Shown here: in pieces, positions 1-64,000 of the stretch
How the letters are laid out: each line of letters begins with the position of its first letter
Position numbering within the stretch: the stretch's first letter is position 1
Source of the DNA: an uncultured Verrucomicrobiae bacterium
GTDB taxonomy: Bacteria; Verrucomicrobiota; Verrucomicrobiia; Limisphaerales; UBA11358
NCBI GenBank assembly: GCA_963780535.1
Contig: CAWACS010000027.1
Span: 451 to 64,450 of the forward strand
Direction: 5' to 3'
Length of the DNA stretch: 64,000 bases
Program-made: the position numbers and the translations under genes
Notes under the pieces: model-generated
Seen by the model: only the letters and a program-made list of their open reading frames with translations
Told to the model about the DNA's origin: nothing
Database searches by the model: none

Positions 1-681
1 GCCAAACTGTGGAATTATTTCGCGGGGCAGCCGCCGTCCGATGAATTGAATGGCGCGCTGGCCGCCGTTTTTCGTGAGAACGGGAACAATTTCAAGCCCT
101 TGCTGCGGATCATGTTCCGCAGTGAGGAGTTTTACGATCCCACCGTGGTTCGCAACCAGGTCAAAAGCCCGGTGCAATGGCTGATCGGCAGCGCGCGAAC
201 ATTGGAATGCGATTTGCCTCCGACTCAGATTTGCGAAGGCATTCTGCGTCAACTGGGCCAGGATTTGTTCGCGCCGCCCAATGTCAAGGGTTGGGACGGC
301 GGCATCTCCTGGATTACCACCACCGCCTTGCTGGACCGCTACAACACCGCCGCCATCCTGGTGCAGGGGGCTGAAATCCCGCGGGCGCGTCTGGAGGCCA
401 TGCAGTCAATGACGGAAATGACCGGCAACCCGTCGGAACCTCAGAATAAGCGGGTTCATATCGGCGGCGTGGACGTGGATAAAATCCTTTCGCCGGATGA
501 GCGTGCGGACAAGTCCCGGCTGGTGGCCGCATTGCAGCACCGGCTGTTGCAGTCGTCGCTTAAGGGCGATCAGGCAAAGGCGTTGGATGACTTTCTCGAC
601 GCGCAGGGCAAATTGAGCGATGCCGACATCCGGGCGGTCATCCGCCTCGTGATGTGCACGCCGGAATACCAGGTAACATGA
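1..681 (+). CDS. DUF1800 family protein, C-terminal part (5' end outside window)
   Basis: Frame is open from base 1 (AKLWNYFAG...). Motifs VKSPVQW, LGQDLFAPPNVKGWDGG and C-terminal PEYQ. Lies directly upstream of a DUF1501 gene, the usual pairing. Confidence 0.85.
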   Translation, partial: AKLWNYFAGQPPSDELNGALAAVFRENGNNFKPLLRIMFRSEEFYDPTVVRNQVKSPVQWLIGSARTLECDLPPTQICEGILRQLGQDLFAPPNVKGWDGGISWITTTALLDRYNTAAILVQGAEIPRARLEAMQSMTEMTGNPSEPQNKRVHIGGVDVDKILSPDERADKSRLVAALQHRLLQSSLKGDQAKALDDFLDAQGKLSDADIRAVIRLVMCTPEYQVT

Positions 682-688
682 AAGCAAT

Positions 689-757
689 TCGTCCTCGTCG
701 TCGTTCTCGTAATCGAATTCCGAAGTTTATCGAGGACGAGAAGGAGGACGAGAACGA
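689..757. repeat. Intergenic imperfect palindrome built from TCGTCC/GAGGAC-type short repeats
   Basis: tcgtcctcgtcgtcgttctcg ... cgaggacgagaaggaggacgagaacga are mutually complementary arms. Confidence 0.55.
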
Positions 758-766
758 TCCAAAATT

Positions 767-2113
767 ATGAAAAACGAAATCACACTCCAAACGCGGCGCC
801 ACTTTCTACGCACCACCGTGCTGGGCAGCGCGCTGACCTGGACGGTCCCGGCGTTTCTCGCCGACACCTTTGCCGCCTTGCACGGCGAGGCGGCCGATGC
901 CACCACGCAAATCGTCACCGGCAAGGACGCGAGCATTCTGGTGGTGCTGCAAATGGCCGGCGGCAACGACGGCATCAACACCGTCGTGCCCTACACCAAC
1001 GATTATTACCGCAATGCCCGCCCCAAGCTCGGCCTGACGGCGCAACAGGTTTTGAGCCTGAACGGCGATATTGGATTTCACAACGCTTTGACCGGGTTCA
1101 AAAATCTTTATGACGCCGGGCATCTGGCGGTGGTCCAGGGTGTCGGTTATCCGAATCCGAACCGCTCACATTTCCGCTCGTCGGAAATCTGGCAGACCGC
1201 CAGCGACGCGGACAAGGTGGAGAAATACGGCTGGCTCGGGCGGTATTTCGACAACGCCTGCACGGGCTGCGACCCGACCGTTGGCGTGGACATTGGCGGC
1301 CAGATGCCGCAATCTTTTTATGCCCAAACCCCCACCGGCATCAGCCTCGCCAACCCGCAAAGCTACCGGTTTATGTCTCCCGGACGCTACCGGCCCGGCC
1401 AGGTGGATTTGCTGGAGGAATCGTACGAAAAAATGAATGAGATGCCGGATGCCGCGGATGCCGCGCCTGACGTGAACTCCGGAGGCAGCATCGGCGCGCT
1501 CGCCGCCGGCATGCCGCAACCCGGCGGCTCCGTGCTGCATTTCATCGAGCGCACCGCGCTCGATGCGCAGATGAGTTCCGACCAGATCCGCGCCATCGTT
1601 GCGCGCGTGAAAAACCAGGTGCCGTATCCCACAACCAAACTTGCCGGGGACCTCAAGCTGGTCGCCCAATTGATTGCCGGCGGCCTGCCCACGCGGGTTT
1701 ATTACGTTTCCCAGGGCGGCTATGATACGCATGTCAATCAAGCGGGCACGCAGCAGCGGCTGCTCAAGGAACTGGGGGACGCCGTCAACGCCTTTGTGGG
1801 TGATTTGAAGGCGCAGGGCAATTTGCAGCGCGTGCTGGTGATGACCTTCAGTGAATTCGGCCGGCGCGTGACCGAAAACGCCAATGGCGGCACCGATCAC
1901 GGCGCCGCGGCGCCGTTGTTCGTCATCGGTGACAAGGTCAAGGCGGGGATGCTCGGGCGTTATCCAAGCCTGGCGCCGCAGGATTTATTCGAGGGCGACA
2001 TCAAATACAACGTGGACTTTCGCAGTGTCTATGCCGGCGTGCTGGAAGGCTGGCTCAAGACCAGGAGCGCGCCAATCCTCGGCCGCCAGTTCGAGCCGCT
2101 GCAACTGGTTTAA
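767..2113 (+). CDS. DUF1501 family protein with Tat signal
   Basis: TRRHFL twin-arginine motif; GGNDGINTVVP, PNRSHF, GGYDTH and SEFGRR..NANGGTDHG motifs. Confidence 0.88.
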   Translation: MKNEITLQTRRHFLRTTVLGSALTWTVPAFLADTFAALHGEAADATTQIVTGKDASILVVLQMAGGNDGINTVVPYTNDYYRNARPKLGLTAQQVLSLNGDIGFHNALTGFKNLYDAGHLAVVQGVGYPNPNRSHFRSSEIWQTASDADKVEKYGWLGRYFDNACTGCDPTVGVDIGGQMPQSFYAQTPTGISLANPQSYRFMSPGRYRPGQVDLLEESYEKMNEMPDAADAAPDVNSGGSIGALAAGMPQPGGSVLHFIERTALDAQMSSDQIRAIVARVKNQVPYPTTKLAGDLKLVAQLIAGGLPTRVYYVSQGGYDTHVNQAGTQQRLLKELGDAVNAFVGDLKAQGNLQRVLVMTFSEFGRRVTENANGGTDHGAAAPLFVIGDKVKAGMLGRYPSLAPQDLFEGDIKYNVDFRSVYAGVLEGWLKTRSAPILGRQFEPLQLV

Positions 2114-2119
2114 CCGCGA

Positions 2120-3154
2120 TTATTCCTGACTCTTCGGCGCGGCGACGGCCTTGGGCGGCGCGGTGCTTTTGCGTTCGATGAGTTCGGCGGTCAAACGTTT
2201 GGTTTCCACCGGCTGGCCGCGCAGCAGGCTGGTCATCATGTCCATGGCCGCCATGGCGAGCCGGAATTTGGGCTGGCGGATGGTGGTCAGCGGGACGCGG
2301 AAATATTCCGCCGTCAGCACGTTGCCGAAACCGACGAGGGAAATGTCCTCGGGGATGCGCAGGCCCTGGGAAAGGAGCGTTTCCGCGCAGCCGATGGCCA
2401 CGAGGTCGTTGACGGCCTGCACGGCGGTCGCATTGCAGGATTCGTTGAGCATTTGCAACGCGGCCTTGGTGCCGTCTTCAATCGTGCTGCCGGCCTGAAA
2501 CACCAGCCGGTCATCCACGTCCAGATTGGCGTCGCGCAACGCGTGCCGATAGCCTTCAAAGCGGTCATGGGCCCACGGCGCCGATTGCGGGCCGGTGAGG
2601 TAGGCGATGCGTTGGTGGCCGAGTTTCAGCAGATGTTGCGTGGCGCTGGCGCTGGCGGCGAGTTCCTCGACCTCCACGCTGGGAAACAGTTTGCAAAACG
2701 GCGCGGGCGGACCGAGCAGGATCGTCGGGATTTTGCGCGCGGCCAGCTCCACATAAATCCTGGCCTCGGCTTCAAAGCGATAAACGGGCGAAATAAAAAA
2801 TCCGTCCACGCGCCGCGACATCATGCGCCGGATGCAGGTTTCCTCGCGCGCCGGGATGTTGTGCGTATGCGCCAGCAGGATGTCATAGCCGAGCTCGTGC
2901 GCGCGTTCTTCGAGGGCAAAGACGATGCGCGCGTAAATGGGGTTGGTGATGGCGGGAATGACCAGGCCAAAGAGCTTGGTGGTGCGCGTGCGCAGGCCCT
3001 GCGCGGTGGAATCGGGCACGTAGCCCATTTGCTGCGCCAATTGTTTGATGCGTGCCTTGGTGGCGGCAGAAACGTCCGGCTCGTTGCGCAGCGCTTTCGA
3101 GACGGTCATCACGGAAACACCGGCGTATTGGGCGATGTCCTTTAAGCGTACCAT
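2120..3154 (-). CDS. LacI family transcriptional regulator
   Basis: N-terminal HTH LKDIAQYAGVSVMTVSKAL followed by a sugar-binding domain (IPEDISLVGF, PLTTIRQP). Confidence 0.93.
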   Translation of the reverse strand: MVRLKDIAQYAGVSVMTVSKALRNEPDVSAATKARIKQLAQQMGYVPDSTAQGLRTRTTKLFGLVIPAITNPIYARIVFALEERAHELGYDILLAHTHNIPAREETCIRRMMSRRVDGFFISPVYRFEAEARIYVELAARKIPTILLGPPAPFCKLFPSVEVEELAASASATQHLLKLGHQRIAYLTGPQSAPWAHDRFEGYRHALRDANLDVDDRLVFQAGSTIEDGTKAALQMLNESCNATAVQAVNDLVAIGCAETLLSQGLRIPEDISLVGFGNVLTAEYFRVPLTTIRQPKFRLAMAAMDMMTSLLRGQPVETKRLTAELIERKSTAPPKAVAAPKSQE

Positions 3155-3249
3155 AATCAGCAGGCAGAGGGCAGCAGGCAGAAGGCAGAACCGAAAAGGA
3201 TTCGGTGAAGCCTTCTGAAAGTTTCTTCATTCTTCATTCTTCCTTTAGT

Positions 3250-4092
3250 TCAGACATAAGCACCGCGCCATTGCAGTTTGCGGCGGAGGGTTTCCAGAAA
3301 TGAACTGCCCGCCAGATGCATCAAACGGACCGCGCGGCGGCTGCGGCGAATCGTGACTTCATCGCCCAGGTCGAGTTCGGCGACCACCTCGCCGTCCACA
3401 CTCAGAATGGTCGCGGGCATGGGGTTGGCGGCCTTGACGCGAATGGTTGAAGTCATCGGAAAAATGAGTGAACGGTTGGACAACGCATGCGGGCAAATCG
3501 GCGTAAGCGCGAAAACTTCCGCCGTGGGAAAGACCACCGCGCCGCCGGCCGACAACGAATAAGCCGTGGAACCGGTCGGCGAACTGACAATGAGGCCGTC
3601 GCAGCGGTAATGGGTGACAAGTTCGCCATCCACACTAACGTCCAGTCCGATGAGGCGTGAAACGGCGCCGCGCCCGATAACGATGTCATTGAGCGCCATT
3701 TCATGAACGGGCTGGCCGTGGCAACGTCCGGTCACTTCGAGCAGGGCGCGGGATTCGTATTTAAATTCCCCGTGCCAAATGTGATTCAGCGCGCGGGGCA
3801 GTTCGTCCGATGGCACGGCGGTGAGAAAGCCGAGGCCGCCGATGTTGATGCCGAGCAGGGGGGTGGCGGAACCGGCAATCTCGCGGGCGGCGCGCAACAT
3901 GGTGCCATCACCGCCAAACACGAGCAGCAAATCCACTTCACGCGCCAGCGCGGCGGTGTCCGGGTGGATGACCGGCTTGCGCCCGGCGCGCGAAATCTGG
4001 CGCGCGGCCTTGCGGACGATGCCGGCGCAGGCGGTCTTGCCGGTGTTGCCGATGAGACCGATGCGTTTGATTCTGTCAGCGTGTCTTTTCAA
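3250..4092 (-). CDS. nadK: NAD(+) kinase
   Basis: GGDGT, LND and DGLIVSSPTGSTAYSLSAGG motifs; downstream of tlyA as is common. Confidence 0.93.
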   Translation of the reverse strand: MKRHADRIKRIGLIGNTGKTACAGIVRKAARQISRAGRKPVIHPDTAALAREVDLLLVFGGDGTMLRAAREIAGSATPLLGINIGGLGFLTAVPSDELPRALNHIWHGEFKYESRALLEVTGRCHGQPVHEMALNDIVIGRGAVSRLIGLDVSVDGELVTHYRCDGLIVSSPTGSTAYSLSAGGAVVFPTAEVFALTPICPHALSNRSLIFPMTSTIRVKAANPMPATILSVDGEVVAELDLGDEVTIRRSRRAVRLMHLAGSSFLETLRRKLQWRGAYV

Positions 4093-4819
4093 TCAGCACC
4101 AAAAATTCCTTGTTGCCGGCGGGACCGAGCAATGGCGATTCAACCACGCCATGCCAGCTCAAGCCGGGTTGCGCGCCGGCGAACTCGCGCAATTCCTTCA
4201 GCACCCGCTCATGCACCGCCGGATCGCTGATGACGCCGCGGCCCCTGTCGGCCTCGGCTTTGCCGGCTTCAAACTGTGGTTTGACGAGCGCAATCATTCT
4301 GCCTTTTGGCTTCAATAAAGCAATGGCGGCCGGCAGAATTTTTTGCAGCGAAATGAAGGAGCAATCCATGACCGCCAGGTCGGCCGGCACAAACGGCTGC
4401 GGAAAGTGAGCGGCGGTCAGATGCCGCGCGTTGGTTTTTTCCATGACTTCGACGCGTCGGTCCTGCCGGAGTTTCCAGGCGAGCTGGCCCTGGCCGACGT
4501 CCACGGCGAAGATTTTGGCGGCGCCGTGCTGGAGCAGACAGTCGGTGAAACCGCCGGTGGAGGCGCCGAGGTCGAGGGCGACCAGTCCGGTCACGTCCAA
4601 GTGGAAGTGGCGCAGGGCGTGTTCCAACTTGTGGCCGCCCCGGCTGACATATTTTTCGCCGGCGGCCAGGGTGAGGGTGTCGTCCGTCCGGACCGCGTCA
4701 CCGGGTTTGTGGGCAAGCTGGGTGTTGACGCGAACTTGTCCGGCGAGGATGGCGCGTTTGGCGCGTTCGCGGCTTTCGCAAAGGCCGCGGTCAACCAGGG
4801 CTTGGTCGAGGCGAATCAT
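4076..4819 (-). CDS. tlyA: TlyA family rRNA 2'-O-methyltransferase
   Basis: S4 domain RLD...SRERA; YVSRGGHKL, DLGASTGGFTD, KPQFEAG and GNKEFL motifs. Confidence 0.93.
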   Translation of the reverse strand: MIRLDQALVDRGLCESRERAKRAILAGQVRVNTQLAHKPGDAVRTDDTLTLAAGEKYVSRGGHKLEHALRHFHLDVTGLVALDLGASTGGFTDCLLQHGAAKIFAVDVGQGQLAWKLRQDRRVEVMEKTNARHLTAAHFPQPFVPADLAVMDCSFISLQKILPAAIALLKPKGRMIALVKPQFEAGKAEADRGRGVISDPAVHERVLKELREFAGAQPGLSWHGVVESPLLGPAGNKEFLVLIEKTR

Positions 4820-4857
4820 TAAAAGGGCGGCGGAAAAATATCAGGAACCCGCGGGCA

Positions 4858-5331
4858 TCACAAGCGATTGCCGGAGGTGTAGAGGCGATTTTGGACTTCG
4901 CGGAAGCTGTGGAGGAAGAGCGCGTTGTCCGCCACGGTCTTTTCGACGAGTTGTTTGAGCAGAAACATTTCGGCGCTGTTGATGACGGCATGCACGCTCT
5001 GCTTGAACGCCTCCATGGGCATGAACGTCTGGAACGAATTGCCGAGCAGAACAATGGTGGCATGCCGGCGCTGGTTGACGGGCATGTTTTGCAGCGCCGT
5101 CAGGGTCAGGTTTTCCTCGATGGCGTTCGCGCCGAACAATTCCTCGATGACGACCACCTGGTAATGCACCTGGGTGAAGCGCACCAGGAAGTCGCTGTGC
5201 GTGGCGGCGGTATGAACTTTATAGCCCAGTTCGGCCAGGGCGACTTTGGCGGTTTCGAGCCAATCCGGCGTGGAAAAGGCAATCAACGCCGGTTTGTCCT
5301 CCGTGCTGATAAAATCAAAAGAGCCAGGCAT
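4858..5331 (-). CDS. Hypothetical protein, degenerate receiver-like fold, in the pilT operon
   Basis: 157-aa ORF packed directly behind the PilT pair; receiver-like alternation without a clear phospho-acceptor (inference). Confidence 0.55.
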   Translation of the reverse strand: MPGSFDFISTEDKPALIAFSTPDWLETAKVALAELGYKVHTAATHSDFLVRFTQVHYQVVVIEELFGANAIEENLTLTALQNMPVNQRRHATIVLLGNSFQTFMPMEAFKQSVHAVINSAEMFLLKQLVEKTVADNALFLHSFREVQNRLYTSGNRL

Positions 5332-5334
5332 AGG

Positions 5335-6519
5335 TCATTTCAGTTTAAGCACCGGGGGCGCCGCGTGTTCAAAGGCCTTCATGCGCAGGGAGCCGGCCGT
5401 GGAGGCCATATCCCCGCGGGTTTTTTTGATGCCATCAATGCCGCGCGTGATCACGCTGCGTTTGGTGCAATAGAGCAGGGCGGTTTCCTCGCTGATGTGT
5501 CCGTGTTCGTAGGCATCCAGGCAGGCCTGGTCGAAGGTGCGCCAGCCGAACGTGGCGCTGGCCTCGATGATTTCGTAAAAGGTTTTTCCCTCGCTCTCGC
5601 CAAGGCGGATGGCCTCCTGCGTGCGGAGGTTGGACCCCATCATTTCAATGAGCGCGAACCGCCCGCCGCCGATTTGGGGCACGAGCCGCTGGCTGACCAC
5701 ACAGCGCAGCGAATCCGCCAGACGGATGCGAATTTGTTCCTGCTCTTCCGGATCGAACATGCCCAGAATACGGTTGATCGTTTCGCCGGCGTTGACGGTG
5801 TGCAGCGTGCTGAGAACCAAATGGCCGGTTTCCGCAGCGCTCAAGGCAATTTTGACGGTTTCCTGGTCCCGCATTTCGCCGACCAGAATGACCTTGGGCG
5901 CCTGACGCAACGCCGCGCGCAAGCCATTTGCGTAACTGTCGAAATCAATGCCCAGTTCACGTTGATTAAACGTCGCCCGCATGTGCTTGTGAACATATTC
6001 CACCGGGTCTTCCAAGGTGACGATATGGACGGGCTTGTCGCGGTTGACCTCATTGAGAATGGCGGCCAGCGTGGTGGATTTGCCGGAACCGGTGGCGCCG
6101 GTGACAAGCACCAGGCCGGTCTTTTCCTTGGGGATCTCCTTGAAAATCTCCGGTAATTTCAATTGCGTCAGCGTGGGAATCGTCGCGTTCAACTGGCGGC
6201 AGACAATGGAGAAATTTCCGCGTTGCGAGAAAATATTGATGCGGAAGCGTGCCTGGTCCGACAGGGTATAGGAGGCGTCACAGGAACCGTGTCGCAGCAG
6301 GTCTTCAATGTGCCAGAGATTATCGCCAATGATATTCAGGGCGATCATCTCGACCTGATACGGTGTGAGTTTTTCGATCGGCGGGTCGAACGTCACCGGT
6401 TTAAGTTCGCCGTAAGCTTCCACCTGGGGCGGGCGGTCCACGGTGAACAGCAAATCCGACACCTCCGGTTGGGAGGCCAGCATGGTGGTCAGCATTTGGT
6501 CCAGTTCGGCGCGGCGCAT
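5335..6519 (-). CDS. pilT: PilT/PilU family type IV pilus retraction ATPase
   Basis: Walker A GATGSGKST, TLEDPVE, ALRQAPKVILVGEMRD and GHLVLSTLHT. Confidence 0.9.
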   Translation of the reverse strand: MRRAELDQMLTTMLASQPEVSDLLFTVDRPPQVEAYGELKPVTFDPPIEKLTPYQVEMIALNIIGDNLWHIEDLLRHGSCDASYTLSDQARFRINIFSQRGNFSIVCRQLNATIPTLTQLKLPEIFKEIPKEKTGLVLVTGATGSGKSTTLAAILNEVNRDKPVHIVTLEDPVEYVHKHMRATFNQRELGIDFDSYANGLRAALRQAPKVILVGEMRDQETVKIALSAAETGHLVLSTLHTVNAGETINRILGMFDPEEQEQIRIRLADSLRCVVSQRLVPQIGGGRFALIEMMGSNLRTQEAIRLGESEGKTFYEIIEASATFGWRTFDQACLDAYEHGHISEETALLYCTKRSVITRGIDGIKKTRGDMASTAGSLRMKAFEHAAPPVLKLK

Positions 6520-6521
6520 AG

Positions 6522-7619
6522 TTACAGGGTGTCTTCGTCATCCGGCGGATGGGCCAGCAGCGGGCGGAATTTCTTTTTATCCAGCGATTTCTCGTAGGCT
6601 TCCTCGGGCGAAATGCGTTTCATGCGCACATGCTCCATGATGTGGTCGTCCAGCGGCTGGTTGCCGATTTTTTTGCCCACCTGGATCATGCCGTTGATTT
6701 GATGCGTCTTGCCCTCGCGCACCAGATTGGCCACGGCGGTGTTGAAAACCAGAATCTCAAATGCGGCCACGCGGCCCTTTTTGTCGGTGCGTTTGAACAG
6801 CGTTTGCGCCACCACCCCCTTCAACGCCTCGGAAAGCGTCTGGCGGATTTTGTTTTGCTGCTCGGCCGGGAAGACGTTGATGACGCGGTCCACGGTCTTG
6901 GCCGCGCTCTGCGTATGCAGGGTGCCGAACACCAGGTGGCCGGTCGCGGCGGCGGTGATGGCCAGTTCGATGGTCTCCAAATCGCGCATTTCACCGACGA
7001 GCACGATGTCCGGGTCTTCGCGCAGCGCGCCGCGGAGTCCCGAGGCAAAGGATTTGGTGTGCAGACCGGTTTCCCGATGGTTGACCAGGCAATTCTTGCT
7101 TTCGTGGACGAATTCGATCGGGTCTTCCAGCGTGATGATGTGGTCCTTGCGATTGGTGTTGCAGTAATCGACCATCGCCGCCAGCGTGGTGGATTTGCCG
7201 GAGCCGGTCGGCCCGGTGACGAGGACGAGGCCACGGTGCAGCATGCAGAACTTTTTGAGCACGGGCGGCAGCGGCGCCTCCAGTTTTTCAAAATCCTCGA
7301 AGGAGAGGACGCGGCTGGGAATCTGCCGGAACACGGCGCCCACGCCGTTTTTCTGGTTGAAGAAATTGACACGGAAACGCGAGACGTTGGGGATCTCGTA
7401 GCCGAAGTCCACGTCGCCGGTTTCCTCGAACTGTTTGATTTTGTAATCCGGCGCAATTTCGTAGAGCATGCCCTTGAGCACGTCGCTCTCAAGCGGTGGA
7501 AAATCCACGCGCTGAAGTTCGCCGTTGATGCGCAACATGGGCGGGTTGCCGGAGGCCATGTGCAGGTCGGACGCCTTCTGTTCGAACATCAAATTGAAAA
7601 ACGCATCGATTTTGGCCAT
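6522..7619 (-). CDS. pilT: Type IV pilus twitching motility ATPase PilT
   Basis: GPTGSGKST, TLEDPIE, LREDPDIVLVGEMRD, GHLVFGTLHT and an AIRNLIRE-like AVANLVRE motif. Confidence 0.93.
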   Translation of the reverse strand: MAKIDAFFNLMFEQKASDLHMASGNPPMLRINGELQRVDFPPLESDVLKGMLYEIAPDYKIKQFEETGDVDFGYEIPNVSRFRVNFFNQKNGVGAVFRQIPSRVLSFEDFEKLEAPLPPVLKKFCMLHRGLVLVTGPTGSGKSTTLAAMVDYCNTNRKDHIITLEDPIEFVHESKNCLVNHRETGLHTKSFASGLRGALREDPDIVLVGEMRDLETIELAITAAATGHLVFGTLHTQSAAKTVDRVINVFPAEQQNKIRQTLSEALKGVVAQTLFKRTDKKGRVAAFEILVFNTAVANLVREGKTHQINGMIQVGKKIGNQPLDDHIMEHVRMKRISPEEAYEKSLDKKKFRPLLAHPPDDEDTL

Positions 7620-7672
7620 ATAGTCAGTTCTCTTGCGCGCACAATAAGCTAGAGCCGCGCCAAATACAAAAA

Positions 7673-8866
7673 ATGCGACCCTTGATTGAACTTATCCGGC
7701 GCGAAATTATCGCGCAGGGGGTTTTGTCTTTTGCGCGGTTCATGGAGCTGGCCCTGTATTGTCCAGATTATGGATATTACGAAGCAAAAAAAGACAATCC
7801 CGGACGGCGCGGCGACTTTTTTACCAGCGTCAGCGTCGGCGAATTGTTTGGGGAGCTCCTCGCCTTCCAGTTCGCCGAATGGCTTGAGACAGAAATCGGA
7901 GGTCGGCCGTCGGAAGTCAGGATTATCGAGGCGGGGGCGCATGACGGAACCCTGGCCGGGGACATTTTGAACTGGTTGCAACGGGCGCGGCCGGAATTGT
8001 TTGAGCGGATCGAATACGGCATCATTGAACCGTCGCTTCGCCGGCAGGAATGGCAGAGGGAAAAACTGGGGAAGTTCGCGCCGCGCGTCCGCTGGTTTGC
8101 TGATTTGAAACGCCTGGCGCGGGCCGCCCGCCACACGTCCCGGCACGAAGTGATTTTTTCCAACGAACTGCTCGATGCCATGCCGGTGCGCCGTTTCGGC
8201 TGGGACGCCACCGCCAAGGCATGGTTTGAATGGGGCGTCGCCCTCGAAGGTGAAAAATTCGTCTGGGCGAAGCTTCCATGCACCCTCGCCCCGCAGAGCG
8301 GGGAGAGGGCCGGGGCGAGGGGTGCGTTTGAAAATCTTCCATCTTCACCCGGATTGCTCGCGGTGCTTCCCGACGGGTACACCATTGAGACGTGTCCTGC
8401 CGCGGAAAACTGGTGGCGCGAGGCCGCGGGTGTTTTGAAACGTGGCCGGTTGATGACGCTGGATTACGGCCTGGGCGCCGGCGAATTATTTTCTCCAAGC
8501 CGTCCGGGCGGCACGCTGCGCGCCTATTTCCGCCAGCACGTGGTCGGCGACCTCCTCGCCAACGCCGGCGAACAGGACATCACGGCGCACGTCAATTTCC
8601 AGGCCATCCAGGCCGCCGGGGAATCCGCCGGATTGGCGACGGAAAGTTTTTCGACCCAGGCGCAATTTCTGACGCGAATTTTGGAAAGAGCCGTCAAAGA
8701 CAAATCCTTTGGCGAACCTGTCGCGTCGAAGCGCCTCGTTTCGCCGGAGTCTGGCGGAGGCGGAAGCGGAGACGGATGGAACGTTTCCCGTACGCGCCAG
8801 TTCCAAACCCTCACGCACCCGGAGCACCTGGGCCGGGCTTTTCGTGTTTTGATTCAATCACGATAA
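7673..8866 (+). CDS. SAM-dependent methyltransferase, MidA/NDUFAF7 family
   Basis: FARFMELALY..GYY, GDFFTS, EAGAHDGTLA, SNELLDAMP, DYG and QDITAHVNF motifs. Confidence 0.9.
   Translation: MRPLIELIRREIIAQGVLSFARFMELALYCPDYGYYEAKKDNPGRRGDFFTSVSVGELFGELLAFQFAEWLETEIGGRPSEVRIIEAGAHDGTLAGDILNWLQRARPELFERIEYGIIEPSLRRQEWQREKLGKFAPRVRWFADLKRLARAARHTSRHEVIFSNELLDAMPVRRFGWDATAKAWFEWGVALEGEKFVWAKLPCTLAPQSGERAGARGAFENLPSSPGLLAVLPDGYTIETCPAAENWWREAAGVLKRGRLMTLDYGLGAGELFSPSRPGGTLRAYFRQHVVGDLLANAGEQDITAHVNFQAIQAAGESAGLATESFSTQAQFLTRILERAVKDKSFGEPVASKRLVSPESGGGGSGDGWNVSRTRQFQTLTHPEHLGRAFRVLIQSR
8283..8321. repeat. REP-like palindromic element inside the methyltransferase CDS (degenerate relative at 8874-8914)
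   Basis: CCCTCGCCCCG (8283-8293) and CGGGGCGAGGG (8311-8321) are perfect inverted arms; translated in frame as TLAPQSGERAGARG. Confidence 0.65.
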
Positions 8867-8975
8867 GGTTATTCCTCTCCGCCTCGAACGGGGAGAGGAG
8901 TTAAAAGTGAGGTGTAGAGGGCTGTTAGATGCCATCTTTTCCTCGAATGGAACAATCTTGAACGGCGGCGAAGCC

Positions 8976-9069
8976 GGATTAGCGGCGGGTTGGCGTGTGT
9001 GGCGGTCGCAGGGTAGGGAAATGGCTAAACACTTGAATCGAGCCACACACGCCAACCCGCCGCTAATCC
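8976..9069. repeat. Perfect 28-bp inverted repeat (38-nt loop) abutting the terminal CRISPR repeat
   Basis: GGATTAGCGGCGGGTTGGCGTGTGTGGC (8976-9003) is the exact reverse complement of 9042-9069. Confidence 0.92.
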
Positions 9070-9458
9070 CGCCTCACAATTCCTGAATTCGCGCCGACTG
9101 AAGCTTCGCGCGAAGTAAAGCAAACAGAAAACAACAATCCGCCTCACAATTCCTGAATTCGCGCCGACTGAAGCCGTCGGCCAGTCCATTACGAAACTCA
9201 CCATCACTCCGCCTCACAATTCCTGAATTCGCGCCGACTGAAGCCGCCAGGCCCATGTTGGCGTTAGACAGGGCCGCGTTCCGCCTCACAATTCCTGAAT
9301 TCGCGCCGACTGAAGCGTAAAAAGCCACGTTCGGCGGGTTGTTGCCCTTTTCCGCCTCACAATTCCTGAATTCGCGCCGACTGAAGCAAGACCGTCCAGC
9401 GCAAGAACGTCGCCAACCTCATCCGCCTCACAATTCCTGAATTCGCGCCGACTGAAGC
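9069..9458 (-). CRISPR. CRISPR array, 6 repeats and 5 spacers (type V-B associated)
   Basis: Identical 36-bp repeat, minus strand GCTTCAGTCGGCGCGAATTCAGGAATTGTGAGGCGG, at 9069, 9139, 9209, 9281, 9352 and 9423. Spacers are 34, 34, 36, 35 and 35 bp. Five of six repeats share one further base. Orientation inferred from cas gene strand, leader position and tracr G:U pairing. Confidence 0.98.
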
Positions 9459-9640
9459 TCACCCCTGCCGTCAGGCCCATTTTCCGCTGCGATTCGCTGC
9501 TGTTGGCGAGCGATAAGGCTTCGCAGCTTTCCAAATGATTTTGTCGGCAGGGTCTTCATGCCTTAGAGCTTTGCTTTCAATCGTTTAATTAAAGCGAGCG
9601 TCCGTGGGGCCGAGCGCCAGCACTTCAGCGCTCGCGCCGC
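9459..9640 (-). promoter_or_regulatory. CRISPR leader
   Basis: Non-coding stretch between the tracr region and the first repeat. Contains the inverted pair GCGAGCG (9594-9600)/CGCTCGC (9629-9635), a third GCGAGCG at 9506-9512, and an IHF-like TTTCAATCGTTTA at 9575-9587. Confidence 0.65.
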
Positions 9641-9644
9641 GTTA

Positions 9645-9732
9645 GCCGCAATCAGGCGCAGTCGTTCGCGATTTCAAAAATCATGCCTTTCCAATGGCGG
9701 AAGAAAGGTGGTCGGTGCCCGTAGGCAGGATT
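9645..9732 (-). ncRNA. Predicted tracrRNA (Cas12b type); ends approximate
   Basis: 27-nt anti-repeat at 9659-9685 pairs with the repeat. Stem CCUUUC/GAAAGG displays a loop UCCGCC complementary to the repeat 3' end GGCGG(A). 5' hairpin UGCC-UACG-GGCA at 9716-9727. Located between cas2 and the array. Confidence 0.8.
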
Positions 9733-9769
9733 ATTCAATGCCTTTCCCGAAAACTTGCAAGCCTGAAAA

Positions 9770-10060
9770 TCAAATAATCGTCACCCGCGAACGCACTTCG
9801 TAGGGCAGACCCATTGCTTCAATAATCAAGCTGGCGTCTTTTGAGGTCGCGCCTAGCGAGACGAACAACACCTGGTCCTCGTCGTGATTGAGCAAGTCCT
9901 GAAGTTCAGCCTTCAATTTGGCCAGACGCAAATCGTCCAGCGGACATTCAAAAACGGAGTATTGCAGCCGCACGCCAAAACCCTCCAGCGAGCGCGCCAC
10001 TTTTCGCAACCGTTTCGGGTCGCTGATGTCGTAGCTCACCAGATAGCGGAGCCGGCTCAT
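9770..10060 (-). CDS. cas2: CRISPR-associated endonuclease Cas2
   Basis: MSRLRYLVSYDISDPKRLRKV...G.RLQYSVFEC; the ATG at 10060 overlaps the cas1 stop (ATGA). Confidence 0.96.
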   Translation of the reverse strand: MSRLRYLVSYDISDPKRLRKVARSLEGFGVRLQYSVFECPLDDLRLAKLKAELQDLLNHDEDQVLFVSLGATSKDASLIIEAMGLPYEVRSRVTII

Positions 10061-11871
10061 CGTGTGGTGAATCCGTGGTAGGTCAACGCCTCGCCGCGCA
10101 CAAACCGCCACAACTGCCGCACCTGCACTTCGAGCATCCGGCGATACGCCATTTTGTAGCTAAATTCCGGGTGGCTGACTTCCGCGTCCAGCCGGCGAAA
10201 CCACGCTTCCCAAAACGGCCGGCGTCCCTTGTCCGTCAAAAAAGTTCCGTTGGCGCTGCTCATGAAATCTTCCGGGCCAAGCTCGCCGCGATTGATGAGG
10301 CTGATCGCCACGCTGTCGGCAACGAGCGGCCGAAATTCTTCCATCAAATCCAGCGCCAGGGCAGGGCGGCCATAGCGCGGTTGATGCATGAAACCGAGAA
10401 ACGGATCCAGCCCGACGGAATAGCAGACGCCGGTGAGTTCCTTCGCCAGCATCGAATAGCCGAGCGACAGGAGCGCATTCACCGGATCGCGCGGCGGACG
10501 GCGATTGCGTCCGCGCCAGTCAAATTTCCAGTCGTCGCGCTGTTTGAGCATGGACTCGAACTGCTCGAAATAAAGCGCCGCCGCGCTTCCTTCGATGCCA
10601 AGCAATTGCGTCAGGTCGCGCGCCGATTCGGTCGCATCACGAAAGCCCGACATCAAACTCAACACGCGTTCCGGCGCTTCACCATTGCGCATGAGCATCA
10701 CGCGCTGATTGTGGATTTTGGCGCGGATGACTTCGCGTGCGAGTTGCAATCGCACGCCGGGCAGTTCAAAAAGCCGATATTGTCCGCGCCGGGCATCAAC
10801 GCCGCTGGCGGGCAGCCCGCGTAACAAACCGATGAACCGGCCCGCCGGTGAAAAATAGGAAACATCAATGCCGAGTTCCAAACACGTCTCCGCTGCCTGT
10901 GCCGTCATTTGCACCGCGCCGTAACAATAAATCGCCCGCACCTGCTGGCCGGGAATTTTGCGCGCGTCCTCGCCTTTGACACTGACGATCAATTCATCAC
11001 CGCGCTGGCCGATTTGCGCGCCCGCCGTCTGCACCACCAGCACTTCGCCGTCGTCACCGTCGGGCCGGGGCGGTTGCAACGTGGGTTCTTTGTCAGTGGA
11101 TTCGGCAGCAAAATCCAATGCTTCCAAAATTTTATCTCGGAGATCATCTTCCGATTGGCCGGCGAAACCGAATTGAAGCTGCCCGTCTGACACGGCAACT
11201 TTCCGTCGTTTCGCCCACCAGTGTGATTCATTCGGCAGGCAGACGGGATAGGCGGAGCAACCAAGACACCGCGCGTCGTTTTTTAATGGTGGTGGACAGT
11301 GGCCGGAAGCGGCCAATGCTTTTGCGTCGGATATGGCCTGTCTGGTTTTGGACAATAAATCTTCGCCAATCTCCACCGGCACGCGCCGCTTGTCCGCCGC
11401 GTAGTAAATGATTGCTCCCGAAACTTTCACGCCGTGTTCCTGCAACAGCAGGGCGTAAGCGCCGACTTGAATGGATTCCGGCTCGCGCGCTTCGCGTTCG
11501 CCTTCGCTGGTGCGCCGGGCTGAGCCCTTTTTGTAATCCACGATTTGCGCGCCTTCCGGGCCACCCTCGACCAGATCCATCACGCCGACGATGCCCAGCG
11601 TCTCGCTTTCCAACCGCAAGCTGCGGAGCTTTGCGCCTTCGGGAAGATTTTCGGAAAGCGCCTTGGCCTTTTCTTCTTCCAGGCGCGAAGGCGCGTCCAC
11701 ATTCCGATGGACATGAGAACCGGCGACCGTGTCCGCACTTTCCTGAAAAATGTTTTCAACCCACTGGAAATAAAACAGGCGCGGACAATAAACGAAATTG
11801 TTGAGACGACGCACCGGCATCACCGGCTGACCCTCCATTCCGCCTTGAGTTTGAAGGCTCGCTTCGCTCAT
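10057..11871 (-). CDS. cas1: Cas4-Cas1 fusion protein
   Basis: N-terminal Cas4 (YCPR, DLVE..VDYKKG, CLGCSAYPVC Fe-S cysteines). C-terminal Cas1 (LGIEGSAAALYF, RNRRPPRDPVNALLSLGY, GLDPFLGFMH, LALDLMEEFRP). Confidence 0.96.
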   Translation of the reverse strand: MSEASLQTQGGMEGQPVMPVRRLNNFVYCPRLFYFQWVENIFQESADTVAGSHVHRNVDAPSRLEEEKAKALSENLPEGAKLRSLRLESETLGIVGVMDLVEGGPEGAQIVDYKKGSARRTSEGEREAREPESIQVGAYALLLQEHGVKVSGAIIYYAADKRRVPVEIGEDLLSKTRQAISDAKALAASGHCPPPLKNDARCLGCSAYPVCLPNESHWWAKRRKVAVSDGQLQFGFAGQSEDDLRDKILEALDFAAESTDKEPTLQPPRPDGDDGEVLVVQTAGAQIGQRGDELIVSVKGEDARKIPGQQVRAIYCYGAVQMTAQAAETCLELGIDVSYFSPAGRFIGLLRGLPASGVDARRGQYRLFELPGVRLQLAREVIRAKIHNQRVMLMRNGEAPERVLSLMSGFRDATESARDLTQLLGIEGSAAALYFEQFESMLKQRDDWKFDWRGRNRRPPRDPVNALLSLGYSMLAKELTGVCYSVGLDPFLGFMHQPRYGRPALALDLMEEFRPLVADSVAISLINRGELGPEDFMSSANGTFLTDKGRRPFWEAWFRRLDAEVSHPEFSYKMAYRRMLEVQVRQLWRFVRGEALTYHGFTTR

Positions 11872-11972
11872 CCACCGCCTCCCTTGGCCGGCTTGGTCAT
11901 TTGCGATTGGTCATCGGCTATCGCCGCGCCAGCGGCCAGCCCGGCGTTGACTTGAATCGGCGCTTCGCTCAT
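11868..11972 (-). CDS. Possible 34-aa small ORF translationally coupled to cas4-cas1
   Basis: MSEAPIQVNAGLAAGAAIADDQSQMTKPAKGGGG*. Fills the cas12b-cas1 gap and its TGA overlaps the cas1 ATG. Confidence 0.35.
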   Translation of the reverse strand: MSEAPIQVNAGLAAGAAIADDQSQMTKPAKGGGG

Positions 11973-11977
11973 GGCGG

Positions 11978-13224
11978 TTACATGGTTTTCGCCTTTTGAA
12001 TCCGGGCATTGTTGATTGCTTCAATCCGCCTTGTGCATTCCTGTTCGACTCGCTTGAGATAAGCGCCTTGAGGATACGCATAGAATTCATTCTCGCTTTG
12101 CTTGCATTTGAAAGCTTCCTTTTTTAGCCAATCATTTTCGGGCAACCAGTCATGTTCTGGATGCTCTACGAAGAACGGCGGATATTCCGATGATTGACCG
12201 GATTCTGAATCCGCGTTTTCACCGGAATTTGTTCCATCAGCTTTGGCCGCAGATTTCTTTTTTCCTTTTTTCCGGGTTTCAACCGGTGTGGATGATTGCA
12301 GATCAGCCGCAATCGCATCAGCACTCGCGGCCCGCATCAATCGTTCTTCCGCCGGGAGTTTTCCGAACCATCCGCGCCAATTTGTGACGCGCACTTCAGT
12401 TTCAGAAACTTTTTTCGTTCGCAGCCGGGGGAAGATGTCCCATCGTTGCGGGTCGGCGATTGCACGCAATCCGATGTTTCCCGCCGCCCCAATGTCCGCG
12501 TTGAAAGTATCCTTCCCGCCAAGCGGCGCGAGAACCGGCACGAAATCCGTTCCACCTTCAACCGCCAGCGCAAGTTTACCCGGATAGTCTTTATGGGCTT
12601 CAAATTGAGCCGCCAGTTTCTTGATGTCCTTCGCAAGCTGTGTTTCGCCGCCCAACTTTGTCTTGTCGTTCACCCATTTCGCATACGGATATTGCATTTC
12701 AAAGTCGCGCGGCACTTCATTCACCCGGACGCCGGGCAAGCCGGTTCTGGAATCGAAATGCGATGAAAACGCCGGGTCAACCAGCATCAGAGTGATTCCG
12801 AACGGGCGGCACATATCTTCCAGCTTTTCGATGATTGCACGGTGTGCCCACTGCATGAGACGGGAATTCTCCGAACGGGTGCGTTCCTGGCTCATCTTGT
12901 AGCGTTCCAAATTTTCCAAAACGATGACCGAGCAGCGCGGATACTCCTTGCCGTTTTTATCCTTGCGCCGCTTGTATTCTCCGTGCAAATCCACTTCGGC
13001 TTTTCGCGTCTTCTTGTCATGCACTTCCTCTGGACTTTTTAATTCCATGTATGCTTTCCTCAACGAGGACTTCGTAGGTGCGATAAAGTTCGTTTGCCAT
13101 ATTGGTTGCAGGGTTAATTCACGGCGTCCTGAAACAATTCGTGGTTCTGCCAGAGGACATTGATATCAAGTTCCTGTTGGTCGTCGAAAACCTTGCTGAC
13201 GCGGCCTTGGTAGATGCGATTCAT
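11978..13224 (-). pseudogene. cas12b: cas12b (C2c1) with large internal deletion: N-terminal 36 aa (13114-13224) plus C-terminal ~356 aa (11978-13048)
   Basis: N-piece MNRIYQGRV...VLWQNHELFQDAVN*. C-piece DLHGEY..VIVLENLERY..RTRSENSRLMQWAHR (RuvC-II), SSHFDSRTGLPG and NADIGAAGNIGLR (RuvC-III). The pieces are in different frames only ~66 bp apart. REC lobe, most of WED and RuvC-I are absent. Confidence 0.88.
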
Positions 13225-13358
13225 AAGTTTTGCCCTCGCGAACGGCCCGGAGGTTCGGGAAGTTCTAACGCCAGATTCCAGGAATGGCCAGCGGATTTTT
13301 TACGAGGCACCGGTGGTGATATCGCAATAAGTCGAGAGACGAGGGGCGAGGGCAAACA

Positions 13359-14240
13359 TCAAACAGCCGGCCGCCACGCGGGGATTTTCAAACGGCTGCG
13401 GCGGAGTTCGACTGAATCCACGCTGCGCCCCAGCCGCTGGGCAATGAATTTATCCGGCCTTGTGCCCAGAAGTTTATCCTCCTTGGACGTCCAAAGTTTG
13501 CGGATGCGCCCGGCCCGATTCGGGATGCCCAGTTCGCAGCGCCGCGCCCGTACTGCGATTTTCGTCCGGCCAATTTTCCTGGCAATTTCCTCGTCCAGTT
13601 TCGTGCCCAACAAGCTGTCTTCTTCCGGCCGCCAGGCCTGTGGACGGCATGGAGGAATGTGCAGTTTCAGGCGGCGTGCGGCAATTGCCTCGTAGCTTCG
13701 CTTGAATTGCGAAACGAGGTCCTTGTCGGGTACGGTGCCGAGCAAGTTGTCTTCCTGTGGAGTCCACGGACGAGAATCGGGGCCGAATCGGCGGACACCT
13801 ATTTGGCGGCGGCGCGCCGCGACGGCCTGAGACGTGCGACCGAGTTTCTGGGCGACAGCGGCGTCCAGCATCGTTCCCAGAAGCCGGTCCTCCCCAGGTT
13901 TCCAGCGTCTCATTTCCGGAGAATGCCTGATCGCCGGCTTGAGCGGCGGAATTTTTAACGCATTACGCCGGTAGTTTACCTGCGAGGCAGGACGACGAAG
14001 CCGGCGGCTGATTTCCAGGTCGGAATAGCGGCCCAGCATCCTGATTTCGTGCGCTGTCCATCGGCGCGGCGGTGTGGGCAGCCGGATACGCCGGCGTTCG
14101 CGTTCGGCCACGACTTCCTTGATGGTGCGGCCAAAGCGCCAGGCCAGAACGGAGTCAGGCTTTTTACCGAGCAACTTCAGTTCGGCAACGGTCCAAGGCA
14201 AGCCCGGACGCTTGATTCGTTTTCTTGTGGCGGCAGGCAT
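13359..14240 (-). CDS. Basic protein with six tandem HTH/Myb-like repeats
   Basis: Six ~44-52-aa units with consensus W(T)xxE(D)xLLGTxxDxx(I/V)AxxLGR(T/S)xxAVxxRRxxLxI. Confidence 0.75.
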   Translation of the reverse strand: MPAATRKRIKRPGLPWTVAELKLLGKKPDSVLAWRFGRTIKEVVAERERRRIRLPTPPRRWTAHEIRMLGRYSDLEISRRLRRPASQVNYRRNALKIPPLKPAIRHSPEMRRWKPGEDRLLGTMLDAAVAQKLGRTSQAVAARRRQIGVRRFGPDSRPWTPQEDNLLGTVPDKDLVSQFKRSYEAIAARRLKLHIPPCRPQAWRPEEDSLLGTKLDEEIARKIGRTKIAVRARRCELGIPNRAGRIRKLWTSKEDKLLGTRPDKFIAQRLGRSVDSVELRRSRLKIPAWRPAV

Positions 14241-14255
14241 GGCCTGAGGATGGGA

Positions 14256-14501
14256 TTATTCACAAAACATGCGGCGAAACAATTCTTCCGCGCGTTTGTG
14301 GCCTTCGTTGGTGAACACGACCGACTTGTTCTTGTTTTTCGGGTCGGCGATGAATCCTTTCTGGTGAAGCCGATCCAGGGTGTCCCAATCGTGCCCTTTC
14401 CACGCTCGCGTGACGGCAAATTCGTGTTTGCCTTCGGTGAAACTGGTGAGTACCAACAACGCCAGCACAGCATCATCTATCTTGTCGGGATTTGGTTTCA
14501 T
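14256..14501 (-). CDS. DUF6429 family protein (small winged-helix-like)
   Basis: DKIDDAVLALL...RAWKGHDWDTLDRLHQKGFIADPKNKNKSVVFTNEG signature. Confidence 0.8.
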   Translation of the reverse strand: MKPNPDKIDDAVLALLVLTSFTEGKHEFAVTRAWKGHDWDTLDRLHQKGFIADPKNKNKSVVFTNEGHKRAEELFRRMFCE

Positions 14502-14522
14502 GATTGCCTGATAGGGGGTTGC

Positions 14523-15347
14523 TCATTTCTGGTTCCCTAGTTCCACGCCCAGTTCGTAATTCAAAATTGAAAGACAGTAAATCGCCGCGGTCTCGACCCG
14601 CAGCACCAGCGGGCCAAGCGAGATGGGCTGCGCGCCGCCGGCCTGGATGGTTTCTAATTCGGCGGGTGTGAAATCGCCTTCGGGGCCAATCCAGACCGCA
14701 ACGCGGTGTGGCGGGCGTCCATGCCGGGCTTGAAATTCCTGAAAACATGCGCGGGGATGGCGGCGATCCGTTTGCAGCGAACCGACGAGGGACAATTCGA
14801 AGGCTGAAGGCTGAAGGCTGGAGGCTGAAGGCGAGGAGTCGGGGGTGGATTCGCTTCCGGCTTCCGGCTTCCGGCTGATAACTTCCGCGATGGTGGTCGG
14901 CGTTTCGATGATGGGCAGCCAGGCGGCGCCGCATTGTTTGATGGCTTCGATGGCGACCATCTGCCACTTGTCCCGCTTGTGGGTCAGGTCCTTTCCGCTG
15001 AGCTGGGTCAGCACGCGTTCGGTCAGCAGCGGCACGATGCGGTGCGCGCCCAGTTCCACGGATTTCTGGATGATGGACTCAATGATTTTTCCCCGGGGCA
15101 GAGCCTGCAGCAGCGTAATCGAGCCGGGCCGGGGGGGCAGGGATTTCTTTTGGACAACCCGAAGCGTCACCTCTTCACGCGAGACCCCGGCCACTTCGCA
15201 GATGAATTCATGACCGATGCCGTCCAGCACGACCACCGGTTCGCCGCGCTTGACCCGGAGCACGTGCGATGCGTGATGCGCCTCGCGCCCGTCCATCCGG
15301 AGCCTGTCGCCGGCACAGCGTTCAGGGGGCAGGTAAAAACGGTGCAT
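14523..15347 (-). CDS. rsmE: 16S rRNA m3U1498 methyltransferase RsmE
   Basis: HHASHVLRV, IQKSVELG, EAIKQCG, IGPEGDFT and SLGPLVLRVETA; follows dnaJ. Confidence 0.95.
   Translation of the reverse strand: MHRFYLPPERCAGDRLRMDGREAHHASHVLRVKRGEPVVVLDGIGHEFICEVAGVSREEVTLRVVQKKSLPPRPGSITLLQALPRGKIIESIIQKSVELGAHRIVPLLTERVLTQLSGKDLTHKRDKWQMVAIEAIKQCGAAWLPIIETPTTIAEVISRKPEAGSESTPDSSPSASSLQPSAFELSLVGSLQTDRRHPRACFQEFQARHGRPPHRVAVWIGPEGDFTPAELETIQAGGAQPISLGPLVLRVETAAIYCLSILNYELGVELGNQK
14799..14876. repeat. Heptamer tandem repeats inside rsmE
   Basis: (GAAGGCT)x~5 and (CTTCCGG)x3 encode the insertion RKPEAGSESTPDSSPSASSLQPSAF. Confidence 0.75.
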
Positions 15348-15413
15348 GAGTAAAGAGACGCGTGACGGGTGGCGGGTGACAAGAAAAAACTTTTACGCGT
15401 CACGCATCACTGG

Positions 15414-16535
15414 TCAGTGGAACAGTTTTTTGGCTTTTTCAAAAATACCTTGGTCAGTGGAGTTGGCCGCTTCATCGCTCAACGCGGCAAATTCCCGCAG
15501 TTTCGCCTTCTGTTCCAGAGTTAGCTGCGTGGGCACTTCCACCTGGATGCGCACGTGCAAATCGCCGTGGCCATAACCCTGCAAATTTTTCACGCCTTTG
15601 CCTTTGACCCGGAACGCCGCGCCCGGCTGCGTGCCGGCGGGGATTTTAATGCTCACCTTTTGGTCAAGGGTGGGAACTTCAATCTCCGCGCCCAGCGCCG
15701 CCTGGACGAAACTGACCGGTGCTTCGCAGAGCAAATCATCGCCTTCGCGCTGAAAAAATTCGTGCGGTTTGACGTGCAGGACGACATATAGATCACCCGC
15801 CGGACCGCCGCGAAAACCGGCCTCGCCGTTCCCCGAAGAGCGCAGACGCGATCCGGTGTCCACGCCGGGCGGAATGCGCAATTTAATTTCTGATGGATGT
15901 TCGTGCCGGCCGTCGCCGTGGCAGGTTTTACACGGTTTTTCAAGAATTTGCCCGGAGCCTTTGCAGTGCGGGCAGGTTTGCCGGAGGCTGATGAAACCGC
16001 GCGACATGAGCACCACGCCGTGCCCGCCGCAGGTCTGACAGGTGCGCGCCTTGGAACCGTGTTCCATGCCCGATCCGGCACAGCTTTTGCAGCAGACGGA
16101 TTTGGTGATGGAAATTTTCTTCTCGCAGCCGAGCGCCGCTTCTTCGAGGGCGATCTCCAGATCATAGCGCAAATCGTCGCCGCGCTGCGGTTGCGAGGGG
16201 TCATGCCGGCCGCCGAAGAATTCCTCAAAAATACTGCTGCCACTGAAGACCTCGCGGAAAATATCAAACGGATCGTGAAAACCGCCGCCGCGGCCGGCCC
16301 GGGTGCGGGGATCAAACGCGGCGTGGCCGTATTGATCGTAGGCGGCGCGCTTTTGCGGGTCGCTCAGCGCTTCGTAGGCCTCGCCGATTTCCTTGAACTT
16401 TTCCTCGGCGGACCTGTCCCCCGGATTCTTGTCCGGATGGAATTTTACCGCCAGCTTGCGGTAGGCTTTTTTGATGTCCTCGTCGCTGGCGGTGCGGTCA
16501 GCGCCCAGCACCTCGTAATAATCACGCTTGGCCAT
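15414..16535 (-). CDS. dnaJ: Chaperone DnaJ
   Basis: J domain with HPD, G/F region, four CxxCxGxG zinc motifs and C-terminal domain. Confidence 0.97.
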
Positions 16536-16538
16536 GGT

Positions 16539-17159
16539 TCAGGCGGCGGGCGGGGCGGTGGGTTTTTTAGCGACGATCACCGTCGCGGCCCGCAACAACC
16601 GGTCGCGCAATTTATAGCCTTTGCGAATTTGCTGGATCACCTGGCCTTCGGGCACGCCGGGGGGGGCTTCCAACTGCGAGACCGCTTCGTGCCACGCCGG
16701 GTCAAAAGCGCGGCCGCTGGCATCCACCTCTTCGAGGCCGGTTTCGGCGAGGATGCCTTTGAGTTGCTGCTGGACCATGGCAATGCCATCGTGCAACGCG
16801 GCCATGCCGCTTTGGGGAGCCGGCGCATTTTGCGCGGCGGCCTGCGCCATTTCAAAGTGGTCGAGCACGGGCAACAGTTTGTTCACCAGCGCGGCGGTGG
16901 CGGCTTGCGCGGCTTCGTGGCGTTCGCGCGCGGCCCGCTTTTTGAAATTTTCAAAATCAGCGGCGGTGCGCAGCAAACGATCCCAATGCTCATCGGCCTT
17001 GGCCGCGCGCGCTTTGAGTTCATTCAACTGCGCCGGTGTAATTTCGTCCGCGGGTGTCTGCGGATCGGGCAATGGCTCCGGGGCGGGGGCGGCCAGGCCC
17101 GCCGGATCGCCGGTGGGAACCGGTTCCGGCTTTTTGGCGTGCAAATCTGCCTTTTTCAT
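16539..17159 (-). CDS. grpE: Nucleotide exchange factor GrpE
   Basis: LRTAADFENFKKR, LLPVLDHFE, FDPAWHEA and KGYKLRDRLLRAATVIV; start taken at the ATG at 17159. Confidence 0.95.
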   Translation of the reverse strand: MKKADLHAKKPEPVPTGDPAGLAAPAPEPLPDPQTPADEITPAQLNELKARAAKADEHWDRLLRTAADFENFKKRAARERHEAAQAATAALVNKLLPVLDHFEMAQAAAQNAPAPQSGMAALHDGIAMVQQQLKGILAETGLEEVDASGRAFDPAWHEAVSQLEAPPGVPEGQVIQQIRKGYKLRDRLLRAATVIVAKKPTAPPAA

Positions 17160-17295
17160 TCTGTCGTGTCGGTACAAAACCGTTCTGAAGCCCTCAAATT
17201 AACCTATTGGCCGGCGCCCGGCAACTGGGATGTGCCGGCGATTGAAACCACGATCAACCCTTTGGCGGCCCCTCCGGCTTTGAAGTCGGGCCCGG

Positions 17296-20200
17296 TCAGT
17301 TGGCCGGGACCAGTTTTTGAAATTCCGGCAGGTTGCGGATCGAATCAAAACGATGGTCTTTGCGCGCTTCGGCCAGCAGGTCGCGCGCCTGGGGGTTTTG
17401 TTTCAGGCGTTTGGCGCTCAGCTCGAGCGAAGTCTGCAGGTCCTGGAGAGATTCACCGGTTTTGCCCAGCGCAATTTTGACGGCGGCAAGGTCATACCAC
17501 GGTTCAGGCTCACCCGGAGCAATGGCAGCCAGTTTTTCCACGGTGCTTTCGAGTTTTGGCAGATTGCCCGTTTGCGCGTAATACTGGGCGATGACACCGA
17601 TTTCGTTTGGGGTAACGTGCGGGTTGGCCAACACCTGGTCGAATAACTCCCCGACGCGATCGGTCTGGTGCATTTGAAAGTAGATGCTGGCGAGGCTGAA
17701 AATATTTTGGAAATTGGACGGGTTGGTGCGCGCCTCATTTTCCATCCGTTGGAGCTCAGTGGTAAATTGAGCCCGGCCCGCCGAGGATTTTTTCATTTCT
17801 GCCAGTTGTTTGATCAGGCCGGCCAGGGAACCGTTATACGGGTCGAAATCGAGACAGGTTTGCGCCAGAATGAGGGCATCGTCAAAACGGCCAAGCATGG
17901 CCAGGAAATTGACGTAACGGTAAACCACTTCGGCGCTGTACGGACAAAAGGCAAACGCCTGTTTGAAGGAAAAATCCGCCTCCCGGATCAGGTTTTGCCG
18001 TTCGGTTTCATTTTGGGGCAGATACTCGGGCGGTGTGGGCACGTTGGCCAAAGCCCCTAGGCGCCACGCATAGAGACCGGCAATGGAGCTGCGCAGCTTG
18101 GAAAATGCCTGTTGCGCGTGATCATCGCGGATGAACTTCTGGCTGCCTTTGAAGCCGCTGGAATCGCGGTGCAGGTAAACTTTTTCCGCGAAGTCGGCGA
18201 TTTGTTTGACGCTGGTATCATAGGTTATCCAGTTTCCGATGAGCCGTCCGGAGTATTGGCTCCAAAACTCGTGGTCTTTCTGGAAAACCTCGGGTGAATA
18301 CGACGGCACCACCTGCCGGTTGATTTTCATGATGACGCCAAAAGGCGTTTCATAGGGGAACATCCAGTCCAGCGGGAAACTTTCCTCCACGTAAAACTCG
18401 TTGGCGGGGTTGTGGTCAAATATGACCTTGCACAGGAGGCCGTTTATTTTCATCACCGCCACCTCGCCGGCCACCTGGATGCTCACCCGGCCATCCGCGT
18501 TGGTCACCGGGGTCACGATTTCGCCCGGCTGCAACTGGCCGATTTGCGCTCGTCGGCCCACGTCATCGGTGTAATCCGAGAAGGCATTCTGCAAATCCGC
18601 CGGCGAGGGTATGTAAATTTCCTTGGGCGGATAGACGCCTTCCTTGCGCCATTGCGCTTCGATCCTCGCGCCGCGGCTCATAAACGGTTTGTCCAGAATG
18701 GAATAAGCGAGGCGCGCCAGGATGTTGGTGGTGTAATTTTCGCTGCGCTCCGCCGGGCCGCGCAACAATTCCTGAAAGAACGGCGGGTCGATTTGTGCGC
18801 TGCGGAAGTATTGCGCGCGGAGGTATTGCAAATAGGTGCCGTCGGCGAGCGCATTTTGCGTGATGAGATACGCATCGCGCCGGTTAAAGCCGGGGTCCAG
18901 GGGCTTGCAACTTGGCGGCATAAAGCTTTCGCAGAAGATCATGTAGGTGGGGACAAAGCGTCCGGGGTCGGTGCCGCCGAACACAATCGCGTTGCGGGCC
19001 ATTTCCGGGTAAATGCCGTAGGGCGGCGTGAACATGTCGTGGCCAAACCAGTAGCCGAACCAGTGGTTGCGTTGTTCACTGTGAGACCAGTGTGTCAGGG
19101 CGGAATAACCGGGAATTGTGAGGAAGGCGATAAGGGCGAGGCGCAAGGGAGCTTTTTGGCGAAACACCCAGACCGACCCGAGAAAAATCAGGGCCATGCC
19201 CAACAACATCAGTGCCGCATAAACCGGCAGGCCATATTGATCCGGACGAAAGGCTTGAACCAGGTTGTGGCAGAAACCGGACAAACCATTCAGGCTGAAC
19301 TGATCCTGGAAAATCGTGGCGAGGGTCAATCCGAAGGAACACAGCACAAACAGGCCGGGGAGACCAAAGGACAACAACCGGTCGTTTTGCAGTTCATTTT
19401 TCCGCAGGACCAGAATCGTGGCGGCCGCGAGAATCCAGCACGCCAATTTCAGGAACCCATAGCGCGCGGCGAGTTCATCGTCCAAATTTCCAATCAGTGT
19501 CTGGCAGTTTGCCGCCACCGTGAACAGCGTAAAATCCAGGGCGCACAGGCCGCCGACCAGCAGCCATTGGCGCATCGCCGCATATTGAGTTGCCATGTAC
19601 GAGAAGGCAATCGTCAAACCGTACCCGACGAACATGGCGATGAACACGTGGCCCAGCGCGAATAGCGGCGCAGCAATTCCGATGGACTGGCGGTCGGGAG
19701 AAAAGTTGAGCAGCAGGACCAGGAACGGTCCCATGCAGATGTAAACGGCCAGCATGCCGATCATCCAAACCCGTTCGCGTCGTCTTAGTTTGCGATAAAT
19801 CAGACAAGGCAACAGGGCGAGCAACAAGAAGAACAGGTTGTATTGCTGGGCCATGCCTTCGAGATAGCGCCAGAGTTGCAGGCCGTAGGTCGCAAAAAAG
19901 CTGCCGGCGATCTGCAAAAAGGTGGTTCCCGTGCCGGCCGTGGGATTGATTGGCGAATACTGGCCGCGGGTGATGGCGTGAACAAAGCCTTCGACGGTGC
20001 GCGGGTAGGCCCACTGCATCGGCGGATCGGTCATGCAGGCGATCGGCTCATAAAAATAGAAAGCCGCACCCAGAATCCACGCCAGACCGCACACCAGGAC
20101 GATGAACCACTCCTTGGAGAGGTGATTGGTCTTTTTGACGAAATAACTAAAAACGCCGCCGGCCGCGATCGTGGCCAACACAATCAAAAACAACCGCTGG

Positions 20201-21186
20201 CCGTTGTTGAAGCTGGGCAGGTAATCCGTGAAGCCCAGAAACAGCAGCCCCAGGCAGCCCAACAGAATGAGCATGGCCGCGTCACGAGCGAATTCGATGC
20301 CGGTCTTTTTGGTTTTGATAACGAGCCAGATCCAGAGCAGCCCCGAGGTGATGCCAATCACGTTGTAAACCACCAGTACGGTCGAATTGTTGATGAGCAC
20401 GGCCGGCTTGACGAAAAATTCAACAACCAGAAAAATCATCGTGTTGCCGAAAAAGAACTCGCGGCCCAGTTTCGGTTCCGCCAGCCACATCAGCACCTGC
20501 ATGCCCATGATGATGGGGAGAAGCGATTGATGGTTGTTGAAGCAAATTCCGTACATGAAAAAGGCGGCATAGAGATAGCGGTGCTGGTGGGGGGCGTAGA
20601 CCCAGCGCAATAGAAAAACCACCACTCCCAAAAGCGAGGCGATGCTCAGAGTGTGTTTGTCAACAATCACCGCCTGACTCCACATGAAGCCGTTAAAGTC
20701 GCTCAATCCCCCCGCGACAAAACCGGAAACAAAGCAAATCGCATTTTCCCAGCGGCGGTTGATGCCTTTGAAGGCGTCAACGCTTTCAATGATCATGCTG
20801 CTGCTGCGCGAGACGACAAAGGCGAGCAATCCGGCCGCGATGGCGCCGGCAAAGGCGTTGCCCAGTTCGACGCGCCACGCGATGCTGCCAAAGGAAAGGT
20901 GCGTCCACAACCAGGTGTAGAGGGTCCAGATGGGATAGCCCGGGGCATGGGGAATGCCGGCATACAATGAAGCCGTGGCCATCTCCCCGGAATCCTCCAG
21001 CGTCACGTCCGGCGCCAGCGTCAGAAAGAACACGATGAAAACGACGAGGGCGGAGACGCCAAATGCCAGCCAGTCCACCGGCCGAAACAGCGGGGGCACC
21101 GGCGGCGGTGGTGCGGTGACCGGGCGGGGAACGACCTTGGGCGGTGATGGCTTGGCGTTTTGGTTTTTACGTTTGTCGGCGCTCAT
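17296..21186 (-). CDS. DUF2723 (TMEM260-like GT-C) multi-pass membrane protein with C-terminal TPRs
   Basis: TLAPDVTLEDSGE..GIPHAPGYP motif, many transmembrane helices, GGTDPGRF and a TPR-like tail (PEPWYDLAA). Confidence 0.82.
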   Translation of the reverse strand: MSADKRKNQNAKPSPPKVVPRPVTAPPPPVPPLFRPVDWLAFGVSALVVFIVFFLTLAPDVTLEDSGEMATASLYAGIPHAPGYPIWTLYTWLWTHLSFGSIAWRVELGNAFAGAIAAGLLAFVVSRSSSMIIESVDAFKGINRRWENAICFVSGFVAGGLSDFNGFMWSQAVIVDKHTLSIASLLGVVVFLLRWVYAPHQHRYLYAAFFMYGICFNNHQSLLPIIMGMQVLMWLAEPKLGREFFFGNTMIFLVVEFFVKPAVLINNSTVLVVYNVIGITSGLLWIWLVIKTKKTGIEFARDAAMLILLGCLGLLFLGFTDYLPSFNNGQRLFLIVLATIAAGGVFSYFVKKTNHLSKEWFIVLVCGLAWILGAAFYFYEPIACMTDPPMQWAYPRTVEGFVHAITRGQYSPINPTAGTGTTFLQIAGSFFATYGLQLWRYLEGMAQQYNLFFLLLALLPCLIYRKLRRRERVWMIGMLAVYICMGPFLVLLLNFSPDRQSIGIAAPLFALGHVFIAMFVGYGLTIAFSYMATQYAAMRQWLLVGGLCALDFTLFTVAANCQTLIGNLDDELAARYGFLKLACWILAAATILVLRKNELQNDRLLSFGLPGLFVLCSFGLTLATIFQDQFSLNGLSGFCHNLVQAFRPDQYGLPVYAALMLLGMALIFLGSVWVFRQKAPLRLALIAFLTIPGYSALTHWSHSEQRNHWFGYWFGHDMFTPPYGIYPEMARNAIVFGGTDPGRFVPTYMIFCESFMPPSCKPLDPGFNRRDAYLITQNALADGTYLQYLRAQYFRSAQIDPPFFQELLRGPAERSENYTTNILARLAYSILDKPFMSRGARIEAQWRKEGVYPPKEIYIPSPADLQNAFSDYTDDVGRRAQIGQLQPGEIVTPVTNADGRVSIQVAGEVAVMKINGLLCKVIFDHNPANEFYVEESFPLDWMFPYETPFGVIMKINRQVVPSYSPEVFQKDHEFWSQYSGRLIGNWITYDTSVKQIADFAEKVYLHRDSSGFKGSQKFIRDDHAQQAFSKLRSSIAGLYAWRLGALANVPTPPEYLPQNETERQNLIREADFSFKQAFAFCPYSAEVVYRYVNFLAMLGRFDDALILAQTCLDFDPYNGSLAGLIKQLAEMKKSSAGRAQFTTELQRMENEARTNPSNFQNIFSLASIYFQMHQTDRVGELFDQVLANPHVTPNEIGVIAQYYAQTGNLPKLESTVEKLAAIAPGEPEPWYDLAAVKIALGKTGESLQDLQTSLELSAKRLKQNPQARDLLAEARKDHRFDSIRNLPEFQKLVPAN

Positions 21187-21204
21187 TGATAAAATAGATC
21201 GTAA

Positions 21205-21585
21205 TCAGTTTATCCGGTTTCGCGGAAAAGAGGTAATACTAGAGGTTGAACCGCTGCGGTTTGTCCAATCAAAAATGATGGAGGGGAGGTAGTTTTGCCC
21301 TTTCCACGAGGAATTTGGCTCGGACACCTGGAAACCTTGGTTGCCCAACATTGTGGTTACCCTGGGTGCGACCGGGTAAAGGCGTCCGGAAGTGGCATTT
21401 CCTGAATCCAGAATCGAGAACGTGAGCAGGGCGCAGGCAGTGGCCGGCAGCAGCCAGCCCACGAACCACGCCATTTTGGGGGCGAGGCTGGTGGGGGTGG
21501 CAAAAAGCCGCCGCTTAAGCGCCGCCGACGGGTGGCGCGGTTGCCAGGAGTGCAACTGTGCCTCCCGTGAGTTCATCTCTTTCAT
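21205..21585 (-). CDS. Small membrane protein, possible anti-sigma partner
   Basis: Overlaps the end of the ECF sigma gene; LxSWxPRxPS motif plus one hydrophobic helix. Confidence 0.5.
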   Translation of the reverse strand: MKEMNSREAQLHSWQPRHPSAALKRRLFATPTSLAPKMAWFVGWLLPATACALLTFSILDSGNATSGRLYPVAPRVTTMLGNQGFQVSEPNSSWKGQNYLPSIIFDWTNRSGSTSSITSFPRNRIN

Positions 21586-22066
21586 AAACGACCCCTTCCA
21601 GTTGGAGTTTTATCTTTTGCAGACCGTAACGGTACCGGCCGGCGGCCGTATTCGGTGAAATATCCAGCAACCCGCCGATTTCGTCGAAGGTGCACCGGTG
21701 CCAGATTTTCAGGACAATGACTTCGCGTTGTTCCATCGGCAGCGTGGCGAGACATTCCATGGCGGCGCGCTCAGCCGGGCCTTCCGAGGATGATTTCTCA
21801 AACCATCGCCGCGCCTCCCATTCGCGTGTCAGCCGCCGCCACAACGAGCGCCGGTAATTCAACGCCCGGTTTCTGAAACTGCGCACGCAATAATGTTCCG
21901 GCTTGAGGGGAACCTGCGGCTTTTGCATCAGGGCCAGGAAGGTCTCCTGTAACACATCCTCCGCCTCGCCGTGGCTCAAACCCAGTGCCCGGCCATAAAG
22001 TATCAATTCAGCGGCTTTGCTCTCGTAAAGCCGCAGAGACCAGTTGAATTCCATTTCACAGCTCAC
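21515..22066 (-). CDS. ECF RNA polymerase sigma-70 factor
   Basis: AEDVLQETF (region 2); LPMEQREVIVLKIW..TFDEIG..ISPNTAAGRYRYG (region 4). Confidence 0.9.
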   Translation of the reverse strand: MSCEMEFNWSLRLYESKAAELILYGRALGLSHGEAEDVLQETFLALMQKPQVPLKPEHYCVRSFRNRALNYRRSLWRRLTREWEARRWFEKSSSEGPAERAAMECLATLPMEQREVIVLKIWHRCTFDEIGGLLDISPNTAAGRYRYGLQKIKLQLEGVVYERDELTGGTVALLATAPPVGGA

Positions 22067-22290
22067 CGTTTTACCTTATAGACACCAAACGGGTATCATT
22101 TGTATAAGTTTTGCGGTTATTTTTTGCAGGTGACAAGGTATCCGGTCATTGGAAGGCAATGGCGTTGGTTTGTCCATCAAAAAGCGTGTATCCCGCGGCC
22201 GGCGCGGGACGCCGGGATTCGTTCAACCGGTTTTATTTTTTCCCTTTTGACCGGCGCCGGCTTCATGCAGCATGAGGGCCGGATTTGACA

Positions 22291-23067
22291 ATGTATTGCG
22301 GCAAGAAAATCATTGTGGTCATGCCGGCTTATAACGCGGCGCAAACGCTGTCTCAAACCTGCCGGGAGGTGCGCGAGCAGGGCATGGTGGACGAGATCAT
22401 TCTGGTCGATGACCGCAGCCGTGATGATACCGTGGCGGTGGCGCGTTCGCTCGAAGGCGTGCGCGTGTACGAGCACGAAGTCAACCGGGGGTATGGTGGC
22501 AATCAGAAAACGTGTTATCAACTCGCCCTGGCGTCGGGGGCGGACATTGTGGTCATGCTTCACCCGGATTACCAATACACACCGAAGCTGCTGCCGGCCA
22601 TGGCGTCCATCATTGCCAAGGGGTTGCATCCCTGCGTGCTGGGCAGCCGGATCCTGGGCGGTTATGCGCTCAGAGGCGGCATGCCCTGGTGGAAGTATGT
22701 TTCAAACCGTTTCCTGACCCTGGCGGAAAATATTCTGCTGGGTGCGAAACTTTCGGAATATCACACCGGTTATCGCGCGTTTTCACGCGAAATTCTGGAG
22801 ACGCTCGATTTGACAAAAAATTCCGACGATTTTGTCTTCGACAATCAGATGCTCGCTCAGATTCTCTGGCACGGGTTCACGATTGCCGAGGTGAGCTGTC
22901 CCACAAAGTATTTTGCCGGGGCTTCTTCGATCAATTTCCGCCGCAGTCTCAAATATGGTTGGGAATGTCTTGGCGTCGGACTTCAATTCCGGCTGGCGAA
23001 AATGGGCTGGCGGCGCTCGGGGCTGTTCAATTCAAAGCCGCGGCCAGGCGCGATTTTTTCCGATTGA
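22291..23067 (+). CDS. Glycosyltransferase family 2 (DPM1-like)
   Basis: VVMPAYNA, LVDDRSRD, NRGYGGNQK, HPDYQY and HTGYRAF. Confidence 0.9.
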   Translation: MYCGKKIIVVMPAYNAAQTLSQTCREVREQGMVDEIILVDDRSRDDTVAVARSLEGVRVYEHEVNRGYGGNQKTCYQLALASGADIVVMLHPDYQYTPKLLPAMASIIAKGLHPCVLGSRILGGYALRGGMPWWKYVSNRFLTLAENILLGAKLSEYHTGYRAFSREILETLDLTKNSDDFVFDNQMLAQILWHGFTIAEVSCPTKYFAGASSINFRRSLKYGWECLGVGLQFRLAKMGWRRSGLFNSKPRPGAIFSD

Positions 23068-23281
23068 CGGCCGGGCGTGGCACCGCGCCGGCCTTGGCGG
23101 CCTTGTCGAACGCGGAGTGGAGGCCGGGCAGAAATTTGGCGGCTTCGTCCTTTTTGCCGGCGGCGAGCAGCACGCGGAAATCCCTTTCCAGCCGCCGCAG
23201 GCGCGATTTGACACTGCGATTGTGCTGGTGTTTGCGTTCACTGGAGCGCATCCGTCGTTCGGCTGACTTCGTATTGGGCAT
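23027..23281 (-). CDS. rpsT: 30S ribosomal protein S20
   Basis: MPNTKSAERRMR...HNRSVKSRLR...DKAAK.G....RKKSRL. Confidence 0.95.
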   Translation of the reverse strand: MPNTKSAERRMRSSERKHQHNRSVKSRLRRLERDFRVLLAAGKKDEAAKFLPGLHSAFDKAAKAGAVPRPAVNRKKSRLAAALN

Positions 23282-23454
23282 AAATCGAGTTTTTCGTTTT
23301 GCTTGAAAGCGGTCAACTCTAGGCAAACGGGCCGTCATGTCAACGAGAATCCGCTTTTTACGGCTTTATCCGCTTAACTTTGGCACGTTTATTGTTACGA
23401 AAAGTGTGCAATGTTTGTCCAATTTGAGGTTGCAACCGCAGGGTAAATGGAAAA

Positions 23455-26400
23455 ATGAGTAAACCATTGCGCATTCTTCATCTTGAAGACGACCCGGATT
23501 TCGCCGAATTGGTCCGGACACTTCTTCAACAGGATGATCTGGACGCCGAACTAAAACGTGTGGTCAGCCGCGAGGAATTTGAGGCGGCCCTGGGCTGCGA
23601 GGAATTTGACGTCATCCTGTCGGATTTCCGGCTGCCCCGCTTCACGGGTTTGGAGGCGTTGGCGTTTGTCCGCAAGGAATATCCCGACGCGCCGTTCATT
23701 CTCCTGTCCGGCACCATTGGCGAGCACGCCGCCATCGACAGTCTCAAGGCCGGCGCGACCGATTACGTGCTCAAGCACAATCCGGACCGGCTGGCCTCAG
23801 CGGTCCGCCGCGCCGCGCAGGAAGCCGTGGAACGCGCCAAACGGCGACAGGTGGAGACGGAATTGGTCCGCCGGGAAAAATATTTTCGCACGCTCACGGA
23901 AAATTCGCTGGATATTCTTTGCATTTTGAGCCGGGAAGGACAATTCCTTTACACCAGTCCGTCAATCGAACGGGTCCTGGGGCTCAGCCCTGAGGAATTG
24001 CACGGGACGGACTCCTTCAGGCGCGTGCATCCCGAGGATCTGGCGTTGGTGCGCGGGACGTTGCAGGAGGCGATCGACAATCCCGACCGCACGGCCAAGG
24101 TCCAATTTCGTTATCAACAAAAGGATGGGGCGTGGAAGCGGATGGAACTCATCGGCCAGAACCGGCTGGGTGATCCGGACATCGGCGGCCTGGTCACCAA
24201 TTGGCGGGATGTGACCGATCGTTGGCACGCGGAGGAGGAGTTGCGCCGAAGTGAAAAACAATATCGCCTGCTGTTCCAGGACAACCCCAATCCCATGTGG
24301 GTGTTTGACCTTGAGACCCTTGCGTTTCTCGAGGTCAATGAAAGCGCCATCCTGCATTACGGGTACGCGCGGGAAGAATTTCTGGCGATGAAAATGTCGG
24401 ATCTGAGGCTGGTGGAAGGGGGCGGCCGTCCAACCGGGGTCAACTTGACCGATGCCGAGAGCGGCCGGGTTTGGAAACACCGGCGAAAAGACGGGACCAT
24501 TGTTGACGTGGAAGTGGTCTGGGGTCCGATGGTTTTTCACAGTCGTTTTGCGGCGTTGACCATGGTCACGGATGTGACGGAACGCCGCCGCAACGAACAT
24601 CGCAACCAGGTGTTTTCAAAACTCAGCCACCGGCTCAGTGCGGCCACCACGGCCGTTGAAGCGGCGACGATTATCTGTGAAGCGTCCGATGCGCTGTTTG
24701 CCTGGGATGACTTCGCGCTGGATCTGTATTCCGCGGAAAAGGACGAGGTATTTTCCCTGCTCAACATCACCACCGTGGACCAGCAGCGGGTGAAGATTCC
24801 CGAATCAGCCCAATCCAAAAGTGCCAACACCCTCATCCGGCGTGTCATCGGCAAGGGAGCGGAATTGGTGCGCACCCCGGGGCCCAAGGGCCATGCCACG
24901 GATGCCATGCTCGTGCCCGTGCGCAAGGGCAGCCGGGTCATTGGCGTGCTCTTCGTCCAAAGTCGCCTGGCCGATGCTTACACCGAGCAGGATTTGGAAA
25001 CGCTCCAGACGCTGGCGGATCAATGCAGCGGCGCGCTGGAACGGGTTCATGCCGAGGGCGCCTTGCGCGAAAGCCAGCAGCGTTTCCGCGATCTCTTTGA
25101 AAACTCACCCGACGCCATTTTTGTTGCAGACCTGAACGGCACCGTGCTGGATGTGAATCTGGCCAGTTGCCTGCTGCATGGCCTGGTCCGGGAACAACTG
25201 ACGGACAAGAATATTTTCACCGACCTGGTGCCGGTGGCGCGTCGGGAACAGGCCCGACAGGATTTTGAAAAAATGGCCGGTGGCAAATGGTCGCAGATCG
25301 AGAGTGAAATCCTGACGGTCGAAGGGCGGGTGACCCCGGTGGAGGTTCGCGCCAGCCGCATCGAATATGGAGGCCGGCCGGCTGTGTTGCTGCATGTGCG
25401 CGACATCACCGAACGCCATGAATCCGAGGCTGCCTTGCAAAGCTCGGAAACGCTCTTTCGCTCCGTCTGGCAAAATTCCGTGACCGGCTTGCGGCTGGTC
25501 AATGAGGCGGGAACGATTGTGGCCGTCAACGATGCGTTTTGCAGCCTGGTGGGCATGGAAGCCCGGGCGTTGGAAGGCCAGCCGTTTACGGTGATTTACG
25601 CCGCGTCCGAGGATCAGAAGGAAAGGCTGAATCAACACCGCGAGGCCTTTCTGGTCCGCAGTGCCCAACGCCAACCCGAACGCCAGTACGTGTTGCAGAA
25701 TGGGAAGGCCGTGACCCTGGAAATCATCGACTCGTTCATCCAGCTCCGCGAAAGGCCGTTGCTGATGTTAAGCCTGTTTCGTGACGTCACGATGCAACGG
25801 CAACTGGAGGAACAATTGCGGCAATCACAAAAGATGGAAGCCATCGGCCAGCTCGCCGGAGGTGTCGCCCATGATTTCAACAACATTCTCACCGTCATCC
25901 AGGGACACGCCTCATTGCTCTCGGCGGCCAATCTGAGCGAGTCGGCTGGAAAATCGGCTGAACAAATCGTTCAAGCCTCCGAACGCGCCGCCCGGTTGAC
26001 GCGGCAATTGCTGACCTTCAGCCGCCGCCAGATCATTCAGCCCAGGCAGTTGGATATGAACAAGGTTGTGGGAAACATGACGAACATGCTCGGCCGGCTT
26101 CTGGGCGAGGACGTGTCGTTGCAGCTGAATTACTGCTCGTCACCGCCGATGGTGGAGGCCGACGCGGGCATGATGGAACAGGTGCTGTTAAACCTCGCGG
26201 TCAATGCCCGCGACGCCATGCCCAAAGGGGGCCAGCTCGCCATTCGCATTGCGATTGTGGACGCGGCCGAAGCCCTGGCTCGGGGACACTCTGAAGCCCG
26301 GGCGGGACGGTTTGTTTGTCTGAGCGTCACGGACACCGGCATGGGCATCACCCCGGAAAATGTGTGCCGGATTTTCGAGCCCTTTTTCACCACCAAGGAG

Positions 26401-26961
26401 ATCGGCAAAGGCACCGGCCTGGGACTGGCCACGGCCTACGGCATCGTGAAACAGCACCAGGGCTGGATTGAAGTGGACAGCCAGGTTGAGAAGGGTACGA
26501 CATTTCGAATTTATCTACCGTACAAGGGGGCGGGACCGGGTGTGCCGGAAAAGCCCGCCACCCAAATCGCCGTGCGGGGTGGAAACGAGACCATTTTGCT
26601 GGTTGAAGACGAAGCGCCCGTGTGCGCGTTGGTCTCGCGTGTGCTGGGCAAGTACGGGTACAAGGTGTTGCCGGCGAACAACGCCGTTGAGGCCATGGAA
26701 GTCTGGCGGGACCAAAAGGATGGAATCGCCCTGTTGCTAACGGATCTGGTCATGCCCAGCCACATGAACGGCCGCGAGCTGGCTGAAAAATTGTGGGCCG
26801 AACAGCCGAAGCTCAAAGTCATTTTCACCAGCGGTTACAGTGCCGATATTGTGGGCAAGGATTTCAAACTGGAGCCGGAGTTGAATTTTCTGCAAAAGCC
26901 CTACCACCCGCAAACCCTGGCTGCGACGGTGCGCCGTTGTCTCGATGGCAAACACCATTGA
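23455..26961 (+). CDS. Hybrid sensor histidine kinase (REC-PAS-PAS-GAF-PAS-PAS-HisKA-HATPase-REC)
   Basis: N-terminal receiver (LEDD..SD), PAS repeats, H-box GGVAHDFNN, NLAVNARDAM, FEPFFTTK..GTGLGL and a C-terminal receiver. Confidence 0.93.
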   Translation: MSKPLRILHLEDDPDFAELVRTLLQQDDLDAELKRVVSREEFEAALGCEEFDVILSDFRLPRFTGLEALAFVRKEYPDAPFILLSGTIGEHAAIDSLKAGATDYVLKHNPDRLASAVRRAAQEAVERAKRRQVETELVRREKYFRTLTENSLDILCILSREGQFLYTSPSIERVLGLSPEELHGTDSFRRVHPEDLALVRGTLQEAIDNPDRTAKVQFRYQQKDGAWKRMELIGQNRLGDPDIGGLVTNWRDVTDRWHAEEELRRSEKQYRLLFQDNPNPMWVFDLETLAFLEVNESAILHYGYAREEFLAMKMSDLRLVEGGGRPTGVNLTDAESGRVWKHRRKDGTIVDVEVVWGPMVFHSRFAALTMVTDVTERRRNEHRNQVFSKLSHRLSAATTAVEAATIICEASDALFAWDDFALDLYSAEKDEVFSLLNITTVDQQRVKIPESAQSKSANTLIRRVIGKGAELVRTPGPKGHATDAMLVPVRKGSRVIGVLFVQSRLADAYTEQDLETLQTLADQCSGALERVHAEGALRESQQRFRDLFENSPDAIFVADLNGTVLDVNLASCLLHGLVREQLTDKNIFTDLVPVARREQARQDFEKMAGGKWSQIESEILTVEGRVTPVEVRASRIEYGGRPAVLLHVRDITERHESEAALQSSETLFRSVWQNSVTGLRLVNEAGTIVAVNDAFCSLVGMEARALEGQPFTVIYAASEDQKERLNQHREAFLVRSAQRQPERQYVLQNGKAVTLEIIDSFIQLRERPLLMLSLFRDVTMQRQLEEQLRQSQKMEAIGQLAGGVAHDFNNILTVIQGHASLLSAANLSESAGKSAEQIVQASERAARLTRQLLTFSRRQIIQPRQLDMNKVVGNMTNMLGRLLGEDVSLQLNYCSSPPMVEADAGMMEQVLLNLAVNARDAMPKGGQLAIRIAIVDAAEALARGHSEARAGRFVCLSVTDTGMGITPENVCRIFEPFFTTKEIGKGTGLGLATAYGIVKQHQGWIEVDSQVEKGTTFRIYLPYKGAGPGVPEKPATQIAVRGGNETILLVEDEAPVCALVSRVLGKYGYKVLPANNAVEAMEVWRDQKDGIALLLTDLVMPSHMNGRELAEKLWAEQPKLKVIFTSGYSADIVGKDFKLEPELNFLQKPYHPQTLAATVRRCLDGKHH

Positions 26962-27015
26962 ACTGCGCCATCTTCCAACTTTTCTTTCCGGCGCCGTTTC
27001 GCTTAAACTCCGCGC

Positions 27016-27699
27016 ATGATTATTGCGCCTTCGTTGCTGGCGGCCGACCATGCCCGTTTCGGCAAGGAAGTTGAACGCGCCAATCGTTCCGGCGCCGACT
27101 GGTTGCACCTCGACATCATGGATGGCCATTTTGTGCCGAACATTTCCTTTGGACCGGAGGTCGTCCGCGCGGTGCGGCCGCTGACCAAACTTTTCTTCGA
27201 CATCCATTTGATGTGTTCGCGCCCGGAAATTTTGCTGGAACCCTTTGCCGCCGCCGGAGCGGATGAAATCATTGTGCACGTGGAACTGGGCGAACAGGTC
27301 GCGCCGCTCATCTGGAAAATCAAATCCCTAGACAAAAAGGTCGGTCTGGCGGTCAATCCGGCCACCGCCCTCGCCGAAGTCCTGCCCTATCTCGACCAGA
27401 TTGATTTGCTGCTGGTGATGACGGTCAACCCCGGCTTTGGCGGTCAGTCATTTATCCATGAATGTCTGCCCAAAATCCAACAGGCCGACGCCTGGCGGCG
27501 AGAACGGAAATTGCCCTACCGCATCGGTGCGGATGGCGGCATCAACTTCCAAACCGCCGCCGAATGTGCGCGTGCCGGCGCCGACACGTTTGTGAGTGGA
27601 ACGACCCTGTTCCACGCGCACCGCCTGCGTACCGCGGTCAAAAAGCTGCGCCAGGTGGCCCAGGCCCATGATCCGGCGCTGGCGGATTTGAAACTGTGA
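27016..27699 (+). CDS. rpe: Ribulose-phosphate 3-epimerase
   Basis: IAPSLLAAD, HLDIMDGHFVPN, MTVNPGFGGQ and DGG. Confidence 0.96.
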   Translation: MIIAPSLLAADHARFGKEVERANRSGADWLHLDIMDGHFVPNISFGPEVVRAVRPLTKLFFDIHLMCSRPEILLEPFAAAGADEIIVHVELGEQVAPLIWKIKSLDKKVGLAVNPATALAEVLPYLDQIDLLLVMTVNPGFGGQSFIHECLPKIQQADAWRRERKLPYRIGADGGINFQTAAECARAGADTFVSGTTLFHAHRLRTAVKKLRQVAQAHDPALADLKL

Positions 27700-27709
27700 T
27701 GGGCAAGGT

Positions 27710-29140
27710 ATGAATATTAAATTCGGCACCGACGGCTGGCGCGCCGTCATCGCGGAGGATTTCACGTTTGTTAATGTCGCGCGGGTGGCGCAGGCGGCGG
27801 CGGATTATTGGAAGTTCGAAGTCCGAAGCCCGAAGTCCGAGGTCTTTGGACGCGACCTGAACATCGTCATCGGCTTCGACCGCAGATTTTTTTCGGACAG
27901 ATTTGCGCGCACCGCCGCCGAGATTCTAACCGGAAACGATTTTCGGGTGGTGCTCACACCGGAGCCGACGCCAACGCCGTCGGTTTCCTTTGCGGTCAAG
28001 GCGCAACGCGCCGTAGGCGGCGTGATGATCACCGCCAGTCACAACCCGCCGATTTTCAACGGCTTCAAGCTTAAATCATTCTACGGCGGCTCCAGCGACC
28101 CGGCCACCTGTCAGGCCGTCGAAAGTTTTGTGGACCGCCACCCGGTTCGGGCTTTGAAATTCGACGAGGCGCTGCGCACCGGACGAATTTCCATCCAGGA
28201 TGTCCGGCCGGCGCATTTCGCCGCGCTGAAACAGCTCGTGGATTTCAAGCTGATCGCGAAATCAAAATTACGTTTCGCCCATGATGCGCTGTTCGGGGTC
28301 GGCGCGGGATGTTTCGAGCGCTTGCTCGCGGGCACGACCTGCCAGGTGACCACTCTGAACGCCCAGCACGATGTGCTGTTTGGCGGCATCAATCCCGAAC
28401 CGATTGACAAAAATTACACGCGCAGCCGGAAATATCTCCATCAGCATCCCCATGATATTTGTCTGGTGACCGATGGCGATGCCGACCGTGTTGGCGGGAT
28501 GAACGGCCGGGGCAAGGTCCTCACGGCGCACCAGATCATTTGCCTGCTGTTGCATCATTTGGTCGCAAATCGAAAGGGCCGGGGAAGGGTGGTCAAGGCG
28601 CTCACCACCACTTCGATGGTGGACAAGATGTGTGCGGCTTACGGCCTGCCGCTGGTCGAAACCGGCGTTGGCTTCAAATATATCTGCGCCGAAATGCTCA
28701 AGGGCGATGTGCTGCTGGGCGCGGAGGAGAGCGGCGGCATCGGTTTTCCGGGACACATTCCCGAACGCGACGGCGTGGCCGCCGGTTTGATGTTGCTGGA
28801 ACTGCTGGCGACCGAGTGTCGGTCTGTGGACCGGATTCTGGCAAAGTTGGAGAGGCAGTTTGGCCCGCATCGATACGGAAGAATTGACACCCACTTTCCC
28901 CTCGAGAAACGCGGTGCGTTGATGCAATGGTTAAAGGAAAACCCGCCGACACGTTTGCTGGGTTCGCCACTGGCTGACATGAAAACGTTCGATGGTGTCA
29001 AGTTTGTGGCCGAGGATTCCTCGTGGCTGATGCTGCGCGGTTCCGGTACGGAACCGATTCTGCGAATTTACGCGGAAGCCAAATCGGAGGCCAAGGCTGG
29101 GAAACTGCTGGAAACGGGGTTGAAGCTGACGCGGTTCTAA
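27710..29140 (+). CDS. Phosphoglucomutase/phosphomannomutase family protein
   Basis: FGTDGWR, TASHNP, DGDADR, EESGG and SGTEP..RIYAE. Confidence 0.94.
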   Translation: MNIKFGTDGWRAVIAEDFTFVNVARVAQAAADYWKFEVRSPKSEVFGRDLNIVIGFDRRFFSDRFARTAAEILTGNDFRVVLTPEPTPTPSVSFAVKAQRAVGGVMITASHNPPIFNGFKLKSFYGGSSDPATCQAVESFVDRHPVRALKFDEALRTGRISIQDVRPAHFAALKQLVDFKLIAKSKLRFAHDALFGVGAGCFERLLAGTTCQVTTLNAQHDVLFGGINPEPIDKNYTRSRKYLHQHPHDICLVTDGDADRVGGMNGRGKVLTAHQIICLLLHHLVANRKGRGRVVKALTTTSMVDKMCAAYGLPLVETGVGFKYICAEMLKGDVLLGAEESGGIGFPGHIPERDGVAAGLMLLELLATECRSVDRILAKLERQFGPHRYGRIDTHFPLEKRGALMQWLKENPPTRLLGSPLADMKTFDGVKFVAEDSSWLMLRGSGTEPILRIYAEAKSEAKAGKLLETGLKLTRF

Positions 29141-29199
29141 CAAATGAACCGTGCCGGGCGCGAATCCCGACATTTCGGCTCAATTTCCCGGGGTTGTGA

Positions 29200-29832
29200 T
29201 CAGTGAAGGACCAGCCGGTAATACCGCGTTGAGAATTGTCCCGCCTCCTGATCTGAAAATTGGGTCCAGGCGTTTGAAGTCGCCAGATCGGTGTGCCCGA
29301 TGGTTGCCCAGGCCTGCATGTTTGTCGAGGCTTGAACTTCGTACCAATGGCCGGGAGCCACTGGAAATTCCATCCCCATGGAACCAATATTCATGGTCCT
29401 GAGGAATCTGAGAAAACCCGGCGTGAGATATGAAACATCACTGGAGAGGGCACTCTCAACTCCAGAGGCGTTGTAAGCTGTGACCGCAAAGTGGTAAGTC
29501 CGCCCCTCCTGCAGACCTGAAACCGAAGCGGTTGTGCTGTTTCCCATATCAATCTTGTTGGTGTAAATCCCTTGTTCCGGGCCGTAGTAAAGGAAATAGC
29601 CGGCGGCCACCAGACTCTTCGAAGGATTCCATGCCAGACGCACGTCTTGGGCGCCGTGAGCGTTGTTAAAATAGAAAACCAGAGCGAGCAAAAGTATGAT
29701 CCATCTCCCACCTCGTTCTGTAGAAGTACAACTTTTACGACTTTCTTTCCCCAAAAACATGTTACGACTTTGTTTCAAAAACCAATCGGACCTCCATTTA
29801 GCAAAATGATTGCCAACGCCGTTTTGCTTCAT
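29200..29832 (-). CDS. Secreted fibronectin type III domain protein (start uncertain)
   Basis: Signal-like helix, then LAWNPS..GYFLYYG..GL..G.TYHFAVTAYN..G.ES; C-terminal YEVQASTN..W..RYYRL tail. Confidence 0.75.
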   Translation of the reverse strand: MKQNGVGNHFAKWRSDWFLKQSRNMFLGKESRKSCTSTERGGRWIILLLALVFYFNNAHGAQDVRLAWNPSKSLVAAGYFLYYGPEQGIYTNKIDMGNSTTASVSGLQEGRTYHFAVTAYNASGVESALSSDVSYLTPGFLRFLRTMNIGSMGMEFPVAPGHWYEVQASTNMQAWATIGHTDLATSNAWTQFSDQEAGQFSTRYYRLVLH

Positions 29833-30134
29833 AAACCCTTGCCGAACGAAGGTTAAAGTCGTTGGAGTGCCTTAAAAGCGAACTGTGCTTTTCTCTTTAA
29901 GACACCGATTCTCTCTTTGAGACAGTGGTCGTGACAACGCCCGCGCGGGTTGCGTCTGGTTCTTTTCCGCCTTCATTTTTACCCGACAATCAGGATCATT
30001 CCGGGGTCTCCAGTGCGGCTGTTAGAAGGGGCGAAACCGCGCAACCTGAATGCCAAGCCGTGAATTGTGGCAAAACCGACGTTTTAAAGGGAAATTCCAA
30101 GTTTGGCTGGCACTGGTGATGCTGCCAAAACGGC

Positions 30135-30290
30135 ATGAATAAAACGTGGCTGCACTTGATTGCAGTGAACTTGCTGCTCGTGGGTATTCTTGCCAAATTG
30201 CGCGCCGCAATGAAGACCCATATCCCGCTGGGATATCAGGATGAATCGGGATTTCATTTTGGCGTTCAGCAATCTCACGAAGATCGCTGA
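30135..30290 (+). CDS. Small 51-aa membrane protein (below the ORF-track cutoff)
   Basis: MNKTWLHLIAVNLLLVGILAKLRAAMKTHIPLGYQDESGFHFGVQQSHEDR: a transmembrane helix followed by a PxGYQDESGFHFG motif. Confidence 0.6.
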   Translation: MNKTWLHLIAVNLLLVGILAKLRAAMKTHIPLGYQDESGFHFGVQQSHEDR

Positions 30291-30738
30291 CCACCAGATT
30301 TTCCTCGCGGTCATCAGAAGCCGAAATGTCCACCGGCCCGGGATGGGGAGTCAACAACGGCGCTTCCGGCTTGGGAGCTAAATTCCTTCTGGGCGCATCC
30401 GCAAATTCCAGATTCCGCCGCGAAGAAAACTGTACCGGCTCCCGGGCAAATTGTCCTTGTAACCTCAAGGGTAACTTTATATGCATAACCCGTTGACAAC
30501 GTCCGATGGTCGGGATTGAGAGGCGCCGCAAGGTAATCCGAGCGCTCACCGGATTGGTCATTGTTTCGTGGACTACAGTCAACGGTCCGTCTATGGGCGA
30601 GTCCGTTTTTTACACGATATTTGGCGTTGCCGGGCGGTGGGTGCTGATGAACGTGCGCAAGACAGGTGGCGGGGCTTTAGGTTTAAACATGAACGACGGT
30701 GGCGGCATGGTTGGCGAAAACTTTTCTCTTGAAGGAAC

Positions 30739-31428
30739 ATGAAAGATTCCAGTCCGGCCCGGCAGAAAAAAAGCATCCGCATTCTTCTGGTTGAAGATCA
30801 TCCCCTGGTGCGGGAGTCGCTGAAGCGGATCATTCTGCAGCAGCCGGACCTTGACGTATGCGGCGAAACCGACAACGGCAGTCAGGCCTTGGAGTTGGTG
30901 GCCGAAACCAAGCCGCATCTGGTGATTCTGGATCTTACCTTGAAGGATTCGCATGGATTGGAGCTCATCAAAAATCTCAATGACAGTTACCCTAAGGTCC
31001 TGAGTCTGGTGTTTTCGATGCATGAGGAGATTCTGCATGCCGAGCGGGCGATTCGGGCGGGGGCACGCGGATATGTGGCCAAGGAAGAAACGCCGGCCAA
31101 AATATTGCACGCCATTCGCAAGGTGTTGGGCGGGGAAATTTACTGGAGCGAAAAGGCCGCCAGTTGGGTTGCGTCTCAAATAGCCTCCCGTCCGCGTCCG
31201 TCCTCCAATTTTTCAGTGGATCTCCTGACGGATCGGGAATTGCAGGTGTTTGAATTGATGGGCGGCGGGTTGAACACCCGGCGGATCGCATCAATGCTGC
31301 ACATTGACATGAGCACGGTGGAAACCTACCGGGCCAGGATCAAAGAGAAGTTAAATTTAAAAAGTTCCTCGGAATTGCTTCAGTACGCCATTCGTTTTCA
31401 GATGCTGCCCAAAAACAAGACCCAATAG
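30739..31428 (+). CDS. NarL/LuxR family response regulator
   Basis: Receiver (VEDHPLVR, LD) plus LuxR HTH LTDRELQVF...TVETYRARIKEKL. Confidence 0.93.
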   Translation: MKDSSPARQKKSIRILLVEDHPLVRESLKRIILQQPDLDVCGETDNGSQALELVAETKPHLVILDLTLKDSHGLELIKNLNDSYPKVLSLVFSMHEEILHAERAIRAGARGYVAKEETPAKILHAIRKVLGGEIYWSEKAASWVASQIASRPRPSSNFSVDLLTDRELQVFELMGGGLNTRRIASMLHIDMSTVETYRARIKEKLNLKSSSELLQYAIRFQMLPKNKTQ

Positions 31429-31787
31429 ACACCGGCTCAAGCTGCCCGTTTGGCGGGGAAAACCTCAAAATGAAGGCCGGATAGTATGTGGCAAAATCCG
31501 CTACAGTATAATAATACATTGCCCCACACGATAATAGTGCTACCCGCTGTGGATAAACCCGTTCCAATGTGATTAACTGGTGTTGGTTGAGATTCTAACA
31601 AACACGTTATCAGATGGAGGGGCTGTACAAGACTGATCGAGTTCAAAACCGCAGCATTTGCCGGGGCGGCAACCCTGTATTGCAGTCTGATTCAGACAGT
31701 GGCGGGGCGGCTGGCGTTGGTTCGGGTCACTTTTGTTTTTCCACACCAGAATCCGGGAAAAGACGCCAACACGGGGAAAGTTGATTG

Positions 31788-32384
31788 ATGTTGTTGAATC
31801 CCACATTTCAAGCCGAGTCTCTGGCCTGGTATTGCGCGCGAACCAAGCCGAAGCACGAGCACATTGCCGCGGCAAATTTGCGCAAGCATCTCAACCTGGA
31901 AGTTTTTCATCCGCGTTTGCGCATGGAACGGGCGACCCGACGCGGCGTCGTCCGGGTCAGTGAGCCCTTGTTTCCGTGTTACATTTTCATCCGTTGTGTC
32001 ATCGAACAAAGACTGAATGAAATTCAGCACACCAACGGAATCGGCGCGGTGGTGCATTTTGCCCGCCGGATTCCGACGATCGCGGATTCGGTCATTGAGG
32101 AATTGAAGGAATGTTTTGCCGGGGAAGAAACCATCACGGTGGAAGACCGCATCGCGCCTGGCGACGAGGTCGTGCTGGCCGATGGCGCCTTTGCGGGAAT
32201 GCGTGCCTTTGTTTTGCGCGTCATGCCGGCCAGAAGGCGCATTCAAGTATTGCTGGATGTTTTGGGGCGGCCGACTCCCGCCGAGATTGATGAAAGCTCG
32301 GTGGTATTGGAGCGCAATGCCGTGGCGGATTTGGTGCCAATTTTGGCCGCAACCCGGGTGGGAGATTTTGCGGTTTCAGGTTGA
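31788..32384 (+). CDS. NusG-paralogue antiterminator (RfaH/UpxY-like)
   Basis: WYCARTKPKHE, EPLFPCYIF and KOW G.EV....GAFAG; first gene of the polysaccharide operon. Confidence 0.88.
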   Translation: MLLNPTFQAESLAWYCARTKPKHEHIAAANLRKHLNLEVFHPRLRMERATRRGVVRVSEPLFPCYIFIRCVIEQRLNEIQHTNGIGAVVHFARRIPTIADSVIEELKECFAGEETITVEDRIAPGDEVVLADGAFAGMRAFVLRVMPARRRIQVLLDVLGRPTPAEIDESSVVLERNAVADLVPILAATRVGDFAVSG

Positions 32385-32625
32385 AGTCGGAACACATATT
32401 AAGGGGTACTCCGGTTATGCGGTTCGGAGCGGGGAAATTCAGGTTGGCGAAAAGCATGTTTCGCCAACAAGTGCGGAGCTTTGCATCAAAGCAGATGAGA
32501 CGGGATAAAATGATTATTGCGCCTTTAGAAAAGCAAATTTTGAATGGGAATTTAAATTGCTCAACTTTTTCCTCTGCCATTCACCATTGTCTTCAAAATA
32601 CTCCTCAATGCGCCGGTTTGTACTC

Positions 32626-33456
32626 ATGAATTCTCCAAAGGACAATTCCATGCCGCGGGAGGCTTTCTCGGCCCGGCCCGGCCCGGTTTTACGCTGGAAG
32701 CGAATATTGGACATTTCGGTTGTTCTCCTGGCTTTGCCGTTGCTGCTGCCGTTGATGATGGTGGTCGCGGTGCTGATTCGTGTTGTTTCTGCCGGCCCGG
32801 TGTTGTTCAAACAGGAGCGAATTGGTTATCTGGGGCGGCGGTTCATGTGCTTCAAGTTCAGGACCATGTTTGTGGGTGTGGATGTGTCCGCCCATCAGGG
32901 ACATTTGTCTCATTTGATGGATTCGAATACGCCGATGACCAAGATGGATTCCCAAGGTGATCCGCGCATTATTCCCCTCGGCTTGCTGCTCCGCTCGTCC
33001 GGTTTGGATGAACTGCCGCAACTCATCAACGTCCTGCGGGGCGAAATGAGTCTCGTAGGACCGCGTCCCTGTCTGCCTTACGAATACGACCGGTATCTTC
33101 CCTGGCAGAAAGAAAGGTTTGCCTCGGTACCCGGACTGACCGGACTGTGGCAGGTCAGCGGCAAGAACCGGACGACGTTCGTTGAGATGGTTCAACTGGA
33201 CATAAAATATGCGCGCGAAAAGAGTCTCTGGTTTGATTTAAATATATTGATGCGAACCATTCCAGCCCTGGTGACTCAAGTGTGGGAGGCGCGCCGTCCC
33301 AAGAAAATGCTTTCAGGTGCTGTCCGCTTGGAAACGGTTCCTTCCAAGAGTCATCCAATATCGCCGTATTCCTTGCGCAAACCGGCTTTTGCGGAAGTGG
33401 TGCGGGCGGAACGGCAGGGGCATTTGAATATCGAAGGAAACAAACCAACGCTGTAA
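32626..33456 (+). CDS. Priming sugar transferase (phosphoglycosyl transferase); start uncertain, frame open from 32557
   Basis: KRILD, FKQERIG..F..FKFRTM, DELPQLINVLRGEMSLVGPRP and PGLTGLWQVSG. Confidence 0.92.
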   Translation: MNSPKDNSMPREAFSARPGPVLRWKRILDISVVLLALPLLLPLMMVVAVLIRVVSAGPVLFKQERIGYLGRRFMCFKFRTMFVGVDVSAHQGHLSHLMDSNTPMTKMDSQGDPRIIPLGLLLRSSGLDELPQLINVLRGEMSLVGPRPCLPYEYDRYLPWQKERFASVPGLTGLWQVSGKNRTTFVEMVQLDIKYAREKSLWFDLNILMRTIPALVTQVWEARRPKKMLSGAVRLETVPSKSHPISPYSLRKPAFAEVVRAERQGHLNIEGNKPTL

Positions 33457-33457
33457 T

Positions 33458-34621
33458 ATGACGAAACAAATAAAAGTGGGAGTGGTGGGGTGCGGGTATT
33501 GGGGTCCTAATCTGGTGCGCAATTTTAGATCCCTGCCTGATTGCAATCTTAAGGTGATGTGCGACATCAGCGAACAACGCCTGGCACATCTCAAATCCTT
33601 GTATCCGGAGGTGGACGGGGAGACGGATTACGCTCACATGCTGAATGGCGTCGGGCTTGACGCCGTGATCATTGCCACGGCGGTCAAATCGCATTACACG
33701 ATGGCCAAGGCCAGCCTGTTATCCGGCAAGCACACCTTCATCGAAAAGCCGATGGCGGCCTCGTCTGAGCAGTGCCAGGAACTGATCGAGATTGCCCGAA
33801 AAAAGGGACTGGTGTTAATGACGGGGCATACCTTCCTGTATTCGCCGGCCGTCCGGAAGATCAAGGAAATAGTGCAATGCGGGGACATCGGGGAGATTCG
33901 CTATATTTGCGCGCGCCGGTTGAATCTGGGACTTTTCCAAAAGGACATCAATGTGGCCTGGGATCTGGCGCCGCATGATATTTCCATTATTCTGCACATC
34001 ATGGGAGAGCGTCCCACGGTGGTGAATTGCCAGGGCAGCGCGCATATTACCCCCGGCGTGGAGGACGTGACCACCATGTGGCTCAATTTTCCCAGAGAGC
34101 GATCGGCCATCATTCATAGCAGTTGGCTGGATCCCAGAAAAATCCGGGAAATGACCATTGTTGGCAGCAAGCGAATGATTGTTTATGACGACGTTTCGCC
34201 GCTGGAGAAAATCCGGATTTTCGATACCCGGGTCGAGCGGCCGCCCCACTACGACACCTTTGCCGAGTTTCACTATGCGTATCACTATGGCGACGTTTAC
34301 ATTCCTTACATCAAGCAGGAAGAGCCGTTAAAAAATGAATGCCAGCATTTCCTGGATTGCATCCGGCACGGAACACGATCCTTGACCGGTGGTGAGGACG
34401 GCTTGGAATTGGTTCGCATATTGGAGGCATCCACTGAATCCCTGAAAAAAGGTGGTGCGCCCGTCAGTTTATCGGCTGAACACAATGGACAAAACGGCGC
34501 CCCGTCGGTTCCCGAATCTTCGCTTCGCCTGTCAATACTGACCTACGACAAGGCCGCCAAAAGCCTTCCCCGTCGGGCAGGCCGCAAACCTCAGGTAAAA
34601 CTCCGGGCACGCGGGAGATAG
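33458..34621 (+). CDS. Gfo/Idh/MocA oxidoreductase (nucleotide-sugar dehydrogenase-like)
   Basis: GCGYWG, EKP and WDLAPHD motifs. Confidence 0.88.
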   Translation: MTKQIKVGVVGCGYWGPNLVRNFRSLPDCNLKVMCDISEQRLAHLKSLYPEVDGETDYAHMLNGVGLDAVIIATAVKSHYTMAKASLLSGKHTFIEKPMAASSEQCQELIEIARKKGLVLMTGHTFLYSPAVRKIKEIVQCGDIGEIRYICARRLNLGLFQKDINVAWDLAPHDISIILHIMGERPTVVNCQGSAHITPGVEDVTTMWLNFPRERSAIIHSSWLDPRKIREMTIVGSKRMIVYDDVSPLEKIRIFDTRVERPPHYDTFAEFHYAYHYGDVYIPYIKQEEPLKNECQHFLDCIRHGTRSLTGGEDGLELVRILEASTESLKKGGAPVSLSAEHNGQNGAPSVPESSLRLSILTYDKAAKSLPRRAGRKPQVKLRARGR

Positions 34622-34630
34622 GTCATCGAG

Positions 34631-35128
34631 GTGAGTTCTTCGCCGCATCTGTTTCAGCGGGTGGCTCCGAACGTGAAATTGGGCAGAAATGTCCGGCTTC
34701 ACGATTTCATCAATCTTTACGGGTGCGAGATCGGGGATGACGTAAAGATTGGAACGTTCGTGGAGATCCAGAAGGGGGTTAAGGTTGGAAACCGCTGTAA
34801 AATCTCCAGTCACAGCTTCATTTGCGAGGGGGTTACTCTGGAAGAGGGGGTATTCATCGGCCATGGCGTTACTTTTACCAATGATCGTTTCCCGCGGGCG
34901 ACCAATCCCGATGGCCAGTTGCAAACGGAGGCCGACTGGAAATGTGTCGGAACGCTGGTCAAACGAGGGGCTTCCATCGGTTCGGGCGCCACGCTGCTTT
35001 GCGGGATTACGATTGGTGAAAACGCCATGATTGGCGCGGGCAGCGTGGTTACGAAGGATGTTCCGGCCGGCGCCACGGTGGCGGGCAATCCCGCCAGGAT
35101 CATGCGATCAATTTCATTGGAAAAGTAA
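34631..35128 (+). CDS. Hexapeptide-repeat N-acetyltransferase (WbpD/WlbB-like)
   Basis: Left-handed beta-helix repeats, FTNDRFPRA and GAGSVVTKDVP..VAGNPAR. Confidence 0.88.
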   Translation: MSSSPHLFQRVAPNVKLGRNVRLHDFINLYGCEIGDDVKIGTFVEIQKGVKVGNRCKISSHSFICEGVTLEEGVFIGHGVTFTNDRFPRATNPDGQLQTEADWKCVGTLVKRGASIGSGATLLCGITIGENAMIGAGSVVTKDVPAGATVAGNPARIMRSISLEK

Positions 35129-35155
35129 TCCCGATGTCGGACAATTTGTTTTGAA

Positions 35156-37438
35156 ATGAACGAAAAGCGACAGGATTCGCAGGCGGGAGGAATGTCCGTC
35201 GGAGACATTTATTTCGTTCTGTTCCGGCAGAAATGGAAAATTCTCACCTTGTCCCTGGCCGGCATACTGGGTGCCGTTTTGCTGCTTACCGTAATCAAGC
35301 CTCCGCAATACCAATCAGAAGCCTTGATTTCCATCCGCTATGTGGTGGAAGGAAAATCATTAAATCCGCCTGGGGATGAATCCAATACCACGCCGTTGGA
35401 TCAACAAAGAAACAGCATCATTGCTACGGAAATCGACGCCCTGAACAGCCTGGATTTGGCCAAACAAGTGGTTCAAGTCATCACGCCGGAAAGGGTTTTG
35501 GCAAGCACGGGGACCAAGGTCGGGTCGGATTCCAATCAGGCGGATCGGGCCGCCTTTATGGTAAGAAATGGTTTGAGTGTGGAGCCGTTGCCGGAAAGCA
35601 GCGTCATCCGGTTGACCTATCAAAATCCGGATCCAACACTGGTCCAACCGGTTCTGGGTGAAATCATTGAGGCTTACCAGATGAGGCATGTCCAGTTGCA
35701 TCAGGCATCGGGTTTGCCGAGCGACTATCTGACCAATGAGGTGGTGCGATTGCGTAACCAGCTGGCCCAGACCGATGACGAACTCAGAAAGCTCAAAAAC
35801 GCCAATGGCGTGGTTTCCGCCGATGAAACGCAAAAAGCCTATGCCAACCAGATCTCCCAAATTCGGCTGGATATTTTTAGTGCCCAAGTTGAGTTGGCGG
35901 AACATCAGGCCATGCTGGAAGCGTTGGGAGGACAACCGGGGACAGGTCAGGGTGCGACTAATGTCCAATCAAACGTGCAGGCTCCTTTTGACCAGGTTGA
36001 AAAATACCAGAATGTCAGCGCGTTGTTGCTTTCGCTGGAACAAAAGGAGCAGAATTATCTGACGGTGCAGGGATTCACGACCGAGAATGTGCTGGTCAAG
36101 CAGGTCCAGCAACAAATTGATCAAAACGAAATCGTCAAGAAGGGCTTGGAAGAAAAATATCCGACGTTGGCAACGCTCAGCGTCCCTTTGCCGGGTCCAA
36201 CCAGCACCCAGCCGGGTGAGGCGCCCGTTGACTTGAGAACCGAGTCCGAACGGGTGGCGGCGCTCAAGGTAAAAATTCAGACGTTGAACTCGCAATTCGG
36301 CCAGGTTTGGACCGAGGCAACGAACTTCGATAAAATCAAATCATCCATTTCCGAACTGGAACAGAAAAGAAATCTTGAAGCGACTGACATCAGTTATTTT
36401 ATGAGGAATTTGGACCAAGCCCATATGGACGAGGCTTTGGGGGAAGACAAGGCGGAGAACATCAGCATCATACAATACCCAACACCTCCGATGAAAGGGT
36501 GGTCAAAGCAATTCAAGAAGAAGGTGGTGGTCGTGGCCGTTGGGGGCATCCTGGCCGGGCTGGCCCTGGCATTTTTTATTGAATTTTTTTGGGATCGATC
36601 CGTAAAACGCCCGACCGATGTCGAGAACAAGTTGCGACTGCCTCTTTTTGTTTCCATCCCGGACATGACCAAGAACGGCCATCGCCCGACGGCAACCAAC
36701 AAAACCCCGCTGCTCTTGACCGAGGCGAAAGGCGGCGAACATCAAACTGCGGCAGGAAAATTGTTGCCGCAGGAGGCGGGCCTGGATCCCGGGAATCGCC
36801 GGCATCCGTTGCGCCGCTTTTATGAAGGGTTGCGGGACCGGTTGGTCGTCTATTTTGAAGTCAAAAATGTTCCGCATAAGCCGAAACTCGTTGGTGTGAC
36901 GAGTTGCGCCCGGGGTGCGGGCGTCAGCAGCATCGCCACCGGCGTGGCGGCTTCCCTTTCCGAGACGGGAGAGGGAAATGTGCTGTTGGTGGACATGAAT
37001 GTCGACGGGGGGGCGGCCCAACACTTCCATAAGGGAATGCCCGATTGCGGGCTGGATTCGGCGTTGAATGCCGAATCCAAGGGAAAGGCATTGGTCCGGG
37101 ACAGCCTGTATGTGGCGACGGAATCCATGCGCGGCGAAGGGCTCCCGCAGGTTTTGCCCAAACGCCTTGCGGGTCTGATTTCAAAAATCCGGAGCAGTGA
37201 TTACGATTATATCATTTTTGACATGCCGCCGGTGGCGGAAACCACGATGACCTTCCGCGCCGCCCGACTCATGGATATGATGCTGCTGGTCATCGAGGCG
37301 GAGAAAACCAACCAGGATGTGGTCAAGCGGGTGATTTCATTGCTGGCCGAATCGCAAGCCAACGTGAGCGTGGTGCTCAACAAGACGCAAACGCACGTCC
37401 CGCCGCGTTTGCATCAGGAATTTCTTCACGATCTTTGA
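35156..37438 (+). CDS. Wzc/GumC-like polysaccharide co-polymerase with degenerate kinase domain
   Basis: Two transmembrane helices flank a coiled-coil periplasmic domain; C-terminal P-loop domain (VLLVDMN, IIFDMPP). Confidence 0.87.
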   Translation: MNEKRQDSQAGGMSVGDIYFVLFRQKWKILTLSLAGILGAVLLLTVIKPPQYQSEALISIRYVVEGKSLNPPGDESNTTPLDQQRNSIIATEIDALNSLDLAKQVVQVITPERVLASTGTKVGSDSNQADRAAFMVRNGLSVEPLPESSVIRLTYQNPDPTLVQPVLGEIIEAYQMRHVQLHQASGLPSDYLTNEVVRLRNQLAQTDDELRKLKNANGVVSADETQKAYANQISQIRLDIFSAQVELAEHQAMLEALGGQPGTGQGATNVQSNVQAPFDQVEKYQNVSALLLSLEQKEQNYLTVQGFTTENVLVKQVQQQIDQNEIVKKGLEEKYPTLATLSVPLPGPTSTQPGEAPVDLRTESERVAALKVKIQTLNSQFGQVWTEATNFDKIKSSISELEQKRNLEATDISYFMRNLDQAHMDEALGEDKAENISIIQYPTPPMKGWSKQFKKKVVVVAVGGILAGLALAFFIEFFWDRSVKRPTDVENKLRLPLFVSIPDMTKNGHRPTATNKTPLLLTEAKGGEHQTAAGKLLPQEAGLDPGNRRHPLRRFYEGLRDRLVVYFEVKNVPHKPKLVGVTSCARGAGVSSIATGVAASLSETGEGNVLLVDMNVDGGAAQHFHKGMPDCGLDSALNAESKGKALVRDSLYVATESMRGEGLPQVLPKRLAGLISKIRSSDYDYIIFDMPPVAETTMTFRAARLMDMMLLVIEAEKTNQDVVKRVISLLAESQANVSVVLNKTQTHVPPRLHQEFLHDL

Positions 37439-37456
37439 GGCGGTCGCGCCGGTGGT

Positions 37457-38710
37457 ATGAAAGTGGGAAAAACTCCAGGCCAAAAAATGCCTCCTGCCGG
37501 CAAAAAGATTTGCATGCTCGTGTACTCTTTTTATGAGAGTGACAATCGCGTGATGCGCTATGCCCGGGCCCTGGTTGAGCGCGGGGATCAAGTGGATGTG
37601 ATTGCCCTGAGTGACGGGAAGCAGCCCCCATTTGAAACCCTTGAGGGTGTCAAGGTTCATCGCATTCAACGGAGGGAGCGGAACGAAAGGAATAAATTCG
37701 CATACCTGTACCGCCTGTTGAAGTTTTGCGCGAAATCCTCGTTGGTTCTCAGCCGGTTGCATTTGAAGCGCAAGTACGACCTGATTCATGTGCATAACGT
37801 GCCGGATTTTCTCGTGTTCAGCGCCTGGCTGCCCAAAGCCACCGGAGCCAAGATCATTTTGGATATTCATGACATTCTACCTGAATTCTTCGCCAACAAG
37901 TTTCGCCGGCCGGAGAACAGCATTTATGTCAGGCTGCTGAAGCTCATCGAGAAAATTTCCGCCCGTTTTGCCAACCACGTCATCGTTTCCAATCACCTGT
38001 GGTGCGAAAAAGCGATTGCCCGTTCCATCTCCAGGGAAAAGTGCTCGGTTTTTATCAATTACGTTGACCTGAATCTTTTCCGGTCCCGGCGGACGCGAAA
38101 CGATGGCCGGTTTATCATGCTGTACCATGGAGGATGGCAACGGCATCAGGGCCTCGACCTTGCCATTCGCGCCTATGACAAGATCTGCCGCCCAAACCCC
38201 GGGGTGGAGTTTCACATTTATGGGGGTGGCAGCATGAAACCGGAATTGGAGGCTTTGGTTCGGGACCTGGGTTTGAACGACCGGGTGCTGTTACGGGAAA
38301 GCGTGCCCGCGCGCGAAGTTGCGGACATCGTGGCGAACGCGGATTTGGGAATTGTCGCCAAACGGGCGGATTCCTTTGGCAACGAGGCGTACAGCACCAA
38401 GATCATGGAATTCATGGCGGAAGGCGTGCCGGTGATTGTTTCCAAGACCAAGATAGACAGTTTCTACTTTGACGACTCGGTGGTTCGTTTCTTTGAATCG
38501 GGAAACGAAGATGATCTGGCGGCGGCGATGCTGGACCTGCTGAAAAATCAAGACCGGCGCGAGAGCCTGGTTCATCGCGCCAATGAATACGTGGCCAGAA
38601 ACCATTGGGACACGCGCAAGCAGAAGTATTGGCATCTGGTGGATTCCCTCGTTTCCGGCACGGAACTCCAACCCGCCGGCCTGTCCAAGGGCTCCACAGT
38701 TTGTCCGTAA
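37457..38710 (+). CDS. Glycosyltransferase family 4
   Basis: DNRVMRYA, HVHNVPD, LDIHD and KIMEFMAEGVPVI. Confidence 0.9.
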   Translation: MKVGKTPGQKMPPAGKKICMLVYSFYESDNRVMRYARALVERGDQVDVIALSDGKQPPFETLEGVKVHRIQRRERNERNKFAYLYRLLKFCAKSSLVLSRLHLKRKYDLIHVHNVPDFLVFSAWLPKATGAKIILDIHDILPEFFANKFRRPENSIYVRLLKLIEKISARFANHVIVSNHLWCEKAIARSISREKCSVFINYVDLNLFRSRRTRNDGRFIMLYHGGWQRHQGLDLAIRAYDKICRPNPGVEFHIYGGGSMKPELEALVRDLGLNDRVLLRESVPAREVADIVANADLGIVAKRADSFGNEAYSTKIMEFMAEGVPVIVSKTKIDSFYFDDSVVRFFESGNEDDLAAAMLDLLKNQDRRESLVHRANEYVARNHWDTRKQKYWHLVDSLVSGTELQPAGLSKGSTVCP

Positions 38711-38744
38711 GCACCGCAGCGGCTTCGTGCCCGGTAATGGTCTT

Positions 38745-39635
38745 ATGCGATGGGATCGAACCATGTCGCTTTATGCGTTTCGGCCGCTGATGGAAATGAA
38801 TGTTATTTCCAACCGGCGCGCGCTGCCGATCCTGATGTATCACAGCATTTCCGAAGACGCGGAGCCGGATGCCTCGCCGTATTACAAAACGACCACCCGT
38901 CCGGCCTTGTTCGCACAACACCTGCGCTGGTTGAACGATGAAGGGTTCCGGTCGGTTGACCTGGAGAAGGGAATTCGCATGGCCCGGCAGGGGAATGGGG
39001 CATCGGAGAGGACGGTGGTCATCACTTTTGACGATGGCTTCCGTGATTTTTATGACTCGGCCTTTCCCGCCTTAAAAGCCCATGGTCATACGGCCACGGT
39101 GTTTCTTCCCACCGCTTTTATTGGGGAGAGCCGGCAGACGTTCAAAGGCCGGGAGTGCCTCACTTGGGAAGAGGTCCGCGAGTTGCGGGCGCAGGGCATC
39201 CGGTTCGGTTCGCATTCGGTCAATCATCCGGTTCTTTACGAAACGCCATGGGGAGAGATCGAAAATCAGCTGGCACTTTCAAAGAAAAAACTGGAGCTGG
39301 AGCTTGGTGAAACAGTCGCGAGCTTTGCGTATCCTTACGCCTTTCCGCAGCAGGACCGGCGCTTTGCCGGCACTTTTGGAAACCTGTTGCGGCGGCTGGG
39401 TTATCAGCACTGTGTCACCACCATGATTGGCCGGGTTCAATCGGGCGACGATTTATTCAGCCTGAAGCGCCTGCCGGTCAATGATTGTGATGACCGGCCC
39501 CTGTTGTTGGCCAAGTTGAGCGGTGCGTACGATTGGCTGGCTTATCCGCAAAGCTGGTTCAAGTCGGCGAGTCATCGTCTGGGCCGCGCCACGCGGAAGG
39601 AAACGGACTTGTCGCCGGTGACGCAATCACTTTAG
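38745..39635 (+). CDS. Polysaccharide deacetylase (CE4/NodB); start uncertain
   Basis: ILMYHSI, ITFDDG, GSHSVNH and FAYPY. Confidence 0.9.
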   Translation: MRWDRTMSLYAFRPLMEMNVISNRRALPILMYHSISEDAEPDASPYYKTTTRPALFAQHLRWLNDEGFRSVDLEKGIRMARQGNGASERTVVITFDDGFRDFYDSAFPALKAHGHTATVFLPTAFIGESRQTFKGRECLTWEEVRELRAQGIRFGSHSVNHPVLYETPWGEIENQLALSKKKLELELGETVASFAYPYAFPQQDRRFAGTFGNLLRRLGYQHCVTTMIGRVQSGDDLFSLKRLPVNDCDDRPLLLAKLSGAYDWLAYPQSWFKSASHRLGRATRKETDLSPVTQSL

Positions 39636-39674
39636 CGCCGGAGCGGGTCAAGGATATCGTGCAAGGGAGAGAAG

Positions 39675-40637
39675 ATGGATAAGGATTCTTCCAGGATTAT
39701 TGTCTCGATTATCATCGTGAGCTGGAATGCCCGCGACTATCTCAAACAATGTTTGGAATCACTGACTCCGGCAGTGTGCCGATATCCCATGGAAATCATC
39801 GTGGTGGATAATGCCTCTTCCGATGGCTCACCGGAGTTCGTCGAAAACAATTTTCCCCAGGTGCGGCTGGTTCGCAATTCGACCAATCTCGGATTTGCCA
39901 GGGGAAACAATGTTGGCATCCGAAACAGCGGCGGCCGGTACCTGTGTCTTATCAATTCCGATGTCAAAGTGTTGCCGGATTGTATCAGCCGGCTGGTTGA
40001 TTATTGCGAGCAGCATCCCGAAGTGGGCATGGCCGGGCCGCGGATTGCCGGGGGTGACGGCAAATTACAGCGTTCCTGTCGCGGGTTTCCGACCCTCTGG
40101 AACATGCTCTGCCGCGCATTGGCGTTGGACACTCTTTTCCCCCGCCGCAAACTTTTCACGGGTTATTCGCTTTCGTACTGGCCACAGGACAGCACGCGGC
40201 CGGTGGACATTCTCAGCGGCTGCTTTTGGTTGATCCGCCGGGAAACCCTGTCGCGGGTGGGGCTGCTGGATGAAGCCTTTTTCATGTACGGGGAAGACAT
40301 GGATTGGAGCAAGCGCTTCTGGCTCGGTGGCTCAAGTCTGGCCTTCGTTGCCCCGGCGGAAGCCATTCACTATGGAGGGGCCAGTTCGTCCAATTCCCCG
40401 GTCCGCTTTTACATTGAAAAGCAGCGGGCGGATTTGCAGTACTGGAAAAAGCACCACTCCCGGTCCGCCACCGCCGGTTACTTCCTGATTTCGTGTTTGC
40501 ATCTGCTGCTGCGGATGCTGGGTTATTCGCTCGCGCTATTATTCCATAAGGGCGCGCGGCAAAGCTACCGGTACAAGGTAAAAAGAAGTTTCGCGTGCTT
40601 GAAATGGCTGTTCTCGGAATCGCCGGTGGCGTCCTGA
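39675..40637 (+). CDS. Glycosyltransferase family 2
   Basis: SIIIVSWN, VVDNASSDGS, NLGFARGNN, INSD and FFMYGEDMD. Confidence 0.92.
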   Translation: MDKDSSRIIVSIIIVSWNARDYLKQCLESLTPAVCRYPMEIIVVDNASSDGSPEFVENNFPQVRLVRNSTNLGFARGNNVGIRNSGGRYLCLINSDVKVLPDCISRLVDYCEQHPEVGMAGPRIAGGDGKLQRSCRGFPTLWNMLCRALALDTLFPRRKLFTGYSLSYWPQDSTRPVDILSGCFWLIRRETLSRVGLLDEAFFMYGEDMDWSKRFWLGGSSLAFVAPAEAIHYGGASSSNSPVRFYIEKQRADLQYWKKHHSRSATAGYFLISCLHLLLRMLGYSLALLFHKGARQSYRYKVKRSFACLKWLFSESPVAS

Positions 40638-40692
40638 GCGCGGTGTTTTTAGACGCCGCGTCGATGCGGAATTTGAATTTACAGGAAACCCA

Positions 40693-41625
40693 ATGAATCA
40701 TTTCCGATATGTTTTGCTGACGGCAGCCAAGGATGAGGAAGCCTGCCTGGGCGAAGTCATCCAGGCGGTGTTGAGTCAGACCGTCCGGCCATTGGCCTGG
40801 TTCATTATGGATGACGGATCCACGGACCGCACGGCAGCCATTGTCAGGAGATTTGCCGCCGAACATCCGTTCATCCGTTTGCAATCCGGTGATCCCCGGA
40901 GCGGACGTTGTTTCGGTTCCCAGTACAAGGCCATCAACGCAGCCTATGCGTTGGCCGGGTCGCTGGATTTCGATTTTGTGGCCATCCAGGACGCGGACCA
41001 GGCTCCCGCAACGGAGCACTATTACCAATCCCTGCTGGAGGAGTTTCGGAACAATCCACGCCTGGGCGCCGCGAGCGGTCTCGTTTACGAACGCCCCGCC
41101 GGGATTTGGGAGCCGCGCCGGGACAATGCCCGGGATTCGGTGGCCGCCAGCGCGGTGTTCCGCAAAAGCTGCTTTGATCAAATCGGCGGCTACACCCCGC
41201 TGCATTACGGGGGCTCGGACTGGCTGATGCAACTAAATGTCAGGATGGCCGGATGGGAAGTTCTTCCCCGATCGGACCTTCGCTTGCACCATTACCGCCT
41301 CACATCGAGTGCCGGCGGGATCTGGCGCGGGAAATTCCGGGCGGGTGTGATGGATGCCTCGTTCGGCTCCCATCCGCTCTTTGAATTGTTCAAAAGCGGC
41401 CGTCGGTTGGCGAGTCCCCCGTTTTTGTTTGGCAGTCTCTTGCGTTTGTGCGGTTTCTTTTGGTGGAAGCTCAGCGGAAGGGAACCGCTCATTGCTCCGG
41501 AGAAGGTTGCTTTTCTCAGGAAAGAGCAAATGGCGAAGTTGCGAGGGTGGCTGCGGCCCCTTGGGGGACCGCGGCCGGGAAAGCCCGGCGGCTTTGCCGT
41601 CGCTAAGAGTCCGAAAACGGTTTAG
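40693..41625 (+). CDS. Glycosyltransferase family 2
   Basis: TAAKDE, DDGSTDRT and DAD. Confidence 0.88.
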   Translation: MNHFRYVLLTAAKDEEACLGEVIQAVLSQTVRPLAWFIMDDGSTDRTAAIVRRFAAEHPFIRLQSGDPRSGRCFGSQYKAINAAYALAGSLDFDFVAIQDADQAPATEHYYQSLLEEFRNNPRLGAASGLVYERPAGIWEPRRDNARDSVAASAVFRKSCFDQIGGYTPLHYGGSDWLMQLNVRMAGWEVLPRSDLRLHHYRLTSSAGGIWRGKFRAGVMDASFGSHPLFELFKSGRRLASPPFLFGSLLRLCGFFWWKLSGREPLIAPEKVAFLRKEQMAKLRGWLRPLGGPRPGKPGGFAVAKSPKTV

Positions 41626-41782
41626 TGGCAGGTCGGCAAACGCCTGTATGCGGGTGGCCGTGCGTCGATTGAGTTGATGGATCCGGCATGGGTGATTCAG
41701 GGACGACCTGCCGGGCGTGCGCCGAAGCGTACTTGTGTTTCCAAGAGCCACTGAAGAAAACATTACCCCGAATATTTTAGGT

Positions 41783-42997
41783 ATGCCTGCCCGCAATGGC
41801 ACTGTCCGCGTGCTTTACAGTTTCCCTCACAAACTGGGGGCGGCGCGCATTTGTACCACCGCCTGGTACCAGGTTAAGGGAATTGCGGCGGCCGGTGCGG
41901 AGGTCACCGTCTATGCCGGTTCCATCTGCCGGGAGGTGCCGAAGTCCGTGCGGGTTCGCACGACGCTGGCGTGGAATAAGTTGAGGCTGCCCTACCGGTT
42001 GCTGGGAAGCCGGCGCGCCTGCGCGCTGCATGATTGGCTCGTGGCGCAAAAGTTGAAGAAACTGGCGGGGCAGGTGGATGTCGTCCACGTATGGCCGCTG
42101 GCGGCATTAAGGACAATCCGGGCGGCGAAACAACTCGGTATTCCGACGGTGTTGGAACGACCCAACGCCCACACGCGCTTCGCTTATGAGATTGTTCAGA
42201 AGGAATGCTGGCGTCTGGGCGTTTCCATGCCCTCCCACCATGAGCACGCCTACAACTCCGCCGTCCTGGAACATGAAGAATCGGAATACAAATCAACGGA
42301 CTACCTGTTGTGTCCTTCAGATTTCGTCGCGCGCACATTCCGGGCGGAGGGATTTCCGCCGGAGAAACTGATGCGGCATCAGTATGGATTTGACCGTGAA
42401 TTTTATTATCCCGACCCTGGGGTCCCAGGGTTGGACCGCGGGTTGACTGTTCTGTTCGCCGGCGGCTGCGCTCCGCGGAAGGGATTGCACTACGCGCTGG
42501 ATGCCTGGTTGCAATCGTCGGCCTGTTCGGAAGGTGCGTTTCTGATCGCCGGGAAGTTTATCCCGGGCTATGCCGAATTGCTGGCCAAACAACTCAATCA
42601 TCCCAGTGTGAAGGTTTTGGGTAACCGCAATGACCTGCCGGATCTCATGCGCCGTAGTGATGTGCTGGTGCTGCCCAGCCTGGAGGAGGGGAGCGCACTG
42701 ACCACCTACGAGGCCCGCGGTTGCGGTTGTGTCTTGCTGGTGTCCAGCGCGAGCGGTGCGGTCTGCAACGATCCCGAGAACGCCCTGGTGCATCCGGCGG
42801 GGGACGTCCGTTCATTGACCCGGCATCTGAATCTGTTGCACGAAGATCGCGACCTGTTGAAGAAAATGCGCGCGGCATCTCTGGCCACCGTCAGTGAAAT
42901 CACCTGGGAAGCCGCCGGGGTGAGACTGCTCCAGGTTTATCGGGAGAGCATCCACAACCGGGCGGAAGTGAAGCGGCTGGTTCCAAGTGAACATTAA
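41783..42997 (+). CDS. Glycosyltransferase family 4
   Basis: RKGLHY and VLPSLEEGSALTTYEA (EX7E motif); start taken at the ATG at 41783. Confidence 0.88.
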   Translation: MPARNGTVRVLYSFPHKLGAARICTTAWYQVKGIAAAGAEVTVYAGSICREVPKSVRVRTTLAWNKLRLPYRLLGSRRACALHDWLVAQKLKKLAGQVDVVHVWPLAALRTIRAAKQLGIPTVLERPNAHTRFAYEIVQKECWRLGVSMPSHHEHAYNSAVLEHEESEYKSTDYLLCPSDFVARTFRAEGFPPEKLMRHQYGFDREFYYPDPGVPGLDRGLTVLFAGGCAPRKGLHYALDAWLQSSACSEGAFLIAGKFIPGYAELLAKQLNHPSVKVLGNRNDLPDLMRRSDVLVLPSLEEGSALTTYEARGCGCVLLVSSASGAVCNDPENALVHPAGDVRSLTRHLNLLHEDRDLLKKMRAASLATVSEITWEAAGVRLLQVYRESIHNRAEVKRLVPSEH

Positions 42998-44327
42998 TCC
43001 ACTGGCATTGATTTTTCTGCTGGCGATGGCCTTTGTGATCCTGGGCTCAAGCCGCCGGAATGCCGTCGGTGCCCTGCTGGCGATGGCCGCGTTCATACCT
43101 TTGGGCCAGGAAGTATCGCTGCTGGGCCTGCATCTTTATTTTTTGCGGATTCTGGTGCTGGTCGGTTTTTGCCGCCTGTTGATGAAGCGGGAAATTGAAG
43201 GGTTCAAACTGGTGGGGATGGACAAGCTCTTCATCTGGTGGGTGGCGGTCGGATTTGTTTGCGAACTTCTGCGGGGAGGCAGTGCCCAAACCTTTGGCGC
43301 CGTTTACGACGCGATGGGTGTTTATTTTCTGATTCGAATCTGGACGCAGACGGGTGAAGATGTTCTGTCGCATCTCCGCCTGCTTGCCTTTGTGGCGATT
43401 GCCATCGGCATTTGCATGGCCTGGGAAACGATCAAGCATCAGGATTTGTTTTTTGTTTTTGGCGGTGTCCCCCTGGTTCCCATGGAGCGGGACGGCCGAT
43501 TCCGCGCAGAAGGTCCCTTTCTCCAGCCCATTCTCGCGGGCACCTTCGGGGCCACACTGTTCCCGCTCCTGGTGGGACTGTGGCGGAATGGTGGTCGCGG
43601 CAAATGGCTGATGGTGGGAGGGATCGCCGGCTCCCTCATGATTACCATCGCTTCCGCTTCCAGCGGTCCACTGCTGACCTTTGTGGCGGCGGTCATCGGT
43701 TTCAGTCTCTGGCCGTTGCGGGAACGCATGTATCTTTTTCGCCGCGGCATCGTGGTCGTGCTTATTGTGTTTACCCTGGTTATGAATGCGCCGGTTTGGT
43801 ACCTGATCGCCAAAATCAGCGACGTCGTGGGCGGCGGCGGCTGGCATCGGTCGTGGTTGATTCAGCAGTTTTTAACGCATATCACTCAATGGTGTTGGGT
43901 GGGCACTTCGTACACGGCCAATTGGGCCCCCGGTGGAGAGGTTATTTTCAATAATCCAAATATGATGGACATTACGAACCAATACGTTGCCCAGGGAATT
44001 CATGGAGGAATCCTGGGGCTCGGATTTTTCGTGGCCACGATTGTCGCTGGTTTCAAGACCGTCGGCCGGGCGGTGCGAAATGAAGTAAATCCGTCCGTTG
44101 ACCGGATGTTGGTATGGGCGCTCGGGGTAACCCTTGCTTCTCATTGCGCCGCTTTTATCTCGGTCTCGTATTTCGACCAGATCCAGGTGTTTTGGTTCTG
44201 GCTGCTGGCCGTGATTGCCAGCGTGCCGGTCTGGGCGCATCAGGCACTGGCCGGAGAATCGGCGCCGGCTGCGGCCGAGCAGGCCGAAGAGGCGCAAAAT
44301 GTCATGGGCTCGGCCGTTCTTAATTAA
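42987..44327 (+). CDS. O-antigen ligase/Wzy-like polymerase
   Basis: About 11-12 hydrophobic helices; RAEGPF..PILAG, SASSGP and DITNQY; located inside the GT cluster. Confidence 0.72.
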   Translation: MNINPLALIFLLAMAFVILGSSRRNAVGALLAMAAFIPLGQEVSLLGLHLYFLRILVLVGFCRLLMKREIEGFKLVGMDKLFIWWVAVGFVCELLRGGSAQTFGAVYDAMGVYFLIRIWTQTGEDVLSHLRLLAFVAIAIGICMAWETIKHQDLFFVFGGVPLVPMERDGRFRAEGPFLQPILAGTFGATLFPLLVGLWRNGGRGKWLMVGGIAGSLMITIASASSGPLLTFVAAVIGFSLWPLRERMYLFRRGIVVVLIVFTLVMNAPVWYLIAKISDVVGGGGWHRSWLIQQFLTHITQWCWVGTSYTANWAPGGEVIFNNPNMMDITNQYVAQGIHGGILGLGFFVATIVAGFKTVGRAVRNEVNPSVDRMLVWALGVTLASHCAAFISVSYFDQIQVFWFWLLAVIASVPVWAHQALAGESAPAAAEQAEEAQNVMGSAVLN

Positions 44328-44638
44328 TCCTCGGAGGCCGGCCGGGAAAAACCCATATCATCCCAACCAGTGAATCGAGATGTTGTATAATTTTGGGCCA
44401 TCGACGTGGGATATTTTGACTCGGACTGTTTTTGAATGGGACGGATACAGATTGCATCTGCTCCCCTTGGAGTTAAAGCCTCACGAAGGCGGCCCGGCCG
44501 GTTTGGCAGTAAACCTGCTAAAACAGAGCGAAGTCGATTATGAAAAGTTGTATTTCGCGCGGCTGGTTTTTGTCAAACCGCAGGCAGGTTGTTGCTCCCA
44601 GTCCTGTTTTCATCAATTCAAGAATCAAAATTCACGTG

Positions 44639-47600
44639 ATGAGATTTTTGGTGACGCTGTTTTCTTCCGCGTTCTTTTCGGCCCATGCCGCGACGTGGTA
44701 CGTGGACAGTTCGGTGGGGGCGTCGGGCAACGGGACGTCCTGGGCGACAGCGTGGAAGGCCCTGTCGAATATTACCGGTGTCAGTGCCGGCGACACGGTT
44801 TATATTTCCGGCGGCGCCAGCGGCAGTTCGCAAACCTATTCGGTGTCGAGTTGGAAACCGACGGGCGGTGGCGCCGGCAATCCCATCACCTATCAGATTG
44901 GCCAGGATGCGGCCCACAACGGGACGGCCATCTTCAGCGGCAGCGGCACCTGGTTCGGGGGAGCCAATAACGTGATTATCAGCGGCAATGCGGGCGATGG
45001 TGCGATGCATTTCTCGCTGGCATCAGGGTACAGCGCCGGCGTCAACAACAACGGCACCACCGGATTGCGCATCTCGTATGTGAACCTGGGCAACACCCTC
45101 GGCGACGGGGTGGACGGGCAGGGAGTCACCGCGTTCGAGTTCGATCACAACTACTGCTACATCCTCGGGACCCAAGACCACTTTCTTTCATGCGGGTTCG
45201 TTGACCTGGCGTTTGACGGGACCAAGATTCATGACAACACCATCTTCGTGCCCAAACAGGCTTCGAGCGCCAACGGGTGCGATGCCTTCCAGATTTCGGG
45301 TTCGGGCTGGAGTCTCTATAACAACACCATCCAGGGATACAACATGGCGTGGAGTACCAGCGCCGGGGTGGTTCAACACCAGGATGGGATTCAGACGCTG
45401 GTGGCCAGTTACGTCAAGATTTATGGGAACGACTTCGCAGACCTGGCGAACACGTCGGTCTTCATGGACGGCTACTACGGCGCGTTCAACCACATTTATA
45501 TTTACAACAACGTGTGCCAACAAACCACTTCGGCGGACAACAACGGGCCGGGCGGGATTGAAGTGGGCGCGGACGGCGCGCCGGCGGTGGCGCCGTCGTT
45601 CAACGACGTGATCGTCGCGAACAACGTGATGGTGGATCAAAACCCCTATAATGGGACGTGCATTGCGTTCGGCAACTGCCCGAGTTGCAACGGCGGCAAC
45701 ACGACTCCGTACACCGCGTGCTATCTGGTCAACAACATCGACATCAACTCGGGCACGATGACGACTTACAGCAGCCCGATCAGCACGGCGGACAACGTGA
45801 CGTTGACCACGGCCCAGGGCCAGGCGTACTTCACGTCCTACCATACACTGTCAGCGGCCAACGACTATCACTTGACGGCGGCGGCGACCGCGCTGATCGG
45901 CAAGGGAACGAACGAGTCGGCGTATTTCACGACGGACAGGGATGGCAATGCCCGGGCGGCGACCGGGAATTGGGATGTTGGGGCGTACGTTTATGCGGCG
46001 GTTACCAACACAATCCCGGTGATCCAGGTGACCCCGGGAAGCATTGCGTATGGGGCGATATTGAACGGAACGAGCAAGACGAACAGTTTCACAGTACAGA
46101 ACGTTGGGGTGGGGACATTGACTGGTACAGCGAGTGTGGGCGCCCCGTTCAGCATCGTATCAGGCGGGAGTTACAGTTTGGGGGCCAGTGGGAGCCAGAC
46201 GGTGACGGTGGTCTTCAGCCCGACCGCGGCGACTAATTACAATCAAGGCGTGACCTTCACGGGCGGCAACGGAACGAACACGACGGTGACGGGCAGCGCG
46301 ACCAACGCGCCGGTGCCCGCGCCGGTGTTGCAAGTAACGCCGGGCAGCATCGCGTACGGGACGATTTTGAATGGAACGAGCAAGACGAACAGTTTCACGG
46401 TGCAGAATATTGGAACGGGGACACTGACAGGTACGGCAAGTGTGGGAGCGCCGTTCAGCATCGTATCAGGCGGGAGTTACAGTTTGGGGGCCAGTGGGAG
46501 CCAGACGGTGACGGTGGTATTCAGTCCGACCGCGGCGACTAATTACAATCAAGGCGTGACCTTCACGGGCGGCAACGGGACGAACACGACGGTGACGGGC
46601 AGCGCGACCAACGCGCCGGTGCCCGCGCCGGTGTTGCAAGTAACGCCGGGCAGCATCGCGTACGGGACGATTTTGAATGGAACGAGCAAGACGAACAGTT
46701 TCACGGTGCAGAATATTGGAACGGGGACACTGACAGGTACGGCAAGTGTGGGAGCGCCGTTCAGCATCGTATCAGGCGGGAGTTACAGTTTGGGGGCCAG
46801 TGGGAGCCAGACGGTGACGGTGGTCTTCAGCCCGACCGCGGCGACTAATTACAATCAAGGCGTGACCTTCACGGGCGGCAACGGGACGAACACGACGGTG
46901 ACGGGCAGCGCGACCAACGCGCCGGTGCCCGCGCCGGTGTTGCAAGTAACGCCGGGCAGCATCGCGTACGGGACGATTTTGAATGGAACGAGCAAGACGA
47001 ACAGTTTCACGGTGCAGAATATTGGAACGGGGACACTGACAGGTACGGCAAGTGTGGGAGCGCCGTTCAGCATCGTATCAGGCGGGAGTTACAGTTTGGG
47101 GGCCAGTGGGAGCCAGACGGTGACGGTGGTCTTCAGCCCGACCGCGGCGACTAATTACAATCAAGGCGTGACCTTCACGGGCGGCAACGGGACGAACACG
47201 ACGGTGACGGGCAGCGCGACCAACGCGCCGGTGCCCGCGCCGGTGTTGCAAGTAACGCCGGGCAGCATCGCGTACGGGACGATTTTGAATGGAACGAGCA
47301 AGACGAACAGTTTCACGGTGCAGAATATTGGAACGGGGACACTGACAGGTACGGCAAGTGTGGGAGCGCCGTTCAGCATCGTATCAGGCGGGAGTTACAG
47401 TTTGGGGGCCAGTGGGAGCCAGACGGTGACGGTGGTCTTCAGCCCGACCGCGGCGACTAATTACAATCAAGGCGTGACCTTCACGGGCGGCAACGGGACG
47501 AACACGACGGTGACGGGCAGCGCGACCAACGCGCCGGTGCCCGCGCCGGTGTTGCAAGTAACGCCGGGCAGCATCGCGTACGGGACGATTTTGAATGGAA

Positions 47601-49027
47601 CGAGCAAGACGAACAGTTTCACGGTGCAGAATATTGGAACGGGGACACTGACAGGTACGGCAAGTGTGGGAGCGCCGTTCAGCATCGTATCAGGCGGGAG
47701 TTACAGTTTGGGGGCCAGTGGGAGCCAGACGGTGACGGTGGTCTTCAGCCCGACCGCGGCGACTAATTACAATCAAGGCGTGACCTTCACGGGCGGCAAC
47801 GGAACGAACACGACGGTGACGGGCAGCGCGACCAACGCGCCGGTGCCCGCGCCGGTGTTGCAAGTAACGCCGGGCAGCATCGCGTACGGGACGATTTTGA
47901 ATGGAACGAGCAAGACGAACAGTTTCACGGTGCAGAATATTGGAACGGGGACACTGACAGGTACGGCAAGTGTGGGAGCGCCGTTCAGCATCGTATCAGG
48001 CGGGAGTTACAGTTTGGGGGCCAGTGGGAGCCAGACGGTGACGGTGGTCTTCAGCCCGACCGCGGCGACTAATTACAATCAAGGCGTGACCTTCACGGGC
48101 GGCAACGGAACGAACACAACGGTGACGGGCAGTGCGACCAACACACCACCGGTCTTACCTGCCGTGTCGGCGATCAACGTGAACGCGACAGATGTGGATT
48201 TGAGCCTGCCGGGGCTGCAGATATATGCGGGAACGACAGTGCAATTTTCGGCGAACGCGACCAACGCTCAAACGTGGCAATGGAGCTACGCTGTCAATGG
48301 AGGCGCCCCGGTGGTTTGGACGAACAACACGAGTCCGATAACGAATATCAGCTGCTATTTTGACACAAATACAATCGGCAACAGCTACGTCTGGACACTG
48401 GTGGTGAGCAATAGTCAGGGTTGGGCGGAGTCGCAGACAAACCTGGAAGTGGAGGTGCAGCTCCCGGGAACGACCAATACCGGGCTGATTTTCACGCCGG
48501 CATCCGGCAATTTGACTAACATATTTACCGCCACCGCGACCATTAATGGTGTTCCCACCAGCTATATGTATTTACCGCTGCAGGCGATCGGAGACGTCAG
48601 CGGCGGAACGGCGGTTTTCAACTTCACTCTTGCCAATGCCGGGAACTACGAGATCCAGGCGCTGGTAGATGCGCCCAGTACAGATGCCAATTCATTTTAC
48701 GTGAACATTGATGCTTCGCCATACGATTCAACCATGATCTGGGACATCATGCCAACCACTTTGGGCTTTGAGCAACGCATCGTCAGTTGGCGCGGTAATG
48801 GGTCAGAAAACAATGACCAGATTGTGCCCAAAGTATTCGGCCTCAGCGCCGGTCCGCACCAAATCATTTTTATGGGCAGGGAACCCGGGACGGGCCTGGC
48901 AAGCTTTACCCTGTTGCAAGTGATACCGGCACCCCCGTCGTCCCCAGCCTCGGTATCAAGGTCAATTCAGTCAAGCCCGGCTCAACTGCCGGTTACTCCG
49001 GACGGTCTGCGGATTGTCAGTCCCTAG
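44639..49027 (+). CDS. Large secreted protein: parallel beta-helix domain, 7 Ig-like (ASH/choice-of-anchor D-like) repeats and C-terminal beta-sandwich domains
   Basis: Signal peptide ..SAHA|ATWYV, beta-helix (HQDGIQ, IYNN), DRDGNAR..WDVGAY and 102-aa repeats. ORF open from 44540. Confidence 0.8.
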   Translation: MRFLVTLFSSAFFSAHAATWYVDSSVGASGNGTSWATAWKALSNITGVSAGDTVYISGGASGSSQTYSVSSWKPTGGGAGNPITYQIGQDAAHNGTAIFSGSGTWFGGANNVIISGNAGDGAMHFSLASGYSAGVNNNGTTGLRISYVNLGNTLGDGVDGQGVTAFEFDHNYCYILGTQDHFLSCGFVDLAFDGTKIHDNTIFVPKQASSANGCDAFQISGSGWSLYNNTIQGYNMAWSTSAGVVQHQDGIQTLVASYVKIYGNDFADLANTSVFMDGYYGAFNHIYIYNNVCQQTTSADNNGPGGIEVGADGAPAVAPSFNDVIVANNVMVDQNPYNGTCIAFGNCPSCNGGNTTPYTACYLVNNIDINSGTMTTYSSPISTADNVTLTTAQGQAYFTSYHTLSAANDYHLTAAATALIGKGTNESAYFTTDRDGNARAATGNWDVGAYVYAAVTNTIPVIQVTPGSIAYGAILNGTSKTNSFTVQNVGVGTLTGTASVGAPFSIVSGGSYSLGASGSQTVTVVFSPTAATNYNQGVTFTGGNGTNTTVTGSATNAPVPAPVLQVTPGSIAYGTILNGTSKTNSFTVQNIGTGTLTGTASVGAPFSIVSGGSYSLGASGSQTVTVVFSPTAATNYNQGVTFTGGNGTNTTVTGSATNAPVPAPVLQVTPGSIAYGTILNGTSKTNSFTVQNIGTGTLTGTASVGAPFSIVSGGSYSLGASGSQTVTVVFSPTAATNYNQGVTFTGGNGTNTTVTGSATNAPVPAPVLQVTPGSIAYGTILNGTSKTNSFTVQNIGTGTLTGTASVGAPFSIVSGGSYSLGASGSQTVTVVFSPTAATNYNQGVTFTGGNGTNTTVTGSATNAPVPAPVLQVTPGSIAYGTILNGTSKTNSFTVQNIGTGTLTGTASVGAPFSIVSGGSYSLGASGSQTVTVVFSPTAATNYNQGVTFTGGNGTNTTVTGSATNAPVPAPVLQVTPGSIAYGTILNGTSKTNSFTVQNIGTGTLTGTASVGAPFSIVSGGSYSLGASGSQTVTVVFSPTAATNYNQGVTFTGGNGTNTTVTGSATNAPVPAPVLQVTPGSIAYGTILNGTSKTNSFTVQNIGTGTLTGTASVGAPFSIVSGGSYSLGASGSQTVTVVFSPTAATNYNQGVTFTGGNGTNTTVTGSATNTPPVLPAVSAINVNATDVDLSLPGLQIYAGTTVQFSANATNAQTWQWSYAVNGGAPVVWTNNTSPITNISCYFDTNTIGNSYVWTLVVSNSQGWAESQTNLEVEVQLPGTTNTGLIFTPASGNLTNIFTATATINGVPTSYMYLPLQAIGDVSGGTAVFNFTLANAGNYEIQALVDAPSTDANSFYVNIDASPYDSTMIWDIMPTTLGFEQRIVSWRGNGSENNDQIVPKVFGLSAGPHQIIFMGREPGTGLASFTLLQVIPAPPSSPASVSRSIQSSPAQLPVTPDGLRIVSP
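46016..48142 (+). repeat. 306-bp intragenic tandem repeat, 7 copies
   Basis: Unit starts at 46016, 46322, 46628, 46934, 47240, 47546 and 47852; copies 2-7 are nearly identical in DNA. Confidence 0.96.
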
Positions 49028-49212
49028 TCTAAACCCAGGTTCACCTTGATGTGCCGATAAGGCAGGGCGGCTCGTTTACAGCCGCCGGCGGAAATCAGCG
49101 GTTTTTCCCGTAATCCATTTGTTAATGTGTTTGGCGTTTCGGCCAAGCCATCGCCAACAGTTTTTTACCCGGTTTTTTTGCGGGAATTGCAGAGTTTAAT
49201 CACAGGGAGAAG

Positions 49213-50316
49213 ATGGATGCGTCCCGTTCATATGCCGAAGCCAGACCGGCCGAGGAAGGTCAAATCAGGACGACTGCCTGTCCCAGGTGCATTTTGTGTG
49301 GGGGCGATGGGAACTCCATTTATTCGGGGCAGAGAGACCGTCTTTTTGGAGCAGCCGGGTTGTGGAACCTGAAGACCTGTTCCAACCGCGAATGCGGGTT
49401 GATCTGGCTCGATCCCATGCCGGTCAGCGAAGATATTGGAAAAGCCTATGCCAATTATTATACGCATAAAGCTTTCGGTTCGGCCCGGCGCGCGGGTTTC
49501 CTGAAATGGATTCGCGACCTGGCCCGGCGCGGATACTGGGCCAATCAATACAATTATAAAACGGGACCCCAGCCCTTGCTCGCCAGGATGCTGGGGCGGT
49601 TGTTGGCTTTATCCCCCATCCATCGCCGCGAGACGGACGCCTGGGTGCGCTGCCTGCCGGCCGTTTCCGGGGGACGATTGCTGGATGTGGGTTGTGGTTC
49701 CGGAGAGTGGCTGCTGGCCATGCGCCAGCGCGGCTGGACGGTTGAAGGGGTGGATTTTGATGAAGGCGCGGTAAAGGTCGCCAGACTGGAAGGATTGAAG
49801 GTGGAAAGCGGTTCGGTGGAAGAACAAAGTTATCCTGATAATTATTTTGACGCGGTGACGCTGAACCATGTGATCGAACACGTGCCGGATCCCGTGCGCA
49901 CCCTGGCCGAGTGCCGTAGAATTCTGAAGCCGAACGGCAAACTGGTCTTGTTTACGCCCAACAATGCCAGCCTGGGACACCGGCTTTTCAAGGAATGCTG
50001 GCGCGGATTGGAGCCGCCCCGTCATCTGCACATCTTTTCAATGAAATCCATGCGCCAGGCGCTTGTCCGCGCGGGTTTCGAGGAGGTGACGGTGCTTCCG
50101 TTCATCGTCACCTCGGTGATTTATGAGAGCCTTCTGCTGCGGTGGGGGCGGACGAATTTTACCGGGGGAACGCCCCGGAATTGGCCGGCCTGGGGAATTA
50201 CCCGGCTCTTTAAAATGTGGGAGCTCGGTCTGTTGCTGTTGAATCCCTCGCTGGGTGATTGTGTGATTGCCATCGCCGTGAAGGCCAATCGCCCCTTTAA
50301 TTTGGCAAAAGTTTGA
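49213..50316 (+). CDS. Class I SAM-dependent methyltransferase
   Basis: N-terminal Cys cluster, LLDVGCGSG, HVIEHVPDP and PPRHL. Confidence 0.88.
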   Translation: MDASRSYAEARPAEEGQIRTTACPRCILCGGDGNSIYSGQRDRLFGAAGLWNLKTCSNRECGLIWLDPMPVSEDIGKAYANYYTHKAFGSARRAGFLKWIRDLARRGYWANQYNYKTGPQPLLARMLGRLLALSPIHRRETDAWVRCLPAVSGGRLLDVGCGSGEWLLAMRQRGWTVEGVDFDEGAVKVARLEGLKVESGSVEEQSYPDNYFDAVTLNHVIEHVPDPVRTLAECRRILKPNGKLVLFTPNNASLGHRLFKECWRGLEPPRHLHIFSMKSMRQALVRAGFEEVTVLPFIVTSVIYESLLLRWGRTNFTGGTPRNWPAWGITRLFKMWELGLLLLNPSLGDCVIAIAVKANRPFNLAKV

Positions 50317-50368
50317 GGTTCAAATTTTGTCATTCGTAAAAATCAATAATAAAACTGGAGTAAGACGT

Positions 50369-51295
50369 ATGAAATCATGTTGTACCACACTTAGCCTCGG
50401 AATGGGTCTGTTCCTGGCCGGTGAATCCTATGTTCACGCTGACAATGTTTATGTTTCCGATTCCATCGGCGGGACTGTTTTACAGTTCAATTCGAGCGGA
50501 GCTGAATCTGTGTTCGCCTCCGGCCTGGATCAGCCCGCCGGTCTGGCCTTTGCCAATAATGGCGATCTGTACGTGGCCGATTCAGGCAATGGATCGATTC
50601 TGAAATTCGATCTAGGCGGAAATGAATCCGTGTTTGCTTCCGGTTTGAATAATCCGACCGGTCTCGCGTTCGATGGCAGCGGCAACCTTTATGTGGCCAA
50701 TTCCGGCGCCGGGACCATCCTCCAATTCAATTCGAGCGGGAGCGGATCGGTATTTGCCTCGGGCCTATACGATCCTGGCTGTCTCACTATCGACGGCAAT
50801 GGCAACCTGTATGCCTCAACACCGAACGCCATCCAGGAGTTTGGCGCTGGTGGAAGCCAGTCCACCATCTTTTCAGCGTTTAATTGCGTATCCGGCATTG
50901 CTCCCGACGGTAGCGGCAATCTTTACGCCAGCCTACAAAACGTCGGCAGCATTGTGAAACTCAGCGGCGGGCTCGCCACCGGAGTCATCGCGTTCGGTGA
51001 TCCCCTGCATACGTCTCCAACGGGCCTGGCCTTCGGCAGCGGCAATATCCTCTATGCGGCGTTTGGTGGAGTCAGCGGAACGTACAATCCTCTGGGTGGC
51101 ACCATTGAGGCGTACGGGCCGACCGGGAATGGCACCCTTTTCGCCTCCGGTCTCGACAATCCGCAGTATCTTGCCGTGCAAGGGACGCTGAGCATACCAC
51201 CCATTGAGTTCGTGCCGGAGCCATCGACTTGTGCGCTGGCAATCGCCGGCGCGGGTGCTTTGATGGTGAGGCGCTGGCGGCAACGCCGGTCTTGA
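50369..51295 (+). CDS. PEP-CTERM protein with NHL/beta-propeller repeats
   Basis: Signal peptide, repeats FASGLxxPxGLAFDxxGNLYV, and C-terminal VPEPST-hydrophobic-RRWRQRR. Confidence 0.88.
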   Translation: MKSCCTTLSLGMGLFLAGESYVHADNVYVSDSIGGTVLQFNSSGAESVFASGLDQPAGLAFANNGDLYVADSGNGSILKFDLGGNESVFASGLNNPTGLAFDGSGNLYVANSGAGTILQFNSSGSGSVFASGLYDPGCLTIDGNGNLYASTPNAIQEFGAGGSQSTIFSAFNCVSGIAPDGSGNLYASLQNVGSIVKLSGGLATGVIAFGDPLHTSPTGLAFGSGNILYAAFGGVSGTYNPLGGTIEAYGPTGNGTLFASGLDNPQYLAVQGTLSIPPIEFVPEPSTCALAIAGAGALMVRRWRQRRS

Positions 51296-51325
51296 TCCGT
51301 CCTCCCGAGACCAACCGGTTTTATT

Positions 51326-52906
51326 ATGAGCCCAGTCAAATTTCAGCATGACAACACGCTGAATTCTTTATTGCCGGCCGCGGGAAGCCCTGCCAATCCG
51401 GTTCGGTCTGCGACAAACCCGGGCGGCAGGTCGCGGGTTTTGGGTCATTTGTCCGATTTTTTGAATATGAATGTGGTTGCTGCAGATTTTAAAAGTCAAA
51501 CCGTCCGGTTATTGGTGGCCATCGCCAGCTTCGGGGAAAAGAACGTTGGTTTCCTAAAGCGGATTATCCGCACCTATCAGGCCATGCCGATGGCCGTGGA
51601 TGTGGTGGTGTTTTCCGACCAGACCAAAGATCTTGGGCCCGACGTCAAGGTGGTGGTTGGTCTCCCATCGAAAAATCCCTGGTCACTCCCGTTTGCGCAC
51701 AAGGATTACTTTGCCCGCAACATCGACCGTTACGACCTGTTTATTTATTCCGAGGATGACATGGAGGTAACGGAAGGAAACATCAACGCCTTTCTGCGGG
51801 TTACCCCAGAACTGAAGCCGGACGAAATTGCAGGGTTTTTGCGGTACGAAATGGACAAATCGGGCAACCGCTCGCTTCCGGAAGTGCATGGGACCTCTCA
51901 TTGGAAGCCGGATTCCGTGGGACGAAGGGGAGGCCACACCATTGCCGGGTTTTCAAACGAACATGCGGCATTTTATCTCCTGACCCAGAACCAGCTGCGC
52001 CGGGCCATCGCTTCACGCGGTTTTCTTCGTGAGCCGTGCGAAGGGCGTTACGACATGCTCTGCACCGTCGCCACGGACCCGTACACGAACTGCGGTTTGC
52101 GCAAAGTGATTTGCGTTTCCGCGCTGGAGGACTTCCTGATTCACCACCTGCCGAATCGCTATGCCGGGCAATTGGGAATTCCACTCGCTTCCTTCAAGGA
52201 ACAGGTGCAAACGATCATGGCGATAGACGCGGGCACCCATCCCATCAGCAACCTGTGCGAGACCGAGTCCCGATTGCAGCACGGCAAGTGGTCCAAAAGT
52301 TATTATGAGAAACCGTGCAAGGAATTGATGGAAATGCTGCCTCGTGACGGCGGGACCATCCTTTCGGTCGGGTGTGGTTGGGGGACGACGGAAGCGGACT
52401 GGAAACAAAGCGGGGCCAGAGTCACGGTCATGCCGCTTGATTCAGTCGTTGGGGCAGCCGTCGAACGTCGTGGGGTCGAAGTGGTTTATGGCACATGGAA
52501 TGAGTGCCTGAAAATCCTGGGTGACCGGCAATTCGACTGTGTTTATATGAAAGATCTGCTCCATCTGCAGGCCCACCCGGGGCAGTTTGTTCAACAATGC
52601 GCTCGATTAGTCGGGTCCGGCGGAACTTTGGTGCTGGCCGGCCCCAATTTCAACCGGGTGCCGTGGTTGGTGAAGCGCGTGCTGGGAATCGGCGAATTTC
52701 GAAAGCTGCGCAGCTTTGACTTGAGCGGGATCAGTATTTGTGGGCCGAAAACTTTGACCGGGCATCTCACCAAGGCAGGACTGCACACGACCGTCACACA
52801 GTGGCTCAATCACGGAATAGGTCGGGGCCGATCAAGCGGAATCCGGTTTCCGTTGGGGCGGTTTACCGCGAAAGATTGGGTCCTGCGGGCGCGGCGCAAT
52901 TGTTAG
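51326..52906 (+). CDS. Putative glycosyltransferase-like/methyltransferase fusion
   Basis: N-half LFIYSEDD (GT-A-like acidic motif); C-half ILSVGCGWG, FDCV and GGTLVL..PN (methyltransferase fold). Confidence 0.6.
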   Translation: MSPVKFQHDNTLNSLLPAAGSPANPVRSATNPGGRSRVLGHLSDFLNMNVVAADFKSQTVRLLVAIASFGEKNVGFLKRIIRTYQAMPMAVDVVVFSDQTKDLGPDVKVVVGLPSKNPWSLPFAHKDYFARNIDRYDLFIYSEDDMEVTEGNINAFLRVTPELKPDEIAGFLRYEMDKSGNRSLPEVHGTSHWKPDSVGRRGGHTIAGFSNEHAAFYLLTQNQLRRAIASRGFLREPCEGRYDMLCTVATDPYTNCGLRKVICVSALEDFLIHHLPNRYAGQLGIPLASFKEQVQTIMAIDAGTHPISNLCETESRLQHGKWSKSYYEKPCKELMEMLPRDGGTILSVGCGWGTTEADWKQSGARVTVMPLDSVVGAAVERRGVEVVYGTWNECLKILGDRQFDCVYMKDLLHLQAHPGQFVQQCARLVGSGGTLVLAGPNFNRVPWLVKRVLGIGEFRKLRSFDLSGISICGPKTLTGHLTKAGLHTTVTQWLNHGIGRGRSSGIRFPLGRFTAKDWVLRARRNC

Positions 52907-52988
52907 TGTGGCCTCCATGATGATCGCCATGACCGAAACCTGGTGAGAACCCGGCGTTGGCCCTGATTTTGGCTTTGCTCCAAGAAAT

Positions 52989-54263
52989 ATGCATTTTCTA
53001 CTGATATACCCAAGTTTGGACATACTGGGTGGGATCGAAACATTGATCGTGAGAATGTCGCAGTGGCTGGTTGGCAACGGGCATAAGGTCACGGTGCTGA
53101 CCGAAACGAAAGCCAGCTGGACGAACCTGCTTCCCAAGGAGGCCCGACACGTTGCTTTGGAAGATCGTTTCGGGGAACTTCATTATTATTACCATGCAAA
53201 ACGGCTTTGGAAGGAGTTAAACATCCCCAAACCGGACGTGCTCAAGAGCTTTGATGTTGGGTCATCATGGGTTGCCTGCCAACTGGCGGCTGTAATGGGC
53301 AACAATTGCAAAGTCATCGCCGGGGTTTACAATCCGCTTCTTTTCAAATGGTATTACTCGCCAAAAAACTTGTCCTGGTGGGATGCCAACCGACTTTATC
53401 TGCAGAATTATTTGAACCACATCCCCGCAAGCGCACGGTTGTTTTGCGGATTTGACCAGATCGAAGAACTCGAAGAGGTCCATCACAAAAAAGGAGTGTT
53501 GTGGCCGATTCCAATCGATGCGACGCAATTCACGCCCGCCACCCGCCGGCCGCAATGGGGAAAAATAGTTTCAATCGGGCGTCTCGCGCCCATGAAGGAA
53601 TATAATTTCTATATGATTGATGTGGTGAAGGAACTGCGGGGCAGGGGGCTCAATGTCACGTGGTCGGTCTATGGGGCGGGGGACTATGAAGCCGCCATGC
53701 GCGAAAAAATCCGGGCGAATGGATTGGAACATTGCATTTTCATGCGGGGCACGGTGCCGTACGCGCGTTTTCGGGAGGTGCTCGAAGACGGGTACATTTT
53801 TGTCGGCATGGGGACATCGATTCTGGAGGCGGCGTTGTTCCGGGTGCCGAACGTCAATGCGATTGCCTATGATCAGGAAGGATTGACCGGTGGCCCGGTT
53901 TACAATTTTCCGCCCGGGAGCATTGGGCCCGGAAACACCCGGCCCCAATTGAAAGTCTCGGATGAGATCGAGCGCATTTTGCGCCTGAATCCGGTGGATT
54001 ATCTTGCCGAAGAAGAACGGGTTGGCAAATCCGTGGAAGTTCATGAGATGGAAAACTCGATGAAGTATTTCTTGCGGCTGGTGCGCGAGGCCGAACCCGT
54101 TGCGCCGGGAAAACTTTTTTACCTGTTGAATTATCCGTTTTGGTTTCTTCGACGCATCATGACAAAACTGGCTGGTGCGAGAGAGCTGGAGCACCCCCCG
54201 GTCTCGCTTTTAGTCCCGGCTAAATCAGGAATCGCTTCCTCTAATTGTTTGCAGTCAAATTGA
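52989..54263 (+). CDS. Glycosyltransferase (GT-B, family 4-like)
   Basis: LGGIETL, SIGRLAPMK, VYGAG and GMGTSILEA. Confidence 0.8.
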   Translation: MHFLLIYPSLDILGGIETLIVRMSQWLVGNGHKVTVLTETKASWTNLLPKEARHVALEDRFGELHYYYHAKRLWKELNIPKPDVLKSFDVGSSWVACQLAAVMGNNCKVIAGVYNPLLFKWYYSPKNLSWWDANRLYLQNYLNHIPASARLFCGFDQIEELEEVHHKKGVLWPIPIDATQFTPATRRPQWGKIVSIGRLAPMKEYNFYMIDVVKELRGRGLNVTWSVYGAGDYEAAMREKIRANGLEHCIFMRGTVPYARFREVLEDGYIFVGMGTSILEAALFRVPNVNAIAYDQEGLTGGPVYNFPPGSIGPGNTRPQLKVSDEIERILRLNPVDYLAEEERVGKSVEVHEMENSMKYFLRLVREAEPVAPGKLFYLLNYPFWFLRRIMTKLAGARELEHPPVSLLVPAKSGIASSNCLQSN

Positions 54264-54600
54264 AAGGTCAAATTAACCATGGGGGACCCTTCACTGCGTT
54301 TGAAACGGGGTATAAGACAACAGGATATGCCCAGGGTAGTAACCTGAAGAACGCCGCAACATCCGGGTCCGAAATGTATTCGTCTTTAAGGGAGATTTGT
54401 GGTATTATTCAAGTGCGCAAAAGTGGTTGCGGATTGGATGCAATAACGCAGAAGTTGGAAGTGCATGGAACAAACAACGCCAATTTGGCTCTCATTTCAT
54501 GGTGGGGCTTTGCGCATTTTCAGTTTCCGTCTGGAACGATGAGGGAGTGGTTATTTCAGCCACTGTTTTTAAACTATTCTAAAGTTGAGTCACAACCGGT

Positions 54601-57600
54601 ATGAAGTCCAATAAAGATTTTAAACGGAACGCAATGTCCAAAGCCCGCGGGCTGCGTGTTTTGATAATTATTTTTTGTGGTGTTATTGGCCTGTCATTTC
54701 CGGCCTGGGGTCAAGCAACGCTGCCGGTGGTTGCCATTCATGACTCGGAGTTAACGCGGGCATTGGAATCCATGCCTGCATCCGGTGCAACTCCTACAGG
54801 GCCCGGAACAACCGGCAATCAATGGTGGATAACACAATGGCATTACTTTGTGATGCCGGATTCGGTCAAGGAAGCGCTGCGTTCCGATGGAACGGAGTTC
54901 ACAGTCGTCGGCGATTCAAACATCATTGCCGGGGTTTTGACGAATGCCAACGGATCCCCCAAATATCCCATTGTCATCAGCCTGGCCGCCGAGGCGATCC
55001 AGGACGGTGAAATCGCCCAACTGACCAACTATGTTGCGGCCGGAGGATTCCTGTTTGTAGGTTCATCTGCTTTCACGCGCTATACGGATGGGACCACACG
55101 GACCAATTTTGCGATTGCCAGCGCGATGGGTGTGAACATGGTTAATCCCGGCCTTACCAACTGGTCCCTGGACAGCACTTTTACCAAAATTTCCAACCAT
55201 CCTATCCTCAGCATGCTTCCGAGCGGGCAGATTGAGTGGCAAATGCCGGCATCATCCGAAGAAATATCGTGGCCGGTGTACACCCGTTTTTCGGGTGAGG
55301 ATCCGGACGCGTCCTCTCCCGGTCTTGCCCATTTGGTGTGGCAGGTTCAGGCAAATGGCGCCACCGTCATTGCCCAGGGAGACATGAATTTGCCCTATCT
55401 TTTGGTAAAGCCTTACGGCAAAGGTTACTTCATTTATGATGCTGCGATGCAACCCTTGATCGGCCATGGCGGCTGGGCCCCGGGGATGTATGCCTATAGC
55501 ATATTCAGAAACGCCATCCAATGGGCATTTGCGTCCGCCGGGCTGCCGGTCGTCAAACGAAGCCCGTGGCCTTATTCTTATAACGCGGCCGTGATGTTTC
55601 GCCACGATATGGAGGCCATTCCGACTAACATTATCAGCATCGAACAGTCGGCTCAGTTTGAGCATACCAATGGAGCCAGCGGGGACTATTTCTTTTGTAC
55701 CGGCACTTTGCGCCTGGACATGCCCAACCCGACGATGACGAATACCATCGCCAGCCTGCAGCGGGCGATTTCACTCTACGGTGCGACCATTAACGCACAC
55801 AATGGGGGGTTCACCAACATCAATAATGTTTACAACCCGCCCTTGATTTCCATCGAATCCCACCTGAGCCAATTGATCTCAGAAGGATGGTTCAGCACCT
55901 TGGAACCCTATACCGATCCAATTTTAGCGCCCTTTCCTTCCACCGGTCTGGAATATGATTATTGGCATTGGTCGCCGGATGAGATTTTGGACCTTACCAA
56001 TCTTCCGCCCGGCTATGCCAGTGGCAGTGCCTACTCAGTGGCTTCCATTTCAAATTCGTTCGTTGATCTTGCGGGATGGGGCCTTACGAACGGGACGCCG
56101 CGCGCGTGGGTGGCTCCCTATTTTAACGCGACCCGCGAAGGCTCCTTCCAAATCGAACAACAACTGGGCATTAAAATCGCGGGCGAGACTAAACTTTCTC
56201 CTTTTCCTCATTGGACCCTCTCGACGCAGACGCCGGATGAATTATATCCGACCCTGCAACTCCCTGTCAGCGATTGGTTCGTCAACTTCCAAGGTTTAAC
56301 ACAAATCGCGCAAGCCATGGAGGCTGGCCATACAACTGCAACCGTGCAATCGCTGGTTGACGCCTATTACAATTTGGGAGCATTGCTCAATCTTTATTGT
56401 CACAGCGAATCGCCCAGTGGTGGCCCGGCCGGCTCGTTGCCGGGTACTTATATTACCTACAGCTTGAGCAAGCCAAGAATCTGGTCAACCAATGCGACCG
56501 GGATCTATACGTGGTGGCTGCAGCAATCCAATGCTCAAGTTTCCGCGATCTGTACAAATATCAACGGTCAATGTGTAACCAGCCTTTCCATCGCCGGTGA
56601 AGGCAATACGAATGCAGCAGTTGAGATTCTGGCGCCCAGCGCCTCATATTCTGCCCTCCAGGTTTCTACCAATGGCACTCCCGCAGGCACGAACATTTAT
56701 CGGACCAACGGCCAGGTCATCAAGGTGCTGGTCGGCACGTCGGTTTCCAATGCGGTGATCAGCTATTTGATTCCTCCGACTGCCCAGAACGACGTTTTCA
56801 CTGTTCGGCAAGGCTCTTCCCTGGTGGTCTCAGCCCCGGGTGTTTTAACCAATGACACGTTGGGCAGTGGCGGCGGCAGTCTGACCGCGATGCTGGTAAG
56901 CGGGCCGGTGAATGGTTCGCTGACTTTAAATGTCGATGGTTCCTTCACCTACACGCCCACGGGCAATTTTACCGGTGCGGATGCCTTCTCCTACCAGGCC
57001 GTCAGCGGTTCGTTGACCTCGAGCGTGGCGACTGTGACTCTGATGGTTTTGGCGCCGGACGAATTCGTTTACGACACCTTCGCACGCCCGACGAATACCG
57101 AGGACATTTTCCCTTGGGTCCAGGAACTTGGCTCATGGAGCATAACCAATAATGCGCTGGCCGGAACCAGCCCACTTAATAGTTACGGCTATGCCTATTA
57201 CGGTAACAATGCCAGTTGGAATGACTTTTCCGTGCAGGCGCAAATCCAATTTTCTTCGACGAATGGATTGGGCGGGGGCATTGGTGGAAGGCTGAATCCG
57301 GTCAACGGAGCGCATTATGCCGCCTGGATTTATCCGGAGGGTTCTTCCGACGGACCGGGGAATGGGACGGCTGTGTTGCAGCTTGTCAAGTTTGAGACCT
57401 GGACGGCTTTCACGCTGATTGGAAATCCGATAACTCTGCCGGGAGTGGGCACGAATCCCCATACCCTGAAACTGGCCTTCCAGACCAACAGCATCGCCGC
57501 TTATTTCGACGGTGTCCTGGAGACCAACGTGACGGACACCGGAACCATTGATGGATCGCCTGCCTATACCAACGGAACCGTCAGTCTGGACATGTACACG

Positions 57601-60600
57601 GACCCGAATGCATACACAATGACGGCGGACAACGTAATTGTAAGCGCTTTTGCGGTCGCGGCCAACAATGACAGTTACACTACGTCGAAAAACACGGCTT
57701 TACACATCCCTGCGCCCGGCGTTCTGGCCAACGACTCCGGTGGCATGGGAAGCCTGACAGCTCTTCTGGTTGGCAATCCGTCCAACGGTAGTCTGACGCT
57801 CACTAACAACGGTGGCTTCACTTACACACCGGCCAACAACTTTACCGGGGTGGACAGTTTTACCTATGAGGCCACCGATGGCCAGACTACTTCCAGCCTG
57901 GCGACGGTGACCATCACGGTCAATAACTCTCCGGTGGCCAACAATGACAGTTATGTCGTTGCGGAAAATACCACTTTGACCGTGGGACCTCCAGGAATCC
58001 TGGCCAATGATACCGGCGGAAATGGAAGCCTGTCAGCCATTTTGGTCAGTGGCCCATCCAATGGAACCTTGGCTCTGACAAACAATGGCAGTTTCGGTTA
58101 TACGCCGGCGAATAATTATACCGGGTCGGATAGCTTCACTTACCAGGCCACAGATGGAACCTCCACCTCCGGTGTGGCGACGGTGACCTTTACGGTGACA
58201 GCCCCGCCCACGGCCAACAATGACATCTATGGGATGACTCCGGGAACCATTCTGAATGTGCCCGCACCTGGGGTTTTGACCAATGACACGGGTGGCGTTG
58301 GAAGTCTCTCCGCTGTGTTAGCCTCCGCGCCGCTCCATGGCATTTTGAATCTGAACAGCTCAGGAGGGTTTGGCTACCAGCCGACAAATAATTTCTTTGG
58401 CATTGATGATTTTACCTATCAAGCCACCGACGGGACAAGCACGTCGGCCGTCGCGGCGGTGGCTGTTGAGGTCACACCAATTGGAAAGCTTCTGGTGGAC
58501 AACTTCACCCGTTCATTGATTTGGCCTTGGGTGATACAGTCGGGAAGCTGGAGCATAACGAACAACGCGCTGATGGGTGTAAACAACTCCGGCCCCTACG
58601 CGTATGGCGATGCTTATATCAGCAACAACTGGACTGACTATGTTGTGCAGGGACATATCCAATTCTCCTCAACCAATGCGTGGGGCGGAGGCATTGGCGG
58701 GCGCGTGAACCCGACGACCGGAGCGCATTACGCCGCTTGGATTTACCCCGAAGGGTCGCAAGGGGATAATTATCCAGGTGCGCCGACGGGGTTGGCGGTG
58801 TTGAAACTGATTAGATTCACGGGTTGGGGTGCGGACATGGGCAGCACTTACACAGTCATGGCGCAGGTAAATTTGCCGAACGTCGGTAACAATTGGCATA
58901 CCGTGCAAATGGCTTTCCAGGGGACAAACATCGTGGTGAGTTTTGATGGCACCCAGGAAATCAACACCAACGATTCAGCATCGTTTGCCAGCGGCGGGAT
59001 CAATGTGGGCATGTATTCAGATACGACGCTTTACACGCTTTTGGTCAGTAATGTCGTCGTGGCTCCGTTGGTCGCTGATGACAGCTTCACGGCGGGTGAA
59101 AATACGACGTTGAATGTGTCCGCCCCCGGCATATTGACCAATGACACGGATGTGTACGGGGCCGGTCTGACTGCCGCGTTGGTCAGTGGTCCGGCCCACG
59201 GCACACTGACTTTGACCAACAATGGTGGATTCAGCTATACGCCGACAACCAGCTTTGTCGGTACAGACAGTTTTATTTACAGCGCCAATTCGGGGGCGAC
59301 CAATCTGGGCACCGCCACGGTGACGATAACCGTCATCCCGACTTTGACGGTGAGCGTGAACAGCACGAACCGGGCGTACGGGACGACCAACCCGGTGTTC
59401 ACAGTTGGTTACAGCGGATTCGTTAATGGCGATGGAACCAATGTGCTTACAGGCGCGCCAATAATCACCACCACGGCCACAACCAACAGTCCAGTCGGTA
59501 ATTATGCAATTACGATCAGCCAGGGTACGTTAAGCGCCACCAACTACAACTTTGTATTCGTAAATGGAACGCTGACGGTGACCCAAGCAGTGGTGACCAT
59601 AGCGTCTGGGCTGGGTGCCAACAGCAAGCCATACGACGGGACAACGACGGCGACGATCACCTCGAACAACGTGGTGCTGGCCGGGGTGTTGGCTGGGGAC
59701 GTGAACAACGTGAAGCTTTCAACGAACGGGTACGTGGCGAACTTTGTGAGCGCGAACGTGGGGACGGGGATTGCGGTGACGGTAAGCGGGTTGACGCTGA
59801 CCGGGAGTGCGGCGGGGAACTACAACTTGAGCCAGCCGGCGGGATTGAGCAATAACATCACGGCGTTGGGCGTGACGATCAGTTCAGGGCTGACGGCCAA
59901 CAGCAAGCCGTACGACGGGACGACAACGGCGACGATCACCTCGAACAACGTGGTGCTGGCCGGTGTGTTGGCTGGGGACGTGAACAACGTGAAGCTTTCA
60001 ACGAACGGGTACGTGGCAAACTTCGTGAGCGCGAACGTGGGGACGGGGATTGCGGTGACGGTAAGCGGGTTGACGCTGACCGGGAGCGCGGCGGGGAACT
60101 ACAACTTGAGCCAGCCGACGGGATTGAGCAATAACATCACGGCGTTGGGCGTGACGATCAGTTCGGGGCTGACGGCCAACAGCAAGCCGTATGACGGGAC
60201 GACAACGGCGACGATCACCTCGAACAACGTGGTGCTGGCCGGGGTGTTGGCTGGGGACGTGAACAACGTGAAGCTTTCAACGAACGGGTACGTGGCAAAC
60301 TTTGTGAGCGCGAACGTGGGGACGGGGATTGCGGTGACGGTAAGCGGGTTGACACTGACCGGGAGCGCGGCGGGGAACTACAACTTGAGCCAGCCGGCGG
60401 GCTTGAGCAATAACATCACGGCGTTGGGCGTGACGATCAGTTCAGGCATAACAGCCAACGGCAAACCGTATGACGGGACAACAACGGCGACGATCACCTC
60501 GAACAACGTGGTGCTGGCCGGTGTGTTGGCTGGGGACGTGAACAACGTGAAGCTTTCAACGAACGGGTACGTGGCGAACTTTGTGAGCGCGAACGTGGGG

Positions 60601-63600
60601 ACGGGGATTGCGGTGACGGTGAGCGGACTGACGCTGACCGGGAGCGCGGCGGGGAACTACAACTTGAGCCAGCCGACGGGATTGAGCAATAACATCACGG
60701 CGTTGGGCGTGACGATCAGTTCAGGGCTGACGGCCAACAGCAAGCCGTACGACGGGACGACAACGGCGACGATCACCTCGAACAACGTGGTGCTGGCCGG
60801 TGTGTTGGCTGGGGACGTGAACAACGTGAAGCTTTCAACGAACGGGTACGTGGCAAACTTCGTGAGCGCGAACGTGGGGACGGGGATTGCGGTGACGGTA
60901 AGCGGGTTGACGCTGACCGGGAGCGCGGCGGGGAACTACAACTTGAGCCAGCCGACGGGATTGAGCAATAACATCACGGCGTTGGGGGTGACGATCAGTT
61001 CAGGGCTGACGGCCAACAGCAAGCCGTATGACGGGACGACAACGGCGACGATCACCTCGAACAACGTGGTGCTGGCCGGGGTGTTGGCTGGGGACGTGAA
61101 CAACGTGAAGCTTTCAACGAACGGGTACGTGGCAAACTTTGTGAGCGCGAACGTGGGGACGGGGATTGCGGTGACGGTAAGCGGGTTGACGCTGACCGGG
61201 AGCGCGGCGGGGAACTACAACTTGAGCCAGCCGACGGGATTGAGCAATAACATCACGGCGTTGGGCGTGACGATCAGTTCAGGGCTGACGGCCAACAGCA
61301 AGCCGTACGACGGGACGACAACGGCGACGATCACCTCGAACAACGTGGTGCTGGCCGGGGTGTTGGCTGGGGACGTGAACAACGTGAAGCTTTCGACGAA
61401 CGGGTACGTGGCAAACTTTGTGAGCGCGAACGTGGGGACGGGGATTGCGGTGACGGTAAGCGGGTTGACGCTGACCGGGAGTGCGGCGGGGAACTACAAC
61501 TTGAGCCAGCCGACGGGATTGAGCAATAACATCACGGCGTTGGGGGTGACGATCAGTTCAGGCATAACAGCCAACGGCAAACCGTATGACGGGACAACAA
61601 CGGCGACGATCACCTCGAACAACGTGGTGCTGGCCGGGGTGTTGGCTGGGGACGTGAACAACGTGAAGCTTTCGACGAACGGGTACGTGGCGAACTTTGT
61701 GAGCGCGAACGTGGGGACGGGGATTGCGGTGACGGTAAGCGGGTTGACACTGACCGGGAGTGCGGCGGGGAACTACAACTTGAGCCAGCCGGCGGGATTG
61801 AGCAATAACATCACGGCGTTGGGCGTGACGATCAGTTCAGGGCTGACGGCCAACAGCAAGCCGTACGACGGGACGACAACGGCGACGATCACCTCGAACA
61901 ACGTGGTGCTGGCCGGTGTGTTGGCTGGGGACGTGAACAACGTGAAGCTTTCAACGAACGGGTACGTGGCAAACTTCGTGAGCGCGAACGTGGGGACGGG
62001 GATTGCGGTGACGGTAAGCGGGTTGACGCTGACCGGGAGCGCGGCGGGGAACTACAACTTGAGCCAGCCGACGGGATTGAGCAATAACATCACGGCGTTG
62101 GGCGTGACGATCAGTTCGGGGCTGACGGCCAACAGCAAGCCGTATGACGGGACGACAACGGCGACGATCACCTCGAACAACGTGGTGCTGGCCGGGGTGT
62201 TGGCTGGGGACGTGAACAACGTGAAGCTTTCAACGAACGGGTACGTGGCAAACTTTGTGAGCGCGAACGTGGGGACGGGGATTGCGGTGACGGTAAGCGG
62301 GTTGACACTGACCGGGAGCGCGGCGGGGAACTACAACTTGAGCCAGCCGGCGGGCTTGAGCAATAACATCACGGCGTTGGGCGTGACGATCAGTTCAGGC
62401 ATAACAGCCAACGGCAAACCGTATGACGGGACAACAACGGCGACGATCACCTCGAACAACGTGGTGCTGGCCGGTGTGTTGGCTGGGGACGTGAACAACG
62501 TGAAGCTTTCAACGAACGGGTACGTGGCGAACTTTGTGAGCGCGAACGTGGGGACGGGGATTGCGGTGACGGTGAGCGGGTTGACGCTGACCGGGAGCGC
62601 GGCGGGGAACTACAACTTGAGCCAGCCGACGGGATTGAGCAATAACATCACGGCGTTGGGCGTGACGATCAGTTCAGGGCTGACGGCCAACAGCAAGCCG
62701 TACGACGGGACGACAACGGCGACGATCACCTCGAACAACGTGGTGCTGGCCGGTGTGTTGGCTGGGGACGTGAACAACGTGAAGCTTTCAACGAACGGGT
62801 ACGTGGCAAACTTCGTGAGCGCGAACGTGGGGACGGGGATTGCGGTGACGGTAAGCGGGTTGACGCTGACCGGGAGTGCGGCGGGGAACTACAACTTGAG
62901 CCAGCCGACGGGATTGAGCAATAACATCACGGCGTTGGGCGTGACGATCAGTTCGGGGCTGACGGCCAACAGCAAGCCGTATGACGGGACGACAACGGCG
63001 ACGATCACCTCGAACAACGTGGTGCTGGCCGGGGTGTTGGCTGGGGACGTGAACAACGTGAAGCTTTCAACGAACGGGTACGTGGCAAACTTTGTGAGCG
63101 CGAACGTGGGGACGGGGATTGCGGTGACGGTAAGCGGGTTGACGCTGACCGGGAGCGCGGCGGGGAACTACAACTTGAGCCAGCCGGCGGGATTGAGCAA
63201 TAACATCACGGCGTTGGGCGTGACGATCAGTTCGGGGCTGACGGCCAACAGCAAGCCGTACGACGGGACGACAACGGCGACGATCACCTCGAACAACGTG
63301 GTGCTGGCCGGTGTGTTGGCTGGGGACGTGAACAACGTGAAGCTTTCGACGAACGGGTACGTGGCGAACTTTGTGAGCGCGAACGTGGGGACGGGGATTG
63401 CGGTGACGGTAAGCGGGTTGACACTGACCGGGAGCGCGGCGGGGAACTACAACTTGAGCCAGCCGGCGGGATTGAGCAATAACATCACGGCGTTGGGCGT
63501 GACGATCAGTTCAGGCATAACAGCCAACGGCAAACCGTATGACGGGACAACAACGGCGACGATCACCTCGAACAACGTGGTGCTGGCCGGTGTGTTGGCT

Positions 63601-64000
63601 GGGGACGTGAACAACGTGAAGCTTTCAACGAACGGGTACGTGGCGAACTTTGTGAGCGCGAACGTGGGGACGGGGATTGCGGTGACGGTGAGCGGGTTGA
63701 CGCTGACCGGGAGCGCGGCGGGGAACTACAACTTGAGCCAGCCGACGGGATTGAGCAATAACATCACGGCGTTGGGCGTGACGATCAGTTCAGGGCTGAC
63801 GGCCAACAGCAAGCCGTACGACGGGACGACAACGGCGACGATCACCTCGAACAACGTGGTGCTGGCCGGGGTGTTGGCTGGGGACGTGAACAACGTGAAG
63901 CTTTCAACGAACGGGTACGTGGCAAACTTCGTGAGCGCGAACGTGGGGACGGGGATTGCGGTGACGGTAAGCGGGTTGACGCTGACCGGGAGCGCGGCGG
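54601..64000 (+). CDS. Giant secreted surface protein/adhesin (>3130 aa, 3' end outside window): N-terminal enzyme-like region, Ig-like Big_9 repeats, lectin-like domains, MBG domain and YDG repeats
   Basis: ATG at 54601, signal peptide ..FPAWG|Q. No stop seen in frame, which explains its absence from the ORF track. Motifs: A.ND.Y..PGVL.ND..G.FTYTP..F.G.DSFTY (Big_9), RAYGTTNPVFTVGYSGFVNGD (MBG) and KPYDGTTTA (YDG). Confidence 0.88.
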   Translation, partial: MKSNKDFKRNAMSKARGLRVLIIIFCGVIGLSFPAWGQATLPVVAIHDSELTRALESMPASGATPTGPGTTGNQWWITQWHYFVMPDSVKEALRSDGTEFTVVGDSNIIAGVLTNANGSPKYPIVISLAAEAIQDGEIAQLTNYVAAGGFLFVGSSAFTRYTDGTTRTNFAIASAMGVNMVNPGLTNWSLDSTFTKISNHPILSMLPSGQIEWQMPASSEEISWPVYTRFSGEDPDASSPGLAHLVWQVQANGATVIAQGDMNLPYLLVKPYGKGYFIYDAAMQPLIGHGGWAPGMYAYSIFRNAIQWAFASAGLPVVKRSPWPYSYNAAVMFRHDMEAIPTNIISIEQSAQFEHTNGASGDYFFCTGTLRLDMPNPTMTNTIASLQRAISLYGATINAHNGGFTNINNVYNPPLISIESHLSQLISEGWFSTLEPYTDPILAPFPSTGLEYDYWHWSPDEILDLTNLPPGYASGSAYSVASISNSFVDLAGWGLTNGTPRAWVAPYFNATREGSFQIEQQLGIKIAGETKLSPFPHWTLSTQTPDELYPTLQLPVSDWFVNFQGLTQIAQAMEAGHTTATVQSLVDAYYNLGALLNLYCHSESPSGGPAGSLPGTYITYSLSKPRIWSTNATGIYTWWLQQSNAQVSAICTNINGQCVTSLSIAGEGNTNAAVEILAPSASYSALQVSTNGTPAGTNIYRTNGQVIKVLVGTSVSNAVISYLIPPTAQNDVFTVRQGSSLVVSAPGVLTNDTLGSGGGSLTAMLVSGPVNGSLTLNVDGSFTYTPTGNFTGADAFSYQAVSGSLTSSVATVTLMVLAPDEFVYDTFARPTNTEDIFPWVQELGSWSITNNALAGTSPLNSYGYAYYGNNASWNDFSVQAQIQFSSTNGLGGGIGGRLNPVNGAHYAAWIYPEGSSDGPGNGTAVLQLVKFETWTAFTLIGNPITLPGVGTNPHTLKLAFQTNSIAAYFDGVLETNVTDTGTIDGSPAYTNGTVSLDMYTDPNAYTMTADNVIVSAFAVAANNDSYTTSKNTALHIPAPGVLANDSGGMGSLTALLVGNPSNGSLTLTNNGGFTYTPANNFTGVDSFTYEATDGQTTSSLATVTITVNNSPVANNDSYVVAENTTLTVGPPGILANDTGGNGSLSAILVSGPSNGTLALTNNGSFGYTPANNYTGSDSFTYQATDGTSTSGVATVTFTVTAPPTANNDIYGMTPGTILNVPAPGVLTNDTGGVGSLSAVLASAPLHGILNLNSSGGFGYQPTNNFFGIDDFTYQATDGTSTSAVAAVAVEVTPIGKLLVDNFTRSLIWPWVIQSGSWSITNNALMGVNNSGPYAYGDAYISNNWTDYVVQGHIQFSSTNAWGGGIGGRVNPTTGAHYAAWIYPEGSQGDNYPGAPTGLAVLKLIRFTGWGADMGSTYTVMAQVNLPNVGNNWHTVQMAFQGTNIVVSFDGTQEINTNDSASFASGGINVGMYSDTTLYTLLVSNVVVAPLVADDSFTAGENTTLNVSAPGILTNDTDVYGAGLTAALVSGPAHGTLTLTNNGGFSYTPTTSFVGTDSFIYSANSGATNLGTATVTITVIPTLTVSVNSTNRAYGTTNPVFTVGYSGFVNGDGTNVLTGAPIITTTATTNSPVGNYAITISQGTLSATNYNFVFVNGTLTVTQAVVTIASGLGANSKPYDGTTTATITSNNVVLAGVLAGDVNNVKLSTNGYVANFVSANVGTGIAVTVSGLTLTGSAAGNYNLSQPAGLSNNITALGVTISSGLTANSKPYDGTTTATITSNNVVLAGVLAGDVNNVKLSTNGYVANFVSANVGTGIAVTVSGLTLTGSAAGNYNLSQPTGLSNNITALGVTISSGLTANSKPYDGTTTATITSNNVVLAGVLAGDVNNVKLSTNGYVANFVSANVGTGIAVTVSGLTLTGSAAGNYNLSQPAGLSNNITALGVTISSGITANGKPYDGTTTATITSNNVVLAGVLAGDVNNVKLSTNGYVANFVSANVGTGIAVTVSGLTLTGSAAGNYNLSQPTGLSNNITALGVTISSGLTANSKPYDGTTTATITSNNVVLAGVLAGDVNNVKLSTNGYVANFVSANVGTGIAVTVSGLTLTGSAAGNYNLSQPTGLSNNITALGVTISSGLTANSKPYDGTTTATITSNNVVLAGVLAGDVNNVKLSTNGYVANFVSANVGTGIAVTVSGLTLTGSAAGNYNLSQPTGLSNNITALGVTISSGLTANSKPYDGTTTATITSNNVVLAGVLAGDVNNVKLSTNGYVANFVSANVGTGIAVTVSGLTLTGSAAGNYNLSQPTGLSNNITALGVTISSGITANGKPYDGTTTATITSNNVVLAGVLAGDVNNVKLSTNGYVANFVSANVGTGIAVTVSGLTLTGSAAGNYNLSQPAGLSNNITALGVTISSGLTANSKPYDGTTTATITSNNVVLAGVLAGDVNNVKLSTNGYVANFVSANVGTGIAVTVSGLTLTGSAAGNYNLSQPTGLSNNITALGVTISSGLTANSKPYDGTTTATITSNNVVLAGVLAGDVNNVKLSTNGYVANFVSANVGTGIAVTVSGLTLTGSAAGNYNLSQPAGLSNNITALGVTISSGITANGKPYDGTTTATITSNNVVLAGVLAGDVNNVKLSTNGYVANFVSANVGTGIAVTVSGLTLTGSAAGNYNLSQPTGLSNNITALGVTISSGLTANSKPYDGTTTATITSNNVVLAGVLAGDVNNVKLSTNGYVANFVSANVGTGIAVTVSGLTLTGSAAGNYNLSQPTGLSNNITALGVTISSGLTANSKPYDGTTTATITSNNVVLAGVLAGDVNNVKLSTNGYVANFVSANVGTGIAVTVSGLTLTGSAAGNYNLSQPAGLSNNITALGVTISSGLTANSKPYDGTTTATITSNNVVLAGVLAGDVNNVKLSTNGYVANFVSANVGTGIAVTVSGLTLTGSAAGNYNLSQPAGLSNNITALGVTISSGITANGKPYDGTTTATITSNNVVLAGVLAGDVNNVKLSTNGYVANFVSANVGTGIAVTVSGLTLTGSAAGNYNLSQPTGLSNNITALGVTISSGLTANSKPYDGTTTATITSNNVVLAGVLAGDVNNVKLSTNGYVANFVSANVGTGIAVTVSGLTLTGSAA
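59590..64000 (+). repeat. 279-bp (93-aa) YDG-domain tandem repeat, at least 16 copies
   Basis: YDG codons recur exactly every 279 bp from 59632 to 63817; the last copy is truncated by the window end. Confidence 0.96.

Follow-up and report, generated by a model that had tools for sequence, protein, structure and literature searches.

A mosaic type V-B CRISPR-Cas locus with probable traces of cas12b replacement followed by deletion

Analysis of the window, the whole 64,000-nucleotide stretch of DNA from an uncultured Verrucomicrobiae bacterium, revealed on the minus strand a type V-B CRISPR-Cas locus that appears to be a decaying mosaic. The best explanation, which is considered probable on sequence comparison, consists of two steps, in which a cas12b from another clade would have taken the place of the resident cas12b in situ and the incoming gene would then have lost most of its length by deletion. 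Type V-B loci carry, in order, cas12b, a cas4-cas1 fusion, cas2, the tracrRNA and the array. In the window, a Cas12b-family gene could be found as a remnant, together with adjoining cas4-cas1 and cas2 genes, a tracrRNA with an anti-repeat, and a CRISPR array (Table 1). The source genome is a bin of 58 contigs which is 58% complete.

Table 1. Positions of the features of the type V-B locus within the window
Feature	Position	Strand	Details
Stub of a different cas12b (~1,436 aa)	13114..13224	-	36 codons; TAA made at the junction; breakpoint 13115
5' remnant of cas12b (same gene as the 3' remnant)	13047..13100	-	Codons 1-18 (MANELYRTYEVLVEESIH); ATG at 13100; also matched by tBLASTn
Deletion joint	13047..13049	-	CAT, 3-nt microhomology; out-of-frame fusion; metagenome contigs X2 and X4
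3' remnant of cas12b, ~1,690-aa clade	11978..13046	-	Last 356 codons and stop; RuvC-II, Nuc, RuvC-III
106-nt segment	11830..11935	-	5 nt instead in contigs of all four runs (joint 11829/11936 in X1-X4)
cas4-cas1 fusion	10057..11871	-	604 aa, intact; Pfam Cas1 E 6.5e-88, Cas4 E 1.5e-17
cas2	9770..10060	-	96 aa, intact; Pfam CRISPR_Cas2 E 5.3e-21
tracrRNA	9594..9726	-	About 133 nt; anti-repeat around 9684-9657; covarying hairpin
Leader (inferred, by position)	9459..9593	-	From the tracrRNA to repeat 1 of the array
CRISPR array	9069..9458	-	Six identical 36-nt repeats, five unique spacers of 34-36 nt; leader-proximal end 9458

The ORF at 11978-13063 on the minus strand encodes 361 aa if started at a TTG or 356 aa if started at the ATG at 13048, lies in a frame different from that of the 36-aa ORF, and carries the RuvC-II (IVLENL) and RuvC-III (NADIGAAGN) motifs, as the original prediction had claimed. 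The profile search suggested for this piece matched Pfam C2c1_RuvC-like with E 3.3e-24 (86 bits against a curated cut-off of 27). The remnant showed 92% amino acid identity to P0001 and 60-74% identity to proteins of 1,570-1,827 aa, and its relatives are labelled 'type V CRISPR-associated protein Cas12b' by NCBI; residues 1338-1692 of P0004 align to it (13048-11981). Judged by these alignments, the C-terminal piece comes from a clade of Cas12b proteins about 1,690 aa long, an intact length beyond the ~1100-1400 aa originally assumed for a full Cas12b. Full-length homologues could be recovered from close relatives, as had been anticipated.

The gap between the two ORFs was found to hold the ATG at 13100 and 18 codons of the true cas12b N-terminus, missed in the original prediction and identical at 18/18 positions to residues 1-18 of the full-length proteins P0003, P0005, P0013 and P0014; residues 1-17 of P0004 map to 13100-13050. 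A single uninterrupted cas12b frame is absent: the N-terminal frame continues for 9 codons after codon 18 before reaching a TGA (27 codons in all), and the C-terminal part lies in another frame. In the 93%-identical metagenome contig X2, window positions 13047-13115 correspond to record positions 2166-2234 and window positions 11936-13049 to record positions 6182-7295. Because these two record intervals flank an extra 3,950 bp, located between window positions 13049 and 13047, that stretch is missing from the window. Its length fits the gene, as 54 + 3,950 + 1,069 nt amount to exactly 1,691 codons, and the relatives measure 1,688-1,727 aa. The loose ends of contig X4 on both sides of the joint also translate into the flanking sequence of the full-length homologues. 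Comparison with the X2 contig shows the second step, in which the incoming gene lost the 3,950 bp between two CAT triplets, so that codons 1-18 and the last 356 codons are now joined in different frames. No read or contig was found to carry the deleted form itself, and among the 22 runs listed none contained half of the sampled words; among the contigs from four of the runs, the piece of highest identity (99%) ends 50 nt before the deletion joint.

The proposed loss of most of the gene (REC, WED and RuvC-I) was borne out by the P0004 alignment and the X2 contig. Residues 19-1337 in P0004 numbering are absent, and with them the parts for guide and target binding, namely the OBD/WED, both helical (REC) domains and the bridge helix. 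The RuvC-I aspartate, D944 of P0004 (aligned to D767 of ChCas12b), lies inside the deleted segment; the RuvC-II glutamate (E50 of the remnant) and the RuvC-III aspartate (D190) are kept and align to ChCas12b E1220 and D1364, leaving the RuvC triad incomplete. Both the ChCas12b triad (D767, E1220, D1364) and the domain map follow PMC12204704. Since the RuvC-I aspartate, the OBD/WED, the REC domains and the bridge helix are gone, no RNA-guided cleavage would be possible. The cas12b of the window is therefore not a functional nuclease and target cleavage by the locus is impossible, in agreement with the interference-dead system originally proposed.

The 36-aa ORF at 13224-13114 was present with the sequence quoted in the original prediction. 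It showed 90% nucleotide identity to the start of the 1,436-aa cas12b of G010, and its BLASTp matches covered residues 1 to about 50 of ~40 proteins of 1,359-1,680 aa, all at their N-termini (E 1.4e-9 to 1e-3). The stub was identified as an N-terminus of the ~1,400-aa Cas12b clade (MNRIYQGRV...LWQHHELFQDAVNYY). Downstream, cas4-cas1 is 85% nucleotide-identical to that of G010, and the sequence between the stub and cas4-cas1 belongs to the other clade. The metagenome contigs X1 and X3 follow the stub side and X2 and X4 the other side, all four leaving the window at 13115; both parental forms could be seen in metagenome contigs. Across loci, the adaptation modules are 89-94% identical at the amino acid level, whereas their effectors are merely 31-67% identical. 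In a cas1(3')-cas2 tree, constructed without support values and leaving out nine loci (seven with insertions or short matches and two with no cas genes), effectors of 1,575-1,745 aa were scattered among those of ~1,400 aa.

From these data we infer that the stub was left behind when the effector was exchanged in situ, and likewise the direction and single-event nature of this step. In a G010-like ancestor, the resident ~1,436-aa cas12b would have been swapped for a cas12b of the ~1,690-aa clade through one crossover in about 50 nt of common sequence (11985-11936), spanning the cas12b end and the cas4-cas1 start, and an illegitimate junction at 13115, where the homology is 2 nt or less. Of the old gene, the first 36 codons would then have remained as the stub. 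The stub-plus-large-gene arrangement could also be observed in G074 and two metagenome contigs, with deletions of their own. The G074 junction differs by at most 3 nt from that of the window, and its large gene and cas4-cas1 are 71% and 89% nucleotide-identical, respectively, to those of the window; these junction and identity data fit one ancestral replacement and independent events in the window and G074 equally well.

The adaptation genes cas4-cas1 and cas2, described as intact in the original prediction, have full-length frames as in the four relatives G074, G010, G022 and G122. The cas4-cas1 genes are equal in length, contain no internal stops, and show a dN/dS of about 0.07; changes specific to the window lineage were 17 nonsynonymous to 85 synonymous, which resembles lineages with intact effectors. 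For cas2, amino acid identity to the four relatives was 92-97% with a dN/dS of 0.02-0.07. The adaptation genes, tracrRNA, leader and array all appear intact, although the claimed absence of lesions is qualified by the 106-nt segment at the cas4-cas1 start, which yields a second, diverged start (ATG at 11972 and 11871) common to G010; the 604-aa frame is intact despite it. According to PMC9419969, experiments on a type V-B system have shown that spacers can be acquired in the absence of Cas12b, which lends support to the view that the locus may still acquire spacers. By this analogy, the locus probably retains the ability to transcribe guides and to take up spacers.

All six repeats are exact copies, as originally noted, when the 36-nt definition is used; a 37-nt repeat definition gives a terminal copy with one mismatch. 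The leader is near-identical in G074, whereas conservation is lower in G010 and G022. The predicted tracrRNA was confirmed by covariation but proved invisible to simple complementarity, where the best duplex (-38.8 kcal/mol) fell inside the background; it had no Rfam match, and a simple scan gave no consensus promoter or terminator. It is conserved in 27/163 genomes of the family. Among these 27 loci, 9 of the 32 pairs are changed on both sides, and the covariation score was 0.270, against 0.121 for shuffled (0/500) and at most 0.061 for slid alignments; the window sequence forms 30/32 of the pairs. The hairpin loop holds UCCGCC, complementary to the 3' end of the repeat. Cognate anti-repeat:repeat duplexes were more stable than non-cognate ones, and the two elements co-vary between loci. 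The tracrRNA/repeat type of the window accompanies ~1,400-aa effectors in 3/3 intact loci, and another anti-repeat/repeat type was found in 2/2 intact loci with effectors of 1,575-1,745 aa. Designing guides for the full-length relatives from this locus, as had been suggested, is therefore risky. For testing a ~1,690-aa enzyme, the tracrRNA and repeat are best taken from the locus of an intact enzyme (e.g. G022) and not from the mosaic window.

The search for another cas12b or array was carried out as proposed on all contigs of the bin. No further cas12b fragment and no CRISPR array other than that at 9069-9458 could be seen in the 58% of the genome that is assembled; the remainder may contain a second effector or array. 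Several relatives carry similarly decayed V-B loci. Next to a dead cas12b, G122 and G074 (92-95% complete) still have undamaged cas4-cas1 and cas2 genes, and they gave no second cas12b match. In G128 both cas12b and cas4-cas1 are fragmented, G140 keeps only a cas2 piece, and G038 and G045 have an orphan tracrRNA and array. In G010, an ORF6N gene is inserted after cas12b codon 12 with the gene start duplicated. This insertion, the stub in the window and G074, and the cas4-cas1 start duplication in the window and G010 may be taken as hints of the repeated exchanges considered below.

The pairing of the 36-aa and 356-aa ORFs as the two ends of one hollowed Cas12b, as put forward in the original prediction, is scarcely credible. 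Each piece does match a Cas12b terminus, and the distance between them on the common strand is 50-66 nt, but the 36-aa ORF fits the ~1,400-aa clade and gave no E value better than 0.47 with the clade to which the C-terminal piece belongs, whose own N-terminus lies separately at 13100-13047. The close match of the stub to the different cas12b of G010 and the departure of contigs of both kinds from the window at 13115 likewise contradict this pairing. It is also very improbable that one or both joints arose from an assembly that mixed strains, or represent a small subpopulation, with the real locus carrying a full-length cas12b. Such an origin would agree with the fragmented and incomplete bin, the co-occurrence of related strains with both parental forms in public metagenomes, the failure to see the deleted form in the contigs of four runs, and the right-hand crossover in 50 nt common to both parents, where an assembler could have switched strains. 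However, with overlaps of 3 nt at the deletion joint and at most 2 nt at 13115, a k-mer graph would be far from able to make these joins unless reads spanned them, analogous arrangements with their own deletions occur in G074 and two separate metagenome contigs, and the missing 3.95 kb leaves no fragment on the other contigs of the bin.

A unit maintained without its effector, either serving an effector in trans or awaiting a new one, or a non-nuclease role of the 356-aa remnant, is considered improbable. Constraint on cas4-cas1 appears unrelaxed in the two lineages with a dead effector, where the ratios of nonsynonymous to synonymous changes are 17:85 and 17:75 (other lineages: 14:78, 21:96 and 18:102), G122 and G074 retain both adaptation genes beside a dead cas12b, and the remnant has an ATG at 13048 with GAGGAA 8 nt upstream and a frame without further lesion. 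However, the dS to the nearest relative is 0.49, and on terminal branches of this length the cas4-cas1 counts mostly reflect time before the deletion. Later stages of loss are present in G128, G140, G038 and G045, the assembled genome yielded no further cas12b or array, and the remnant lacks the RuvC-I aspartate and all RNA- and DNA-binding domains. A wider reading, in which the adaptation genes, tracrRNA and array form in this genus a long-lived chassis that outlives its effectors, is regarded as rather doubtful. The conserved first 12-45 cas12b codons and the cas4-cas1 start may serve as anchors for repeated in situ swaps of whole effector genes, one side being joined by homology and the opposite side illegitimately, and dead intermediates (window, G074, G122) may be kept by purifying selection until a new effector recombines in. 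Under the preferred account of replacement followed by deletion, the locus is most likely heading for loss, as in several relatives.

Nuclease loss by CRISPR loci and adaptation modules beside unrelated effectors are already known, usually from trees. Here, both steps are legible to the single nucleotide, and metagenomes show the two parental forms, which offers a testable mechanism: a replacement anchored by homology at one end and joined illegitimately at the opposite end, and after it a microhomology deletion. No structure has been solved for the clade of Cas12b proteins of about 1,690 aa that the full-length relatives make up, and literature searches found no paper on it.

Among the characterized systems, AacCas12b/C2c1 of Alicyclobacillus acidoterrestris (PDB 5u30, 5u31, 5u33) aligns to the remnant at residues 830-934 around the RuvC-II glutamate, and PMC9419969 reports for this organism's V-B system that spacers are acquired without need of Cas12b. 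The match is confined to the RuvC/Nuc part (E 6e-16), AacCas12b measures 1,130 aa compared to about 1,690 aa for intact relatives of the window's gene, and the latter gene is internally deleted and frameshifted. The best solved match was ChCas12b of Candidatus Hydrogenedentes (1,496 aa; PDB 9kln-9klq; PMC12204704; E 1.1e-19), a long Cas12b in a clade separate from Aac and Bth; significant alignment extends only over a C-terminal stretch of about 240 residues. Cas12b3, presented in PMC12669027 as an inactivated V-B variant in which key amino acids of RuvC-I and RuvC-II are substituted, likewise represents a V-B effector without nuclease activity, whereas the gene in the window is a frameshifted deletion remnant that has lost every binding domain; it is a case of decay and not of repurposing. 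As in the published descriptions of in situ effector shuffling, closely related adaptation genes stand beside distant effectors at the same place; relative to those descriptions, the present case concerns cas12b of subtype V-B and retains scars, namely a 36-codon stub, a breakpoint resolved to 1-2 nt, and parental forms in contigs. The locus is an example of already known in situ effector shuffling and ordinary CRISPR decay in which the breakpoints are unusually readable.

The features of the cas12b locus, all of which lie on the minus strand of the window, are collected in the table below. The bin holding the window (contig C27) comprises 2.45 Mb in 58 contigs and is 58% complete.

Features of the cas12b locus in the window
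Feature	Position	Strand	Description
36-aa ORF (stub)	13224-13114	minus	MNRIYQGRV...LFQDAVN
cas12b C-terminal ORF	13063/13048-11978	minus	361 aa (356 aa from ATG); Pfam C2c1_RuvC-like, E 3.3e-24
cas4-cas1 fusion	11871-10057	minus	604 aa
cas2	10060-9770	minus	
tracrRNA, structured part	9726-9594	minus	
CRISPR array	9458-9069	minus	six identical 36-nt repeats and five unique spacers

A search among longer proteins with the cas12b C-terminal piece produced 109 matches. The nearest was P0001 with 92% identity, a protein cut by its 5.4-kb contig. Dozens of further proteins were 53-74% identical; most of these were 1,570-1,827 aa long, the others were shorter and apparently truncated, and one is named by NCBI as Cas12b of a Verrucomicrobiota MAG. 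Matches from approximately 42% identity downwards formed a second group of about 1,360-1,680 aa. The N-terminus of the full-length proteins of the first group (the large clade), MANELYRTYEVLVEES, is present in the window as an ATG at 13100 followed by codons that were identical in 18 of 18 positions to residues 1-18 of P0003, P0005, P0013 and P0014. Residues 1-17 of another member, P0004, aligned to 13100-13050 and its residues 1338-1692 to 13048-11981. After the 18 codons, the N-terminal frame reads GIKKSRGSA and then a stop, and the C-terminal part of the gene lies in a different frame. Comparison of the stub with the 109 proteins revealed matches confined to second-group N-termini (best P0076, E 1.4e-9), with E 0.47 or worse against the clade of the C-terminal piece. 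The original prediction, in which the 36-aa and 356-aa ORFs were the two ends of one gene, could therefore not be upheld, as they belong to two different cas12b genes. Full-length homologues of 1,570-1,827 aa could be recovered as it had anticipated, and the N-terminus proper to them is the one at 13100 and not the stub.

The extent of the loss was determined by aligning Logan contigs of four metagenome runs (X1-X4) to window 11700-13600. An 8.4-kb contig of X2 was approximately 93% identical to the window over 1,114 nt. Its positions 2166-2234 corresponded to window 13115-13047 and its positions 6182-7295 to window 13049-11936, so that X2 carries 3,950 bp absent from the window; the three letters CAT (13049-13047) fit both sides of the deletion. 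Two X4 contigs stop at the deletion site, and their loose ends encode ...AHLILAEALG and PDHPKRAKDK, the text bordering the gap in full-length homologues. The sum of 54, 3,950 and 1,069 nt is exactly 1,691 codons, which predicts an intact protein of 1,690 aa; the frame changes at the deletion because 3,950 is not divisible by three. The deleted form itself was seen in none of the contigs of the four runs, and none of the 22 runs listed contained half of the sampled words (best 0.29), which leaves the joint without confirmation by independent reads. Contig cover of X1 near the joint was thin, and the run search permits no inference on absence or habitat. At 3 nt, the overlap is probably too small for an assembler to have made the join unless reads spanned it. 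No fragment of the missing 3.95 kb was present elsewhere in the bin.

The best solved relative of the remnant was Candidatus Hydrogenedentes Cas12b (ChCas12b; PDB 9kln, E 1.1e-19), for which PMC12204704 gives D767, E1220 and D1364 as catalytic residues. Two of these survive in the remnant, the Glu as E50 of the 361-aa ORF (in IVLENL) and the second Asp as D190 (in NADIGAAGN). The counterpart of the RuvC-I Asp in P0004 is D944, within ILGVDLGNRFAAAF, a short stretch with a weak score as a domain that was identical to ChCas12b 757-776 in 14 of 20 positions; it lies inside the deleted part. By the ChCas12b domain map in PMC12204704, the deletion also removed the OBD, the two helical domains and the bridge helix. 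The observation of a gutted cas12b was real, and the gene is dead.

The origin of the stub could be traced in a relative, G010. The start of its 1,436-aa cas12b was 90% nt-identical to window 13234-13115, and the alignment was colinear as far as GTGAATTA. Past this point, G010 reads TTACATC (NYYIVCLL...) and the window reads a 13-nt 5' leader and the large-gene ATG, the TAA of the stub being created by the junction. Followed from the large gene, contigs of X2 and X4 agree with the window as far as 13115 and diverge beyond; those of X1 and X3 track the stub down to 13115-13124 and then run into a different full-length gene. Downstream of 11985, the window and G010 share 85% nt identity, and large-gene contigs match the window down to 11936; together these place the right-hand crossover in approximately 50 nt common to both parents. 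From these alignments, the locus is read as the product of an in situ replacement, in which a gene of about 1,690 aa took the place of a resident one of about 1,436 aa. Homology at the cas4-cas1 end would have anchored the exchange, with an illegitimate join at codon 36 on the other side; the direction is inferred because the short-clade gene is the truncated one. A search for the stub-plus-large-gene junction revealed one locus in genome contigs (L038) and two in metagenome contigs (L039 and L040), the latter bearing the same deletions as the relative G074.

G010 also carries a 223-aa ORF6N-domain gene (L037 11420-12091, minus strand; Pfam E 2.1e-30), which shares its first 12 codons with cas12b (MNRIYQGRVSKV) and stops where the intact 1,436-aa cas12b begins. 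It is a gene inserted after cas12b codon 12, with the gene start duplicated.

Matches to the C-terminal piece were present in 20 of 163 family genomes, the window's own included. Sixteen of these had open frames of 1,345-1,748 aa, and short frames occurred in the window (395 aa), G074 (263), G122 (473) and G128 (215). G074 has the same layout as the window, with a 44-codon stub, 13 nt and then a MANELY start; residues 80-747 are missing from its large gene, which has a second break near residues 1305-1470. The junctions of the two loci are at most 3 nt apart, and their nt identity was 71% in the large gene and 89% in cas4-cas1; they may share one ancestral replacement or have undergone two. 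G122 retains a 459-aa cas12b C-terminal fragment beside housekeeping genes, with cas4-cas1 and cas2 intact. In G128, cas12b and cas4-cas1 are both fragmented; G140 has kept only part of cas2, the tracrRNA and the array; and G038 and G045 have a tracrRNA and array with no cas genes within 13 kb. No stub accompanies the 1,745-aa gene of G022, which is intact. With the C-terminal piece as query (E 1e-40), the large clade was found in none of 400 other genomes of the phylum. A literature search found no paper on the clade of about 1,690 aa, which is weak evidence of absence.

The G122 remnant (459 aa, L074 4208-5587) begins 17 residues before the start of the window remnant, both just ahead of ...ILAEALG, and it directly adjoins opposite-strand unrelated ORFs, none with a cas match. 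Its 5' truncation arose independently of that in the window, at almost the same position in the protein.

The adaptation genes were intact, as predicted. The cas4-cas1 product was 604 aa without internal stops in the window, G074, G010, G022 and G122, with 89-94% aa identity and dN/dS of 0.069-0.075 across these loci; cas2 gave 92-97% identity and dN/dS of 0.02-0.07. Lineage-specific nonsynonymous:synonymous changes in cas4-cas1 were 17:85 in the window, 17:75 in G074, 14:78 in G010, 21:96 in G022 and 18:102 in G122, which on these long branches give no sign of relaxed constraint. According to PMC9419969, the A. acidoterrestris V-B system takes up spacers without Cas12b. In a midpoint-rooted FastTree tree of the cas1 3' part and cas2 (14 loci, without support values), loci of 1,575-1,745 aa were interspersed with those of about 1,400 aa; a further nine had been excluded, seven because of insertions or short matches and two because they lack cas genes.

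The segment 11830-11935 spans 106 nt in the window and G010, against 5 nt in the contigs from each of the four runs. As a result, the first 14 codons of cas4-cas1 occur twice, in diverged copies, the downstream one heading the intact frame and preceded by GGGAGG. The duplicated start (ATGAGCGAAGCG) lies at 11972 and 11871 within 11830-11977, with an ORF of just 34 aa following from the upstream copy. A window-specific scar, the 3' end of the replaced gene, could be ruled out since G010, with an intact cas12b, has the whole segment (91% identity), and C-termini of the ~1,400-aa clade are unlike its translation; the segment may be the scar of an older exchange. Between cas4-cas1 and cas2, approximately 830-845 nt are inserted in G074 (L020 10220-11051) and G010 (L037 4351-5194); the protein encoded in the G074 insert (177 aa) belongs to the 23S rRNA-intervening-sequence family (Pfam E 4.7e-19). 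G082, G120, G134 and G021 match the cas1-cas2 stretch of the window over the cas2 part only.

The predicted tracrRNA could be confirmed by covariation. The stretch after cas2 was conserved in 27 of 163 genomes (75-92% nt identity), and RNAalifold analysis of the 27 sequences produced 32 pairs, nine with changes on both sides, of which the window forms 30; 97.9% of alignment cells were paired. The covariation score was 0.270; shuffled data gave 0.121 (0 of 500), and slid partners did not exceed 0.061. The best-supported hairpin (9708-9686) alternates between CCUUUC/GAAAGG, UCAACC/GGUUGA and other forms, and its loop contains UCCGCC, complementary to the repeat 3' end. Anti-repeat and repeat vary jointly between loci, with a mean of -34.0 kcal/mol in cognate and -31.4 kcal/mol in non-cognate duplexes (0 of 5,000 permutations, a figure inflated by relatedness). 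A search by complementarity only reached -38.8 kcal/mol at its best site, with -44.1 in a background scan; no promoter or terminator turned up at the tracrRNA in a simple scan, and Rfam returned only two chance microRNA matches on the hairpin 8972-9074.

All six window repeats read AATTGTG, compared to AATCGTG in other loci with the same anti-repeat, changing one G-C pair to G-U (cognate energy -31.4 vs -34.2 kcal/mol). Directly after the array and overlapping its last repeat, 8970-9075 contains an inverted repeat of 34 nt (94% complementary, arms separated by 38 nt), which may be a terminator or end-of-array hairpin; similar GC-rich sequence follows the G074 array. Just upstream of the stub (13359-14240, minus), a 293-aa protein has at least five SANT/Myb-like repeats of the pattern W[TK]..E..LLG...D...A..LGR.....RR (Pfam Myb E 5.8e-4, below cut-off). 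Relatives occur in the same place in G074 and as a paralogue on contig C24 of the same genome, and a single-repeat fragment lies directly upstream of the intact G022 gene; the protein may be a locus-associated regulator. At 6000-7650, two adjoining stretches with segments 79-95% identical at a spacing of 1,115 nt (for example 6043-6117 / 7158-7232) look like tandem paralogues, and the translated ORF 6522-7619 has a Walker-type GPTGSGKST motif.

Two causes of the decay were considered. Self-targeting was rejected, as the five spacers had no match at any other site of the 58%-complete genome (at best 19 nt with one mismatch off the locus); among phages, the single protospacer match (E 0.4) was at chance level. 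A non-cognate guide is suggested by the anti-repeat/repeat types: the window and G074 share type A with G126, G134 and G082, whose effectors are 1,384-1,428 aa, and type B occurs in G022 (1,745 aa) and G008 (1,575 aa). This is an idea and not a finding, resting on two plus three intact loci with compensated duplexes. In the 58%-complete bin, neither a second sequence resembling the effector piece nor a further array or repeat copy was found. Decay of CRISPR loci is a familiar phenomenon, and the present locus, a mosaic in decay of already known kinds, adds an instance of these and is of modest interest in itself.
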